Assembly (NCBI RefSeq): GCF_004010195.1
Contig: NC_057718.1
Coordinates: 74,219,604-74,283,603 of the forward strand
Source: Chiloscyllium plagiosum
Lineage: Eukaryota
DNA: 64,000 nt
Reading direction: 5' to 3'
Under the pieces are notes generated by a model. That model was not told the origin of the DNA and did no database searches. It was given only the letters and a program-made list of their open reading frames with translations. The translations under genes and the position numbers were made by a program. Of the stretch, positions 1 through 64,000 are shown piece after piece (the stretch's first letter is position 1; every line of letters starts with the position of its first letter).

Positions 1-142
1 TGGAAAAACACAGCAGGTCAGGCAGCATCTGAGGAGCAGGAGAATTGACGTTTTGGGCAGAAGCCCTTCCTGATGAAGTCGATTCTCCTGCTCCTCGAAT
101 GCTGCCTGACCTGCTGCGCTTTTCCAGCATCACACTCTCGAC
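1..142. mobile_element. PLE-derived hairpin element with degenerate HHR (cut by the window edge)
   Basis: cagcaggtcaggcagcat...ggagaattgac is mirrored by gtcgattctcc...atgctgcctgacctgctg. Same family as 10797-11007. Confidence 0.8.
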
Positions 143-1593
143 AGTATGTAGATAAGCCAATAAGAGGCAAGGCCACATTGGATTTGGTACTGGGTAATGA
201 ACCAGGTCAGGTGTTAGATTTAGAGGTATGTGAGCACTTTGGTGATAGTGACCACAATTCAGATAAGTTTACTTTAGCATTGGAAAGGATTATAAGAGAT
301 AAGATTTATAATCATCCAGAAAGGAATAATTTGATTAGGGATAGCCAGCATGGTTTTGTAAAGGGTAGGCTGTGCATCACAAAGCTTATTGAAGTGACAA
401 AACAGGTGGTTGAGGGTAAAGTGGTTGATGTGGTATATATGGATTTCAGTAGTGTTGATAAGGTTCCCCACAGTAAACTATTGCAGAAAATATGGAGGCA
501 TGGGATTGTGGGTGATTCAGCAGTTTGGATCAGAAATTGCTAGCTGAAAGAAGACAGAGGGTGGTGGTTGCTGGGTGGTGGTTCATCCTGGAGTTCAGTT
601 ACTAGTGGTGTACAACAAGGATCTGTTTTGGGGGCTCTGCTGTTTGTCATTTTTATAAGTGACCTAGATAAGGGCGTAGGATTATCGGTTAGTAATTGCG
701 GATGACACTAGAGTCGGTGGAGTTGTGGACTGTGTGGAAGGATGTTGCAGGTTACAGAGGAACATAGATAAGCTGCAGAGCTGGGCTGAGAGGTAGCAAA
801 TGGAGTTTAATTTGGAAAAGTGTGAGGTGATTCAATTTGGAATGAGTAACAGGAATACAGAGTACTGCGCTAATGGAAGATTCTTGGTAGTGTGGATGAG
901 CAGAGAGATCTCAGTGTCCATGTGCATAGATCCCTGAAAGTTGACACCCAGGTTGATAGGGTTATTAAGAAGGTATAAGGTGTGTTAGCTTTGATTGGTA
1001 CAGGGATTGAGTTTCAGAGCCATGAGATCATGTTGTAGCTGTACAAAACTCTGCTGCAGCTGCACTTGGAGTATTGCATAGAGTTTTGGTTGCCACATTA
1101 TAGGAAGGATGTGGAAGCTTTAGAAAGGGTGCAGCGGAGACTTACTAGGATGTTGCTGGGTATGGAGGGAAGGTCTTATGAGGAAAGGCTGAGAGACTTG
1201 AGGCTGTTTTTGTTAGAGAGAAGGTTAAAAGGTGACCTAATAGAGGCGTACAAGATGATCAGAGGTTTATATAGGGTGGACCGTGAGAGCCTTTTTCCTC
1301 GAATGGTGATGGCTAGCAGGAGGGGACATAGCTTTAAAATGAGGGGTGATAGATATAGGACAGTTGTCAGAGGTAGGTTCTTCACTCAAAGAGTAGTAAG
1401 GGCGTGGAATGCCCTGTCTGCAACAGTAGTAGACTCGCCAATTTTAAGGGCATTTAAATGGCCATTCGATAAATACATGGATGATAATGGAATAGTGTAG
1501 GTTAGATGGACTTCAGATTGGTTTCACAGGTCAGCGCTACATCAGGGGCCGAAGGGTCTGTACTGCGCTGTATTGTTCTCTGTTCTATGTTCT
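143..1593 (+). mobile_element. CR1 LINE, degenerate and internally deleted ORF2 plus 3'UTR
   Basis: ATLDLVLGNEPGQV, SQHGFVKGR, VDVVYMDF and EYC..FW.PHYRKDVEALERVQRR motifs. Ends in a (TTCTATG)n-type tail. Confidence 0.93.
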
Positions 1594-2589
1594 TTGACAA
1601 ATAAAAAAAAATAACTTGGCCACATTACTTAAGTGCTTTTCATGATGCATTGTTCCACAGTCATAGATGATTGTTTCTTGATTGATTTTCTAAAGATGTT
1701 GATCAGAGTCACCTCTTCAGTTTACTCAATAATACTTATAATTTAGTTTTGTCTTCTCTGAGCCTCCAAGCTTTTCTCATGGGAGGTTTTTTCTGAAACA
1801 GTCCAAAACCTAATTCAAATTCGGATCACTCTCTGACAGACAGACCAACCATCAGCTCTATGAATTCCCAGTAACCATTTAACATCTGCCGTCTGCTTGA
1901 GCATAAAATATTTTCCCAACTTGCTGGAACCAATTCCCAGGTACTGACCTCACTAATATCCAACTTTTGCTATCTGTTTAAACAGAGTCATCTTCCATGG
2001 TGATAAAGCATTTGTAGAACCTTTTGATCATGAACCAACTTGCAATTAACTTCCAGGCCTGGCCTCAAGTATAAACAAAAGCTTGTTTGGTCTGTTTTCC
2101 TTTTAACATAAACTGTTACCCACAGTGCAAAAGTCATATTTAGCTCCCAGGTCATAGTTTCAAACCAAATTAAAAAAGGAATAAAACAGAACTACTGAAA
2201 AATCTTTTTGGGCTTTAACAATCATGTTCATGTTGTGCAGCACTATCAGAATGCGAAATGGGCCCATTTTAAAACAAATCAAGCAACCCTAAATTGGCAT
2301 TCATGACACTGTGGGCTATCAGTATTCAACCCATAATCTGTAACCTCATTGCGTGGCATATTCCCTCACTACACCATTGACATAAAACTGAGAGTTCAAC
2401 CGTGGTTAACTGAAGAGGGCAGGACAACATGCCAGAGTAGCATCAGGCTTTACTTAAAATATGTTATCGTGGTGCAGCTGCAGTACAAGAATATGTGCAT
2501 GCCAATCAGCAGAAGCACCATGCAATGAATTGGACCAAGTGATCACACAACCAACAAATCAGATTCAAGCTCTGTAGTCCTGTCATGAA

Positions 2590-2690
2590 AGATAGTGGAT
2601 CAGTGGTGCTGGAAGAGCACAGCAGTTCAGGCAGCATCCAACGAGCAGCGAAATCGACGTTTCGGGCAAAAGCCCTTCATCAGGAAGAAA
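2590..2690 (-). mobile_element. Solo PLE pseudo-LTR-type fragment with intact minimal hammerhead core
   Basis: Minus strand reads cCTGATGA agggc tttt gccc GAAA cGTC gattt...gatgctgcctgaactgctg. Confidence 0.8.
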
Positions 2691-3512
2691 GTGGTCAATT
2701 AAACATACATTCTAAGTAGGAGGCTTCTTAAATATCCCCATCCTGAATAATGTGGGAAAGTCCAGGAAGAGAAATCATGGGCCCTGGTGCTTCACTCGTT
2801 TCTGTGACCCAGTTTCATTGGTTGAGAAAACATCTTGGCTTTTCTACATCATGCCTCTACTTGTTAAACCCATTGAAAGCTCAGGCCTCTGTTTAAAACG
2901 TTTTCATACTCATCCTTTCCCACTGTTTCACATTCTCCTCGTCAAGTCTCTTTTGTAACTTGACTCCCTCCACCAAAGCTTGATTATCTCACTCTCATTC
3001 TGACTGCCTTTTTCAGTTGGGTGCACGCAGGTATTTTCAGGAAGTGCTACACCAGGACCAAACTCATCAAGATGGGTGAACCTCAAGAATGCCCTGGGGA
3101 TAGAACTGAGGCACTTGGCTTTGCTTTAATGTATCTTGTGTTGCAGCCAGATCAGAACTGAAGATTTCACAAAAACAGAATAGTCCTCATTGAAGAGCCA
3201 TGTATAAAATATGAGGTAAGTGAGGTAGGAGAGACTAGTGAATCTGGCACCTCAGACTGAACCAATGAATGCAGCTCTTCAGAAAAACAGTGACCATTTG
3301 GACAAGTTGCACTGCATTTCAATTTGGATGCTATCCGTGCCTGATTGGGTATTGGCTACGAATCTCTGGCCAAAGTAGTCAATGCAACCAGTGTCCCCAA
3401 AAACACAGTCCCTGATTATAATGCCTTCCTCTCCAGGGACTTGGCTAAGCCCAAAATATCAGTGCAAAAGACAAAGCTGAAGGATCTGCAAACATGAGAT
3501 GTTGGCATGACA

Positions 3513-3877
3513 CAGAACACAGGGGGCTAACACCTTCAACATATTGTCAAGCTATCACCATTGTTAACAGCTAACCCGAGAATGCAATTTTAAAAAAAAG
3601 GGTTTTGTGATTTACACAAGAAAGAAGTGAAACTATCACTGTATTCTAACAGATGAAAGGCTTAACAGACAATCAATTTTTCAATGTATAATTTCAGTTA
3701 CATCACACTGCAAATTTTGCTATAAATTCTGTGTTACGATCAAGCCCTCCACAATCACCTGATGAAGGAGCGTTGCTCCAAAAACTAGTGTGCTTCCAAT
3801 TAAACTGTTGGACTATAACCAGGTGTTGTGTGATTTATAACTTTGTACACCCCAGTCCAACACCGGCATCTCCAAAT
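3513..3877 (+). mobile_element. Second PLE-type family element with degenerate HHR
   Basis: cac CTGATGA aggagc gtt gctcc aAAA actA gtg at 3756-3790. Shares about 150 nt with 33710-33865. Flanked by catgaca (3506-3512 and 3878-3884), a possible TSD. Confidence 0.7.
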
Positions 3878-4662
3878 CATGACATTCAGATTAGTACATA
3901 ATTAATCTCAGCCTCCTCCCAGCATCCCAGATGCAGGTCTTCAGCTATTTTTATTCACTCCACATAATGTCACAAAGGCTATAACCTGCCAAAAGTACTG
4001 AAGACTTGTCACCAGAACTAGCTGGACCACAACTAAGCTGTCCCAGGACTGCTCTAACATCAGCCTCTACCCAGCAATGTGGAAAGCTACCAAGATATGT
4101 CCAGTCCAAATAAATGACAGATCAAATCCAGCCAATGCTATCACAAAAGTCTACTCTTGATCAAAGCAGTGGAAGGTATAATCAAGAGTGTTACCAAGCA
4201 GCATTCATTCAGCAATAACCTGCTCACTGACACTCAGTTTAGGTTTGTATAGAACCACTCTACTCCATCATATTGCAGCTTTGGTCAAAACATAGTCTAA
4301 ATAGCTGAACTCATGATAGTGAGTGCTCTTTACATTAATGCAACATTTAATGGAGTGTGGCATCAACAAATCCTAGCAAATCTGCAGTCAAAAGCCTCAT
4401 GGTTAAAATGCCCCACTGCTGGGAGTCATTTCTCGAACAAATGAAATTGATTGTGAGTATTGGAGGATAATCATCTCAGTTCCAAAACATCTCAGCAGGA
4501 ATTCCTTAGGGTGATGTCCTCAGCCCAGATATCTTCAACTGCTTCATCAATCACCTTTACATCATTATAAAGTCAGAAGTAGGGATGTTTACCCACGATT
4601 ACAGAGTGTTCTTCTCTTGACAATCAATGGTGTTAATACTGCTGAATCCCCACTTTTTTTTT

Positions 4663-4980
4663 TAGATTACATTAGATTACATTACAGTGTGGAAACAGGC
4701 CCTTCGGCCCAACAAGTCCACACCGACCCGCCGAAGCGAAACCCACCCATACCCCTATATTTACCCCTTGCCTAACACTACGGGCAATTTAGCATGGCCA
4801 ATTCACCTGACCCTGCACATCTTTGGACTGTGGGAGGAAACCGGAGCACCCGGAGGAAACCCACGCAGACACGGGGAGACCGTGCAAACTCCACACAGTC
4901 AGTCGCCTGAGGCGGGAATTGAACCCGGGTCTCAGGCGCTGTGAGGCAGCAGTGCTAACCACTGTGCCACCGTGCCGCCC
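4663..4980 (-). mobile_element. tRNA-derived V-SINE (shark HE1-like), young
   Basis: Minus strand: GGGCGGCACGGTGGCACAGTGGTTAG (A box), GGTTCAATTCC (B box), V-domain-like GTGTGGAGTTTGCAC...GGGTTTCCTCCGGGTGCTCCGG, then a CR1-like 3' end with a (TCTAA)-type tail. Confidence 0.9.
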
Positions 4981-5390
4981 ACTTGTCCTGGAGATTATAA
5001 TTGACTGGAAACTGAACCAGTCACATATAAATACTGCGGCTACAAGATCAGATCAGAGGCTGGGACTTTGTAGCATGTAACTCATCTTCCGTTTCCAAAG
5101 TCTGTCCACATTCTACAAAGTGTATGTCAGGAACATGATGGAATTTTCCACACTTGCCTGAATGAGTAGAACTCCAGTAACACTGAAGAAATTCAACACC
5201 ATCCAGTAGGAAAGTAGCCTACTGTTTTGCATCCTATTCACCACCTTCAACATTCACTTTGTCCACCTTCAACAGTGACAAAAACGAACAACATCTCCCA
5301 AGCAGTGCAGAAACTCACCCAGACTCCTGTTACAATACCTTTCAAATCCAAGAACTCTGCTACTTTGAAGGGCAAATGCAACAGATGCAT

Positions 5391-5670
5391 ATAGAACATA
5401 GAACATAGAAGAATACAGCGCAGTACAGGCCCTTCGGCCCTCGATGTTGCGCCGATCCAAACCCACCTAACCTACACTAGCCCACTATCCTCCATATGCC
5501 TATCCAATGCCCGCTTAAATGCCCATAATGAGGGAGAGTCCACCACTGCTACTGGCAGGGCATTCCATGAACTCACGACTTGCTGAGTAAAGAACCTACC
5601 CTTAACATCTGTCCTATACCTACCCCCCCTTAATTTAAAGCTATTCCCCCTTGTAATAGCTGACTCCATA
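5391..5670 (-). mobile_element. 5'-truncated CR1 3' fragment
   Basis: TRGNSFKLRGGRYRTDVKGRFFTQ plus a (CATAGAA)n tail on the plus strand. Near-identical to 58149-58330. Confidence 0.9.
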
Positions 5671-7769
5671 GGTACACCACCACCATTTGCAGGTTCCTCT
5701 CCAGGTCATGCACCATCCTAACATGGACATATTGCTGTTCCTTCATTGTTGCTGGATCAAAATCCTGGCACACTATTTCTAGCAGCATTGTGGGTGTCCC
5801 TACAGTCCAAGGACTTCAGCGGTTCAAGGAGACAATTCATGATCTCATTTAAGGCCAATTAGAAGTGGACAATAAATGATACCCACTTCCTGTGATGGAA
5901 TCAAAAACAAATTTGTGGGCAAGTCATCCATATTCAAGATACACAATTGGCTGGTTATGGTCTCTGCCTGTAGCTCTGTGCCTACTGCAGCCCTCCCACA
6001 GCATCCCTTTTGCTCCTCTACAAGTTTTGTGCTCACATGCATTTCTTGTGCCTCCTGCACCTATTTCTCATCTGCCACCTCATCTTTTCTTCACTGGAGG
6101 ATGCATCTCCAACTGAAATTACTATCCCCATATTCCATGAACAGCAATGCTGCAGTGATCACAGAACTGTTATTGTGCAGAAGGCAGCTAATCAGTCCAT
6201 TGTGTCTGCACTGACTTTCCAAATGAGCATCTCTCTTCATATATTACAAAATCTACCAGCTGGCAGATGGTACAACATTTAAGAGCCTGGATAACACCCA
6301 GGATTCTAGGCTTTCAAAGAGATTTTTAAAATTCATTCATGAGATGTTGGCATGACTGCCCATCCCAAATTGCCCCGAAGAAGGTGGAGTTCATCTGCCT
6401 TCTTGAACCATTGCAATCCTTAGGCTGTAGGAACACCTGCAGTGCTATTAGGAAGGGAGTTCTAGGATTTTGACCCAACAACACTGAAGGAACAGTGATA
6501 CATTTCCAAATCAGATGGCTTGGAAGGAAACAGCCAGATGGGGTGTTCCCAAGCATCTGATGCACTTCCCCTTATTGGGAGTAACTGTTGCAAGTTTGGA
6601 AAGAGCCTTGATGAGTTACTGCAGTGCATCTTGTAGTTGCTGTTGGGGAGTTAAATGTAGTAGATGGAGTGCTTTGTCCTGGATGATATTGCATTTCTTG
6701 AGGAGTTTTGGAACTTCATCCATCAATGTTTAGAATTGCAAAGCGTCTTGATAAGGTAAACCATAAAAATAACTTTGCTGAACTGTTTGCTGAGTCACTA
6801 ATGAAAGGGTGTAAATTTATGGTCAGAGTCCACTATAAATCAACAAATTAGGAGATTTTATTTTATGTAAGGTATAAAATGTAGCAGTATATACAGGGGT
6901 CTAAGCAAAACTTATGGTCTCTTTTAAAAGTAAAGTGAGTAAATATTTGCAAAAGAAAAATGTGAGGAAAAGGCAGATGAAGTAGACTGGATTAAAAGCT
7001 GACTGAGGTAGTACAGCTGAGTATCGTATCGAAAAATTCCATGATTCAACAAATGACTGGTGTGGAAGACTTGCCTATTGTTTCTAATGTTGATATCCAT
7101 CTTCTTGGTTACTAGTAACTTATAGAAGATAAACTAAAAAGACAAAATGAAAGTGCTAGTGAATAAGGCACCAAACAGGGATCATTGTTTGTTCTGTGGC
7201 ACTCAACTGAAAGATATTTAAAGCTTATCATGAGATACATCAAGTGTAACTGCCTGACTTTGGAGTTCATTCAGGGACTTTCATCTCCTTCCATCCCAAA
7301 GCAGATATTGGAGATTAATGTCTGACCTTGCATCTCAGAATTTACACTAGTTGCTTTCATATGGGGAATTAAATAATTACCCCTATAGCTTAAGGCGTGT
7401 CTACTGATCATGACATTTCAACTAATGTTGAATTAGGCTGACTACATAAGAATGATCAAGGTGCAATTGGGTGATATTAAAAACAACATATTAAGTGGAA
7501 TGTGGAATTTTTGTACATGGGCTTTATTACAGAACGAGTTGTTTTAATCTAGAAAGTACTGTCTAAAATTGTGATAGGGAGAAATTCAATAATCTCAAAA
7601 GTGAATTTGCAAGCGTCTTGAAGGCAAATAATTTTTTGGGATCTGAGGGAACAGTAAGGGACTGGAACTAACTGGAGATCTTTTGAACAGGTGGTATAGG
7701 CACAATGGACAAATCCTTCAAATTATTATTTCAATGCAATTGATGGATAGAATTAATTCAAAAGTTTAC

Positions 7770-7958
7770 CTGTGTAAAGAAAAGTGTTGGAATGTCCTCC
7801 CACTACAACATCAACACCTCTCACTTTCTTTGCAATCTGTTTGTCTGTCTCAAAACCTGAATGACCAAGGGCGATAATCTTGTTAACTCCAAGAGTTGTG
7901 AGTTTGTTAACTTCACGCTGCACAGCTTCAATTTCATCCTCGAAGGTTAGGTGTGGCC
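7770..7958 (-). CDS. nt5e: Ecto-5'-nucleotidase coding exon 3 (not in the ORF track)
   Basis: Acceptor tattccag|GG. Translates (G)PHLTFEDEIEAVQREVNKLTTLGVNKIIALGHSGFETDKQIAKKVRGVDVVVGGHSNTFLYT(G), with the GHSG and GGHS metal-ligand histidines. Donor ACAG|gtaaac. 189 nt, phase 1/1. Confidence 0.96.
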
Positions 7959-8036
7959 CTGGAATATATGTTAAAAAGAATTGGTAGCTAGTTCAAAGCG
8001 CTGTAATACTGAACCTCATCTTCAATTGGTCCCCAC

Positions 8037-8259
8037 CTGGACTTGAAAGCATTGGGGTTTCTTTGGTGGTGTATCCAACCACACCGATCTTTTCCCCACC
8101 AACATTTAGGATCACATATGGTTGATAGAAGCCCGTGATGCTTGGTGATAACTGCTGATCTGTTTTTATATTTGCACTCAGCACTGGGAAAGTAACATTC
8201 CGAAGAAAGGGGTACAAAAGGCCATCCACACCATTGTCAAATTCATGATTGCCCAGTGC
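8037..8259 (-). CDS. nt5e: Ecto-5'-nucleotidase coding exon 2
   Basis: Acceptor ctcttccatag|GCA. Translates ALGNHEFDNGVDGLLYPFLRNVTFPVLSANIK...KIGVVGYTTKETPMLSSP(G), with the catalytic GNHEFD motif. Donor CCAG|gtgggg. 223 nt, in frame with exon 1. Confidence 0.96.
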
Positions 8260-8639
8260 CTATGGAAGAGAAGAGCAATTTAGTTACAAAGGTTCAAATA
8301 AAGAGAATATATTCATTCAGGGAATCAAAAATGTCTTGACCATGAAACTAGATCCCACATTTTTCTAACTTTTTTGATGACTAAAAACTTTGCTTAACTT
8401 CTTAATGTTAAACAGTCAGTGCAAGTAGAGAAGGTGGTGTGGTTCTGTTTGAATCATATGCCGATCTTACAATAATTCACAGAGGAAATTGCAATGAAAC
8501 TAAAGTAGCTTGTAAATGACACAAACATTGGCCAGAAAGACATGTAGGATATGCAGCTAACTAGTTCACTTGAGCCTGCTCCCACCCCTCTTCATTTAAT
8601 TATCAACATCATCTTCCTTTTTCTTACTTGATCTTGAAC

Positions 8640-10098
8640 TTGTTTGTTTGGATTAGGAATTGGCTGGATGGAAGAAGACAGAGGGTAGTAGTTGATGGCA
8701 AAGTTTCTTCATGGAGTGCCGTCACTAGCGGTGTTCCGCAAGGATCTGTTTTGGGACCATTGCTGTTTGTCATTTTTATAAATGACCTAGAAGAGGGGTT
8801 AGAAGGTTGGGTGAGCAAGTTTGCGGATGATACGAAAGTCGGAGGAGTTGTTGACAGTGAGGAAGGATGTGGCAGGTTACAGCAGGATATAGAGAAGCTG
8901 CAGAGCTGGGCAGAAAGGTGGCAAATGGAATTCAATGTAGCTAAATGTGAGGTGATTCACTTTGGGAAGAATAACAAAAAGATGGGGTACTGGGCTAATG
9001 GTCGGATACTTGGTAGTGTGGATGAGCAGAGGGATCTTGGTGTCCATGTACACAGATCTCTGAAAGTTGCCACCCAAGTAAATAGTGCGGTGAGGAAGGC
9101 ATATGGCGTACTGGCTTTTATTGGTAGAGGAATTGAGTTCCGGAGTACTGAGGTCATGATGCAGTTGCATAAGACTCTGGTGCGGCCGCATCTGGAATAT
9201 TGTGTGCAGTTTTGGTCGCCATACTATAGGAAGGATGTGGAGGCATTGGAACGGGTGCAGAGGAGGTTTACCAGGATGTTGCCTGGTATGGAAGAAAAAT
9301 CGTATGAGGAAAGACTGAGGCACCTGGGGCTGTTTTCACTAGAGAAAAGAAGGTTTAGGGGTGACTTGATTGAGGTGTACAAGATGATTAGGGGGTTAGA
9401 TAGGGAGCTGAGAGAATGGGGTGAGAGAGCAGGGTAAGAGAGGGGTGTGAGGGAGAGGGAAGAGNNNNNNNNNNNNNNNNNNNNNNNNNNNNNNNNNNNN
9501 NNNNNNNNNNNNNNNNNNNNNNNNNNNNNNNNNNNNNNNNNNNNNNNNNNNNNNNNNNNNNNNNNNNNNNNNNNNNNNNNNNNNNNNNNNNNNNNNNNNN
9601 NNNNNNNNNNNNNNNNNNNNNNNNNNNNNNNNNNNNNNNNNNNNNNNNNNNNNNNNNNNNNNNNNNNNNNNNNNNNNNNNNNNNNNNNNNNNNNNNNNNN
9701 NNNNNNNNNNNNNNNNNNNNNNNNNNNNNNNNNNNNNNNNNNNNNNNNNNNNNNNNNNNNNNNNNNNNNNNNNNNNNNNNNNNNNNNNNNNNNNNNNNNN
9801 NNNNNNNNNNNNNNNNNNNNNNNNNNNNNNNNNNNNNNNNNNNNNNNNNNNNGGGGGTTAGGTATAGGACAGATGTTAGGGGTAGGTTCTTTACTCAGCG
9901 AGTCGTGAGTTCATGGAATGCCCTGCCAGTAGCAGTGGTGGACTCTCCCTCTTTATGGGCATTTAAGCGGGCATTGGATAGGTATATGGAGGATAGTGGG
10001 TTAGTATAGGTTAGGTGGGCTTGGATCAGCGCAACATCGAGGGCCAAAGGGCTTGTACTGCGCTGTATTCTTCTATGTTCTATGTTCTATGTTCTATA
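8640..10098 (+). mobile_element. Young 5'-truncated CR1 LINE (open RT frame) spanning an assembly gap
   Basis: SGVPQGSVLGPLLFVIFINDL and SKFADDTK motifs in an uninterrupted frame (8628-9437). (TTCTATG)n tail at about 10070-10097. Confidence 0.95.
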
Positions 10099-10129
10099 AT
10101 AGCTCTATGTTTGTAGATGACAAAGCTGG

Positions 10130-12510
10130 CTGGGAAGTCAAAAGGGAGCTACCAAAATACCATCAACATATCTCCTGTTCCTCCAGGGATAAAAAATCTT
10201 TGACCATTGTTACACAACTGAAGATGTCTACCACTTCAAAACCCATCTGCACTTTTGAAAATCAGATCACAATGCTGTGTTCTTCTTCCCAACTTACAAG
10301 CAGAAGTTGAAACGTGAGGACCCAGTATAGAAAGTAGTACAGTGCTGGTCTGAAGCAGCAAAAGAGCTTGGAATTGGTGGATTGGTCCACATTCAAGAAT
10401 TCAGCATACAATCTAGTATGCCACCACTGTAATGGACTTCATTAGCATGTGAGTACAGGACTGCTGAACAAAAAATGTCAGTCCGTATGTTCTCTAATCA
10501 GAAACCATGGATGAACTGAGAAATCCACGGTCTACTAAAAACGAGGTGTGGACTGGTCAAGTCAGACAACCGTCACCGTAACAGGAAATCTAAGACAAAA
10601 CACCAGACTAAGTTAGACCCAAACTTACCACACACCTGCCTACACGACATGACAGGCTACAAAGTGAAGCAGAACAGAATGGCCGATAAAAATACATCCC
10701 TCCTTGATGCGTTCTGATCAAACAGAAGATCAGTGAAATGGTGTCACCTGCCCCAAAGACTCAGATACATCTGTTTCCTCAATCACCACTGCAGATATCA
10801 GAGATGGAAATGTGTTGCTGGAAAAGTGCAGCAGGTCAGGCAGCATCTAGGGAACAGGAGAATCGACGTTTCGGGCATTAGCCCTTCTTCAGGCTAATGC
10901 CCGAAACGTCGATTCTCCTGTTCCCTAGATGCTGCCTGACCTGCTGCGCTTTTCCAGCAACACATTTCCATCTCTGATCTCCAGCATCTGCAGACCTCAC
11001 TTTCTCCACTGCAGATATCAGACCAGCCTTCTTGAGAGTGAACCCATGGAAAGCGACTGCCCAGACAGCGTCCTCGGCCATACATTCAGATCCTGTACAG
11101 ATCAGCTGGCGGGAGTATTCGCTGCCATCTTTAACCTCTCCTTGCTACAATCTGAAATCCCCACCTGCTTCAAGAAAATCACCATTATCCCAGTACCAAA
11201 GAAAACACATGCAATGTGCCTCAATGATTGCGGCCTGGTGGCTCAGACGTCCATAATTATGAAGTGCTTTGAGAGATTGGTCATGGCTCATATCAGCTCT
11301 AGTCTCCCAGCCTGCCTTGATCCCTGGCAAGTTGCCTACTGCACAACAGGTCCATGGCAGACACCATGTCCCTAGCCCTACATTCATTTCTGAAACAACT
11401 GGACAATAAAGGATACCTATGTCAGGCTTCTGCTTATTGACTACCGCTCAGCCTTGAACATTATAATCCCAACCAAAATAATCTCCAAACTCAAGACCTA
11501 GTTCTCTGCTCCACCATCTGCAACTAGATCCTCGACTTCCTGACCCACAGACTGAAATCAATGAGGATAGGTGACAGCACTTTCTTCACAACAATCTTTA
11601 ACACCGGCACCCTGCAAGGTGGCATACTCAGCCACCTACTGTACTCCCTATACACTCATGACTATGTCCAAATTTCATCCAAACACCATTTACAAATTCA
11701 CTGATGACACTGCCATTGTAGGCTGGATCTCAAACAATGATGGAACAGAACACAGGAAAGAGAGAGAACATTGGTAGTGTGACATAAAGATAACAATCTT
11801 TCCCTCAACGTCAGCACAATGAAATGGCTGGTCATTGACTTTAGTAAGCAAGGAAGATATTCCCCTATCTACATCAATAGAGTTGAGGTAGAGATAGTTG
11901 AGAGTGTCAAGTTCCTAGGAGTGATGATCACAATCTGCGCCAGTCATGAATACACAACAATACCTCTTCTTCTTCAGAAGGCTAAGGAAATTCGACATGT
12001 CCATAGGACTCTTACCAACTTTTATAAATGCACCATAAAAGGCATTCTATCTAGATGCATCACAACTTGCTATGGCAACTGCTCTGACCAGGGCTGTAAG
12101 AAACTACAAGAGTTGTGAACACAGCCCTGTCCATCACATGAGCCAATCTTTCATCCACTGACTTTATCTACACTTCTTGCTGCCTTGGAAAAACAACCAA
12201 CATCAAAGACCCTTCCCATATCGTTTGTAAATTCTTCTGACCACTTCTGTCAGGCAGATAGTACAAAAGCTTAAACACATGTACCAATAGGTTTAAAACA
12301 GCTTCTTCTCTGTTGTTGACTTTTGGACCTCTCAAGTTTAAAATCTAATGTTGATCTTGCTTTTGTGTGCCTTATTGCAGCCATAACTTTGTATTCCTCA
12401 CTCTGTTCTGTCACCCCATGATCTTTGTATGTTATGATCTGTCTGCATTGCATGCAAAACAAACTGCGCTGTATCTAGATATCTGTGCCAATAATAAAAT
12501 CAAAATTAAA
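10130..12510 (+). mobile_element. Rex1/Babar-type LINE remnant
   Basis: QLAGVFAAIFNLSLLQSEIPTCFKKITIIPVPKK...TSIIMKCFERLV and YKFTDDTAIVG motifs. 3' aataataaaatcaaaa tail. Confidence 0.8.
10797..11007. mobile_element. PLE-derived hairpin insertion with HHR core and 17-bp TSD
   Basis: 87-bp inverted arms at 10797-10883 and 10892-10978 with 1 mismatch and an 8-nt loop. ccactgcagatatcaga is duplicated at 10786-10802 and 11006-11022. Confidence 0.9.
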
Positions 12511-13340
12511 TAAAGAAGTTGAGTAGGATGTAAAGATGCTTCAGTACGATTTGGCCATAGTGAGTGAATGAGCAAATGCATAGCAGATGAAATGCAATAT
12601 AGATAAAAGTGAGGTTATCTAGTTCAGTAGCAAAATCAGGAAGGCAGATTATTATCTGAATGGTTAGAGATTACAAAAGTGGAAGGTGCAATGACAGCTG
12701 GGTGTGGTTGAAGACTAGTCACTGAAAGTAAGTATGTACTTGCAGCAAGCTGTGAAGAAGGCAAATAGTACATTGGCCTTCATAGCAATAGGATACAAGT
12801 ACAGGAACAGGGGTGCCTTCTTGCAATTCTACAGTGTCTTGGTGGGACCACACCTGCAGTATCGTGTGCAGTTTTGGTCTCTTTATCTGAGGAAGGATAT
12901 TCTGGTTGCAATGAAGGTTTCCCAGACTAATTCCTGGGATAGCAGGACCTACCTACGAAGACAGACTGGACCAGTTAGCATTATGTTCACTAGAGTTTGG
13001 AAGAATGAGAGAGGAATTCATAGGAACCTAGAAAATTCTAACAGGACTAGACAGTGTAAACGCAAAACCGGAGATCACAGTATGAGTAGACTTTAGGACT
13101 GAGATGAGGAGAGATTCCTTTAACCAGAGTAGTGAGACTTGGAATTTGCTACTTCAGAAAGCAGTTATGGCCAACCTGTGAATGTTCAAGGATTTAGAGA
13201 TAGTTCTGAGGGATAAAGGGATCAAAAGTTATGGGGAGAAAGTGGGAACAGGATACTAAATTGGATGATCAGCTATCATCGTGCTGAATTGTGGAGTAGG
13301 CTCAAAAGGGCTGAATGGCCTCCTTTGCTCCTGTTTTCCC
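12510..13340 (+). mobile_element. CR1 3' fragment (older family)
   Basis: QQAVKKANSTLAFIA...LVGPHLQYRVQFWSLYLRKD. Confidence 0.85.
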
Positions 13341-13344
13341 TGCT

Positions 13345-13750
13345 TGTCCTCAATTTGAACAACTTCTGCTTTAACTCATCTCACTTTCTCCAAGTCAAAT
13401 GTGTGGCAATGGTCTCAGCTATTTCTGTCTACTTGTGAAGTATGTGAGACATTTCTCCTACTCACGCCCCGACTCAACTTTTTATCCAATACAACAATGA
13501 TGTCTTGAGTGCTCTTGTTTGCCATCTCTGACAGGACTTCCTTTTCCCTCAGTGAGGAATCACCCCCACTATGGTTGACTGAATTTTCAGCCATGCCTGA
13601 TCCCTCTCCTGCACTTCTGCCCTCAACACGTCTTCTCCTTTCCAAAAGGATAGCATTCCCTTTGTCCTTACTTTCCACTCCACTAGTTCCTGCATTCAAA
13701 AGATCATCCTCTGCCAGTTCTGGCACCTCCAGCAGAATGTCACCACCATA
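13345..13750 (+). mobile_element. Penelope-like element reverse transcriptase remnant (internally deleted)
   Basis: LNNFCFNSSHFLQVKCVAMV from 13355 resembles the PLE RT motif (N.F.FN...F.Q..G.AMG). KDSIPFVLTFHSTSSCIQKIILCQFWHLQ at about 13645-13735 resembles the PLE post-RT linker. Confidence 0.7.
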
Positions 13751-14210
13751 ACGCTATAAGATATAGGAGCATCCAGTCTGCTCTGCCATTCAGAGCTGAT
13801 GTGTCTCTCAACCCCATTCCCTTGCCTTCTTCTCATAACTCTTGATTCCCTTCAGAGGCTATGCTCTCAGGTCCTAGTCTCATACACAGTACTAGTAGAA
13901 ATATCTTCTCCATTTCCACTCCTTTCAGTATCAGTCAGCTTCGCCTACTCCCTGCCTCATCTAACTCCCTGTTTTTACGATCCAAGGCACTCTCATTTAG
14001 CCAAGAAGCACTCACAGTGCAACAGGGGCTGGCTCCTTATTATAGACTCCAAAAACAATGCTTCTGACTTAAATAAAACAGTTGTTCAGTTAACCAACTT
14101 CACCTAACTGTGACTCAGCTAACTCCTGTTTCAGAAATTAACAAAAACGATAACATTTAAACAGAGCAGTTTTTAGTTACTAGATTAAAGCACTAAGTTA
14201 GCTTGAAAAT

Positions 14211-14891
14211 CATTGCCAGATCTTTCAAACAAGCACCAGGACATCGCTTGGCTGATGGTGAGAACGGCTCTGCCTGTGAGATCTTTTATGCATGCCCGGA
14301 CTCTCCATGCACAACACGCTGCCCTTGAAGTGGCTGTGGATGGGGATGAGACTATCACACCTCCTTCTGAAATGTGCCTATGCAAAGGAAGTCTGGAGAC
14401 GAATGCAGTGGTGTATGTTGAGGTTGATCTCGAGCAGCTCTGTGACGTAGGACTCTGTGCTCTGTTCTGTTGCCTGGGACGCACACCAAGATAAGCATCA
14501 ACTGTGTCTGGAGGACCATCAACTCAGCGAAAGACATTCTTTGGTCTGCCCAAACTTTACTGGTCTTTCAGTTGAAAGAGTTGGCCCTAACTGACCAGGT
14601 CTACGTGCTGAGGGACACACTGAAGTTTGGGCAACTGCTGCCACGGCATGGTGGGAAAAGACCACCGTGTAAGGTTCTTCTGCTGAAGAATAACAGGGGT
14701 CCATCCAGTAATTGGGCCCCACTGACACCTCAGATAAATGCCAAAAGGTCGGACAGTTAACATAGAGAATTGAAAACATCGACTCAGTCTGTTCTCTGAA
14801 TGTAAGGACAATATATATCTGAACAGAATCATCAACTGTACATGTACCAAGGATTTCTATGAATAAAGTATATTTTTGAAATAAACAATAA
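14211..14891 (+). mobile_element. Tx1/L1-clade LINE 3' fragment with TSD
   Basis: PDLSNKHQDIAWLMVRTALPVRSFMHAR (zf-RVT region). AATAAA and A-rich tail. TSD ttagcttgaaaat at 14198-14210 and 14892-14904. Confidence 0.85.
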
Positions 14892-17800
14892 TTAGCTTGA
14901 AAATTAGCCCTGAAATTACCACTTACTCCTTGCAACTCAACCCTTGAAACTCCCTGTTTTTACCCAACTCCAAAGTTGCATTTGGCTATATCTGTTACGT
15001 ACTGCTGACAAGAAACTAACTCCACGGTGCATCAATCATTATTGAAAAAATTATTTAATGACAAGCCTCAGCACAAGGCAAAGATGCACAGCATGGAGCT
15101 GCAATTGCCGTGACATAATCAAAGCCCGAGAACTCAAGACAATTTTCTGACAACAGTTATTGCAATTGTTTGAATAAGTTCTGAAGATGTAACCATGCTG
15201 CTACTGCTGAATATCACTTGCCTTTTATGTGGTAAATGTATTACATATTCCATAAATTGAGATTGGATTTTTCAAGATTATAGAGATTAATAAACATGAT
15301 AACATAAAGTGCATATCTTATATTAATGGTCAAGGAAGGCTATGATGTATACAGAAACTCGCAATCAACTTGAATGTAGTAGCTGACTACAAAGAATCTC
15401 AAAATCTCTGCGCAAGTTAGCCATCAGGTGTGTAAGAAATCTCATATTCATGTCAATTTAGCAATAACTCATTAAACAGGTGAAGTATCTGCATCTCAGC
15501 AGGACTTCTACTGTTTGGCAAATGCATTGAGGAGGGAAGGGTCACCTGAACTATAAAAATAAATGTGATGTCCTTACTACTCTTGCCTGGTGCTTCCACT
15601 GTTGTGCCATGCACCCTCTTTTCAGTTGTAAAGTTCCCAGCAGCTGGCTGCTGGTTTTCATCATTCTGAATGGTTCATTTTTTTTTGTCCCCTAGGTTAT
15701 AATGTAGTTGTTGTTGGTTGATGGAGTAAGGTGATGAATGACGCCTTAGGAGGTATCCAGTCATGTTCTAGTGTGTGTGTTGCAGGATTGACAAGCTAGC
15801 AGGTCTTTCCTTGCCTGTCATTTCCACACATTTTGGATGAACTTAGTGGTCTTGGCACTAACATTTTGGACACATAAGCCGATCCAGCAAGGCAAAATCA
15901 CATGCGTGGATATTAGCCACCTGGGCACGAGCAATGGCACAGTTAACACTGCGGGTAGCATAGAATAGATATACTCGCAACATTAGAAAATTGGCAAAAA
16001 TACTGTAAAACAATAAAAATATGCCAAACAAAATGTACTCCTGAGTGTTAGCCCGAGAATGAATATGGCTTGTTACATGAATGATAGAGATATCCAATAT
16101 TTCAGCAATTTAAGTATATAAGGATTGAGATGTATGTATTGCAGTCATTGGATTTACTTTCGTTGGAAGTCTGAGAGAAATGCTCTTCAACACTACATCA
16201 AAGATTTTGATATTTGTGTAAATACTTTAAGAGATGCATGGAGTCATTCCCTTAGCTTAACCTTGTTTACAACTGTCAAAAATAAGTGGAAGCACTAACA
16301 AGGCAATGGTTTCTATGAAGATATCTTAATCATGACATCTTTGACCTGTCAATATCAGTCCTGACCAGCATTGCTGGCAACCAAAATCTTATTACAACAG
16401 TCTTGTTAAAAAAGGGAAATTGTATTGGAGGGAACTATTGCTATCCTGAAACATGTGTCAAGTTCTCTGTTTTTTGGAGAGGAAAGGGCCATAAGGAAGT
16501 TTCTCGTACTGTAAATTTAAAGAATGAGATGTCAGGTTAAGAAACAGAACTGAAAACTTGTCATGAATAAATGATACAATTTTTGGTTATGCAGTGAGGG
16601 TCAAGCATCCTCACTTTCCATTGATAGTTAATCTGCTCTTTGTTGTGCAAAAAGCTGATGGTAATATTGATCAAGTCATATCTCAGAGTGAAACTTATCT
16701 AAATGGATCATAAGTTTTAGTTTTGAAGTTTGGTTAATATGGTGATTAGTCACTGAATGTATTCATATAAGGCTGCCAGTTTGCTTTTAACAAACATTAA
16801 CTACACAAAAATACTACATATATGATTGTCTGATAATGTCTTAACAGAAAAAGCAAAAAGAAAGATTCAACACCTTTCCCAGGAATATCTTTTACAATCA
16901 CTCAATCCCCGTGATGTCTTAATCCTATCTTGAACTCTTTAGTTTCTTACTCAGTTGACAAGATTGCAATTGCTTCCAATCAGTGTCTTTCTATCCATTT
17001 ACCAGATGTAATTCTCTTTGTTACTCTGTGAAACACAGGGACATGATTACTTCACTGATTTTTTTCTAACTGAATGTTAAGAAAAACTATGTCTACCTAA
17101 ACTGCTAAAAGAGTTCTAAGTCAATTTTCAGTTGTTAAAGCTTGAATTACCACAGACTAAACTTCCTTTCTGCTGGAAGGAAACTGTTCTCAAATGACTG
17201 TGGCCTCTAGTCTGTCTTTCTGTATGTTTAAATATGTAATCTGTTAACTCCCCAAGTAGTTCATCTAGTCATTTATCACTTTCTTGAAAATGATATTTGA
17301 ACTAACTGTTAAAAATTCTTATCTGACCTCTTAATGAAACAAATTAACTTCACAGAACTAAAGTCAAAACCTATTTATCTCTAAAGTCCAAATTCTCAAC
17401 TAATGATAATATATTATAAAATTCTAAAATCTTAAAATATTATATTTTAAGCAGGAGAAGGATTAGGAGAGAAACTGAGAAACAGTAGGAACCAGCTGCA
17501 AATGATTTAAATTGGGTTGTACCAACAATTCTAAGACACAGAGGGCATTCAAACCATCATCATTCCTATAATATGCAACTAGAAAACCACAAGGGATAAT
17601 TCTACCAAACACAAAACAGTTTTATTGCTTAATTTGACTATTGATTCAAAAAAATTTTTAAAAGGAGGAAGGGTTGGCAATACCAAAGTGGAAAAGCCAC
17701 TTGCACTGGGTGGGTTTCTCTATCCCTGAAGGAAGTGGGAATGAAAAATCACAGAGGCTTTCAAAATGTGGTTACTATTGTAATTTAGGAAATGCAGCAA

Positions 17801-17929
17801 TATTCAATAAAGATGTAATATATGAGGTCAATTTGCAGCAGCTTGAATTTTCATTTACTGTGGTGTCGATGTTTCATTTTATGTTAATGGAGAATAGGAT
17901 AATTTTTTTTGTAATGGGGTAATTTTGTA

Positions 17930-18145
17930 TTCAGCAGACAGGGCTTGTGATGCCTCGGTTTACAATCTCATGTGAAACATTGCAACTCCAGCAGTGCTGT
18001 ACTCCTTCAGTATTATACAGCACTGCCAGCCTAGATTTTGAACTCAGGTCTCTGTAGTGGGGTTTCAATGTGCAACTGACTAACTCTGAAGCCAATAGCA
18101 GAGAAAGGAAATAAATATTTTCTGACATCTAACTGAAGTTACAAT
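17930..18145 (-). mobile_element. DeuSINE-like fragment
   Basis: Reverse complement resembles the tRNA-like head and start of the Deu domain (GAGAT.GTAAACCGAGGC). Homologous to 38580-38880. Confidence 0.55.
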
Positions 18146-18149
18146 CATG

Positions 18150-21100
18150 GTATTGTTATTGCATAGGAGGCCATTCAGATTGTCATTTCTGTGCTGGCTC
18201 TCTGATGAGCAATTTAACCGGTGCCACCACCCCCCCCCCCCGCCTTTTATATGTGACTCTGCAATATTGATTTTTTTATATAATGATTCAATTCCCTCTT
18301 AAAACCTTTAATTAACCTTTGTCTCCATCACATTCTAATGTAGTGCATTCCAGATCCTAACTAATTGCTGGAGGAAAAATATTTTTCCTCATGTTGTTAT
18401 TGTTTCTTTTGCCATTAACCTTAAATCTGCATCATTCCACAATGGGAACAGTTCTTTTTTCCCTTTCTACTCCGTCCAAACCCCTCTTTATATTGAATTC
18501 CTCCATCAAATCTCATCATAGTTTTCTCTGAGGAAGTCAGTTCCAACTTCTCAATGCCTTTACATGCTTCCTAAAGTGTGGTGCCCAAAAGTGGACACGT
18601 ACTCCAGTTGAAGCTCAACAGTTTAACAGAACATCATTTTCTCTTTATTCTTTCACGGATATGAGATTTGCAGTCAAAATCCGCATTTGTTGTCCAACGC
18701 TAATTTCCTTCAGCTTAAGCCTATTATAAAGGACAGTTAAGAGTCAACCACATTGCTGCAAGTTTGGAATCATATATCGGCCAATCTGAGGAAACAACAG
18801 GACTTTGCTTCCCTAACGACAGAGTGAACTAGATTGAAAACTATCACTTATCACTACTCTTCATTTCCTTTTACTCAGCCCATTTTATATCCATATTGCA
18901 ATTATTCCATTAATTCCATGAGCTCTAACCTCACTTACAAGTCTGTGGTGTATCATTTCATCAAATGCTTTTTGGACATCCATTTACACCACAGCACCAG
19001 CAGTACCCTCATCAACTATCTCTGTTTTGTCATCAAAAAACTCAACCCAAGTCAGTCAAACGCAGTTTGCCATTAACAAATCTGTAGTGGCTTTCTTGAA
19101 TGAACTACATTTCCTAATTAAGATATTTTCACAGGAAACATTGCCAGGAAACAATAATTAATTTGTCCTAAATTATTGTTTCTAAAAGCCTTCTCAACTA
19201 CTAAAGCTAACCAATTTATTGAAGAGATGACCAGGTTTGTAAGTGAAGGCATTGCATTCGACATAGTTTACTTGAGCTTCAGCAAGGCTTTTTATAAGAT
19301 CCTACAAGGGAGACTGATAGCAAAGGTAAGCACCCATGGGATCCAAGGAAATTTGGTTAATTGGATACAGAACTGACTGAGTGGCAGAAAACAGTGGGTG
19401 ATGGTTGAGGGAAGTTTTGTTACTGGAAACCTGTAGCTAGTGGGGTTCCACAGGGTTCAGTTTTGGAGCCCTTGCTGTTTGTGGTTTATTTAAATGATTT
19501 TGATTTGAATGTCAGGGGTTTCATCAGAAAATGTGCACATGATATAAAAATTGATGGAGTAGTAAATAGTGAGGAAGATAGCCTTTAATTAGAGGAGGAT
19601 GTAGACAGTTTGGCCAGATGGATGTATTAGTGGCAAATCAAATTCAATCCAGATAAGTGTAAGGTGATGCACTTGAGCAAGACAAACAAGGCAAAGGAAT
19701 ACATGATGAACAGTAGGACACTGTGAGGCATTGAGGATCAGAGGGACCTTAGTGTGCATGTCCACCAATCCCATATGGTAGTGGGACAGGGTAGATAAAG
19801 TGCTAAGAAGGCATATAAATAAGCCATTATTAGCTGAGGCACAATTTAAGAACAGGGAGGATATGCTGGAACTGTATAAAGCATTGGTCAGACCACAGCT
19901 AGAGTATTGTTTGCAGTTCAGGAATCCAAATTATAGGAGGGATAAGATTGCATTGGAGAGAGTGCTGGGCTGGAACGATTCAGTTATGAAAAGCAATTGG
20001 ATAATCTGAGGGTTTTGTCTTTGGAACAGAAGGCAATGAGGGGGGACATGATTGAGATGTTTAGAATTATAAGGGGCAAGAGACAGGGCAGAGAAAAATG
20101 AACATTTCCTCTTGGTGGAAGGATCAATGCCCAGGTGGCATGGATTCAGGATAAGGGGCAGGAGGTTTAGAAGGGATACAAAGAAAGATTCTTTTTGCTC
20201 AGAGAATGGTGGGAATCTGAAACTCACTGCTTTGTAAGGGTGGTGGAAGCAGAAATCCTCGTAATATTTGAAATGTATTTAGATGTACACTTGCAATGCC
20301 AAGGCACATGAGGCTATGGTCCAAGTGCTGGAAAATGTGATTTCAATAGTTATGAAATTATATTTAACTAGCACAGACTCAATAGGCCAAAGGGATTTTT
20401 TTCTGTGTAGTAAACCTCAATGATTGTAAACTGGCTGGCTTATAGATGGGTAGCTTATTACTAAATGGGCAAATGGTAAGATTCTTGGTAGTGTAGATGA
20501 GCAGAGAGATCATGGTGTTCAGGTACATAGACCCTTGAAATTTGCCACCCAGGTTGATAGGGTTGTTAAGAAGGCATACGGTGTGTTAGCTTTTATTGGT
20601 AAAGGGATTGAGTTTTGGAACCATGAGATCATGCTGCAGCTGTACAAAACTCTGGTGCGGCCATATTTAGAGTATTGCGTACAGTTCTGGTCACCGCATT
20701 ATAGGAAGGATGTGGAAGCTTTGGAAAGGGTTCAGAGGAGATTTACCAGAATGTTGCCTGGTATGGAGAGAAGATCTTATGAGAAAAGGCTGAGGGACAT
20801 GAGGCCATTTTTGTTAGAAAGAAGAAGGTTGAGAGACGACTTAATTGAGAAGTATAAGATAATCGGAGGGTTAGATAGGTTGGACAGTGAGAGTCTTTTT
20901 TGTTGGATGGCAATGGCTAGCACAAGGCGACTTAGCTTTAAATTGAGGGGTGATAGATGTAGGACAGATATCAGAGGTAGTTTCTTTACTCAGAGAGTAG
21001 TAGGGGTGTGGAACGCACTGCCTGCAACAGTAGTGGACTTGCCAACTTTAAGGGCATTTAAATAGTCATTGGATAGGCATATGGACAAGAATGGAATAGT

Positions 21101-21186
21101 GTAGGTTAGATAGGCTTCAGATTGGTTTCACATGTCGGCACAACATTGAGGGCTCTATGTATTGTGCTCTAATGTTCTATGTTCTA
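18150..21186. mobile_element. Cluster of CR1 fragments (18150-19200 -, 19210-20420 +, 20466-21186 +)
   Basis: CR1 RT and C-terminal motifs in ORFs 19176, 19800 and 20535. TTCTATG tail at about 21175. Confidence 0.88.
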
Positions 21187-21922
21187 AATGATTCTTGAAT
21201 CCTCTGGAATCACCTTAAGAGCCTAAGATTGGAAAATTATGTCCTGTGTCTTCATAATTTTCACCAATTTCCCCTCAGTATATTTGATGCATCACAATCA
21301 ATTCTGGTATCTTACCAACTTTAAGTACAGACAGCATGTCTAATATAATTTTCTGACTAATTTTAAATCCTTCAAGTATTTAAACTCAATCTGCTTTCCC
21401 CATGACCTTGGCAGCATCTTTTTCCTTGATGAAGAGAGATATTAATACTTAATTTAGTACTTCACCATGCTCCCTACATTCATATACACATTACTTTATT
21501 AATCTCTAATGGACTCAGCTCCTCTTTTTCCTTTTCCTCTGTGTACATATTTTCAAATCAACCTGTTCAGAGAGTTATTATACACTTCTGGAGTGGGAGC
21601 AGCAGTACTTCATGGGGTTTCTAAACTTTAAAAGACTTCTAGATTTTTTATATTGTCTGCCCGTCACTTCTCATACTGTCTCTTTGCTTCTTTTATTTGC
21701 TTTTCCAATTTTCCCTCAACCTTCAATATTCAGCTTTGTTATCAGTTGTACTTTTTTCTGACATCTGCCATAAGCACACTTCTTCAGCTTCATCTTAATC
21801 TCTAACTCTTCCATCGTCCAAGGAGTTATGGATTTGTTTGCCTCACCTATCCATTATGTGGAAATATACCTGAAGGTGTCGAAATTCTGCCTTGTCTAAA
21901 GACAGCCTGAACGCACTAAGAA

Positions 21923-22241
21923 TTAGATTAGATTAGATTACATTACAGTGTGGAAACAGGCCCTTCAGCCCAACAAGTCCATGCCGACCCACCAAAGCGC
22001 AACCCACCCATACCCCTACATTTATCCCTTACCTAAGGCTACGGGCAATTTAGCATGGCCAATTCACCTGACCTGCACATCTTTGGACTGTGGGAGGAAA
22101 CCGGAGCACCTGGAAGAAACCCACGCAGACACGGGGAGAACGTGCAAACTCCACACAGTCAGTCGCCTGAGGCGGGAATTGAACCCGGGTCTCCGGCGCT
22201 GTGAGGCAGCAGTGCTAACCACTGTGCCACCGTGACGCCCA
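21923..22241 (-). mobile_element. tRNA-derived V-SINE (HE1-like), young
   Basis: Highly similar to 4663-4980, with A/B boxes and an (ATTAG)n tail on the plus strand. Confidence 0.9.
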
Positions 22242-23088
22242 TAATTCTAGTCCCTTTCCGCCTTTTATATTATCCAAATCAGGATTTAATATTTCCTCAT
22301 TGTAACTACATGATAATTCTTGAACTTGTTTGTAATTTTCTATCAAATTTGTTCCTCACAATCACTGCTATTGGATAGTGGCCAGTCTTAGTAATGTCAT
22401 TGTGCCGTTTTGTTCCTTAGCTCGAGCCAAATAAAATCTATGCTTGACCTTTCTGGGATATCTTGTTTCTTCAGAACACTCACCTTAGATTATGCTGTCA
22501 TTCCTGAACACCTATTATCAAGAAAATTTAATATCAAGTTTTACTGTTCTTTATGTCCAATCTCTGTAAAGAGATTCTTTGTAGCATATTACCATGTGGC
22601 TAACTGCATCTACAGGTCAGCAACTTTATTTTCTACACTTGTACGTTCCCATTACTGCACCATAGCCCTAATTTAGATCAATTACTTTCTTTTTTACACC
22701 AAACCCATTGCCTAGCTCCCAAAATTTTTTGCACTTTTGTATTCCCCTCTGATATTACCTCCTGGCTTCCAGATCCATGTCAAATTAGTTTAAACCCTCA
22801 AAAACAGCATTAGCAAATTAACCTGAAAGGAAATAAGTCCTGGCGTGGTTTAGGTGCATCGTCTTTGCATATATAAAGGTCACACTTTCACCCCCATGCC
22901 TATCCCAATGCCCTAAGTATTTAAAGCTACCTCTCCTGCACTTTTTCTCCAGCCATACTCTCATCTACTGTCACCTTCCATTTCTCATCTCAGTTATACC
23001 TCACCAAAATTAAGCTAGATATTACTTAGTTGCAGTCAAACTTGCTAATTTCTTATTCACCTCCCTAAATACTGACTACGGATCAAAT

Positions 23089-26000
23089 AGAGTCATAGAG
23101 ATATACAGCATGGAAACAGACCCTTCAGTCCAACCTGTCTATGCTGACCAGATATCCCAACACAATTTAGTCCCACCTGCCAACACCCAGCCCATATCCC
23201 TTCAAATCCTTCCTATTCATATACTCATCCAAATGCCTTTTAAACGTTGTAATTGTACCAGCCTCCACCACTTCCTCTGGCAGCTCATTCCATACACATA
23301 CCACTCTCTGTGCAAAAAAGTTGCCCCTTAGATCTCTTTTATATCTTTCCCCTCTCACCCTAAACCTATGCCCTCTAGTTCTGGACTCCCCCACCCTAGC
23401 AAAAATATTTTGTCTATTTATTCTATCCATACGCCTCACAACTTTGTAAACCTCTATAAGGTCACCCCTCAGCCTCTGACGCTCCAGGGAAAATTGCCCC
23501 AGCCTGTTCAGCCTCTCCCTGGCAAGTCCTCCAACCCTGGCAACATCTTTCTAAATCTTTTCTGAACCTTTTCAAGTTTCACAACATCTTTCCAATAGGG
23601 AGGAGACCAGAATTGCATGCATTATTTCAACAGTGGCCTAACCAATGTACAGCCACAACATGACCTCCCAACTCCTGTACTCAATACTCTGACCAATAAA
23701 GGAAAGCATACCAAACATCTATCTACCTGTGATTGCATTTTCCACGAGCTATGAACCTGCACTCCAAGGTCTCTTTGTTCAGCAACACTCCCTAGGATTT
23801 TACCATTAAGTGTACTTGGATGTAAGATGATGAAGTTTTGCTGTGGGAAAGGTAGTGGTGAGGAAGTACATTCAGTCATAGAGTCATAGAGTAATACAGC
23901 ATAGAAACAGGCCCTTCAGTCCAACTGGTCCATGTTGACCATGGCATCTACTCAGCTAATTCCAATTGTCCTCATTTGGTCCATATCATTCTACACACTT
24001 TCTATCCATGCACCTATCCAAATATGTTTTAAATGTTATTGTTATTGTCTCAATCACTTTCTCTGGTAGCCCGTTACATATAAGCAACACTTTCTGCGTG
24101 AGGAAGTTGCTCCTCAGTTCCCCTCTAACCTTAAACTTATGCTCTCTAGCTTTTGACTCCCCATCTCTGCGGAAAAAAAGACCTTATGCATTCATCCCAT
24201 CTATGCACCTCATGATTTTATACACCTCAATAAGGTCACCTCTCATTTTCTTATGCTGCAAGGAATAAAGTCCTATCCTGGCCAACATCTCCCTATAACT
24301 CAGACCTATAGTCGTAGCAACATCATAGCAACGTCCCAACTCCTACACTCAATTCCTTGACCAATGAAGGCCAGCATGCTAAATGCCTTATTCACCACGT
24401 GTGACGCCGCCTTCAAAGAATTGTGTACTTGTACTCCTAAGTCCTCTGTGCCACAACACTCATCAGGACCTTACCATTAACTGTATAAGTCCTACCTTAG
24501 TTTGCCTTTCGAAAATGCAACTTATCTGTACTGACTTGCATTTTCCAATCCTCAGCCCTCTTCCCCACCTGATCAAGATCCCTCTGTAAGTTTTGATAAC
24601 CTGCCTAACTATCAATGATACCTCCTAATTTTGCATCATCCGCAAACTTACTAATCGTGCCTTGTATATTCACATCCAAATTATTTATGTAAATAACAAA
24701 TATTAAAGGTCCTAGTACCGACCCCTGTGTGGGACACCACTAGTCACAGGCCTCAAGTCCAAGAAACTACCTTCAACCATCACCCTCTGCTTCCTACCAT
24801 TGAGTCAATTTTGAATCCAATTAGCTGGATTGTTAGGCCAAAGGACCTGTTTCCACACTGTAGGAATTCTAGGGATTCTATGATTCTATGAGTCTCCCCA
24901 GATCCCATGCGACCTAACCTTCATGACTAGCCCGCTGTGCAAGACCTTGTCAAAGGCCTTATAGACAACATCCTTTACCCTACCCTCATCTATCCTCTTG
25001 GTTACCTCTTTGAAAAACTCTAAAAGATTTGTCAGACATGAGTTCTGGCACGTTAATCCATGTTGACTATCCCTATTCAGACCTTGACTATCCAAATGTT
25101 GGTTGATCCTGTCCCTCAGTATCCTCTCCATCAACTTACATATTACTGATTATAGGCTCAGTGGCTTGGCATTCCCTGGTTTGTTTTTGCTATCTTTCTT
25201 GAACAATGGAACAACATTAGCCACCCTCCAGTCTTCCAGAACTTCACCAGTGGCTAAAGATGAAGTAAAAATCTCTGCAAGAGCCTCTGCAAATTCTTCT
25301 CTAGCTTGCAAGTTAGATTACTTACGGTGTGGAAACAGGCCCTTCGGCCCAACAAGTCCAACAAGTTGCATTATATCTGAGGATGGACTAGATCAGGCCA
25401 AGGGGATTTATCGACCCCAATGCGCTTTAAGGCTGCAAACACCTCCTCTCTGGTAATATGTATGTGACCAAAACATCGCCACTTATTTCCTTAGCATTCA
25501 TGACTCTCTCCAGTAAACACGAAGGAGAAATATACATTAAAAATCTCCCTCACCTCCTTTGGCTCCAGACATAGACAGACATGCTGATCTTTCCTTAGCC
25601 GTGCTTTTACTCTTAATATAGCAATAGACCTTTCTGGGATTATCTTTAACCTTATCTGTCAAATCCATCTCATTCCTTCTTTTTTTCTCTTCTGATTTCA
25701 CTCTTAAGTGTGCCCTTGCACTTTTTATAGTCATCTAAGGATTCATCCTAGCCCAATAGCTTAAACCAAATGTATGCTTTCTTCTTTTTCCTCTCCAGAG
25801 CCTCAATATCCCTCATCGGCTAGGCTCCCAAAACTTGACAGCTTCTCCCTTCAACCCATGAGGGACATATTGTCTCTGGACTCTTGATATCACACTTTTA
25901 AAAGCCTCTATTCCTTTTCATTTAAACAGACTCACCCAAGTAACCTCTGCTAGATCCTGCCTCATGGCCCCAAAATTGGCCCTACTCCAGTTCAGCACCT

Positions 26001-26350
26001 GAACGTGTGGACCTATCCTATCTTTATTCATAACTCTGATAAAACTAAGAGAGTTATGGTCACTGGAGCCAAAGTACTCTCTGACTGACACTTCAGTCAC
26101 TTGCCCAACCTTGTTTCCTAAGAGGAGGACCAGTGTTGCACTCTCCCTTTACATATTGACTTAGGAAACTTTCTTGGACAGATTTGGCAAATTCCACCAT
26201 GTTGTGACCCTTCACCTCTGGGTGGCCCAGAAAATTAAAATCTTCAACCAATTCTATGCTATTATTCCTCCAGATATCTGCAATCTCACTAAACATCTGC
26301 TCCTCTAGCTCACGTTGGCTGTTTGGGGGTCTATAACACAGTCCCAATGA
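23089..26350 (-). mobile_element. CR1 fragments: 23089-23815, and a long degenerate ORF2 23876-26350 with small SINE-tail inserts
   Basis: Endonuclease (YRPPNSQRELEEQ, SDHN) and RT (SQHG, KAFDKV) motifs. (CATAGAGT) tails. Confidence 0.88.
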
Positions 26351-27132
26351 CATGTAGCATAAAGGCCAAGGAACAACAGTAAACTGTCTTAAAAACTCAT
26401 ATGCATCCTATATTGCAGCAAAGTACCATGTGAACAATACAGTGGGAGCAGAACAGTATTTGTAATTAATACTGAAATAATAACAATAAGCTGTTGCAGG
26501 ATGTGAAGAATAATTAAAGCTTTTGTGTCTGTTTCTTACCTACAAAGCCTTTAACTGAGTACTGAGAATTCAAACAGTATTGATGTTGCATCAATGATAG
26601 CAGGATGCCATTTTCCTCTCAGTACTGGATCAGTCTCAAGAACATTTTAGTGCAATGCTAATGAGGCTCTCATCTTCTGGAAGCGCTGAATCATGAAGTA
26701 CAGTTCAATAGTAATAATGTTAATGTTTATTCATTGTACGTAATACGAATGAACCATGAAGGATCTAGAATTTGGCATGATCATTGTGTAAGTTGCTAAT
26801 TGCGTACCGTGCTTTAAACAGATTTCACCTTCAAAGACACATGTCTTATGTTTATAGATAAGTTTCTAATTAACCTGTTATATTATTACACACCTCTGGA
26901 GCAAGTGAGACTTAAACCCGGATTCCTTTGTTATGTTTATACTATGTCGCCAGCAGTCAGAGTCCTGTGGGTCTGCAAGGTGCAGACAAAGAAATCAGTA
27001 AATTGTGGTAATATCTAATTCTTAACTGATAATGTCTCTACTGCTCTAAATAATATAACTCATAGAGTTAACTATCTCTAGAGAATAATTATTATACCAG
27101 TATCATTAACATGACATGGTGAACAGTGGTTC

Positions 27133-27249
27133 GGGACATGGGACTGGGATATCATAGCAATTATAGAAACATAGCTCACTGATGGATAGGACTGCCAGCT
27201 TAATGTTCCAGGATACAAATGCTACAGGAAGAATAGAAAGGGAGGCAAG
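27133..27249 (+). repeat. 117-bp exact direct duplicate of 28555-28671
   Basis: Base-by-base identity read from the sequence. Confidence 0.92.
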
Positions 27250-27529
27250 GGAGGCAATGAGATCTATCATACTTGTACAAGTCAACAGATAGAACACATG
27301 GTCAAAAGTCTTAGTGCTAAAGTATATGAGCCAGCCTTTTAAGTCTTTGTTCATTCTTACGTAAGAAAGGCAAATGATCAGGGAATATGCTCGAGCAATA
27401 GCAAGAAAGGAAATCTTAAAAGCATATTGTCAAGATGTACACAACATTGTGTAATTTAAGTTGGGACACAGCAGATCTCCTAACAAAATACAAAATGTTT
27501 AAACACTGCCTGGAGCTTTAGTTTCTAGA

Positions 27530-30500
27530 TTAGCTATGTCCAAAGCAAACAATCCCTCCAGTATCAGCCTAGCAAATCTTCTCTGGACGCCCTCCAATGG
27601 CAGTATATTCTTCCTTAGATAAGGGGCCCAAAACTGTTCTGACAATGGTCTGACTAGTGTCTTAGTTTCAGCAAAATTGTCCTAGTTCTATACTGCATTT
27701 TCTTTGAAATAAAGGCCTAAATTATACTTGTCTTCTCTATTATCTACAAAATCTGACTCCCAAAACACTCTGCTCCATAGCTTTCTACAGTCTTTCTCCA
27801 TTTAAATAATATTCAGCGTCTTTGTTCTTCCAGACAAAGTGCATGACCTCACATTTCACTGTAATATATTCGATGTGTTAAATTTTTGCTCACTAGTTCA
27901 ACCTGTCCATATCTCTCTGCGAGAGCTGAAAGAGTAAGAATGGAAGCAGGATGTATGACAAGCTCTCTATCATTAATCTAAAGAAAAGGTTGCCTATTTA
28001 TAGAAAGGCCCAGAGCAACTTACATATAATACAGATCAAACTCAGCAGCAATTATAGAATCTGTGCCTTGAAAAAAAATTTCATAAGATGTGGACATCAC
28101 TACTTGGACCACCATTTATTGACCATCTCCAGTTCTTTCAAGAAAGTGGTGGTATGCTGCCTTCTTGAATCTCTGCAGTCCATTTGGAGTAGGTAGACCC
28201 ATAATGTTGTTAGAACCAGTTTCAATACTTGACCCAGTGATACTCACGGAATGCGTCATATTTCCAAGTCAGTGTGAGTGGCTTGGAGAGGTACTGTCTT
28301 AAGGAGTCAATATGAATTTCTGAAATATATCTTGTAGATGATACACACTGCGGCTGCTAAGCATCAATGATGGAAGCAGTGAATGTTTGTGGATATGGTG
28401 CCAATCAATCTGAGACTGGTACAGTTGATGGAAGAAGTGAGTTAAATAGTCACGGCAGGCAGGGACAAAGCAGAAAACAAGGCAGGACTGATAAATTAAA
28501 CTGCAATTATTTCAATGCAAGAGGCCTAACAGGGTAGGCAAATGAACATGGTTAGGGACATGGGACTGGGATATCATAGCAATTATAGAAACATAGCTCA
28601 CTGATGGATAGGACTGCCAGCTTAATGTTCCAGGATACAAATGCTACAGGAAGAATAGAAAGGGAGGCAAGAGAGGAGGGGGAGTTGCATTTTTAATATG
28701 GGATAGCATTACAGCTGTACTGAGGGAGGATATTCCTGGAAATACATCCAGAGAAGTTATTTGGGTTAAACTGAGAAATAGGAAAGGGATGATCACCTTA
28801 CTGGGATTGTATTATAGACCCTTAATAGTCACAGGGAAATTGTGAAGCAAATTTGTAAGGAGACCTCAGTTATCTGTAAGAATAGTAGGGTAGTTATGGT
28901 AGGGGATTTTACCTTTCCAAACATAGACTGGGACTGCCAGTTAAGGGTTTAGATGGAGAGGAATTTGTTAAGTGAATACAGGAAAAATGTTTTGATTCAA
29001 TACATGGATGTACCGACTAGAGAAAGTGCAAAACTTGACCTACTGTTGGGAAATAAGCCAGGGCAGGTGACTGAGACTTCAGTGGGGGAGCACTTTGGGG
29101 CCAGTGACCATAATTCTATAAGTTTAAAAATAATGATGGAAAAGGATAGACTAGATCTAAAAGTTGAAGTTCTAAATTGGAAGAAGGCTAATTTTGACGG
29201 TATTAGGCAAGACCTTTCAAAAGCTGATTGAGGGCAGAAGTCACATTGTCCCTCCAAAGATGATCCCACCCAAACTCATCCCCTACCTTATCCATATAAC
29301 CCTGCATTTGCCATGGCCAATCCACCTCGCCAGCACACTACCAGAATGCTATGGGCAATTTAGCATTTCCACTTAACCTGCACATCTTTGGACTGTGGAA
29401 GGAAACACAGACACAGGGAGAATCTGCAAACTTCACACAGACAGCTGCCCAAGGGTGGAGTTGAACCAGGTTCCTGGTGCTGTGAGGCAGCAGTGCTAAT
29501 CACTGAGGCACAATTTCACCCAGTAGACTACGTAGTAAAGTTAGATCACATGGGAGTCAGGGAGAGCTTGCCAACTGAATACTAAATATATCTGAATCCA
29601 TGACTTCCTCTGGAAACTCATTCCATACACGGACCCTCGTGTTTTTTTTTAAATCTTTCTCTTCTCACATTAAAAATTTGTCCCCTAATTTTGAACTCCT
29701 CCATCTTAGGAAAAAGACTTTTGCTTTTGACATTTTCTATGTCCCTTATAAGGTCACCCCTCAACCACCTACACTCCAATGAAAAATGTCCTAGTCTATC
29801 CGTCTACTTTTATAAGTCAAACCCTCCATTCCTGGTAAATCGTTTGAATCCTCTCCAGTGTAATAATATCCTTCCTTTAACAGGGCAACCAGAACAGCAA
29901 ACAGTACTCCAGAAGAGGCCTCACTTACGTCCTGCACAAACTCAACATGATGTCCCAATACCTATATTCAGAGGTCTGAGCAATGAAGATAAGCAAAATA
30001 AACTCCTTCTTAACCACCTGTGATGCAAATTTCAAAGAATTATGTAACATAACATTGAAAAGGCATTTGGATAACTGCATGAACAGGACAGATTTGGAGG
30101 AATATGGACCTAATGCAGGCAGGTAGGACTAGTTTAGTTTGGAAACATGGATGGCATGGACTAGTTGGACCGAAGGGACTATTTCCATGCTGCATAACTT
30201 TGTGGCTTTTTGGTAAGAGACAGAGGGTGATTGTGAGGGTTGGCTTTGGTCTGTGACCAGCAATGTTCCACAGGGATCAGTACTAATTCCACTGTTATTT
30301 GCTATTTATATAAAATGATTTGGAATGAGAATTTAGGAGGCATAATTAGTAATTTTGTGGATGACATCAAAATTGGTGGTATTGTGGCAGTGAAGAAGAT
30401 TATCTAAGATTACAAAAGGGATCTTGATCAATTGGATAGACTGAGGAGTGGCAGCTCGAGTTAAATTTGGATAAATGCAAGGTATTGCATTTGGTAAAAT

Positions 30501-31220
30501 AGACAAGGGCAGAACTTATACAGTTAATAGTAAGGCCGTAGGTAGTACTGTTGAACAGACAGACCTAGCGGTTCAGGTACATAGTTCTTTGAAAGTTGTG
30601 TCATAGGTAGAGAGGCTGGTTAAGAAGGCATTTAACATGCTTGTCTTCATTGCTCAGACCATTGAGTACAGGAATTGGAACATCATGTTGAGGTTACACA
30701 GGCTGTTGGTAAGGCCACTTTTGTAGTACTGTGTACTGTTCTGATCATCCTGCTAGAGGAAGGATATTATTTAATTGGAGAGAGTTCAGAAAAGATTTAC
30801 CAGGATGTTTGGAATGGAGTGTTTGAGTTATAGTAGAGGCTGGAAAGGCTGGGACCTTTTCCCTGGATTGTAGGAGGTTGACAGGTGACCGTACAGGTCT
30901 ACAAAATCATGAGGAGCGTAGATAAAGTAATTAGCAAAGGTCTTTTCACTGACTTGTAGGGCTGTTCAAAACTAGGGCACTTGTTTTTAAAGTGAAAGGA
31001 GAAAGATTTAAAATGGACCTGAGGGGCAGCTTTTTCACATAGAGGGTGGTGAGTATATGGAATGAGCTGCCAGAGAAAGTGGTGCAAGTACAGTTACAAT
31101 ATTTAAAAGATATTTGATACGTTCATGAATAGGAAAGGTTTAGAGGGATATGAGCCAAATGCAGGCAAATGGTACTAGTTTAATTTGAGAAACCTGGTCG
31201 GCATGGTCGGGTTGACTCTA
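27530..31220. mobile_element. Nested CR1 fragments of both orientations plus a degenerate V-SINE (about 29240-29520, -)
   Basis: CR1 endonuclease start at 28500-29230 (+), RT and 3' pieces at 30210-31220 (+), minus-strand pieces at 27530-27920 and 29600-30040. Confidence 0.82.
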
Positions 31221-33709
31221 CTATTGCCAGAATTGTCAGGGCCTCAAAGAATTTCTGATAATCACAAGTACGTTCTTAGAGTTAGAAAATGAGAACGTGT
31301 TATGATATGGTTGGATATTTTAATCATGTGTTCTAGTTTAATTATTATTGGATAGTATAGCCATGTGTAAATACTTGGAATATAAATTTTGTGAATACTG
31401 TTGGATAGAGATACTGGTGAGTAAATGCATAATCTTTTGATTGGAAACTTACTATCCAGAAAAATAATATAAAATCATGGGTTTTGTGATAAAGTTCGAA
31501 TTGTGAACTATGTTTGATGGGTACACCTCCCATGCATATATGAATAAAGCTTGGAACTAAGAAACAAGTCTCGTCTGGTCTGGAAGAGGGATTAAAGTGT
31601 TAAAAATCACTCTTTCAAGGCCCAATTACTTTGCAGTATCCAGTACCTCTAACTGTCTCATGATATCACGTGAAATGGATGAAATTAGCTAAAGACTGGC
31701 AATGGTGATGCTGGGACCTCTGGAGGAAGCTGAGATGGGTCATCCAGTCAACACTTCTGGCTGATGAATGTTGCTTTATTTTATGTACTGATGTGCTGCC
31801 CCCACAAAGTCACTGAGATGGGGATATTTTTGGAACTTTCTTCTCCAGTGAGCTGTTTAATAGTCCAGAGTCCAGCATCAGTCATGATTAGATGTAGTAG
31901 GAGTGTAGAGCTTAGCTCTGATCCTCTGGTTGCAGGATCACTTAACTCTATCTATCATTTGCTATTTCCATTGTATAGCATGCAAATAGTCCTGCTTTGT
32001 AGCTTTTAGATATGCATGGTGCTGCTCTGGCATGACCTCTTGTACTCTTCACTGAGCCTGGTTTGATCCCTTGGCTTGAAGTTAATAATCGAAGATAATG
32101 GTTGATGGTAATGGTTGAGTAGGGCCATGAAGTTGCTGATTGCATTGGAGTATGCTTCAATTGCTGCTGAAGGCCCACAGCACCATGTATTGAATTTCTG
32201 GATCAGTTTGAAGTCTGCCCCATTTAGCATGATGGAAGCCACACAACCCAAGGACTGTGTGGTGGTCACTCTTAGGGACATTGTCATGGACTGATGTATC
32301 TGCAGCAAAGTGGATTGGTGAGGATGATCTCTGCTATGTTTTCTCCTCACCACCTGCGACCGACCCAGTCTAGCAGCTATGTTCTTTGGGGCTTGACCAG
32401 CACCATCAGTAGTGCTATTGCTGAGCCATTCCTGGTGGTGGACACTGAAATCTTCCACACAGAGTACATTCTGCATACTTGTCACCTTCTATGCTTCCTC
32501 CAAGTATTGTTCAACATGGATGACTACTAATTCATCAGCTCAGGGAGGACAATATGTGATAAATCGCAGGAGGTTTCCTTGCAAATATTTGACCTGATAC
32601 CATGACACTATTTAGAAACAATGCTGAGGATTCCCATGGCAATTCCCTCTCGATTATATACCATGTGTGCCATCTCTGCTGGACCTGTTCAGCCGGTAGG
32701 AAGGACAAATTCAGGGATGGTGATGGTGGTGTTTTCAATATTGCCTGTAAGCCATGATCATGTTAGGCTGTTGATTGACTAGGCTGTGTGACAGCTCTCC
32801 AAATTCTGGCACTAGCCCCTGATGTTAGTCAGGACGTCTTTGCAGGTCCACATGGCTGTTTTTTCCATTAGCATTTCCCAGTGCCTAGGTCGATGCCAAG
32901 TGCTTTGTGCAGTAGCATTTCTTTTCTCAGACTTCTTAGCAATTGTTACAACTGAATAGTTTGCTAGGCCATTTCAGAAGGTGGTTAAGAGACAACCAGA
33001 CAGGTAAGGACAGCAACTTTCCTTCCCGAAAGGGCATTAATAAACCAGATGCTTTTGTTTAAATGGCAATGGCTTCATGATTATCATCAGACTTTTAATC
33101 CCAGACACTTACTGGATTCAAATTTCACCATTTAATCATAATAAAATCATCGTGATGGTATTCAAATACAGGTCCCCAGAACATATCCTGGGTCTCTGGA
33201 TTGTTGGTTGAGTGACAATACAACTGCACCATCACTTTCCCTAATCTCAAAGTGCTACTGGAGAAAATGACAATCCTGCTAAAACAGTTACAGATGCACA
33301 GCATACACAAGGAATTGAAAATCACTCAGGAGACAGCCCTTTCAGAAAATAAACTCTAGTAAAAGAATTCAAACCGAGACATAGAAGAAACCAAACAACC
33401 ATTGAAGCTGCAAATGAAAGAGGCCCGGGTTTCCAAGAAAACAAAAGCTAAAAGGAAGTTGAAGTGGTTGGAAAATTATTACATCATGTTAGGAAGAAAA
33501 ATATACATAGCACCACCAGTAGGCTGAAACCTTCACAAAATCAGAAACATCCAGCAAATAAAACCAGAGGCTTTCAAACAAGCTAAAAGCTCTTAAGGAA
33601 CAAATCTCAGCTGAACTTGCATCAGGCAAAACAAATTCTCAAATAGCAACTGCAGTCCACAAAGAAAAGGCTTGACAACGCAAGTGGAAACAACAGACAA
33701 CATTCAAGA

Positions 33710-33865
33710 CTTTTTTCAATGTATAATTTCAGTTACATTACACTGTAAACTTTTGCTATAAAGTCTGTGTCTTACAATCGTGCACTTCATATCACCTGAT
33801 GAAGGAGCAGCGCTCTGAAAGCTAGTGCTTCCAATTAAGCCTGTTGGATTATAACCTGGTGTTCT
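33710..33865 (+). mobile_element. PLE-type fragment with near-intact minimal hammerhead
   Basis: cac CTGATGA aggagc agc gctct GAAA gc TA gtg at 33793-33827. Stem I cac/gtg, palindromic AGCU stem III region. Confidence 0.75.
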
Positions 33866-35099
33866 ACTGTTGTGTTTCTATAATGGGTAGTGATAGGTAC
33901 TTCAAGAAGCAATCAGCTGCTTTGTAAACTTTGGGTAACAATTCTGCGTTTTTTCAACTCTTTTATCAAAATGTATCATGCACAAAATGAGTGCAAAACT
34001 TATGTGTCAACTCAAAGCCTGTTTTGGCCACTTTAGAGGATCACTACTGCTTAAATATACAGCCACTATCAACATCCTGAGGTTACCATTGATTAGAAAC
34101 TGAACTGGACCAGTCATACAAACACTGTAGCTATAAATGCAGGTTAGAGGTTAGGAATTTCTGCAGCCTCTGATTTCCTAAAGTTGTTTACAAGGTACAA
34201 GTCAAGAGCAAAGTGGAATACTCTCTTGTCATGGAGAGGAGAGGGGGCTTCAACACTCAAGAAGCTTGACACCATTGTGGATAAAGTTGCCCACTTGATT
34301 GGCATCCAACATACTACCTTCACCGTTCACTCCCTCCACTACCAATGCACAGTGACAGCAATGTGTAACATTTAGAAGGTCCACTACAGAAATTCATTCA
34401 GGTTCATTTGACAGCCCTTCCCAAACCTACAACATCTAACAGCTAGAAGAACAATGGCAGCAGATACCTGGGAACACCAACCTCCTCATAGCCACATTTT
34501 ATCCTGACTGGAAATATATAGCAGCCATTCCTTTGCTGTTTCTATCAAAGTGCTGGAATTCTCTTCCTAACAGTACAGTAGATGAACCTAGCACCACCCC
34601 ATTTTGACAGCAGTGGTTCAAGAAGCTGCTCACCTTCCAGGAAGACCTGACTCAATCTAGTGGCAGTAGTCTTGCTGAGCAATTAATAAAGAGAAGCACA
34701 GATTGACAGCCTTTACATCACCACCTCCCCCCATCTCCCCAATCCATAGATTCTCATGGGATCCAGACACAGATTCAACTGCGCCACTGCACTTAAATCG
34801 TACATTGAAATAACAGCCTGGAGGGGTCAGAAGCACTTTTTGGGACCGTGTTTCAATCCTAGTGATTGTTTTTTGAAAAGCATGAATTCTAACTAGCATA
34901 GGGAAAGAGGGAATTTGTGGGCATGGATGGAGCAGCTGACTTGTCAAGGGAGGCATGAAGTAAATAGTATAGGAAACCTAAATAATTTAGAAAATTATTT
35001 CAATTGGCTTAAAATTTTGTTTTATTAAGATAACTTAAGTTACGGAAAGGGGAGCTCAGTCCTGCAGTTTTTAATCAGTAAGTTCATACAAGACACAAA

Positions 35100-36125
35100 A
35101 AAAGTACTGGTATAATAAGTATTGAGGAGGGATGCTTTCAACTTTAGGACGATAAGTCAGATGGGTTGAATGGTGGCAAATGGTGGCAAATAGCACTTAA
35201 TCGTGTAAGTGTGAAATGATACATTTTGGGAGGACTAACAAAGCAAAGGAGTATACATAGAATGGTAGAACCTTGAAAGTACAGACGATCAGTTGAACCT
35301 AGCTGTGAATATCCATGAGACCTCGAAGGCAGCAGGACAGGTAGATAATGTGATTAAGAAGGCATTAGGGATATGGGGTAATTATTTTTATTAGTTGAGG
35401 CATTGAATACAAGAACAGGGAGGTTTTGATAGAACTGTATGTGAGACATTGGCTAGGCTACAACTGGAGTAGTGTGTGCTGTTTTGATTACCACTGTGTA
35501 GGAAGAATATGATTAGATAGGAGAAGATGTAGAGGAGATTCACCAGAATGTTGCCTGAGCTGGAGTGTTTTAGTTATGAAGAGAGACAACAGAGGCCGAG
35601 GTTATTTTCCTTCGACCAGAGAAGACTGAGGGGGGACCTTACTGAGTCAAAAGTGTGGTGCTGAAAAGCAAAGCAGGTCAGTGAGCATCCGAGGAGCAGG
35701 AGAGTCCACGTTTCGCGCATAAGCTCTTCATCAGGAATTCCTGATGACTCTCCTGCTCCTTGGATACTGCCTGACCTGCTTTGCTTTTCCAGCGCTATAG
35801 TTTTATCTCTGATCTCCAGCATCTGCAGTCCTCACTTTCTCTTCATTGGAGGACATTACTGAGGTCTATAATTTTTTAGGGGCATAGATTTAAGATAAGG
35901 GACTATTAGTTCAGTGGGGATTTAAGAAGAATTTTATTCATCACAATGGTGGGTGATGGGTATCTGAACTCAGCTTACAGTTAAGAAGTACATAGGTGAA
36001 TGTTTGAAATGCCATGGCTTCCAAGGCTGTGGGCCAAGTGCTGGGAATTAGATAGGTGATCAGTGACAGGTGCAGACATGATGTAACAAAGGGTCTCTTT
36101 CTCTACTGTCATATGCCATGACTCG
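35100..36125 (+). mobile_element. Degenerate CR1 3' fragment interrupted by a PLE hairpin
   Basis: CR1 motifs on both sides of 35645-35845. Confidence 0.8.
35645..35845. mobile_element. PLE-derived hairpin insertion (older) with degenerate HHR
   Basis: Inverted arms. Imperfect TSD ggaccttactgag (35634-35646) versus ggacattactgag (35851-35863). Confidence 0.8.
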
Positions 36126-36666
36126 ATGGCATCACTTCTCAAGTGCAATTAGGACTGGACAAAAAATGTTGGTTTAGTTAGTAATGCACACAATTGATAC
36201 AAGAACAAATAAACTAAAAATGACATTTCCAAATGTTTGCATTGATCCAAAGTGCTTTTGTCATGTCCTGAATTTATGAAAGGAGATCAGTGCAAATTAC
36301 GACTGTCTTCACTGTAGTCCTTGAGCTGACATGTCTCCTTCAGCAACACAAAATCACACTCCAAAAAACTCAAAACTCTTCAACCTCAAACGCTATTTAA
36401 CAGATTAAAACTGTATAAAATGCTGAAAAATAAAAAAGCTTGTCAGTATACAAATATTAAGCCACAACTTGTATATTACAGTCTTTCTTCACTGTTGGGC
36501 TTCACTTTTTGCACAACATCTCATTAATGCAGGATTACTCTGAAACCAAATATCCAACTTATTTGCGAACTACCCTTTTCTTTCCAAGGTCTCTGAACGT
36601 GCTATCAATTTCTATATCTATGCTCATCTTTGTATCAGGTCACTGCACCTGTAACTGCATTGAAAT

Positions 36667-37135
36667 AGAGTCATAGAGTCATAGAGATGTACAGCATGGA
36701 AACAGACCCTTTGGTCCAACCCGTCCATGCCGACCAGATAGCCCAACCCAATCTAGTCTCACCTGCCAGCACCCGGCCAGCACCCTCCATACCCTTCCTA
36801 TTCATATACCCATCTAAATGCCTCTTAAATGTTGCAATTGTACCAGCCTCCACCAAGTTCATTCCATACACGTACCACCCTCTGTGTGAAAAAAGTTGCC
36901 CTGAAGGTCTCTTTTATATCTTTCCCCTCTCACTCTAAACCTATGCCCTCTAGTTCTGGACTCCCCGACCCCAGGGAAAAGACTTTGCCTATTTACCCTA
37001 TCCATGCCCCTCATAATTTTGTAAACTTCTATAAGGTCACCCCTCAGCCTCCAACACTCCAGGGAAAACAGCCCCAGCCTGTTCAGCCTCTCCCCATAGC
37101 TCAAATCCTCCAACCCTGGCAACATCCTTGTAAAT
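36667..37135 (-). mobile_element. CR1 3' fragment
   Basis: MLPGLEDLSYGERLNRLGLFSLE..RLRGDLIEVYKIM and a (CATAGAGT) tail. Confidence 0.92.
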
Positions 37136-37554
37136 CAAATGGACCTCATACAAGTCACAAATGAGATACTCTGACTGGAATCATGGTGTGTTATCTTTTC
37201 CCGACCCCTCTGTCACCTTAGCTATGACTGACCAAATCATCCTGCTCAACATCTAGCTTCCATACTCCAGCTGTGTTGCAATTTTATTGCTTGGTTTCTC
37301 TGAAAATTGTTTCAATCACCATCAGAATAAGTGTAGAAATGGCTTTTCCTGCTGCTCCTATTCCAGTGACCCAACTTAGGTTCATTATATACTTTCTGAT
37401 TGATTTTGGTTCCAGAATTTAAATACATAAGCTACCAAATATGTTGACCACACCTCTATCACTGCCTCCATTAACTCTGTGTTGCCTGACTGTTTGTTTG
37501 ACATTCATACTTGGATCAGCTATAATTTCCTCCAACTAAAGATTGCGAAGAATG

Positions 37555-37680
37555 CTCTGAATTAAGTTCCAAACAAGAGTCACAGTGAAACAAAATATTA
37601 ACTTAGTTTCTCTCCACACAGATGCTAACAGATCTGTTGAGATTTTCCAGCAACTTTTATTTTTATTTCAAAATTCCAAA
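37555..37680 (+). mobile_element. Old PLE-type pseudo-LTR fragment (third family)
   Basis: tttctctccacacagatgct...tttccagcaac, homologous to 46100-46270, 47335-47400 and 57450-57550. Confidence 0.6.
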
Positions 37681-38315
37681 GACTTGCCACCAAATTCTGG
37701 AAGAAAACTGGTGATGGACAATAAATACTGTCTCAACCAGTGATTCCCATGACTTAAAAACAAAAAAAAGTCCAAATTTACTTCTGTTCCCTCTGTACTG
37801 TCCATATGGTGTTCCATAGAATAATGCACGGGTGTTTCTAAAGCCAGTGACTTTGGTCCTCCATTCATAATAACTATTCTGCATTTAATATATTTGCTCA
37901 TTCCATCACTCCCATCTTGCCCACAGAACAATCATTTAAAACTTTCCCCTCAGTTATAAGTAGTCATTTATTTTAATAGCGCAAAAGTCATTAAATTACT
38001 TGAACAATTTAAATGAGTTTGACAGGCATTCTGTATTGTTAATAGTGAATTGATAATAAACTCAATGATTTGAAACCGACTCCTTCTCTGACTTTATCTT
38101 AGGCTTCCTTTATTCATGTATCTCTCAAATTAATTTGTAGCAAGAAGTACTTCTCATTTGTAAAACATTATTTTCTGTATTTGACAACTTGTCTATGATA
38201 GATCTTTACTGGATTTATCCTTTTAAATGTTACTGGAATCTAATTGCAGAGTCCACCATCCTCCTATATTCTTACTTCTTTTTTGGTTTGGACAGGCTTG
38301 TGAAGGATACAGGAC

Positions 38316-38347
38316 AAGAGTTAAGTTAAGATCTTAACTTAACTCTT
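38316..38347. repeat. Perfect 32-bp palindrome
   Basis: aagagttaagttaagatcttaacttaactctt equals its own reverse complement. Confidence 0.95.
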
Positions 38348-38579
38348 AAGTTAAGATCTTAAACTTTCACGGAAAGTTCTCTACGAGTTGCACTGTCGCT
38401 TAGCTATCCTTCACAGGATTAATTGTAATCTAATTTTATATCTTCCCTTAGCGATCACTTCATTTTGGGTGAGAAATTGTTGCACACAGTATCATAGTGT
38501 GTAGAACTTTCCCTGTCTTTCATTTTTCATTAACAACCATCAAATGTTTTGTTTTTCCTTATTGTGATATATCATCCTG

Positions 38580-39325
38580 TTCAGCTGTAGCTCACTTGGT
38601 GTCCCTCTAATCTCTAGCCTGTAGATTTGAGTTCAAGTTCCACCCCAGAACTGGAGCACAAAGATTAGTGTTGACACCCAAATGTAGTACAAGGTACTAA
38701 GGGAATGCTGCACTGTTAGGTGTGTCCTCTATCAGATGTGATAATGAACTGAGTCTATATCTGCTCGCTCAAATGGAAATGAAAAATCCCACAGCACTTT
38801 TGAAGAACAGCAGATGAGTTATCACTTATGTTCTGACTAATAGTTATTCCTCAATTAACATCACAAAACAAATCTTATCATTGGGTGGCACTGTGGCTCA
38901 GTGGTTAGTACTGCTGCCTCACAGCGCCAAGGACCTGGGTTTGATTCCGCCTTAGGCAGCTCTCTGGAATTGCATGTTCATCCTGTGTCGGCATGGGTTT
39001 CCTCTCACAGTCAAAATATAAGCAGATTAGGTGGATTGTCTACAGTGTTCAGGGATGTGTTAAGCTAGGTGGATTAGTCATAATAAATGTGGGGTTGTGG
39101 GGGATTGGGTCGGTGAATGCTCTTTTCAGTGTCAATATGGGCTGAATGGCCTCTTTCTGCACTGTAGGGATTCCGTGATCTTATGATTATCAAATTGCTG
39201 CTTCTGTGAACATCATATAAACAGGCTGCCTTGGGACTTACAGCAGTGGCTGAATTTTAAAAAGTTGGCAGCAACATATTTGGTAATGTTAGTGGCTGTG
39301 TAAAGTGCTATATTGATGCAAGTCT
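38580..39325 (+). mobile_element. DeuSINE (SacSINE1-like) interrupted by a V-SINE (38883-39178, +)
   Basis: tRNA-like head (gagttcaagttcc). Deu-domain-like aaaatcccacagcacttttgaagaacagcag...tattcctcaattaacatcac. 3' aaagtgctatattgatgcaagt. The nested SINE has A box tggctcagtgg. Confidence 0.7.
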
Positions 39326-39939
39326 ACTTTTGCTCAATACTATAGCATGCATCAAACAAGCTGTATGTTAAGAATACTGACAGCCTATTACTGACACACA
39401 GAGTGTGAATATTTGCCAATAACTGCTTTGTAAATCACTTTTTCAGGTTGACAATTATTGCCCAGACCGAAAGGTACTGGGTCAAACTCCAGTGGAAATT
39501 AATCTTTGCATCTTGTTTATTAGTGATTATAGTTATGACTTAGAAAAGTGAATGCAACAAACCAATCAATCATTTATATTTATCATAACACAAGAGAGGA
39601 GAATTCCATATGACCCAATGATAAGGGTTCAACTCACTTAATCTTGAACTTTATTAATATTGCAGGGAAGTAAGCATGGTTAAAATTCTGCTACACACTA
39701 TTTTGAGTGCACTGATAACTGTATTCATGCCATATTCTTATTTTCTAAATGGTTTGGCAACTTAGTTAAGTAGATCACATGTGAAATTAATAATAATGTG
39801 ACCATTATTGGATGCTGTGAACAACAAAAGGAAGATTTGCAAATTTGTTGGTCATTGCTTCCAGAGTCAATGTAGGCTTTTTCTAATTTTAAAATTTGAT
39901 TTAGCAAATTAGCTTATAAATTCAGGCCAGTGAGGTCAG

Positions 39940-42900
39940 TGATAAAAAGAAACTTGAGCAAGTTGGATAAAATACTGGGTGAGGGATAAGAAACAGAAAG
40001 TAATAGTTAAAGGATATCTTTCAGGCTAAAATGTTTGACGTGGAATGGCCCAGGGGTTAGTATTGAGATCCGTGCACTTCTACATATACCAATAAATGGT
40101 CTACATCTTGGTGCACAGGAGACAATTTCAAGGTTTGTAGACAACACAAAATTTGCCTGAATTGTAAATTGTGAGGAGGATAGTGAGACTTCAAAGCGAT
40201 GTTGACAAGTTTGTGGAGTGCAAGATTGGGTGACAAGTGAAGTTCAATGCGGAGAAGTGTGAGGTGATACATTTTGACACAACAGTCAGGGACAGCCAGT
40301 ATTAAACAAAGGGTATTATTCTAAAGGGTGCATAAGAGCAGAGGGGTATTGATGAACTGGGTATGATGCTCTAGTTAGACCTTAGTTGAAATATTGTGTA
40401 CAGTTCTGGATGCCGCACAATAGGAAGGATGTGCTGCAATGGTTTATATGAATGGTTCCAGGGATGGAGCTTGAATTATGAAGGAAAACTAGAGAAGTTG
40501 AGACTGTTTTCTTTGGTGAGGAGTAGGTGAAGAGAAGATAAGATCAAAGATTTCAATATCATGAGGGATCTGGATAGAATAGATAGGAAGGAGCTATTTC
40601 CACTTGTAAAAAGATTGAGAACCAGAAAGCTCAGACATAAAATTTTTCAAAAGAAGCAAATGCAAGATGAGAAAAAAAATCACAATTCTGTAGTTAGGAT
40701 CTGGAATGCACTGTTTGGACACGTGATGGTTCACTTAAGGAATTCACAAGGATGCTGGATAAATATTTAGCCAACGTGGAAACAATGCGCAGCGTTATGG
40801 GGAAAAGGCAGAATTAAAAAGCTCAGAGTGCCGACGCATTCACATGAACCCATTTTCTAAAACATTCAGTCACAGCATGTGGGTGTCACTGGCTAGGCCA
40901 ATATTTATTGCCCATTTCTAATTGTCTACATGGCAGTTAAAAGCCATATAATCCCTAAATTGTGGAATGAGGCCATTCAGCCCATTGTGTTCACACCAAC
41001 CCTCTAAAGAGCTTCCCACCCCCTACCCCTGTAACCATGCATTTCCCATGGCTAACCCACCTTGCCTGTGCATCCCTGGGCACTACGGACAATTTAGCAT
41101 AGCCAATTCACCTAACCTGCACATCTCTAGACTTTGGGAAGAAAGTGGAACACCTGGAAGAAACCCACACAGACACAGGGAAAATGTGCAAACTCCACAC
41201 AGACAGTCACCTGAGTGTGGAAACAAACCTGCGTCCCTTGCTCTGTGAGACAGCAGTGCTGACCACTGAGTCACCATTTTGCCACATTCCCATTGCTGTG
41301 AGTCTGGAGTCAAATGAAGGACAGACCAGGTAAGGGCGGCAATTTCCTTCCCTAAAGAACATTAGTGATTCAGATATTTGGGTTTCATGACCATCATAAA
41401 ACATAGAATAGTACAGCATAGTAGAGGCCCTTTGGCCCTCAATGTTGTTCCGACCTTTTATCCTACCCTAAGGTCAAACTAAACTGCATACCCATCATTT
41501 TACTACCATCCATGTGCCTATCCAAGTGTCGCTTAAATGTCCCTAATGTATCTGACTCTACCGCTGGCAGTGCATTCCATGCACTCTGTGTAAAAAAAAC
41601 GATCTCTGACATCTCCCCTAAATCTTCATCCAATCACCTTAAAATTATGCTCCCTTGTGTTAGCCATTTCTGCCCTGGTAGTTCTGCCTCATCATCTTGT
41701 ACACCTCTATCAAGTCACCTCTCATCCTTCTTCTTTCCAATGAGAAAAGCCCTACCTCCCTGAACCTTTCTTCATAAGACATGCCCTCCAGTCCAGGCAG
41801 CATCTTGGTAAAGCTCCTCTGCACCATCCATATAATGAGGCAAACAGAACTGACCACAATATTCCAAGTGTGGTCGAACCAGGGTTTTATACAGCTGCAG
41901 CATAAGCTTGTGGCTCTTAAATCCAATGTCCTGCTAATAAAAACGAACACACCATGCGCCTTCTTAACAACCCTATTAACTTGGGTGGCAACTTTGAGGG
42001 ATCTATGGAACTGGACCCCAAGATCCCTTTGTTCCTCTACACTGTCAAGAATCCTGCCTTTAACCCTGTATTCTGTTTTCAAATTCGATTTTCCAAAATG
42101 AATCACTTCCCACTTTTCTAGGTTGAACATTCCAGAAAGTTTATTAAATTCAAATTCCACCATCTGCGATAGCAACATTCAAATCCAGACCTCCAGGACA
42201 TCATCTGGGTCTCTTGATTAATAATCCAATGACCCACTAGGCCATCACTTCCCCTCTCCCCAAATCATTCTCCCTTATTCTGTAATTCTATGACCTATAA
42301 TACTTAATGTACTCTTACAAAATCTTTCTGAGAACTTGATTCAGCAACACTCTTATCAAAGGGACTCGTGAATTCAGACAATTGAATTGTGATTCATTCG
42401 CATTTTATCAAAGTCAGTTTGTCATGAGTGTGATATTTTGAGCTGTGATAGGTACTCAAACGTATGGCATGCACTAAAATCAAAAATGTTACGTACAAAT
42501 AGTATAATACAATGTATCATCTGCATATGTTATAAAACACATAAGGAAGGTTATGGGACATTTGTACAAATATTATGTCAGATTTTTACTAACAGGGGAA
42601 GGAAGGGATGGTTCTGGCACAACTGCCCAAAAAGGTAATGAAGAAACCAACAGGGAGAGTTTCTGAGGGGTTCTACCCAACCTCTTTCATTACTTTGGTT
42701 GATTCGTGTAAATCATGGCTTCTTGTGGGATGTTTTACTCATCTTCTGCTGGGATTATGCTCAAAGATTGGGAGAACACCTCTATCCAAACCCCCCCCCC
42801 CCCATAAATTTTAGGTGACCACCCCTTTTAAAATGCTGTGCTTCCATTTATGTTGCTACATTGCCACCGATCTTCATGTCATCGACAAATATGAAATTAT

Positions 42901-44195
42901 GATTTTCTATCCCATCAGCTAAGCCTTAAATAAATATGACAAATATTTGAAGCCCCTACATTGATCCTTGCAGCACACCATTGGACACATCCTTCTAATT
43001 TAGATACCTGTACATTATCTTTGCTGTCTTCTGACATAGCCAATGTCCTAACCACGTCAGTAATTTTATGAGCTTCATTAAGCTAATAGTCTTTAATGAG
43101 GAACTTTATCAGATGCCTTTTGGACATCCATATATAAGTCAGTTATTAGCCACATATCACTCCTTAAAAATCAGCGTACTCCTTTCCGTCTTACAGATGC
43201 ATGATATTGTATGTAAAGTTTTCCACTCCTATCTGCACTTCAATACATTCCTCACAGTTTCTAACATTTTAATGGGTCTGTAATGGGCAGTGGAGATTTT
43301 GTAACAGTTGGTTGAAAGGGCTTCTCCCACTAAGCATTTACCACAAGCTCTGTATTTGTAGGGGCTTATGGATTTGCACTAATATCATTAGAAGACTGCA
43401 GGCATGCAGACTGAACTCTGATGGTTGTCAATGCGCTGCACAGTTTAGCCAATTAAATGTTAACCATGGATCCAGAAGAGTGCAGGTTCATAGCTCCTTG
43501 AAAATGGAATCACAGGTAGATAGGATAGTGAAGAAGGCATTTGGCATGCCTTCCTTTATTGGACAGAGCACTGGATATAGGAGTTAGGAGGTCATGTTGC
43601 AGCTGTACAGGGAGAAAGTGAGGGCTGCAGATGCTGGAGATCAGAGCTGAAAATGTGTTGCTGGAAAAGCGCAGCAGGGCAGGCAGCATCCAAGGAACAG
43701 GAGAATCGACGTTTCGGGCATAAGCCCTGAAGATTTACAAGGACGTTACCAGGCTTGGAGGGTTTGAGCTACAGGGAGAGGCTGAATAGGCTGGGATGAG
43801 TTTCCCTGGAGTGTCAGAGGCTGAGGGGTGACCTTATAGAGGTTTATAAAATCATGGGAGACATGGATAGGGTAATTAGACAAAGTCTTTTCCTTGGGAT
43901 GAGAGAGTCCAGAATAGAGGGCATAGGTTTAGGGTGAGAGGGGAAACATTTAAAAGGGACTTAAGGGACAGTTTTTTTTCACTCAGAGGGTGATGTGTGT
44001 ATGATAAGCTGCCAGAGGAAGTGGTGGAGGCTGGTAAAATTACAACATTTAAAATGCACAAAGATGGATACACGAATAGGTAGGGTTTAGGGGGATATGG
44101 GCCAAGTGCTGGCAAATGGCACTAGATTAGGTTATCTGATCGGCATGGCCGAGTTGGACAGAAAGGTCTGTTTTTGTGCCGTACATCTCTATGAG
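39940..44195. mobile_element. CR1 fragments (39940-40820 +, 41395-42135 -, 42800-43200 -, 43478-44195 +) and a V-SINE (about 40960-41285, -)
   Basis: CR1 RT and 3' motifs in ORFs 40561, 41660 and 43312. SINE A box and V-domain on the minus strand. Confidence 0.82.
43610..43728 (-). mobile_element. Single-arm PLE-derived insertion inside CR1
   Basis: ggagaaagtgagggctgcagatgctggagatcagag...gacgtttcgggcataagccc. Truncated just before the CUGANGA box. Confidence 0.85.
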
Positions 44196-44217
44196 TGTAA
44201 CAGCATACAATTTATCC

Positions 44218-44605
44218 CTGACACCCCAGTGGGGTTGTTACACTGCTGGAGTTTCTATCTTTTGGACAGGACATTAAACCAAGGCCCCATCCCTACTTTG
44301 TAAGCGGGCAGAAAATAGTATATTCTGGATCAGTGGTGCCGGAAGAGTACAGCAATTCAGGCAGCATCCGACCAGCAGCAAAATGTCAGTCTTTAAAGAA
44401 GAACAGGAAAGGTCTCCGTGGACTTCTAGTCAACATTCATGACTCCACCAACGTTCAGAACCGTATTACCAGTTGCTATTTGTGGGAGTTTGCTGCGTGC
44501 ACCCTGAATGCTTTGTATCCTGCTTAAGTACACTTTAAAAATACATCGTCGACTGTAAAGTCCTTTGGGATGCTTTGAGATTGTTAAATAGAACATAAAT
44601 GCATT
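44218..44605 (+). mobile_element. DeuSINE-like element close to nt5e exon 1, with a small PLE fragment inserted (about 44325-44385)
   Basis: gacattaaaccaaggcccc...aagaagaacagg...ttgctatttgtgggagtttgctgcgtgca...gtaaagtcctttgggatg resembles the Deu domain and 3' tail. Confidence 0.65.
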
Positions 44606-44742
44606 TTTTTTTGTATCTCTGGAAAGGAAATGAAAAACAAAAGTTTGCTTAATATTTGATTGCAAAACTACTCTGTACATGGAGAAGGTACACTTTTACA
44701 ATGGTTTTAGCCGGTATAGCCAGCACAGTAGTACGTTCTTAC

Positions 44743-45069
44743 CATTGCATTGTATCCCAGCTCGTTCATGAAGTGGGCTGCCTCGGCACCCTTGTAATAA
44801 TTGAACCATATGGTTCCCTGGTACTGATCCCCTGCATCCAGCAGCAGGACATTCTTCTCCTTCTCCTTGATTTGGCGGATTGCTGTCAATCTCCTGGCCA
44901 CGCCTGCGTAGCAGTTGGAAGCACACATGCTCGAATCCACGCTGGTCTCCTCCACTCTGCCGTGTACATCATTAGTGTGAAGAATCGTGAGATCGAAGGA
45001 AGAAGTGCGTGTGATGCAGAAGACGGTCAGCAGCCAGAGACACAGGAGCAGAGCACAGGGACAGCCCAT
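44743..45069 (-). CDS. nt5e: Ecto-5'-nucleotidase (CD73-like), coding exon 1: signal peptide plus start of the metallophosphoesterase domain
   Basis: Translates MGCPCALLLCLWLLTVFCITRTSS-FDLTILHTNDVHGRVEE...LLLDAGDQYQGTIWFNYYKGAEAAHFMNELGYNAM, with the NDVH and DAGD metal-binding motifs. Strong Kozak context (actATGG). Ends ATG|gtaaga, a phase-0 donor. 327 nt. Confidence 0.96.
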
Positions 45070-45300
45070 AGTAAGCGAGCGTTAGTCTAGCGTGCTGCTG
45101 CTCCACCGAGATTAAATGAAGTTGAACCCTGAAGTCTCCGCTGCATATAAGCGGTAGGCGGAGCATTTTTTCACTTTAGGTCATACTTACTAACAAACGT
45201 AAAACGTACGGGAGTTCATTATTGGCTCCAAAGCTTCACGTTTTCTGCAGAAATTTGAGAACATTTGTTGGCAAAATAACGTTTCGTTTTTAGTGTGCAC
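45070..45300 (-). promoter_or_regulatory. Probable 5'UTR and proximal promoter of nt5e
   Basis: Non-repetitive and locally CpG-enriched sequence immediately 5' of the ATG. Weak TATA-like CTTATATG at about 45143-45150 and a GC-box-like GGCGGAG at about 45157-45163. The transcription start is not determinable from sequence. Confidence 0.5.
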
Positions 45301-45789
45301 ATGTTAAAATATTTGCTTTCTCCCACCATTCAAGCGTGCCTGGAAGTTTTCCTAAGTCACTAATTTAATATTGAGCTCTGACTGTGGTGGTAGCACTGAC
45401 TTGAAGGTTCTGATGCTGTTCTGAACACTTGAACACACAGACCAAGCTCACTTTCTACTCCAGACCCTTCGATTCGAAGATCATCATTGCTGAAGTGTTG
45501 TCGGAAGATACACATGGAAGTTCCTTTCGGCTGACTCACAAGAATTGTTTGCGTTGGGAAAGTTTTCAAACATTCCCACCTCTCAGTTTGAGTTGGTATA
45601 GCTGGAGGATTCCGAACTGTATTTGTGTGCTGATGAAACTTGGACATCACTGACGTGGCCACTGCATTCCTTAAGGTGTAAGGACACCCACAGTGCTTTA
45701 GCAAGGTCTAGGAGCTTTGATGGGGCGACAGTGAAGGAATGGCAGTACATTTCCGAGTTAAAATGTGTGATCACTTTCTTATCATTCTG

Positions 45790-45940
45790 ACCTTTTCCTC
45801 ACCCATAACCGTCCCCACCCAACTTTTATCTGCACTCCCACCCCCACCTCCAGTCCTGAAGAAGGGCTACGCCCGAAACGTCTCCTTCTCCATCTCCTGA
45901 TGCTGCCTGGCTTGCTGAGTTCCTCCAGTGCCTTCCTGCG
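45790..45940 (+). mobile_element. PLE pseudo-LTR-type fragment with intact HHR core, about 0.8 kb upstream of the nt5e ATG
   Basis: CTGAAGA agggc tac gccc GAAA cGTC at 45856-45882, followed by ...ctgatgctgcctggcttgctg. Confidence 0.75.
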
Positions 45941-46099
45941 ACTTGGAGAGCAACCTGGAGATCATTCAACACAACAGTGAGAGAGAAGGCAACAAGAGGA
46001 TATACTGTACTATAGCCCAGGATCAGGGGTCTAGCACTTCACCTTCAGTACAGCAGGGAGAGAAGAAGCAGCAAGAGCTTATATTGAGTTTAAAAAAAA

Positions 46100-47400
46100 A
46101 ACCAAAAGGGCTGCAGATGCTGGAAATCAGAAACAAAAACAGGAATTGCTGAAAACAAAAACCTCAGCAGGTCTGGCAGTATCTGTGGAGAGAAAGCAGA
46201 AATAACGTTTTGAGTCCAGTGACCTTCCTTGAGAACAGGTTCCTTAGTTCTGAAGAAGGGTCACTAGACCTGATCCTGGGCTTCAATACATCCTCTTGCT
46301 GCCTCCTCTCTCACTGCTGTGTTCAACCACTGGCAAGTTACACCTCAACGATTGCAGTGCCTCATGAGTGATGCCCACATCCCATCAACACATAAATAGA
46401 GGTTGGAATCCTTCAACTGCATCACCTCTAACTGAGAGATGGCAATGTTTTCAAACTTCCCCAATGTAAACCATACCATATAGTCAGAGTCATAGTGACG
46501 TACAGACCCTTCAGTCCAAATCGTCCATGCCGACTAGATATCCTAGATAAATCTAGTCCCATTTACCAGTATTTGGCCCACATCCCTCGAAACCCTTTCT
46601 ATTATAAACCCATCCAGATGCCTTTGAAATGTTGCAATTGTGCCAGTTCCACCACTTCCTCTGGCAGCTCATTCCGTATACATACCGCCCATTGCCCCTC
46701 ATGTCTTTTTTCAATCTTTCCCCTCTCACCTTAAACCTATGCCCTCTAGTTCTGGAATCCCCCCACCCCAGGCAAATGACCTTATCTGTTTATCCTATCC
46801 ATGCTCATCATGGTTTTACAAACCTCTATAACGTCACCACTCAGCCTCCAGGGAAAATAGCCTCAGCCTATTCAGCCTCTCCCTATAGTTCAAACCTCGG
46901 CAACATCTTTGTAAATCTTTTCTGAATTCTTTCAAGTTTTAGAATATCTTTCCTACAGCAGGGAGACCAGAATTGCACACAATATTCCAAAAGTGTCCTA
47001 ACCAATGTCCTGTACAGCCGCAAAATGAGCTCCCAACTCCTATACTCAATGCACTGTCTAATAAAGGAAAGCATACCAAATGCCTTCATCACTGTCCTCT
47101 TTACCTGCGACTCCACTTTCAAGGAACTATGAACCTGCACTCCAAGGTCTCTTTGTTCAGCAACACTCTCCAGGATCTTACCATTAAGTGTATATGTCCT
47201 GCCCTGAATAGCCTTTTCAAAATGCAGTACCTCACATTCATCTAAATTAAACGCCATCCAGTTATATGGACCTTCCACATGAGTCTTCCAACAACAATTC
47301 AGCAATGATGATGTTCTAATCGAAGGTCTGGAGTGTTAATTTTGCTTTCTCTCTACAGGTGCTGACATACCTGCTTGGTTTTTCCAGCAATTTCTGTTTT
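46100..47400. mobile_element. Old PLE hairpin split by an inverted copy of local DNA and a CR1 (46478-47259, -)
   Basis: Left arm at 46100-46235 (-). The right arm begins gttCTGAAGAagggtcactagacc (46247-46270) and resumes gttaattttgctttctctc...ccagcaatttctgtttt (47335-47400). tatattgag is duplicated at 46080-46088 and 47408-47416. Confidence 0.7.
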
Positions 47401-47430
47401 CTAAGACTATATTGAGGTTCATGATTGGGG

Positions 47431-47964
47431 AAAGTGAGGACTGCAGATGCTGGAGATCAGAGCTGAAAATGTGTTGCTGGAAAAGCGCAGCAGGTCAGGG
47501 AGCATCCAAGGAGCAGGTGAATCGACGTTTTGGGCATGAGCCCTTCTTCAGGAATGAGGAGAGTGTGCCATGCAGGNNNNNNNNNNNNNNNNNNNNNNNN
47601 NNNNNNNNNNNNNNNNNNNNNNNNNNNNNNNNNNNNNNNNNNNNNNNNNNNNNNNNNNNNNNNNNNNNNNNNNNNNNNNNNNNNNNNNNNNNNNNNNNNN
47701 NNNNNNNNNNNNNNNNNNNNNNNNNNNNNNNNNNNNNNNNNNNNNNNNNNNNNNNNNNNNNNNNNNNNNNNNNNNNNNNNNNNNNNNNNNNNNNNNNNNN
47801 NNNNNNNNACGCCCCTCCCCCAAGTCCCTCCTCCCTACCTTTTATCTTAGCCTGCTTGGCACACTCTCCTCATTCCTGAAGAAGGGCTCATGCCCGAAAC
47901 GTCGATTCTCCTGCTTCTTGGATGCTGCCTGACCTGCTGCGCTTTTCCAGCAACACATTTTCAG
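47431..47964. mobile_element. PLE-derived hairpin insertion with HHR and 14-bp TSD; centre is an assembly gap
   Basis: Inverted arms on either side of the N run. CTGAAGA agggc tcat gccc GAAA cGTC at 47876-47903. TSD gttcatgattgggg at 47417-47430 and 47964-47977. Confidence 0.9.
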
Positions 47965-48154
47965 TTCATGATTGGGGGCCCAGCACTTAACTTTCACAGA
48001 GCAGAGAGGAAGAAGACAGCAAGAGGCCTTTACTAATGGCAATTAAGAGTTAACCACCTTGCTGTGAATCTGGAGTCATTATCAGGCCAGACCAGGCAAG
48101 GATGACAGATTTCCTTCCCTAAAGGACATTAGTGAATTAAAAAGGTTTTTGAGT

Positions 48155-50395
48155 CATAGAGTCATTGTATTCTGCGGCACAGGAAAAGATCTTACCAAAA
48201 TGAACACTTAACTTTCTAATCCCCTTGGCCTTTAGCTTTGTATGCCTTGGCATTGCACGTGTACATCTAAAAAGTTTTTAGATGTTATGAGGACTTCGAT
48301 CTCTACCACTTTTACAGGCAGTAAGTTCCAGATTCTCACTACTACCTGGATGAAAAGATCTTTCTCTAAACCTCCTATCCTTTACCTCAAACCTATGCTC
48401 TCTGGTCATTAATCCCTCCACCAAGGGAAGTGTTCTTTCCTGTCTTCCTTATCTATGCTCCTAACAATTTTAGACATCTCGATCAGTCCATCCTGAGTCT
48501 TGTGTCTCATTCTAGTCATAGAGCCATACAGCATGGAAACAGAACCTTCTGCCCAGCTTGTCTGTGCCGACCAGTTATCCATTTATCTGTGTTTGGCCTG
48601 TTACCCACAAAACCTTTGCTATCCATGTACCTGTCCAAGTGTCTTTTAAATGTTGTAATTGCCTCTACCATTTCCTCTGGCAGCTCATTCCATATGCACA
48701 CCAACCTCTATGTGGAAAAGTTGTCCTTCAGGACCCTCTTAAATCTTTCCCCTCTCACTTTAAACCCATGACCTCCAGTTTTGGACTCCCAAACCCTGGG
48801 GAAAAGACCTTGGCTATTCACTTTATCTATGCCTCTTTATGATTTTATAAACCTGTCTAAGGTCAGTCCTCAGCCTCCTATACTCCAGGAAAAAAAACAT
48901 CCCAACTCATCCTTATAACTCAAACCTTCCAATCTCAGTAAGATCGTTGTAAACCTTCTTTGAACCCTTTCCAGTTTAATAACATCCTTCCAATAGCAGG
49001 GCGACCAGAATTGTACACAGTATTCCAAATGTGGTGTGACCAATGTTCACAGACAGAACATGATGTCCCAACTTGTATACTCAATGCTCTGACCAATGAA
49101 AACAAGCGTTCCAAATTCCTCCTTCATCAGTCTGTCTACTTGTGATATTACTCACAAGGAATATGTTCCTACACATCTAGGTCACTCTGTTCGACAACTC
49201 TCCCCTGGGTCTAACCATTAACTGTGTAAATCCTGCCGTAGGCTGTCTTACCAAAATGTAACACCTCACATTTATTTAAATAAAACTCCATCTGCCATTC
49301 CTCAGCCCACTTTCAGTTGCTCATTGTACTCTGAGATAACCTTCTTCACCATTCACTATGCCACCAATTTGATGCCATCAGCAAACTTAGTAACTAAGCC
49401 TCCTATATTCTCATCCAGATTGTTTATATAATGACAAACAATAGTGGAACCAGCATCAAACCTTGTGGCATGCTACTCTCGGGCATGACAGACCAGGGAG
49501 CATTTCAATGTTCCTGGAGATTATGTCTGCAGGAAGTGTGTTTGGATGTGAATCTATTGGATCGCATGGCTCGGTTGAAGTAGTAGTTAGAGGCAGTGAG
49601 GAATTTACAGGAACCAGGGTGTGATGGTTGGCAGTTTCAGGAAGGGAGAAATTGCAGATACAATCAAACAGCTGGGTTACCACTCGGAAAGGTAGGGTTA
49701 TAGGAGAGGTAGGCAGGTAGTACAGGAGTCTCCTGTGACTATCACCATCTCAAACAAGTATGCTGTTTTTGATAATGTTGATGGTGATGGCCTTTGAGGG
49801 GAATATAACACTGACAGCCAGGTTTCTAATACTGAGACTGGCTCTATTGTAATGAGGGGTATTTCAGGTTCCAAGTGATCCATCGTGATGGAAGACTCTT
49901 CAGTCAGGGACATAGACAGACGTTTCTGCAGCTGACAGCAAGACATCAGAATGGTGTGTTGCCTTCCTTACACCCGGGTCAAGGATGCCTTGGAGAAAGT
50001 GCAGAATATTTTGAAAGAGGAGAGTGATCAGCATATGTTGTTGGGCAAGTTGTTGGCCAAAATCAAAGGAAGAGAAAGAGATGAGCTTCTGCAGAGAGAA
50101 TATAGGAAATAAGGCAGGAAGTTAAAAAGTATGTCCTTGAGGGTGGTAATATCCAGATTACTCTCAGTGCCCTGTGTTAATGAGAGTAGAAATAGGATAG
50201 GACAGATGAATGCATGGCTGAGAAGCTGGTGCAGAGGACAGGGATTCATGTTTTGGATCATTGGGATCTCTCCTGGTGCAGAAATGACCTGTCTAAGAAG
50301 GTCATTTGCACTTAAGATGAAAGGGTACAATATCCTTGTGGGGAGATTTGCTTATGCTACTCTGGAACTTTTAATGTATAAAGCAGGGAGGTAAA
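48155..50395. mobile_element. CR1 3' fragments (48155-49480, -) and CR1 ORF1 remnant (about 49490-50395, +)
   Basis: RT and 3' motifs. ORF1 remnants: CRKC-like zinc-finger piece, DRRFC, VVISRLLSVP...MNAWLRSWC esterase region. Confidence 0.82.
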
Positions 50396-50404
50396 TGAGT
50401 GAGA

Positions 50405-51465
50405 ATTTTTTTTATTTCAAAAATATACTTTATTCATAAAATTATTTTGATATCTATACAATTGGTCATGCCATGCTTATGCACATATTGCATTTTTTTA
50501 CATATAGAGATTGGAATTACAAGTCTATACATTAACCATCCAGATGTTTTGCTGAGGTGCCAGCGGGGCCCAATTTCTGAGTTGGCCCCCTGTTTTCTGA
50601 GGCAGGCAGATGTTATATGGTGGTCTTTCCCCACCGCGCCTTGGTGGCAGCTGTCCCAAGCTTTAGCGCGTCCCTCAGCACGTAGTCCTGGACCTTGGAA
50701 TGTGCCAGTCTGCAACACTCAGTCAGGGTCAGCCCCTTCAGCTGGAAGATCAACAGGTTTTGGACAGACCAAAGAGCGTCTTTCACCGAGTTGATGATCC
50801 TCCAGGCACAGTTGATGTTCATCTCAGTGTGCATCCCGGGGAACAGCACGGAGTCCCGCGTCACGGCGCTGCTCGGGACGAACCTTGACAAACACCACTG
50901 CATTCCTCTCCAGACTTCCTTTGCATAGGCACATTCCGGAAGGAGGTGTGTGACAGTCTCATCCTCTCCACAGCCGCTTCGAGGGCAGTATGCAGTGCGG
51001 CAGAGAGTCTGGGCATGCATAAAGGATCTCACAGGCAGAGCCCTTCTCACCACCAGCCAAGCCACGTCTTGGTGCTTGTTGGAAAGTTCTGGCGATGAGG
51101 CATTCTGCCAAATGACTTTGACAGTCTGCCCAGGAAACCGCTCAACAGATCTGCCCTCTCCTTTTCCCGAAGGGTCTCAAGGACACTACATTCTGACCAC
51201 TTCCTGATGGACTTGTGGTCAAAGGTGTTTTACTTCAAACATTTCTCCACAAAGGACAGGTGATACAGAACGGTCCAACTACTTGGAGCATTTCGCAGCA
51301 GCGAGGCCAGGCCCATCCTTCGCAACACCGGGGACGGGTAGGACCTCAGTACGTAGTGACACTTGGTGTTTGGGTACCGGGGATCCACGCACAGCTTGAT
51401 GCAGCCACACACAAAGGTGGACATCAGAGTGAGGGTGGCGTTGGGTGTGTTTTCTCCCCCCAGGT
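50405..51465 (-). mobile_element. Tx1/L1-clade LINE 3' fragment (young, CpG-rich)
   Basis: ALPVRSFMHAQTLCRTAYCPRSGCGEDETVTHLLPECAYAKEVW, a CCHC zf-RVT motif. AATAAA and poly(A) 3' end at about 50406-50440. Same family as 14211-14891. Confidence 0.88.
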
Positions 51466-52789
51466 CCTAGTGTAATTATGAATGTTATGTGATTTTAAGG
51501 ACAATTTAAAGGGTAAGGAATATGGGCCAAATGCTGGTAAATGGGACTAGATCAATTTAGGATATCTGGTCAGCATGCATCTGTTGGACTGAACGGTCTA
51601 TTCCCATGTATGCTCTATGATTCTATCATCTCCTCGATACTACATTCCCACACTATCTCCTTATCCTTTAATGTCCTTAGTCTCCAGAAACCTATGGATT
51701 TATGACTTGATATCTACTCTGCCCACTCAGTGATTGATCTTCTACAGCCCTCTGGGATAGATTCCACAGATTTATCACTGTTGACTGAAGGAATTCCTTC
51801 TGTGATCCCATACTCTAAGATTATGTCTCTTAGATTCACCATCCAGGAGACACATCTATGCCCACCCTGTCAGGATCATATGAGCTTTAAAGGGATCACT
51901 TCACATTCTTTAAAACTCTGGGGAATGTTAACTGAGTGTCCTCACTCTCTCCTCATACGACAAGAAAGAGTGAAGTGAACGTGGGGGTGAATAGTGGTAG
52001 CGCAGCTTCCCAATGAAAGTTTGAAGTATGAAACTTAGATTGAGTTCAGTTCGAGCAAGAATGGAAATGGAGTACAGAGGAGTAGAGAGAATCGTCACAG
52101 AATCCAAAGGTGGAATTCCTGAGGTGATGTACATGTTAAAAAGGTGTTGCAGGACCAGAGGAAGCAGCTGATTGGTTGAGTAAAATCAGGTGAATATTTA
52201 TTCTATATTTAATGCTTATAGTTTGTAAGGTCTTGATTGTGGGTTTATATATATATAAATAGTGCAGAAATTCCAAGAAGAATGGCCCTCGTGTAATTAT
52301 GAATGTTATGTGATTTTAAGGACAATTTAAAGGGTAGGAAGGAAAGCTCGAGGCTTTGGTGTGCTGTTCCTGCCCTGTATGGGAAGGTATGGTTCCAGTC
52401 TCCAGTATCAGAACATATGCTGGGCGTGCCTCCAGCTGCAGCTCCTGGAAGCTGAGTTTTGGAGCTGAAACAGTGGTCAGGGACTATGGAAGATCCATGA
52501 AGCTGACAGAATCATGAACTGGATACACAGAGAGATGACCACTCCACAGATGAAAACTCTGTAGGCATGGAGGAAATGGATGACCACCAAGGCAATGCAG
52601 GCATGTCCTGTAGTTATTCCCTGACAAAAAAAAAACACATCTGCAGAGATGGTGTGAGGGAAGGTTTCAGATTCCTGGGACATTGGGATTGGTTCTGGGG
52701 GAGGTGGAACCACTACAAGCTGAATACAAGCTGTAGGATCGGTATTGATGTCTGAGGAGAAGTATTTGCTAGTGTGGTTGGGAAGGGTT

Positions 52790-53592
52790 CAAGAGTGGAC
52801 CAAACATTAAGGGCAAGCTCAAAGAAGCAGCCTTCAGCATCACTTGATACAAACTGTCCCAGTTCCAGTTTGATTATATTGCCTCACACAACAATAGGCA
52901 AAACTCCAACAGAGCTACTGAGGGGGAGATTACTCTGCACCAGGTTAAATCTGATATTTCCGGTCCTGGGAGGGAAGGGTGAAATGTCAGCAGGAATGCC
53001 AATGCTGGCCACAAGCCTCCACCAACGAGAGAGCCAATTTAATTCAGGGGATGAAATTTGGTGCCAGAACTATGGAAATGGACCTGTGTGGGCACAAGGT
53101 GAGGTTGACGTCAGATCCCATCACTAACAAGGTTTGGTTAGATGAGGCAGTCCTAAACAAACATGTGAATCACCTGAAAGCTGTTACCTCGCAAATGGGG
53201 CAGGAGCAAAACATACCTGGCCCCTCAGAACATTCAGAAGGCCTGTCAGAAACCCCCACTCCGTTCAGTGTTGGGGAAACCTCAGATTCCGAGATGAATG
53301 CAGCCTCAATGCCATTGTCACCAGATGAAGAGGAGGAAACTTTCCTGAGACTCTCCAAAAGCAAGAGACAGGCTACGGTCCTGTACATGCTGACCGTCTC
53401 AGAGTCCGAATCAGAATAATTGGACCTGGGATGAAAACGTCACAGGAAAAGCTACGAGAGAAAGACCAGGCTTATATTCCTGGACTTAAGGAGTAGGGAT
53501 ATAGTGATTGAAACCAGGTGGATCTTAATGACTATGAGATCCTTCATTGGGGGTTGTTAACCTGGGCCAATCAGGGAGCCCTGGCTGACCCT
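52790..53592 (+). mobile_element. Gypsy LTR retrotransposon 3' remnant (integrase C-terminus, PPT, start of LTR)
   Basis: PHTTIGKTPTELLRGRLLCTRLNLI...GDEIWCQNYGNGPVW. Purine tract aaggagtaggga at about 53488-53499. The LTR appears to resume at about 57025-57150, after the CR1 insertion. Confidence 0.72.
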
Positions 53593-53593
53593 A

Positions 53594-56500
53594 CATAGAA
53601 CATAGAACAATACAGCACAGAACAGGCCCTTCGGCCCACGATGTTGTGCCGAACATTTGTCCAAGCTTAAGCACCCATCCATGTACCTATGCAATTGCCG
53701 CTTAAAGGTCACCAATGATTCTGACTCTGCCACTCCCACAGGCAGCGCATTCTATGCCCCCACCACTCTCTGGGTAAAGGACCTACCCCTGACATCCCCC
53801 GTATACCTTCCACCCTTCACCTTAAATTTCTGTCCACTTGTAACACTCTGTTGTACCCGGGGAAAAGGTTTCTGACTGTCTACTCTATCTATTCCTCTGA
53901 TCATCTTATAAACCTCTATCAAGTCACCCCTCATCCTTCGCCGTTCCAANNNNNNNNNNNNNNNNNNNNNNNNNNNNNNNNNNNNNNNNNNNNNNNNNNN
54001 NNNNNNNNNNNNNNNNNNNNNNNNNNNNNNNNNNNNNNNNNNNNNNNNNNNNNNNNNNNNNNNNNNNNNNNNNNNNNNNNNNNNNNNNNNNNNNNNNNNN
54101 NNNNNNNNNNNNNNNNNNNNNNNNNNNNNNNNNNNNNNNNNNNNNNNNNNNNNNNNNNNNNNNNNNNNNNNNNNNNNNNNNNNNNNNNNNNNNNNNNNNN
54201 NNNNNNNNNNNNNNNNNNNNNNNNNNNNNNNNNNNNNNNNNNNNNNNNNNNNNNNNNNNNNNNNNNNNNNNNNNNNNNNNNNNNNNNNNNNNNNNNNNNN
54301 NNNNNNNNNNNNNNNNNNNNNNNNNNNNNNNNNNNNNNNNNNNNNNNNNNNNNNNNNNNNNNNNNNNNNNNNNNNNNNNNNNNNNNNNNNNNNNNNNNNN
54401 NNNNNNNNNNNNNNNNNNNNNNNNNNNNNNNNNNNNNNNNNNNNNNNNNNNNNNNNNNNNNNNNNNNNNNNNNNNNNNCTTCCTTCCTAACACGTATCTC
54501 CTCTAGCTTACCAGTCCGTTTCATACTCTCCTCTTCAACAATACGGTCGCTCTCATTTGTAAATACTGAAGAAAAGTACTCATTCAAGACCTCTCCTATC
54601 TCTTCCAACTCAATACACAGTTTCCCACTACTGTCCTTGATCGGACCTACCCTCGTTCTCGTCATTCTCATGTTTCTCACATAGGCATAAAATGCCTTGG
54701 GGTTATCCTTGATCCTACCTGCCAAAGATTTTTCATCCCCTATCTTAGCTCTCCTAATCCCTTTCTTCAGCTCCCTCCTGGCTATCCTGTATCCCTCCAA
54801 CGCTCTGTCTGAACCTTGTTTCCTCAACCTTATGTAAGCCTCCTTCTTTCTCTTTACAAGACATTCAAACTCCCTCGTCAACCAAGGTTCCCTCACATGA
54901 CCATCTCTTTCCTGCCTGACAGGTACATACATATCAAGGACACGTCGTATCTGTTCCTTGAAAAAGTTCCACATTTCCACGACATCCTTCCCTGACAGCC
55001 TATGCTCCCAACTTATGCTCCNNNNNNNNNNNNNNNNNNNNNNNNNNNNNNNNNNNNNNNNNNNNNNNNNNNNNNNNNNNNNNNNNNNNNNNNNNNNNNN
55101 NNNNNNNNNNNNNNNNNNNNNNNNNNNNNNNNNNNNNNNNNNNNNNNNNNNNNNNNNNNNNNNNNNNNNNNNNNNNNNNNNNNNNNNNNNNNNNNNNNNN
55201 NNNNNNNNNNNNNNNNNNNNNNNNNNNNNNNNNNNNNNNNNNNNNNNNNNNNNNNNNNNNNNNNNNNNNNNNNNNNNNNNNNNNNNNNNNNNNNNNNNNN
55301 NNNNNNNNNNNNNNNNNNNNNNNNNNNNNNNNNNNNNNNNNNNNNNNNNNNNNNNNNNNNNNNNNNNNNNNNNNNNNNNNNNNNNNNNNNNNNNNNNNNN
55401 NNNNNNNNNNNNNNNNNNNNNNNNNNNNNNNNNNNNNNNNNNNNNNNNNNNNNNNNNNNNNNNNNNNNNNNNNNNNNNNNNNNNNNNNNNNNNNNNNNNN
55501 NNNNNNNNNNNNNNNNNNNNNNNNNNNNNNNNNNNNNNNNNNNNNNNNNNNNNNNNNNNNNNNNNNNNNNNNNNNNNNNNNNNNNNNNNNNNNNNNNNNN
55601 NNNNNNNNNNNNNNNNNNNNNNNNNNNNNNNNNNNNNNNNNNNNNNNNNNNNNNNNNNNNNNNNNNNNNNNNNNNNNNNNNNNNNNNNNNNNNNNNNNNN
55701 NNNNNNNNNNNNNNNNNNNNNNNNNNNNNNNNNNNNNNNNNNNNNNNNNNNNNNNNNNNNNNNNNNNNNNNNNNNNNNNNNNNNNNNNNNNNNNNNNNNN
55801 NNNNNNNNNNNNNNNNNNNNNNNNNNNNNNNNNNNNNNNNNNNNNNNNNNNNNNNNNNNNNNNNNNNNNNNNNNNNNNNNNNNNNNNNNNNNNNNNNNNN
55901 NNNTGAATGACCTCCCCACCCCTCTTCCTGCCTATGTCGTTGGTGCCAACGTGCACCACGACTTCTGGCTGCACACCCTCCCCCTTAAGGATTCTGAAGA
56001 CACGATCTGAGACGTCTCGGACCCTGGCATCCGGGAGGCAACAAACCAACCGAGAGTCTCGCCCATGTCCACAGAACCGCCTGTCTGTCACTCTAATTAT
56101 AGAGTCTCCTATAACTAGCGCTGTCCTCCTCTCCCCCTTTCCCTTCTGAGCCTCAGAGGCGGACCTCGTGTCAGAGACCCGGTCACTGCAGCTTACCCCT
56201 GCTAGGCCGTCCCCCCCAACAGTATCCAAAGCGGTATACTTATTGTTGAGGGGAACGACCACAGGAGATCCTGCACTGCCTACTTCCTTCCCTTCCCACC
56301 TCTAACTGTTTGAGAGAAAGTGAGGACTGCAGATGCTGGAGATCAGAGCTGAAAATGTGTTGCTGGAAAAGCGCAGCAGGTCAGGCAGCATCCAGGGAAC
56401 AGGAGAATCGACGTTTCGGGCATAAGCCCTTCTTCCTGTATGCTGCCTGACCTGCTGCACTGTTCCAGCAATACATTTTCAACTCCTCTAACTGTTACCC

Positions 56501-56932
56501 AGCTACCTCTGTTCTCTGGCGTAACTATGTCCCTGTAGCTTCTATCACCCTCTCAGCCTCTCGAATAATCCTCAGTTCATCCAACTCCAGCTCCAGTTCC
56601 CTAAAACGGTCTATGAGGAGCTGGAGCTGGCTGCACTTCCTGCAGATGAAGTCGGCAGGAGCATCGGTGGTCACCCCTACCTCAAACATCCTGCAGGAGG
56701 AACATTCCACTGCCTGTGCTGCTATTGCTCTACACTTAGTCTCCAAAACAAGAACACTAAGTAGCTTACCTGTGGACTTTAAAGTTAGGTTAGAAGGGGA
56801 GGATGGGAGGGAGGCCCTACTTTGTGGGGCCTGGGGTCTAGAACACACCCATTCAAATATCAATCACTTACATTCCCGACCAGCGCTGCGCTCCAACTTC
56901 ACTTCCGCCCAGCTCCCGCCGCTCTCTGCTGT
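53594..56932 (-). mobile_element. Near full-length young CR1 LINE (ORF1 zinc finger/coiled coil plus SGNH esterase, ORF2), two assembly gaps
   Basis: ORF1 AVECSSCRMFEV...FICRKC..LELELDELR and ALVIGDSIIR..DRRFCG...VVVHVGTNDIG. ORF2 pieces (EPWLTRE, IKDNPKAFYAY). GC-rich 5' end. (CATAGAA)n tail on the plus strand at 53594. Confidence 0.93.
56311..56484. mobile_element. PLE-derived hairpin insertion with 12-bp TSD, disrupting CR1 ORF1
   Basis: Inverted arms. cctctaactgtt is duplicated at 56299-56310 and 56485-56496. Confidence 0.9.
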
Positions 56933-57025
56933 GAAACCCTGATGAAGGGCTTTTGCCCAAAACATTGATTTTCCTGCTCTTCAGATGCTGCTTGATCTGC
57001 TGTGCTTTCCAGCACCACTCTAACC
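56933..57025 (+). mobile_element. PLE pseudo-LTR fragment with mutated HHR
   Basis: CTGATGA agggc tttt gccc aAAA cattg...agatgctgcttgatctgctgtg. Confidence 0.75.
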
Positions 57026-57179
57026 CTGACCAATATTAATAGTCCAGGGAACTGACTCCGAGCTGGCAACAGCCACAACCACAGTACTGTGCACAGGTAA
57101 GTAAAGAGTTACATTGGTGATGAGATACCAGCCTCAAGCAGTTACTTCAGTGGATAAAGAGATTAATTAAGAGAAGGAA

Positions 57180-59410
57180 AATAGATTACAGGAGTAAGTT
57201 TGTGGGAGCATGCTGCAAAATCTTTCATATGTATATGAAGAGAAAAAGATTAGAAGAGTCAGAAATAGTGGAAGTCTGGTGAGTTTTCAAAATTTCTTAT
57301 TCAAAATTGCCTTTGATTTATTATGGTTTTAGCATTGTACATGTCAAGTTTTATTTGTACATGCTAAGTTCAAAATAACAGTCAGAAACAGGGAAAATTA
57401 CATTGGTAAACAAAAAGCTGACAAAGGAAATAAATACATGTATGTAAAAGATCTGAAGAAGAGTCACTGGATTCAAAACATTAACTCTGTTTTCTCTTCA
57501 CAGATGCTGCCAGAACTGCTAAGTTTCTCCAACAATTTCTGTTTTTGATTTAAATACATATTTTGGTCCTATCTTCACAAAGATGACACAAATAACATTT
57601 TAAAAATTTTGGGGAACACATGGTCTAGTGAAAAGGAGGAACTGAAAGAAACCAGTAATAGGGAAATGGACTTGGGAAAATTGATAGGATTGATGTTTTC
57701 CTGCTAGCTGGTTTTTATGTATCCAGGTTGCTAGTTTTCTTCTGGTCTGTCTGATGTAGTATTAATGGCAGTCGTTACATGGGATTTTGTATATCATGTT
57801 GGTCCTATATGTTGCAGGTATGGGGTCTTTGACCTTATGAGTAGTTGGCATAATGTGACTGTGACATACTAGCATCAAAATGGCACAATCAATTCTCCCT
57901 CATCTCAATACACGCAGACAGGGAGGACCATCCATTTGACTGGGACAATGTTACCATCCTAGGACAAGCTTACCTGAGACATGCACGGGAATTCCTAGAG
58001 GTCTGGTTCTCAAACCAGAATGCCATCAACAAGCATGTAGAAATAGACCCCATATACAAACCATTGCAGAGCAAAACCAGAAATTATACAACCCACCTTA
58101 ACAGACTGGATCATATAAATATGAAGCGGTGTGGAACAATAATGCTTCATAGAACATAGAACATAGAAGAATAAAGTGCAGTACAGGCCCTTCGGCCCTC
58201 GATGTTGCGCCGATCCAAGCCCACCTAACCTACACTAGCCCACTATCCTCCATATGCCTATCCAATGCCCGCTTAAATGCCCATAATGAGGGAGAGTCCA
58301 CCACTGCTACTGGCAGGGAATTCCATGAACTAAAAGTTGCACTGATGATGCTTCGTAGAAGTTGCACTGATGATGTTACCTAACATGGTGACGAAGTGTT
58401 TGCATGACAACCCACCAGCTCGGCAAGCAAACATCCATCACTCGAGCCACAAATCTTCTCAAAAACCTTAAAAGGTGACGAGTACAGCATCAGTGCTAGG
58501 ACCCCAACGATTCATAATATATATTAATAATTTAGATAAGGGAATTAAATGTAATATCTCCAAGTTTGTAAGTGATGTAAACCTGGTTGCGAGGGTGAGC
58601 TGCGAGGAGGATGCAGAGATGCTTCAGTATGATTTTCACAAATTGAGTGAGTGGGAAATGCATGGCATATGAAGGTAAATGTGAGATAATCTACTTTGGT
58701 AGCAAAAACCAGAAGGCAGATTATTGTCTGAATGGTGATAGATTTGGACAGTGGGAGATGCAGAGAGAACTTGAGTGTCTTTGTGTGTTAGACACTGAAA
58801 GCAAGCAGGGGCATCGGGTGGTGAAGAAAGCACCTAATGTTGGCCTTCATAGTGAAAGGATTCAAGTGCAGGAGTAGGGATACCTTATTGCAATCATAGA
58901 GTCTTGGTGACACCATACCTGGAGTATGGTATGCAGTTTTGGTCTCCTTATCTGGGGAAAGATGTTTTGGGTATGGAGGGATTCCAGCAAAGGATTACCA
59001 GATTGATTCCTGGGATGGCAGGACTGGTATATGAAGAGAGATTGAATTAGGTATGGCAATATTCACTGGAGGTTAGAAGAATGAAAGGGGATTTTGTGGA
59101 AATCTATAAAAATCTAACAGTTGTAGACAGGCTAAATGCAGAAAAGATGGGAATCCAGAACTAGGTGACATAGGCCAAGGATGCAGGGTAGGCTATTTAG
59201 GACTGAGATAAGGAGAAATGTCTTCATCCAGAATAAGTGGGCCCATGGAATTCTCTGACAAGGGAAATGTTTGAGGCTAAAATATTGAATATTTTCTAGA
59301 AGGATTCACTCACACACACATGTGACTATGGATGATCAACCATGATAATATTGAACGGTGGAGCAGGCTGAAAGGGCCAATGCCTTATTCTGTTTCTATT
59401 TTCTATATGT
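57180..59410 (+). mobile_element. Degenerate CR1 hosting the Penelope insertion
   Basis: SVLGPQRFIIYINNLDKGIKCNISKF.. (58475 onward) and CR1 3' motifs up to about 59410. Confidence 0.8.
57695..58470. mobile_element. Penelope-type element 3' end with GIY-YIG endonuclease, 5'-inverted, carrying an HHR in its 3' repeat
   Basis: Minus strand 57830-57695: KDPIPATYRTNMIYKIPCNDCH*YYIRQTRRKLATWIHKNQLA. Plus strand from about 57868: LASKWHNQFSLISIHADREDHPFDWDNVTILGQAYLRHAREFLEVWFSNQNAINKHVEIDPIYKPL. HHR-like motif at 58363-58404. CR1 tail inserted at 58149-58330. Confidence 0.85.
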
Positions 59411-59639
59411 CTGTAATGTGGAATTTTCAGTACACTATGCTACAATTGGTACTGGCATGTGCCATTAGGTGAGCAAATGAGATTACTTACCACAATTTTA
59501 ACCACGTTCGGTGGAGTTTGCTTCAACATTCTGTATATCAGATTGCCTATACTCCAGAGATTCTTCAATGGATTCTCTAAATTGTAGAACAGTGGACAAT
59601 GTATTCGATTGTTAGATTGCATGTGAGTGATAAGAGATC

Positions 59640-60260
59640 ATTGAGACATAACCAGCGAGTTTGTGCTATTTACAATAAGTATTAGTTGAAGAACCTCCTT
59701 TCAATCCTAAGTGCAAAACTTTCAAGAAATCGAATCTGTTTGCTTCTTGACACACGTGTCAACAAGGATTGTATTGAAATCTACATCAGAAAGGAGGCTT
59801 TCCAGAAGACTGATGTCCAGACATGTCATGACACATTAATATCCATTCTTTCCAATTATTATAGCTCTGAATTCTTCAGCTACATATTTAGGAGCAGTGC
59901 TGTTTCAGGAGCACCCAGATGAGCATTGAAAATTGGTGGATTATGATTCCAAGGCATTATCACACATGGAAAGATGCTTTGCAGTTGTAGAGAAGGAAGC
60001 TGTCTCAGTGACTTGTGTGTGCAAGAGATTTTCAGCTAATTTCCTGAGCCTGGAAGTGCTCTTAGAGATGCACCATAAACCATTAATTGCCCTTAGATGA
60101 CAGTGATTGCCATGCAAGCCTCCATGAAAGATACAGATGTTGGCAGATGTTCTCTTTAGAATGACAAGACACTACCTCACAACAGACTACAAGGAATTTA
60201 GTTATGAACATATGTTATATGCTTCGGTCACAGGAATTCAGTAGTCAATGAGTCAGAACA
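59640..60260 (+). mobile_element. Ancient Gypsy pol fragment (RNase H region)
   Basis: From 59888: LGAVLFQE...*KLVDYDSKALSHMERCFAVVEKEAVSVTCVCKRFSANFLSLEVLLEMHHKPLIA, matching the Gypsy RNase H pattern (LGAVL.Q..AYASR.L...E..Y...EKE.LA......F..YL......TDHKPL). Confidence 0.75.
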
Positions 60261-61324
60261 GGCACAATGAATTGTTACAGATATTGTCTCATGAGGACAG
60301 GCCAGGCAGGCTGAGCATGTCTCCACTGGAATTTAAAAGTTTGAAGGGTGTCTTGATTGAGGTGTTTAAGACTCTGAATGATCTTCACAAGGTCAACATG
60401 GTAAGGGATGATTTTCTTTTGGCAGTACAAAATTTTTGGGCCAAATGGCTTGATCCACATTGTCAGGATTCTATGAATAGCCAATACAGTTGGAACAGAC
60501 TTGCCTATTTTTAAAATAGTAGTCATAAAGGCCAAATTCTATTTGCCTTCTTAACACCATATTGTACCTGCATGCCAACCTCTTTCATGCACAAGAATAC
60601 CTAGATCCCTCAGCGCTGCACGTTTTTGGATTTCAATAATAGTCTGCGTTTTGATTTTTCCTACCAAAGTGCATGACCTCACACTAAACTTCATCTCCCA
60701 ACATTTTGCCCAGTCACTGAACCTACCTATAATCCTTTACAGATTCCTTATATCCTCATCATAACATACTCACTCATTTATCTTTGTATCATCAGCAAGT
60801 TCAAATAATTGTACTCTGGCGCCCCCCTGCAAATGATTAATATCAGTAGTAAATATTTGAGGCCCTAGGAACTGATCCTCATAGTACTCCACTAGTCACA
60901 TATTTCAACTTGAAAAATACACATTAATCCTGACTGTCTTCTGTGTGTTAACCAATCCTTCACCCATGTTAACAAATTACTCAACCTTCTGCCTTGTGCA
61001 ATAACCGTTTAAGTGACAAATAGAAACTGAAATACACAACAGATACTTGTTCCCTTTATCAACTTTGCTTGTCATATGCTCAAAGAACTGCTCCTGCTCC
61101 CATTTTCAGTTTGTCTTTCTATAGTCCTGCCAGCAATCTGGTGAACTTCTGCTGAACTTCCTGTATGAGAAGTATATATTTCCTTATATAAGGAGACCAG
61201 AACGGTACTTACTGCAGATGAGGTCTCACCAAGGCTCTGTACACTTGCAGTTAGACATCTGTATTTATGTACACAGAATCTCTTGAAATTAATGTCAACA
61301 TATTAGGTTAGGTTTTGATTAGAA

Positions 61325-61592
61325 TAGATTAGATTAGATTCCCTACAGTGTGGAAACAGGCAATTTGGCCCAGCAAGCTCACACCCACCCTCTGAAGCGT
61401 AACCCACCCAGACCCATTCCCCTCTGACTAATGTACCTAACACTATGGGCAATTTAGCCCTGCTAATTTACTTGACCTACACATCTTTGAATTGTGGGAG
61501 GAAACCAGAGCACCCTGAGGAAACTCACACAGACATAGGGAGAATGTGGAAACCACACAGATAGTGGCCCTGTGAGACAGCAATGCTAACCT
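61325..61592 (-). mobile_element. Degenerate V-SINE
   Basis: (ATTAG)n tail and body similar to 4663-4980. Confidence 0.85.
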
Positions 61593-61685
61593 CTTTTGCA
61601 TTCCAAATTGCTCAAGCTAGTTTTATGTGACTCATGAACGAGGACATTCAAATCCCTTTGAACGCCAACATTTCCATTGAAGGAA

Positions 61686-62474
61686 TATCGTGTATACACA
61701 TGCAAAAGTCAAATTTATTAGACTATTTTTTAATGTTAAATTTATGGGATTAACTATTACATGGATACTATATTCGAGGGGCTTAAATTCGTACTACAGT
61801 CCAAACTACCATATCACTAGCAGAAGCCCAATTGATCTCTAAACAAATAAAGAAAAAAAAACAAATTATGGTAATTCCAAGAGTGCTACAGTGGAACTGA
61901 GCTCAACTGAGCTGCACAGAAAAAAAGGTTGTAACCTGACTCTGACCTGATGCGTCTTAAACTTTCATGCCAAATTCTTCCATTTCCTTCTGTTTTGTTT
62001 CGTTTACTGTTGTTTTAGTTTTTCAAACTGACATTTTAAGCTTTTGTTTATGACAAAGTTGTCAGATATTTGAGTGTCATACAGTTTCATTGATCATTGT
62101 AGCCGTTAGAAATTGTCAACAGCTGCACGGTAATTATAGTGAAGTAAATGCATATAGACCCCATCTTATTTAGGAAATGATGGTGTGATAAACTTTGTAT
62201 CACACTAACTGTACTAATTATAGTGTTCGTTCGATAATGGGCTGAAGAAATCTATAGCTTAGTATTTGTGTGAATTGTATTTCAAAACATGTAATAGCAG
62301 GAAAAATAAAATTCATTTCTTCATTATAACATTGACTCATCAATGTTGATCTATTATTTATCAAGAACTAGGGTCAGCTTTAACATGAGATATTTGGAAA
62401 ATTCCAGACCTTTTGGTCAAAAATATGGGGTTGACTTTTACATGAGATTGACTTTTACTCAGGTATATATGGTA
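61686..62474. mobile_element. Degenerate pogo/Tc1-mariner-type non-autonomous DNA transposon (MITE)
   Basis: Imperfect 27-bp terminal inverted repeats: tatcgtgtatacacatgcaaaagtcaa and ttgacttttactcaggtatatatggta. TA at both ends. Subterminal gact.ttacatg repeats. Confidence 0.6.
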
Positions 62475-62796
62475 TTGTGCCTTTCTTTCTTTTTGCCATT
62501 GCATATGTCATATTCTAACATATTCATTTAGCCTGGCCAAGCCCCCTTAAAGCCTCCTGGTATCCCTTTCACAACTGACTTTTCTATCCATCTTGATGTC
62601 AAGAGGAAATTTGAAAGTATTACAATTTTTATCTAAGGCCTTTATATGTGTTGTAGACAGTTGTGAACCAAGCACTGACACTTTTCATACCCCAGCAACA
62701 ATGTACTGCTATCTTAAGAATGATATGTTTGTTTCTACTGTCGACTTTCTGTTTATTAACCAATTATCAACGCATATTCGTATAACACTCCCACTC

Positions 62797-64000
62797 AGAA
62801 CACAGAACATAATAGCACACGTACAGGTCCTTCGGCCCCCTTGACGTTGCACTGACCTATGAAACCAATCTGAAGCCCATCTAACCTGCACTATTTCATT
62901 TTCACCCATATGTTTATCCAATGACTATTTAAATGCCCTGAAAGTTGGCGAGTCTACTAATGTTGCAGGCAGGGCATTCCATGTCCTTTTTATGCTCTAA
63001 GTAAAGAATCTACCTCTGACATCTGTCCTATATCTAAAACCCCTTAATTTAAAGCTATGTCCCCTTGTGTTAGCCATCACCATCCAAGGAAAAAGGCTCT
63101 CATTGTCCACCCTATCTAATCCTCTGATCATCTTGTAAGCCTCTATTAAGTCACCGCCTAACCTTTCTCTCTTGAATGAAAACAGCCTCAAGTCCCTCAG
63201 CCTTTCCTCATAAGACTTTCCATTCTTACCGGACAATATCCTGGTAAATTTCCTCTGCACTCTTTCCAAAGCATCCACGTCCTTCCTATAATGCGGTGAC
63301 CAGAACTGTACACAATATTTCAAGTGCGGCTGCACCAGAGTTTGTACAGCTGCAATATGACCTCATGGCTCCCAAACTCAATCCCACTACCAATATAAGC
63401 TAACACACCATAAGCCTTCTCAACAACTCTATGAACGTGGGTGGCAACTTTCAGAGATCTGTGGACATGGACACTGATATCTCTCTGCTCATCCATACCA
63501 CCAAGAATCTTACTATTAGCCCAGTACTCTATATTCCTGTTACTCCTTCCAAACTGAGTTACCTCACACTTTTCTGCATTAAACTCCACTTGCCACATCT
63601 CAGTGTAGCTCTGCAGCTTATCTATGCCCCTCTGTAACTTGCAACATCCTTCCGCATGGTCCACAATTCCACCACCTTTAGTGTCATCCGCAAATTTACT
63701 AACCCATCCTTCCACATCATCAACCAAGTCATTCATAAAAATGACAAAGAGGAGTGGCCCTAAAACAGATCCTTGCAGTACACCACTAGTCACTGAACTC
63801 CAGGATGAACATTTCCCATCAACCACCACCCTCTGCCGTCTTTAGCTTAGCTAATTTCTGATTCAAACCACTAAATCACCCTCAATTCCATGCCTTTGTA
63901 TTTTCTGCAATAGCCTACCGTGGGGAATCTTATCAAATACTTTACAGAAATCCATATACACCACATCAACCACTTTACCCTCATCCACCTGTTTGGTCAC
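62797..64000 (-). mobile_element. CR1 LINE RT and 3' end, running off the window
   Basis: SGVLQGSVLGPLLFVIFMNDL and SKFADDTK motifs plus the 3' UTR. Confidence 0.93.

Follow-up and report, generated by a model that had tools for sequence, protein, structure and literature searches.

Hammerhead-bearing hairpin insertions in the genome of Chiloscyllium plagiosum as probable 5'-truncated ends of Penelope-like elements primed from two target nicks

A 64,000-nucleotide stretch of the Chiloscyllium plagiosum genome (referred to as the window) contains a family of small hairpin insertions with head-to-head arms, which are most likely extremely 5'-truncated ends of Penelope-like elements (PLEs), each probably made at insertion by reverse transcription primed from two nicks in the target. 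The five hairpins observed in the window are real, and the family itself is real and abundant, although the type of element is not new. Two features go beyond the published PLE layout, namely the non-nested centres of the hairpins and the stops of their arms at the front edge of a hammerhead motif. Positions within the arms are numbered with +1 as the first base past the predicted GUC cut, which places C3 of the CUGANGA box at −28.

An inverted-repeat scan of the window returned all five inverted-arm pairs described in an earlier note on this DNA, and BLAST searches enlarged the family to 13 arms at eight loci by adding three single arms absent from that note (Table 1). A truncated copy inverted head to head is present at five of these eight loci. 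The two arms of the focal copy at 10.8 kb overlap by 2 nt. The copy at 1–142 leaves the window, and one of its ends was checkable. In the 47.4-kb copy, both arms extend upstream of the hammerhead, at least to −53 and −95, and run into a gap of 232 N (47577–47808) which covers the centre and hides the axis and the true length.

Table 1. Hairpins, single arms, target site duplications (TSDs) and hammerhead motif of the family in the window
Feature	Position	Strand	Extent and remarks
Focal copy, left TSD	10786..10802	+	17 bp
Focal copy, left arm	10803..10893	−	short 3' end (+62) to −29; whole hammerhead core inside
Focal copy, right arm	10892..11005	+	from −19 in helix II to long 3' end (+95), tail included
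Focal copy, right TSD	11006..11022	+	17 bp, exact match to left TSD
Edge-cut hairpin	1..142		left arm to −23; central sense fragment −31..−20; right arm from −3 to short end
Older hairpin (201 bp), with TSD	35631..35863		left arm from short end to −32; central sense fragment −32..−22; right arm beginning at +1, with long end and 6 additional bases
35.7-kb TSD	35631–35646/35848–35863		16 bp, 2 mismatches (14/16)
47.4-kb hairpin, with 14-bp TSD	47417..47977		left arm with long end; right arm with short end
47.4-kb TSD	47417–47430/47964–47977		14 bp, exact
Minimal hammerhead motif	47876..47903	+	CUGANGA, one extra A, 4-bp helix II, GAAA, palindromic ACGU, GUC
56.3-kb hairpin (174 bp), with 12-bp TSD	56299..56496		left arm with long end, reaching −26; right arm beginning at about +12, with short end
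56.3-kb TSD	56299–56310/56485–56496		12 bp, exact
Single arm	43611..43733	−	−21 to long end
Single arm	56938..57018	+	−29 to short end
Single arm, diverged subfamily	2603..2686	−	starts at −31; hammerhead motif intact

Comparison of the flanks bore out the three exact TSDs of 17, 14 and 12 bp claimed at the outset, while the fourth, first read as an imperfect duplication of 13 bp, is indeed imperfect but 16 bp long with two mismatches. In a chance control, flanks were paired at random 2000 times; words in common of at least 12 letters turned up once, and of at least 8 letters 92 times. Deleting the insert together with one TSD in silico yielded a continuous host peptide frame in all three copies tested (10.8, 35.7 and 56.3 kb), and this read-through stands in for an empty site at these loci. 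The TSDs and the restored frames support the original description of the hairpins of about 200 bp as discrete insertion events. The host frame of the focal copy is RT-like and continuous across the site with one TSD. Based on peptide motifs, we take the host repeats to be CR1-like and Rex1-like, the 35.7-kb copy presumably lying in the end of a CR1-like ORF2 and the 56.3-kb copy in a CR1-like ORF1; a Pfam search gave no match for these repeats. The claim that one copy breaks a CR1 ORF1 agrees with the frame restored across the site at 56.3 kb, the CR1-like label being presumptive. The single arm at 43611–43733 has no TSD, and about 86–101 bases of the host repeat are gone there in comparison with three paralogous copies; by this comparison, the arm evidently replaced host bases and the target was not duplicated. 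The single arm at 56938–57018 may have a TSD, the same 8-base word having been spotted by eye in its two flanks. The TSD length is variable across the copies (12, 14, 16 and 17 bp), with target deletion instead of duplication at one single arm.

The core of the hammerhead motif, the extra base between positions 9 and 10.1, the G10.1–C11.1 pair and the palindromic 15.2–16.2 positions were all present, and by its sequence the terminal repeat holds a minimal PLE hammerhead, a putative ribozyme. A strict minimal-hammerhead descriptor matched five times in the window and in none of 100 Markov controls; three of the matches lie within the hairpin family and two in other families with different helix II sequences. 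These matches support the earlier identification of a PLE pseudo-LTR (pLTR) with a minimal hammerhead. Rfam at E≤1 reported no hammerhead family, and its weak matches were to microRNAs (six families, all far below threshold), snoRNA and tmRNA. As judged by eye, helix I has only 2 bp, followed by a U-U mismatch and a single further pair; the predicted fold of the 47.9-kb motif differs from the active one and does not contain helix I. For minimal PLE hammerheads, a helix I of 4–5 bp has been described, with 2 bp in the D. virilis variant (PMC4209133). The metazoan PLE motifs in the same source share with ours the CUGANGA box, the extra base before helix II, the G10.1–C11.1 pair and the palindromic minimal helix III; ours differs from them in a helix II that is 4 bp long and a helix I with only 2 bp and a mismatch. 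The long arm folded no better than its shuffles (z 0.51). A polypyrimidine tract leading to an AG at 47826–47850 lies 25 bases upstream of the hammerhead core; it is similar to a 3' splice site and recalls the intron of the Drosophila Penelope pseudo-LTR.

All four complete copies have one long 3' end at +94..+96 and one short end at +60..+63, the arrangement noted before as a fixed terminus on one arm and an earlier stop, often with microhomology, on the other. Taking the ends as independent coin tosses, the chance of this pairing in four of four copies is 1 in 16. The two ends are 31–36 nt apart in every complete copy, and this gap is the known PLE tail, which is likewise found at one end in published elements (PMC8557442; PMC3846280). 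The long ends overlap the target by 0–2 nt and carry 3–6 extra bases in two cases, and the short ends overlap the TSD exactly by 6, 3, 1 and 1 bases. At the short end of the focal copy, the first six TSD bases, read in element sense, match the template at +63..+68. Both arms of the complete copies are antisense on the strand extending from the adjoining TSD. The single arms end at either site, the one at 43.6 kb at the long and the one at 57.0 kb at the short.

Family members outside the window were sought in assembled contigs of three DNA runs (X1, X5 and X11; two from organism A and one from organism B), which were matched to 47260–48330 at 85% likeness. The matching contigs numbered 113,212, 94,544 and 95,797 in the three runs. 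Counting the loose ends with long, unrelated flanks, at least 1177 (X1), at least 838 (X5) and 1242 (X11) contigs ended at the long end, and at least 569, at least 385 and 555, respectively, near the short end; the latter pile-up sits behind 47957, and the loose consensus runs about 10 bases further to the short site. An empty site for the 47.4-kb copy in other individuals or in organism B was found neither among the 15 joints listed out of 1303 nor in any bridging contig, the depth of its flanks being near zero.

The four visible centres all differ from one another, and three of them (1–142, 10.8 kb and 35.7 kb) have mutually non-nested sides: either one arm carries the tail and its sister additional hammerhead sequence, or there is a central fragment which is missing from the left arm. 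Because each side of these centres contains template bases absent from the other, the template was copied twice, and a single cDNA folding back cannot build them. For these three copies, this contradicts a fold-back origin, in which the first arm, as cDNA or as self-primed antisense RNA, would serve as template for the second, and microhomology would join the latter to the target. Such a fold-back would account for variants shared by both arms and for the microhomology at the short ends, and it fits the 56.3-kb copy, where one arm is contained in the other and the junction is ambiguous, so that this copy does not discriminate. A perfect palindromic centre at −32..−29, as fold-back would leave, was found again in many contigs genome-wide, and self-priming has been put forward for palindromic PLE junctions (PMC3846280). 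Since it also leaves the single arm ending at the short site unexplained, we consider fold-back improbable as the general route. Priming from both target nicks, as proposed in the earlier note, is the best fit to the junctions in the sample of four visible centres. The recurrent centre at −32..−29 would also suit a preformed palindrome moving as a unit, either a MITE-like DNA transposon or a master hairpin, against which stand the varying TSDs, the unequal ends, the non-conserved interior with its four differing centres and the single arms; we therefore rejected a MITE or DNA transposon and regard a preformed element as close to impossible. A retrozyme array was likewise rejected, all eight loci in the window being single or head to head.

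Eight of the 11 visible 5' arm ends lie within −32..−19 and three further downstream, and 10 of all 13 arms extend past the cut site at least into helix II, which means that their template was uncleaved at this place. As the arms stop mostly at the front edge of the hammerhead and not at the cut site, cleavage probably does not fix the axis. The axis, placed before in or just upstream of the hammerhead core, is tied to the front edge and not to the cut site. Self-cleavage making the template's 5' end, and thereby fixing the axis, could be read from the right arms at 35.7 kb and 1–142, which begin at or within a few bases of the cut. It is hardly credible in view of the arms crossing that site, of a helix I of 2 bp in a motif whose active fold is not the predicted one, and of the finding that cleavage is dispensable in vitro for a related PLE (PMC11167929). 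The joints tell against it as well: among the 15 listed out of 1303, 12 connect a left to a right arm, and in all 12 the sense arm restarts at −34..−8, never at +1, while the antisense arm stops at −31..−36 in seven. Two of the 15 listed joints combine a tail-only left piece with a hammerhead-bearing right piece, the form which simple twin priming on one RNA would give; each was seen in one or two contigs per run, with a short side of less than 30 letters. Two older hairpins share a three-piece centre (at 70–78 and 35736–35747), in which the antisense arm is followed by a 10–12-base sense fragment of the front edge; the sequence then skips helix II and resumes no more than 3 bases from the cut site.

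The two arms of a hairpin were on average 8.7% apart (five pairs), compared with 15.5% for arms of different hairpins (40 pairs), a contrast that is exaggerated by subfamily structure. For seven of the 10 arms, one of them tied, the sister arm was the nearest neighbour, as expected from the claim that arms are closer within than between copies; both 56.3-kb arms and the right arm of 1–142 are exceptions to it. The 10.8-kb arms differ at one of 78 sites and share two variants unseen in any other arm of the window, as had been noted for this copy. Two such shared variants were also found at 35.7 kb and one at 47.4 kb. The variant first regarded as private to the latter copy is common genome-wide, the alternative T at position 47889 making up 63%, 65% and 48% of the summed depth in the three DNA runs. 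The 56.3-kb arms are 13% apart without a shared rare variant. A common source of both arms, close to the original assertion of one template, is likely for some copies. One RNA read twice is indistinguishable in such data from two RNAs of one source locus.

Upstream of the hammerhead, the depth of the matching contigs fell to 0.20, 0.14 and 0.10 of the peak at −68..−33 in the three DNA runs, and to about 0.15, 0.09 and 0.04 at −95..−69, the latter for the right arm only and with possible edge effects; summed contig depth does not equal copy number. In X1, 75 contigs carry on upstream of 47809 with an agreement of 0.81. The upstream depth and these agreeing contigs indicate that the stubs grade into longer copies. 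The truncation is clustered instead of uniform; ends accumulate strongly at the hammerhead's front edge, in excess of random truncation, and this could reflect a dedicated short RNA. No RT/GIY-YIG ORF was tied to the family; the 41-residue open frame of the arm matched no longer protein in a weak search, and exact-pattern scans gave no match in metagenome or viral contigs and none in phages. In the RNA run X21, of which about 2% was sampled, 3665 reads matched in both orientations, and 96% of them continue into unlike sequence, which looks like read-through; no position was found where many molecules start or end, this poly(A) single-cell library being a weak test. An index look-up gave no RNA run for 37600–47560, a result without bearing on expression. 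In D. virilis, 46 bp lie between the start of the Penelope transcript and a 75-bp intron downstream (PMC2377424), the 3' end of which maps to the start of helix I (PMC4209133). By analogy, an RNA start near the hammerhead would be plausible here.

The same two-nick route might operate on another template, a dedicated short RNA from about −32 to past +96, transcribed from scattered stubs and mobilised in trans, so that the hairpins would be a SINE-like, hammerhead-headed non-autonomous family as the earlier note had suggested. The clustered 5' ends and the five- to ten-fold drop in depth upstream of the hammerhead agree with such an RNA, and the sister-arm variants absent from other arms in the window (10.8, 35.7 and 47.4 kb) suggest many sources. 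In addition, PLE ends can act in trans (PMC3846280), and retrozymes have been proposed as PLE derivatives (bioRxiv 10.64898/2026.07.22.740005). However, a normal PLE mRNA would yield the same stub if the RT used 5'-proximal sites and ran off the end, as may be deduced from PMC11167929; the longer copies have upstream sequence in common, and the X21 reads, within the limits of that test, show no sharp ends. We consider a dedicated RNA possible but unlikely. An ordinary PLE mRNA has its RT start sites close to the 5' end and can thus give rise to stubs, and the single arms and longer copies likewise require no separate class. Together with the differing centres and a layout equal to that published for PLEs, this leaves the distinct non-autonomous class suggested before unsupported.

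Published PLE insertion units consist of an inverted 5'-truncated pLTR copy, a tail and a TSD (PMC3846280, PMC8557442, PMC2377424). Like the EN+ PLEs described there, the hairpins have a head-to-head inverted pLTR, a tail at one end only (30–40 bp in the published units), a TSD, and a palindrome or small overlap at the inverted junction. In contrast to them, both halves measure only about 50–125 nt with no ORF between, the TSDs are 12–17 bp compared with 8–10 bp in rotifer examples, and the density is high, with eight loci of one family in 64 kb. The family thus agreed with EN+ PLEs in every structural comparison made, which suggests kinship by layout. PMC4209133 describes mostly dispersed single hammerhead motifs as "probably related to truncated PLEs" and reports opposite-strand hammerhead pairs about 100–700 bp apart in Schistosoma; its available portions contain no TSD or junction analysis of such pairs and no sharks. 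Poseidon, a PLE of the green anole, nicks and extends both strands in vitro; its RT starts at two internal sites that delimit the tail, the protein is predicted to be dimeric, mainly uncleaved RNA is used, and ribozyme cleavage is not needed (PMC11167929). The distance from cut site to main start region is about 85–92 nt in Poseidon versus 94–96 nt here, and in contrast to Poseidon no ORF start is established in our arm; the inverted structure is not derived from two-sided priming in the available text of that paper. Non-LTR retrozymes are also small, non-coding, hammerhead-bearing and tied to PLE pseudo-LTRs (PMC7229834; bioRxiv 10.64898/2026.07.22.740005), but they form head-to-tail tandems of cut-to-cut units with a type I hammerhead each, whereas the loci described here are head to head or single and not bounded by cut sites. 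The abundance of PLEs in a shark genome has already been published (bioRxiv 10.1101/443036, PMC8455134). In a mainly open-access literature search, we found no paper with PLE hairpins lacking an ORF in cartilaginous fish as its subject, nor, judged by titles and abstract openings, any application of twin priming to PLEs. Twin priming as it occurs in L1 elements involves two nicks which prime two cDNAs, joined head to head by microhomology inside the TSD; the two halves have hardly any overlap, and the position of the second site varies. The hairpins differ in that their halves overlap by about 50–85 nt, both sites are fixed and poly(A) is missing.

Further PLE sequences occur in the window. 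A decayed coding remnant of the GIY-YIG region at 57690–58460 represents one ORF split in two, the halves lying head to head with some 20 bases of filler; it is interrupted by another repeat and ends in a hammerhead-like motif near 58367. Its peptide yielded 250 homologues at E≤0.001 (full HMMER); of 12 long ones scanned, six contained RVT_1 and three GIY-YIG, with both in one. Aligned to one homologue, residues 135–181 are on the minus and 178–272 on the plus strand, head to head with a 4-residue overlap. The terminal sequence is unlike that of the hairpin family, which makes the remnant part of another PLE family, with twin-priming geometry in a protein-anchored PLE of the same window, which speaks for two-nick priming. 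No TSD was seen around it by eye; it was missed by the word-index search and by direct Pfam and PDB searches, and Atlas served as a lead only. At 45965–46326, a second PLE-end family lies inside an inverted, not direct, flank duplication of about 60 bases, and its antisense piece stops inside helix II at a short flank match; this has the appearance of an insertion rearranged by template switching. At least three more families with a hammerhead are represented by ends at 3759, 33796, 45761–45935, 57453–57550, 47335–47400, 37607–37678 and 44333–44384, some of them decayed and several also starting at or near the hammerhead. On the minus strand, 44707–45081 matched Pfam Metallophos (E 1.1e-5) and is presumably the first coding exon of a 5'-nucleotidase-like gene.

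For the preferred reading of two-nick priming on PLE RNA, the following course may be envisaged. A PLE protein would nick both strands 12–17 bp apart; the cDNA primed by one nick would begin, with little pairing, at the distal start site (+94..96), and that primed by the other at the proximal site (+60..63), aided by 1–6 nt of pairing. Both cDNAs would pass the uncleaved hammerhead and mostly end at or just inside its front edge (−32..−19), the stop zone being likely the 5' end of the RNA. Microhomology of 1–3 nt would then serve to join the cDNA ends, in some cases along with a brief snap-back or a jump of template, and gap filling would yield the TSD, while copying from one side alone would give a single arm. 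In this scheme, the TSDs, the two end positions, the anatomy of the junctions and the gradation into longer copies are read from the sequences, whereas we infer the enzyme, the order of events, the RNA start and the number of RNA molecules used (one or two).

The origin of the inverted ends of PLEs has been described as unresolved (PMC8557442, PMC3846280). Because the stubs are so short, a single sequence covers the two nicks, the two start sites and the centre, and the roughly 95,000–113,000 matching contigs per DNA run represent a natural data set on how PLE inversions are formed, which bears on two-nick priming versus self-priming and on an RNA start at the front edge of the hammerhead. On the practical side, such hairpins can be mistaken for MITEs or microRNA precursors, and one of them spans an assembly gap. 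As a more speculative proposal, which we put forward with considerable reserve, a PLE dimer might read one uncleaved RNA twice, the templates in this lineage being short hammerhead-headed RNAs from scattered stubs; these would make up a non-autonomous family that seeds itself and attains a very high copy number. If this were true, one RNA read twice from two start sites would explain the inverted-plus-tail layout of all PLEs.
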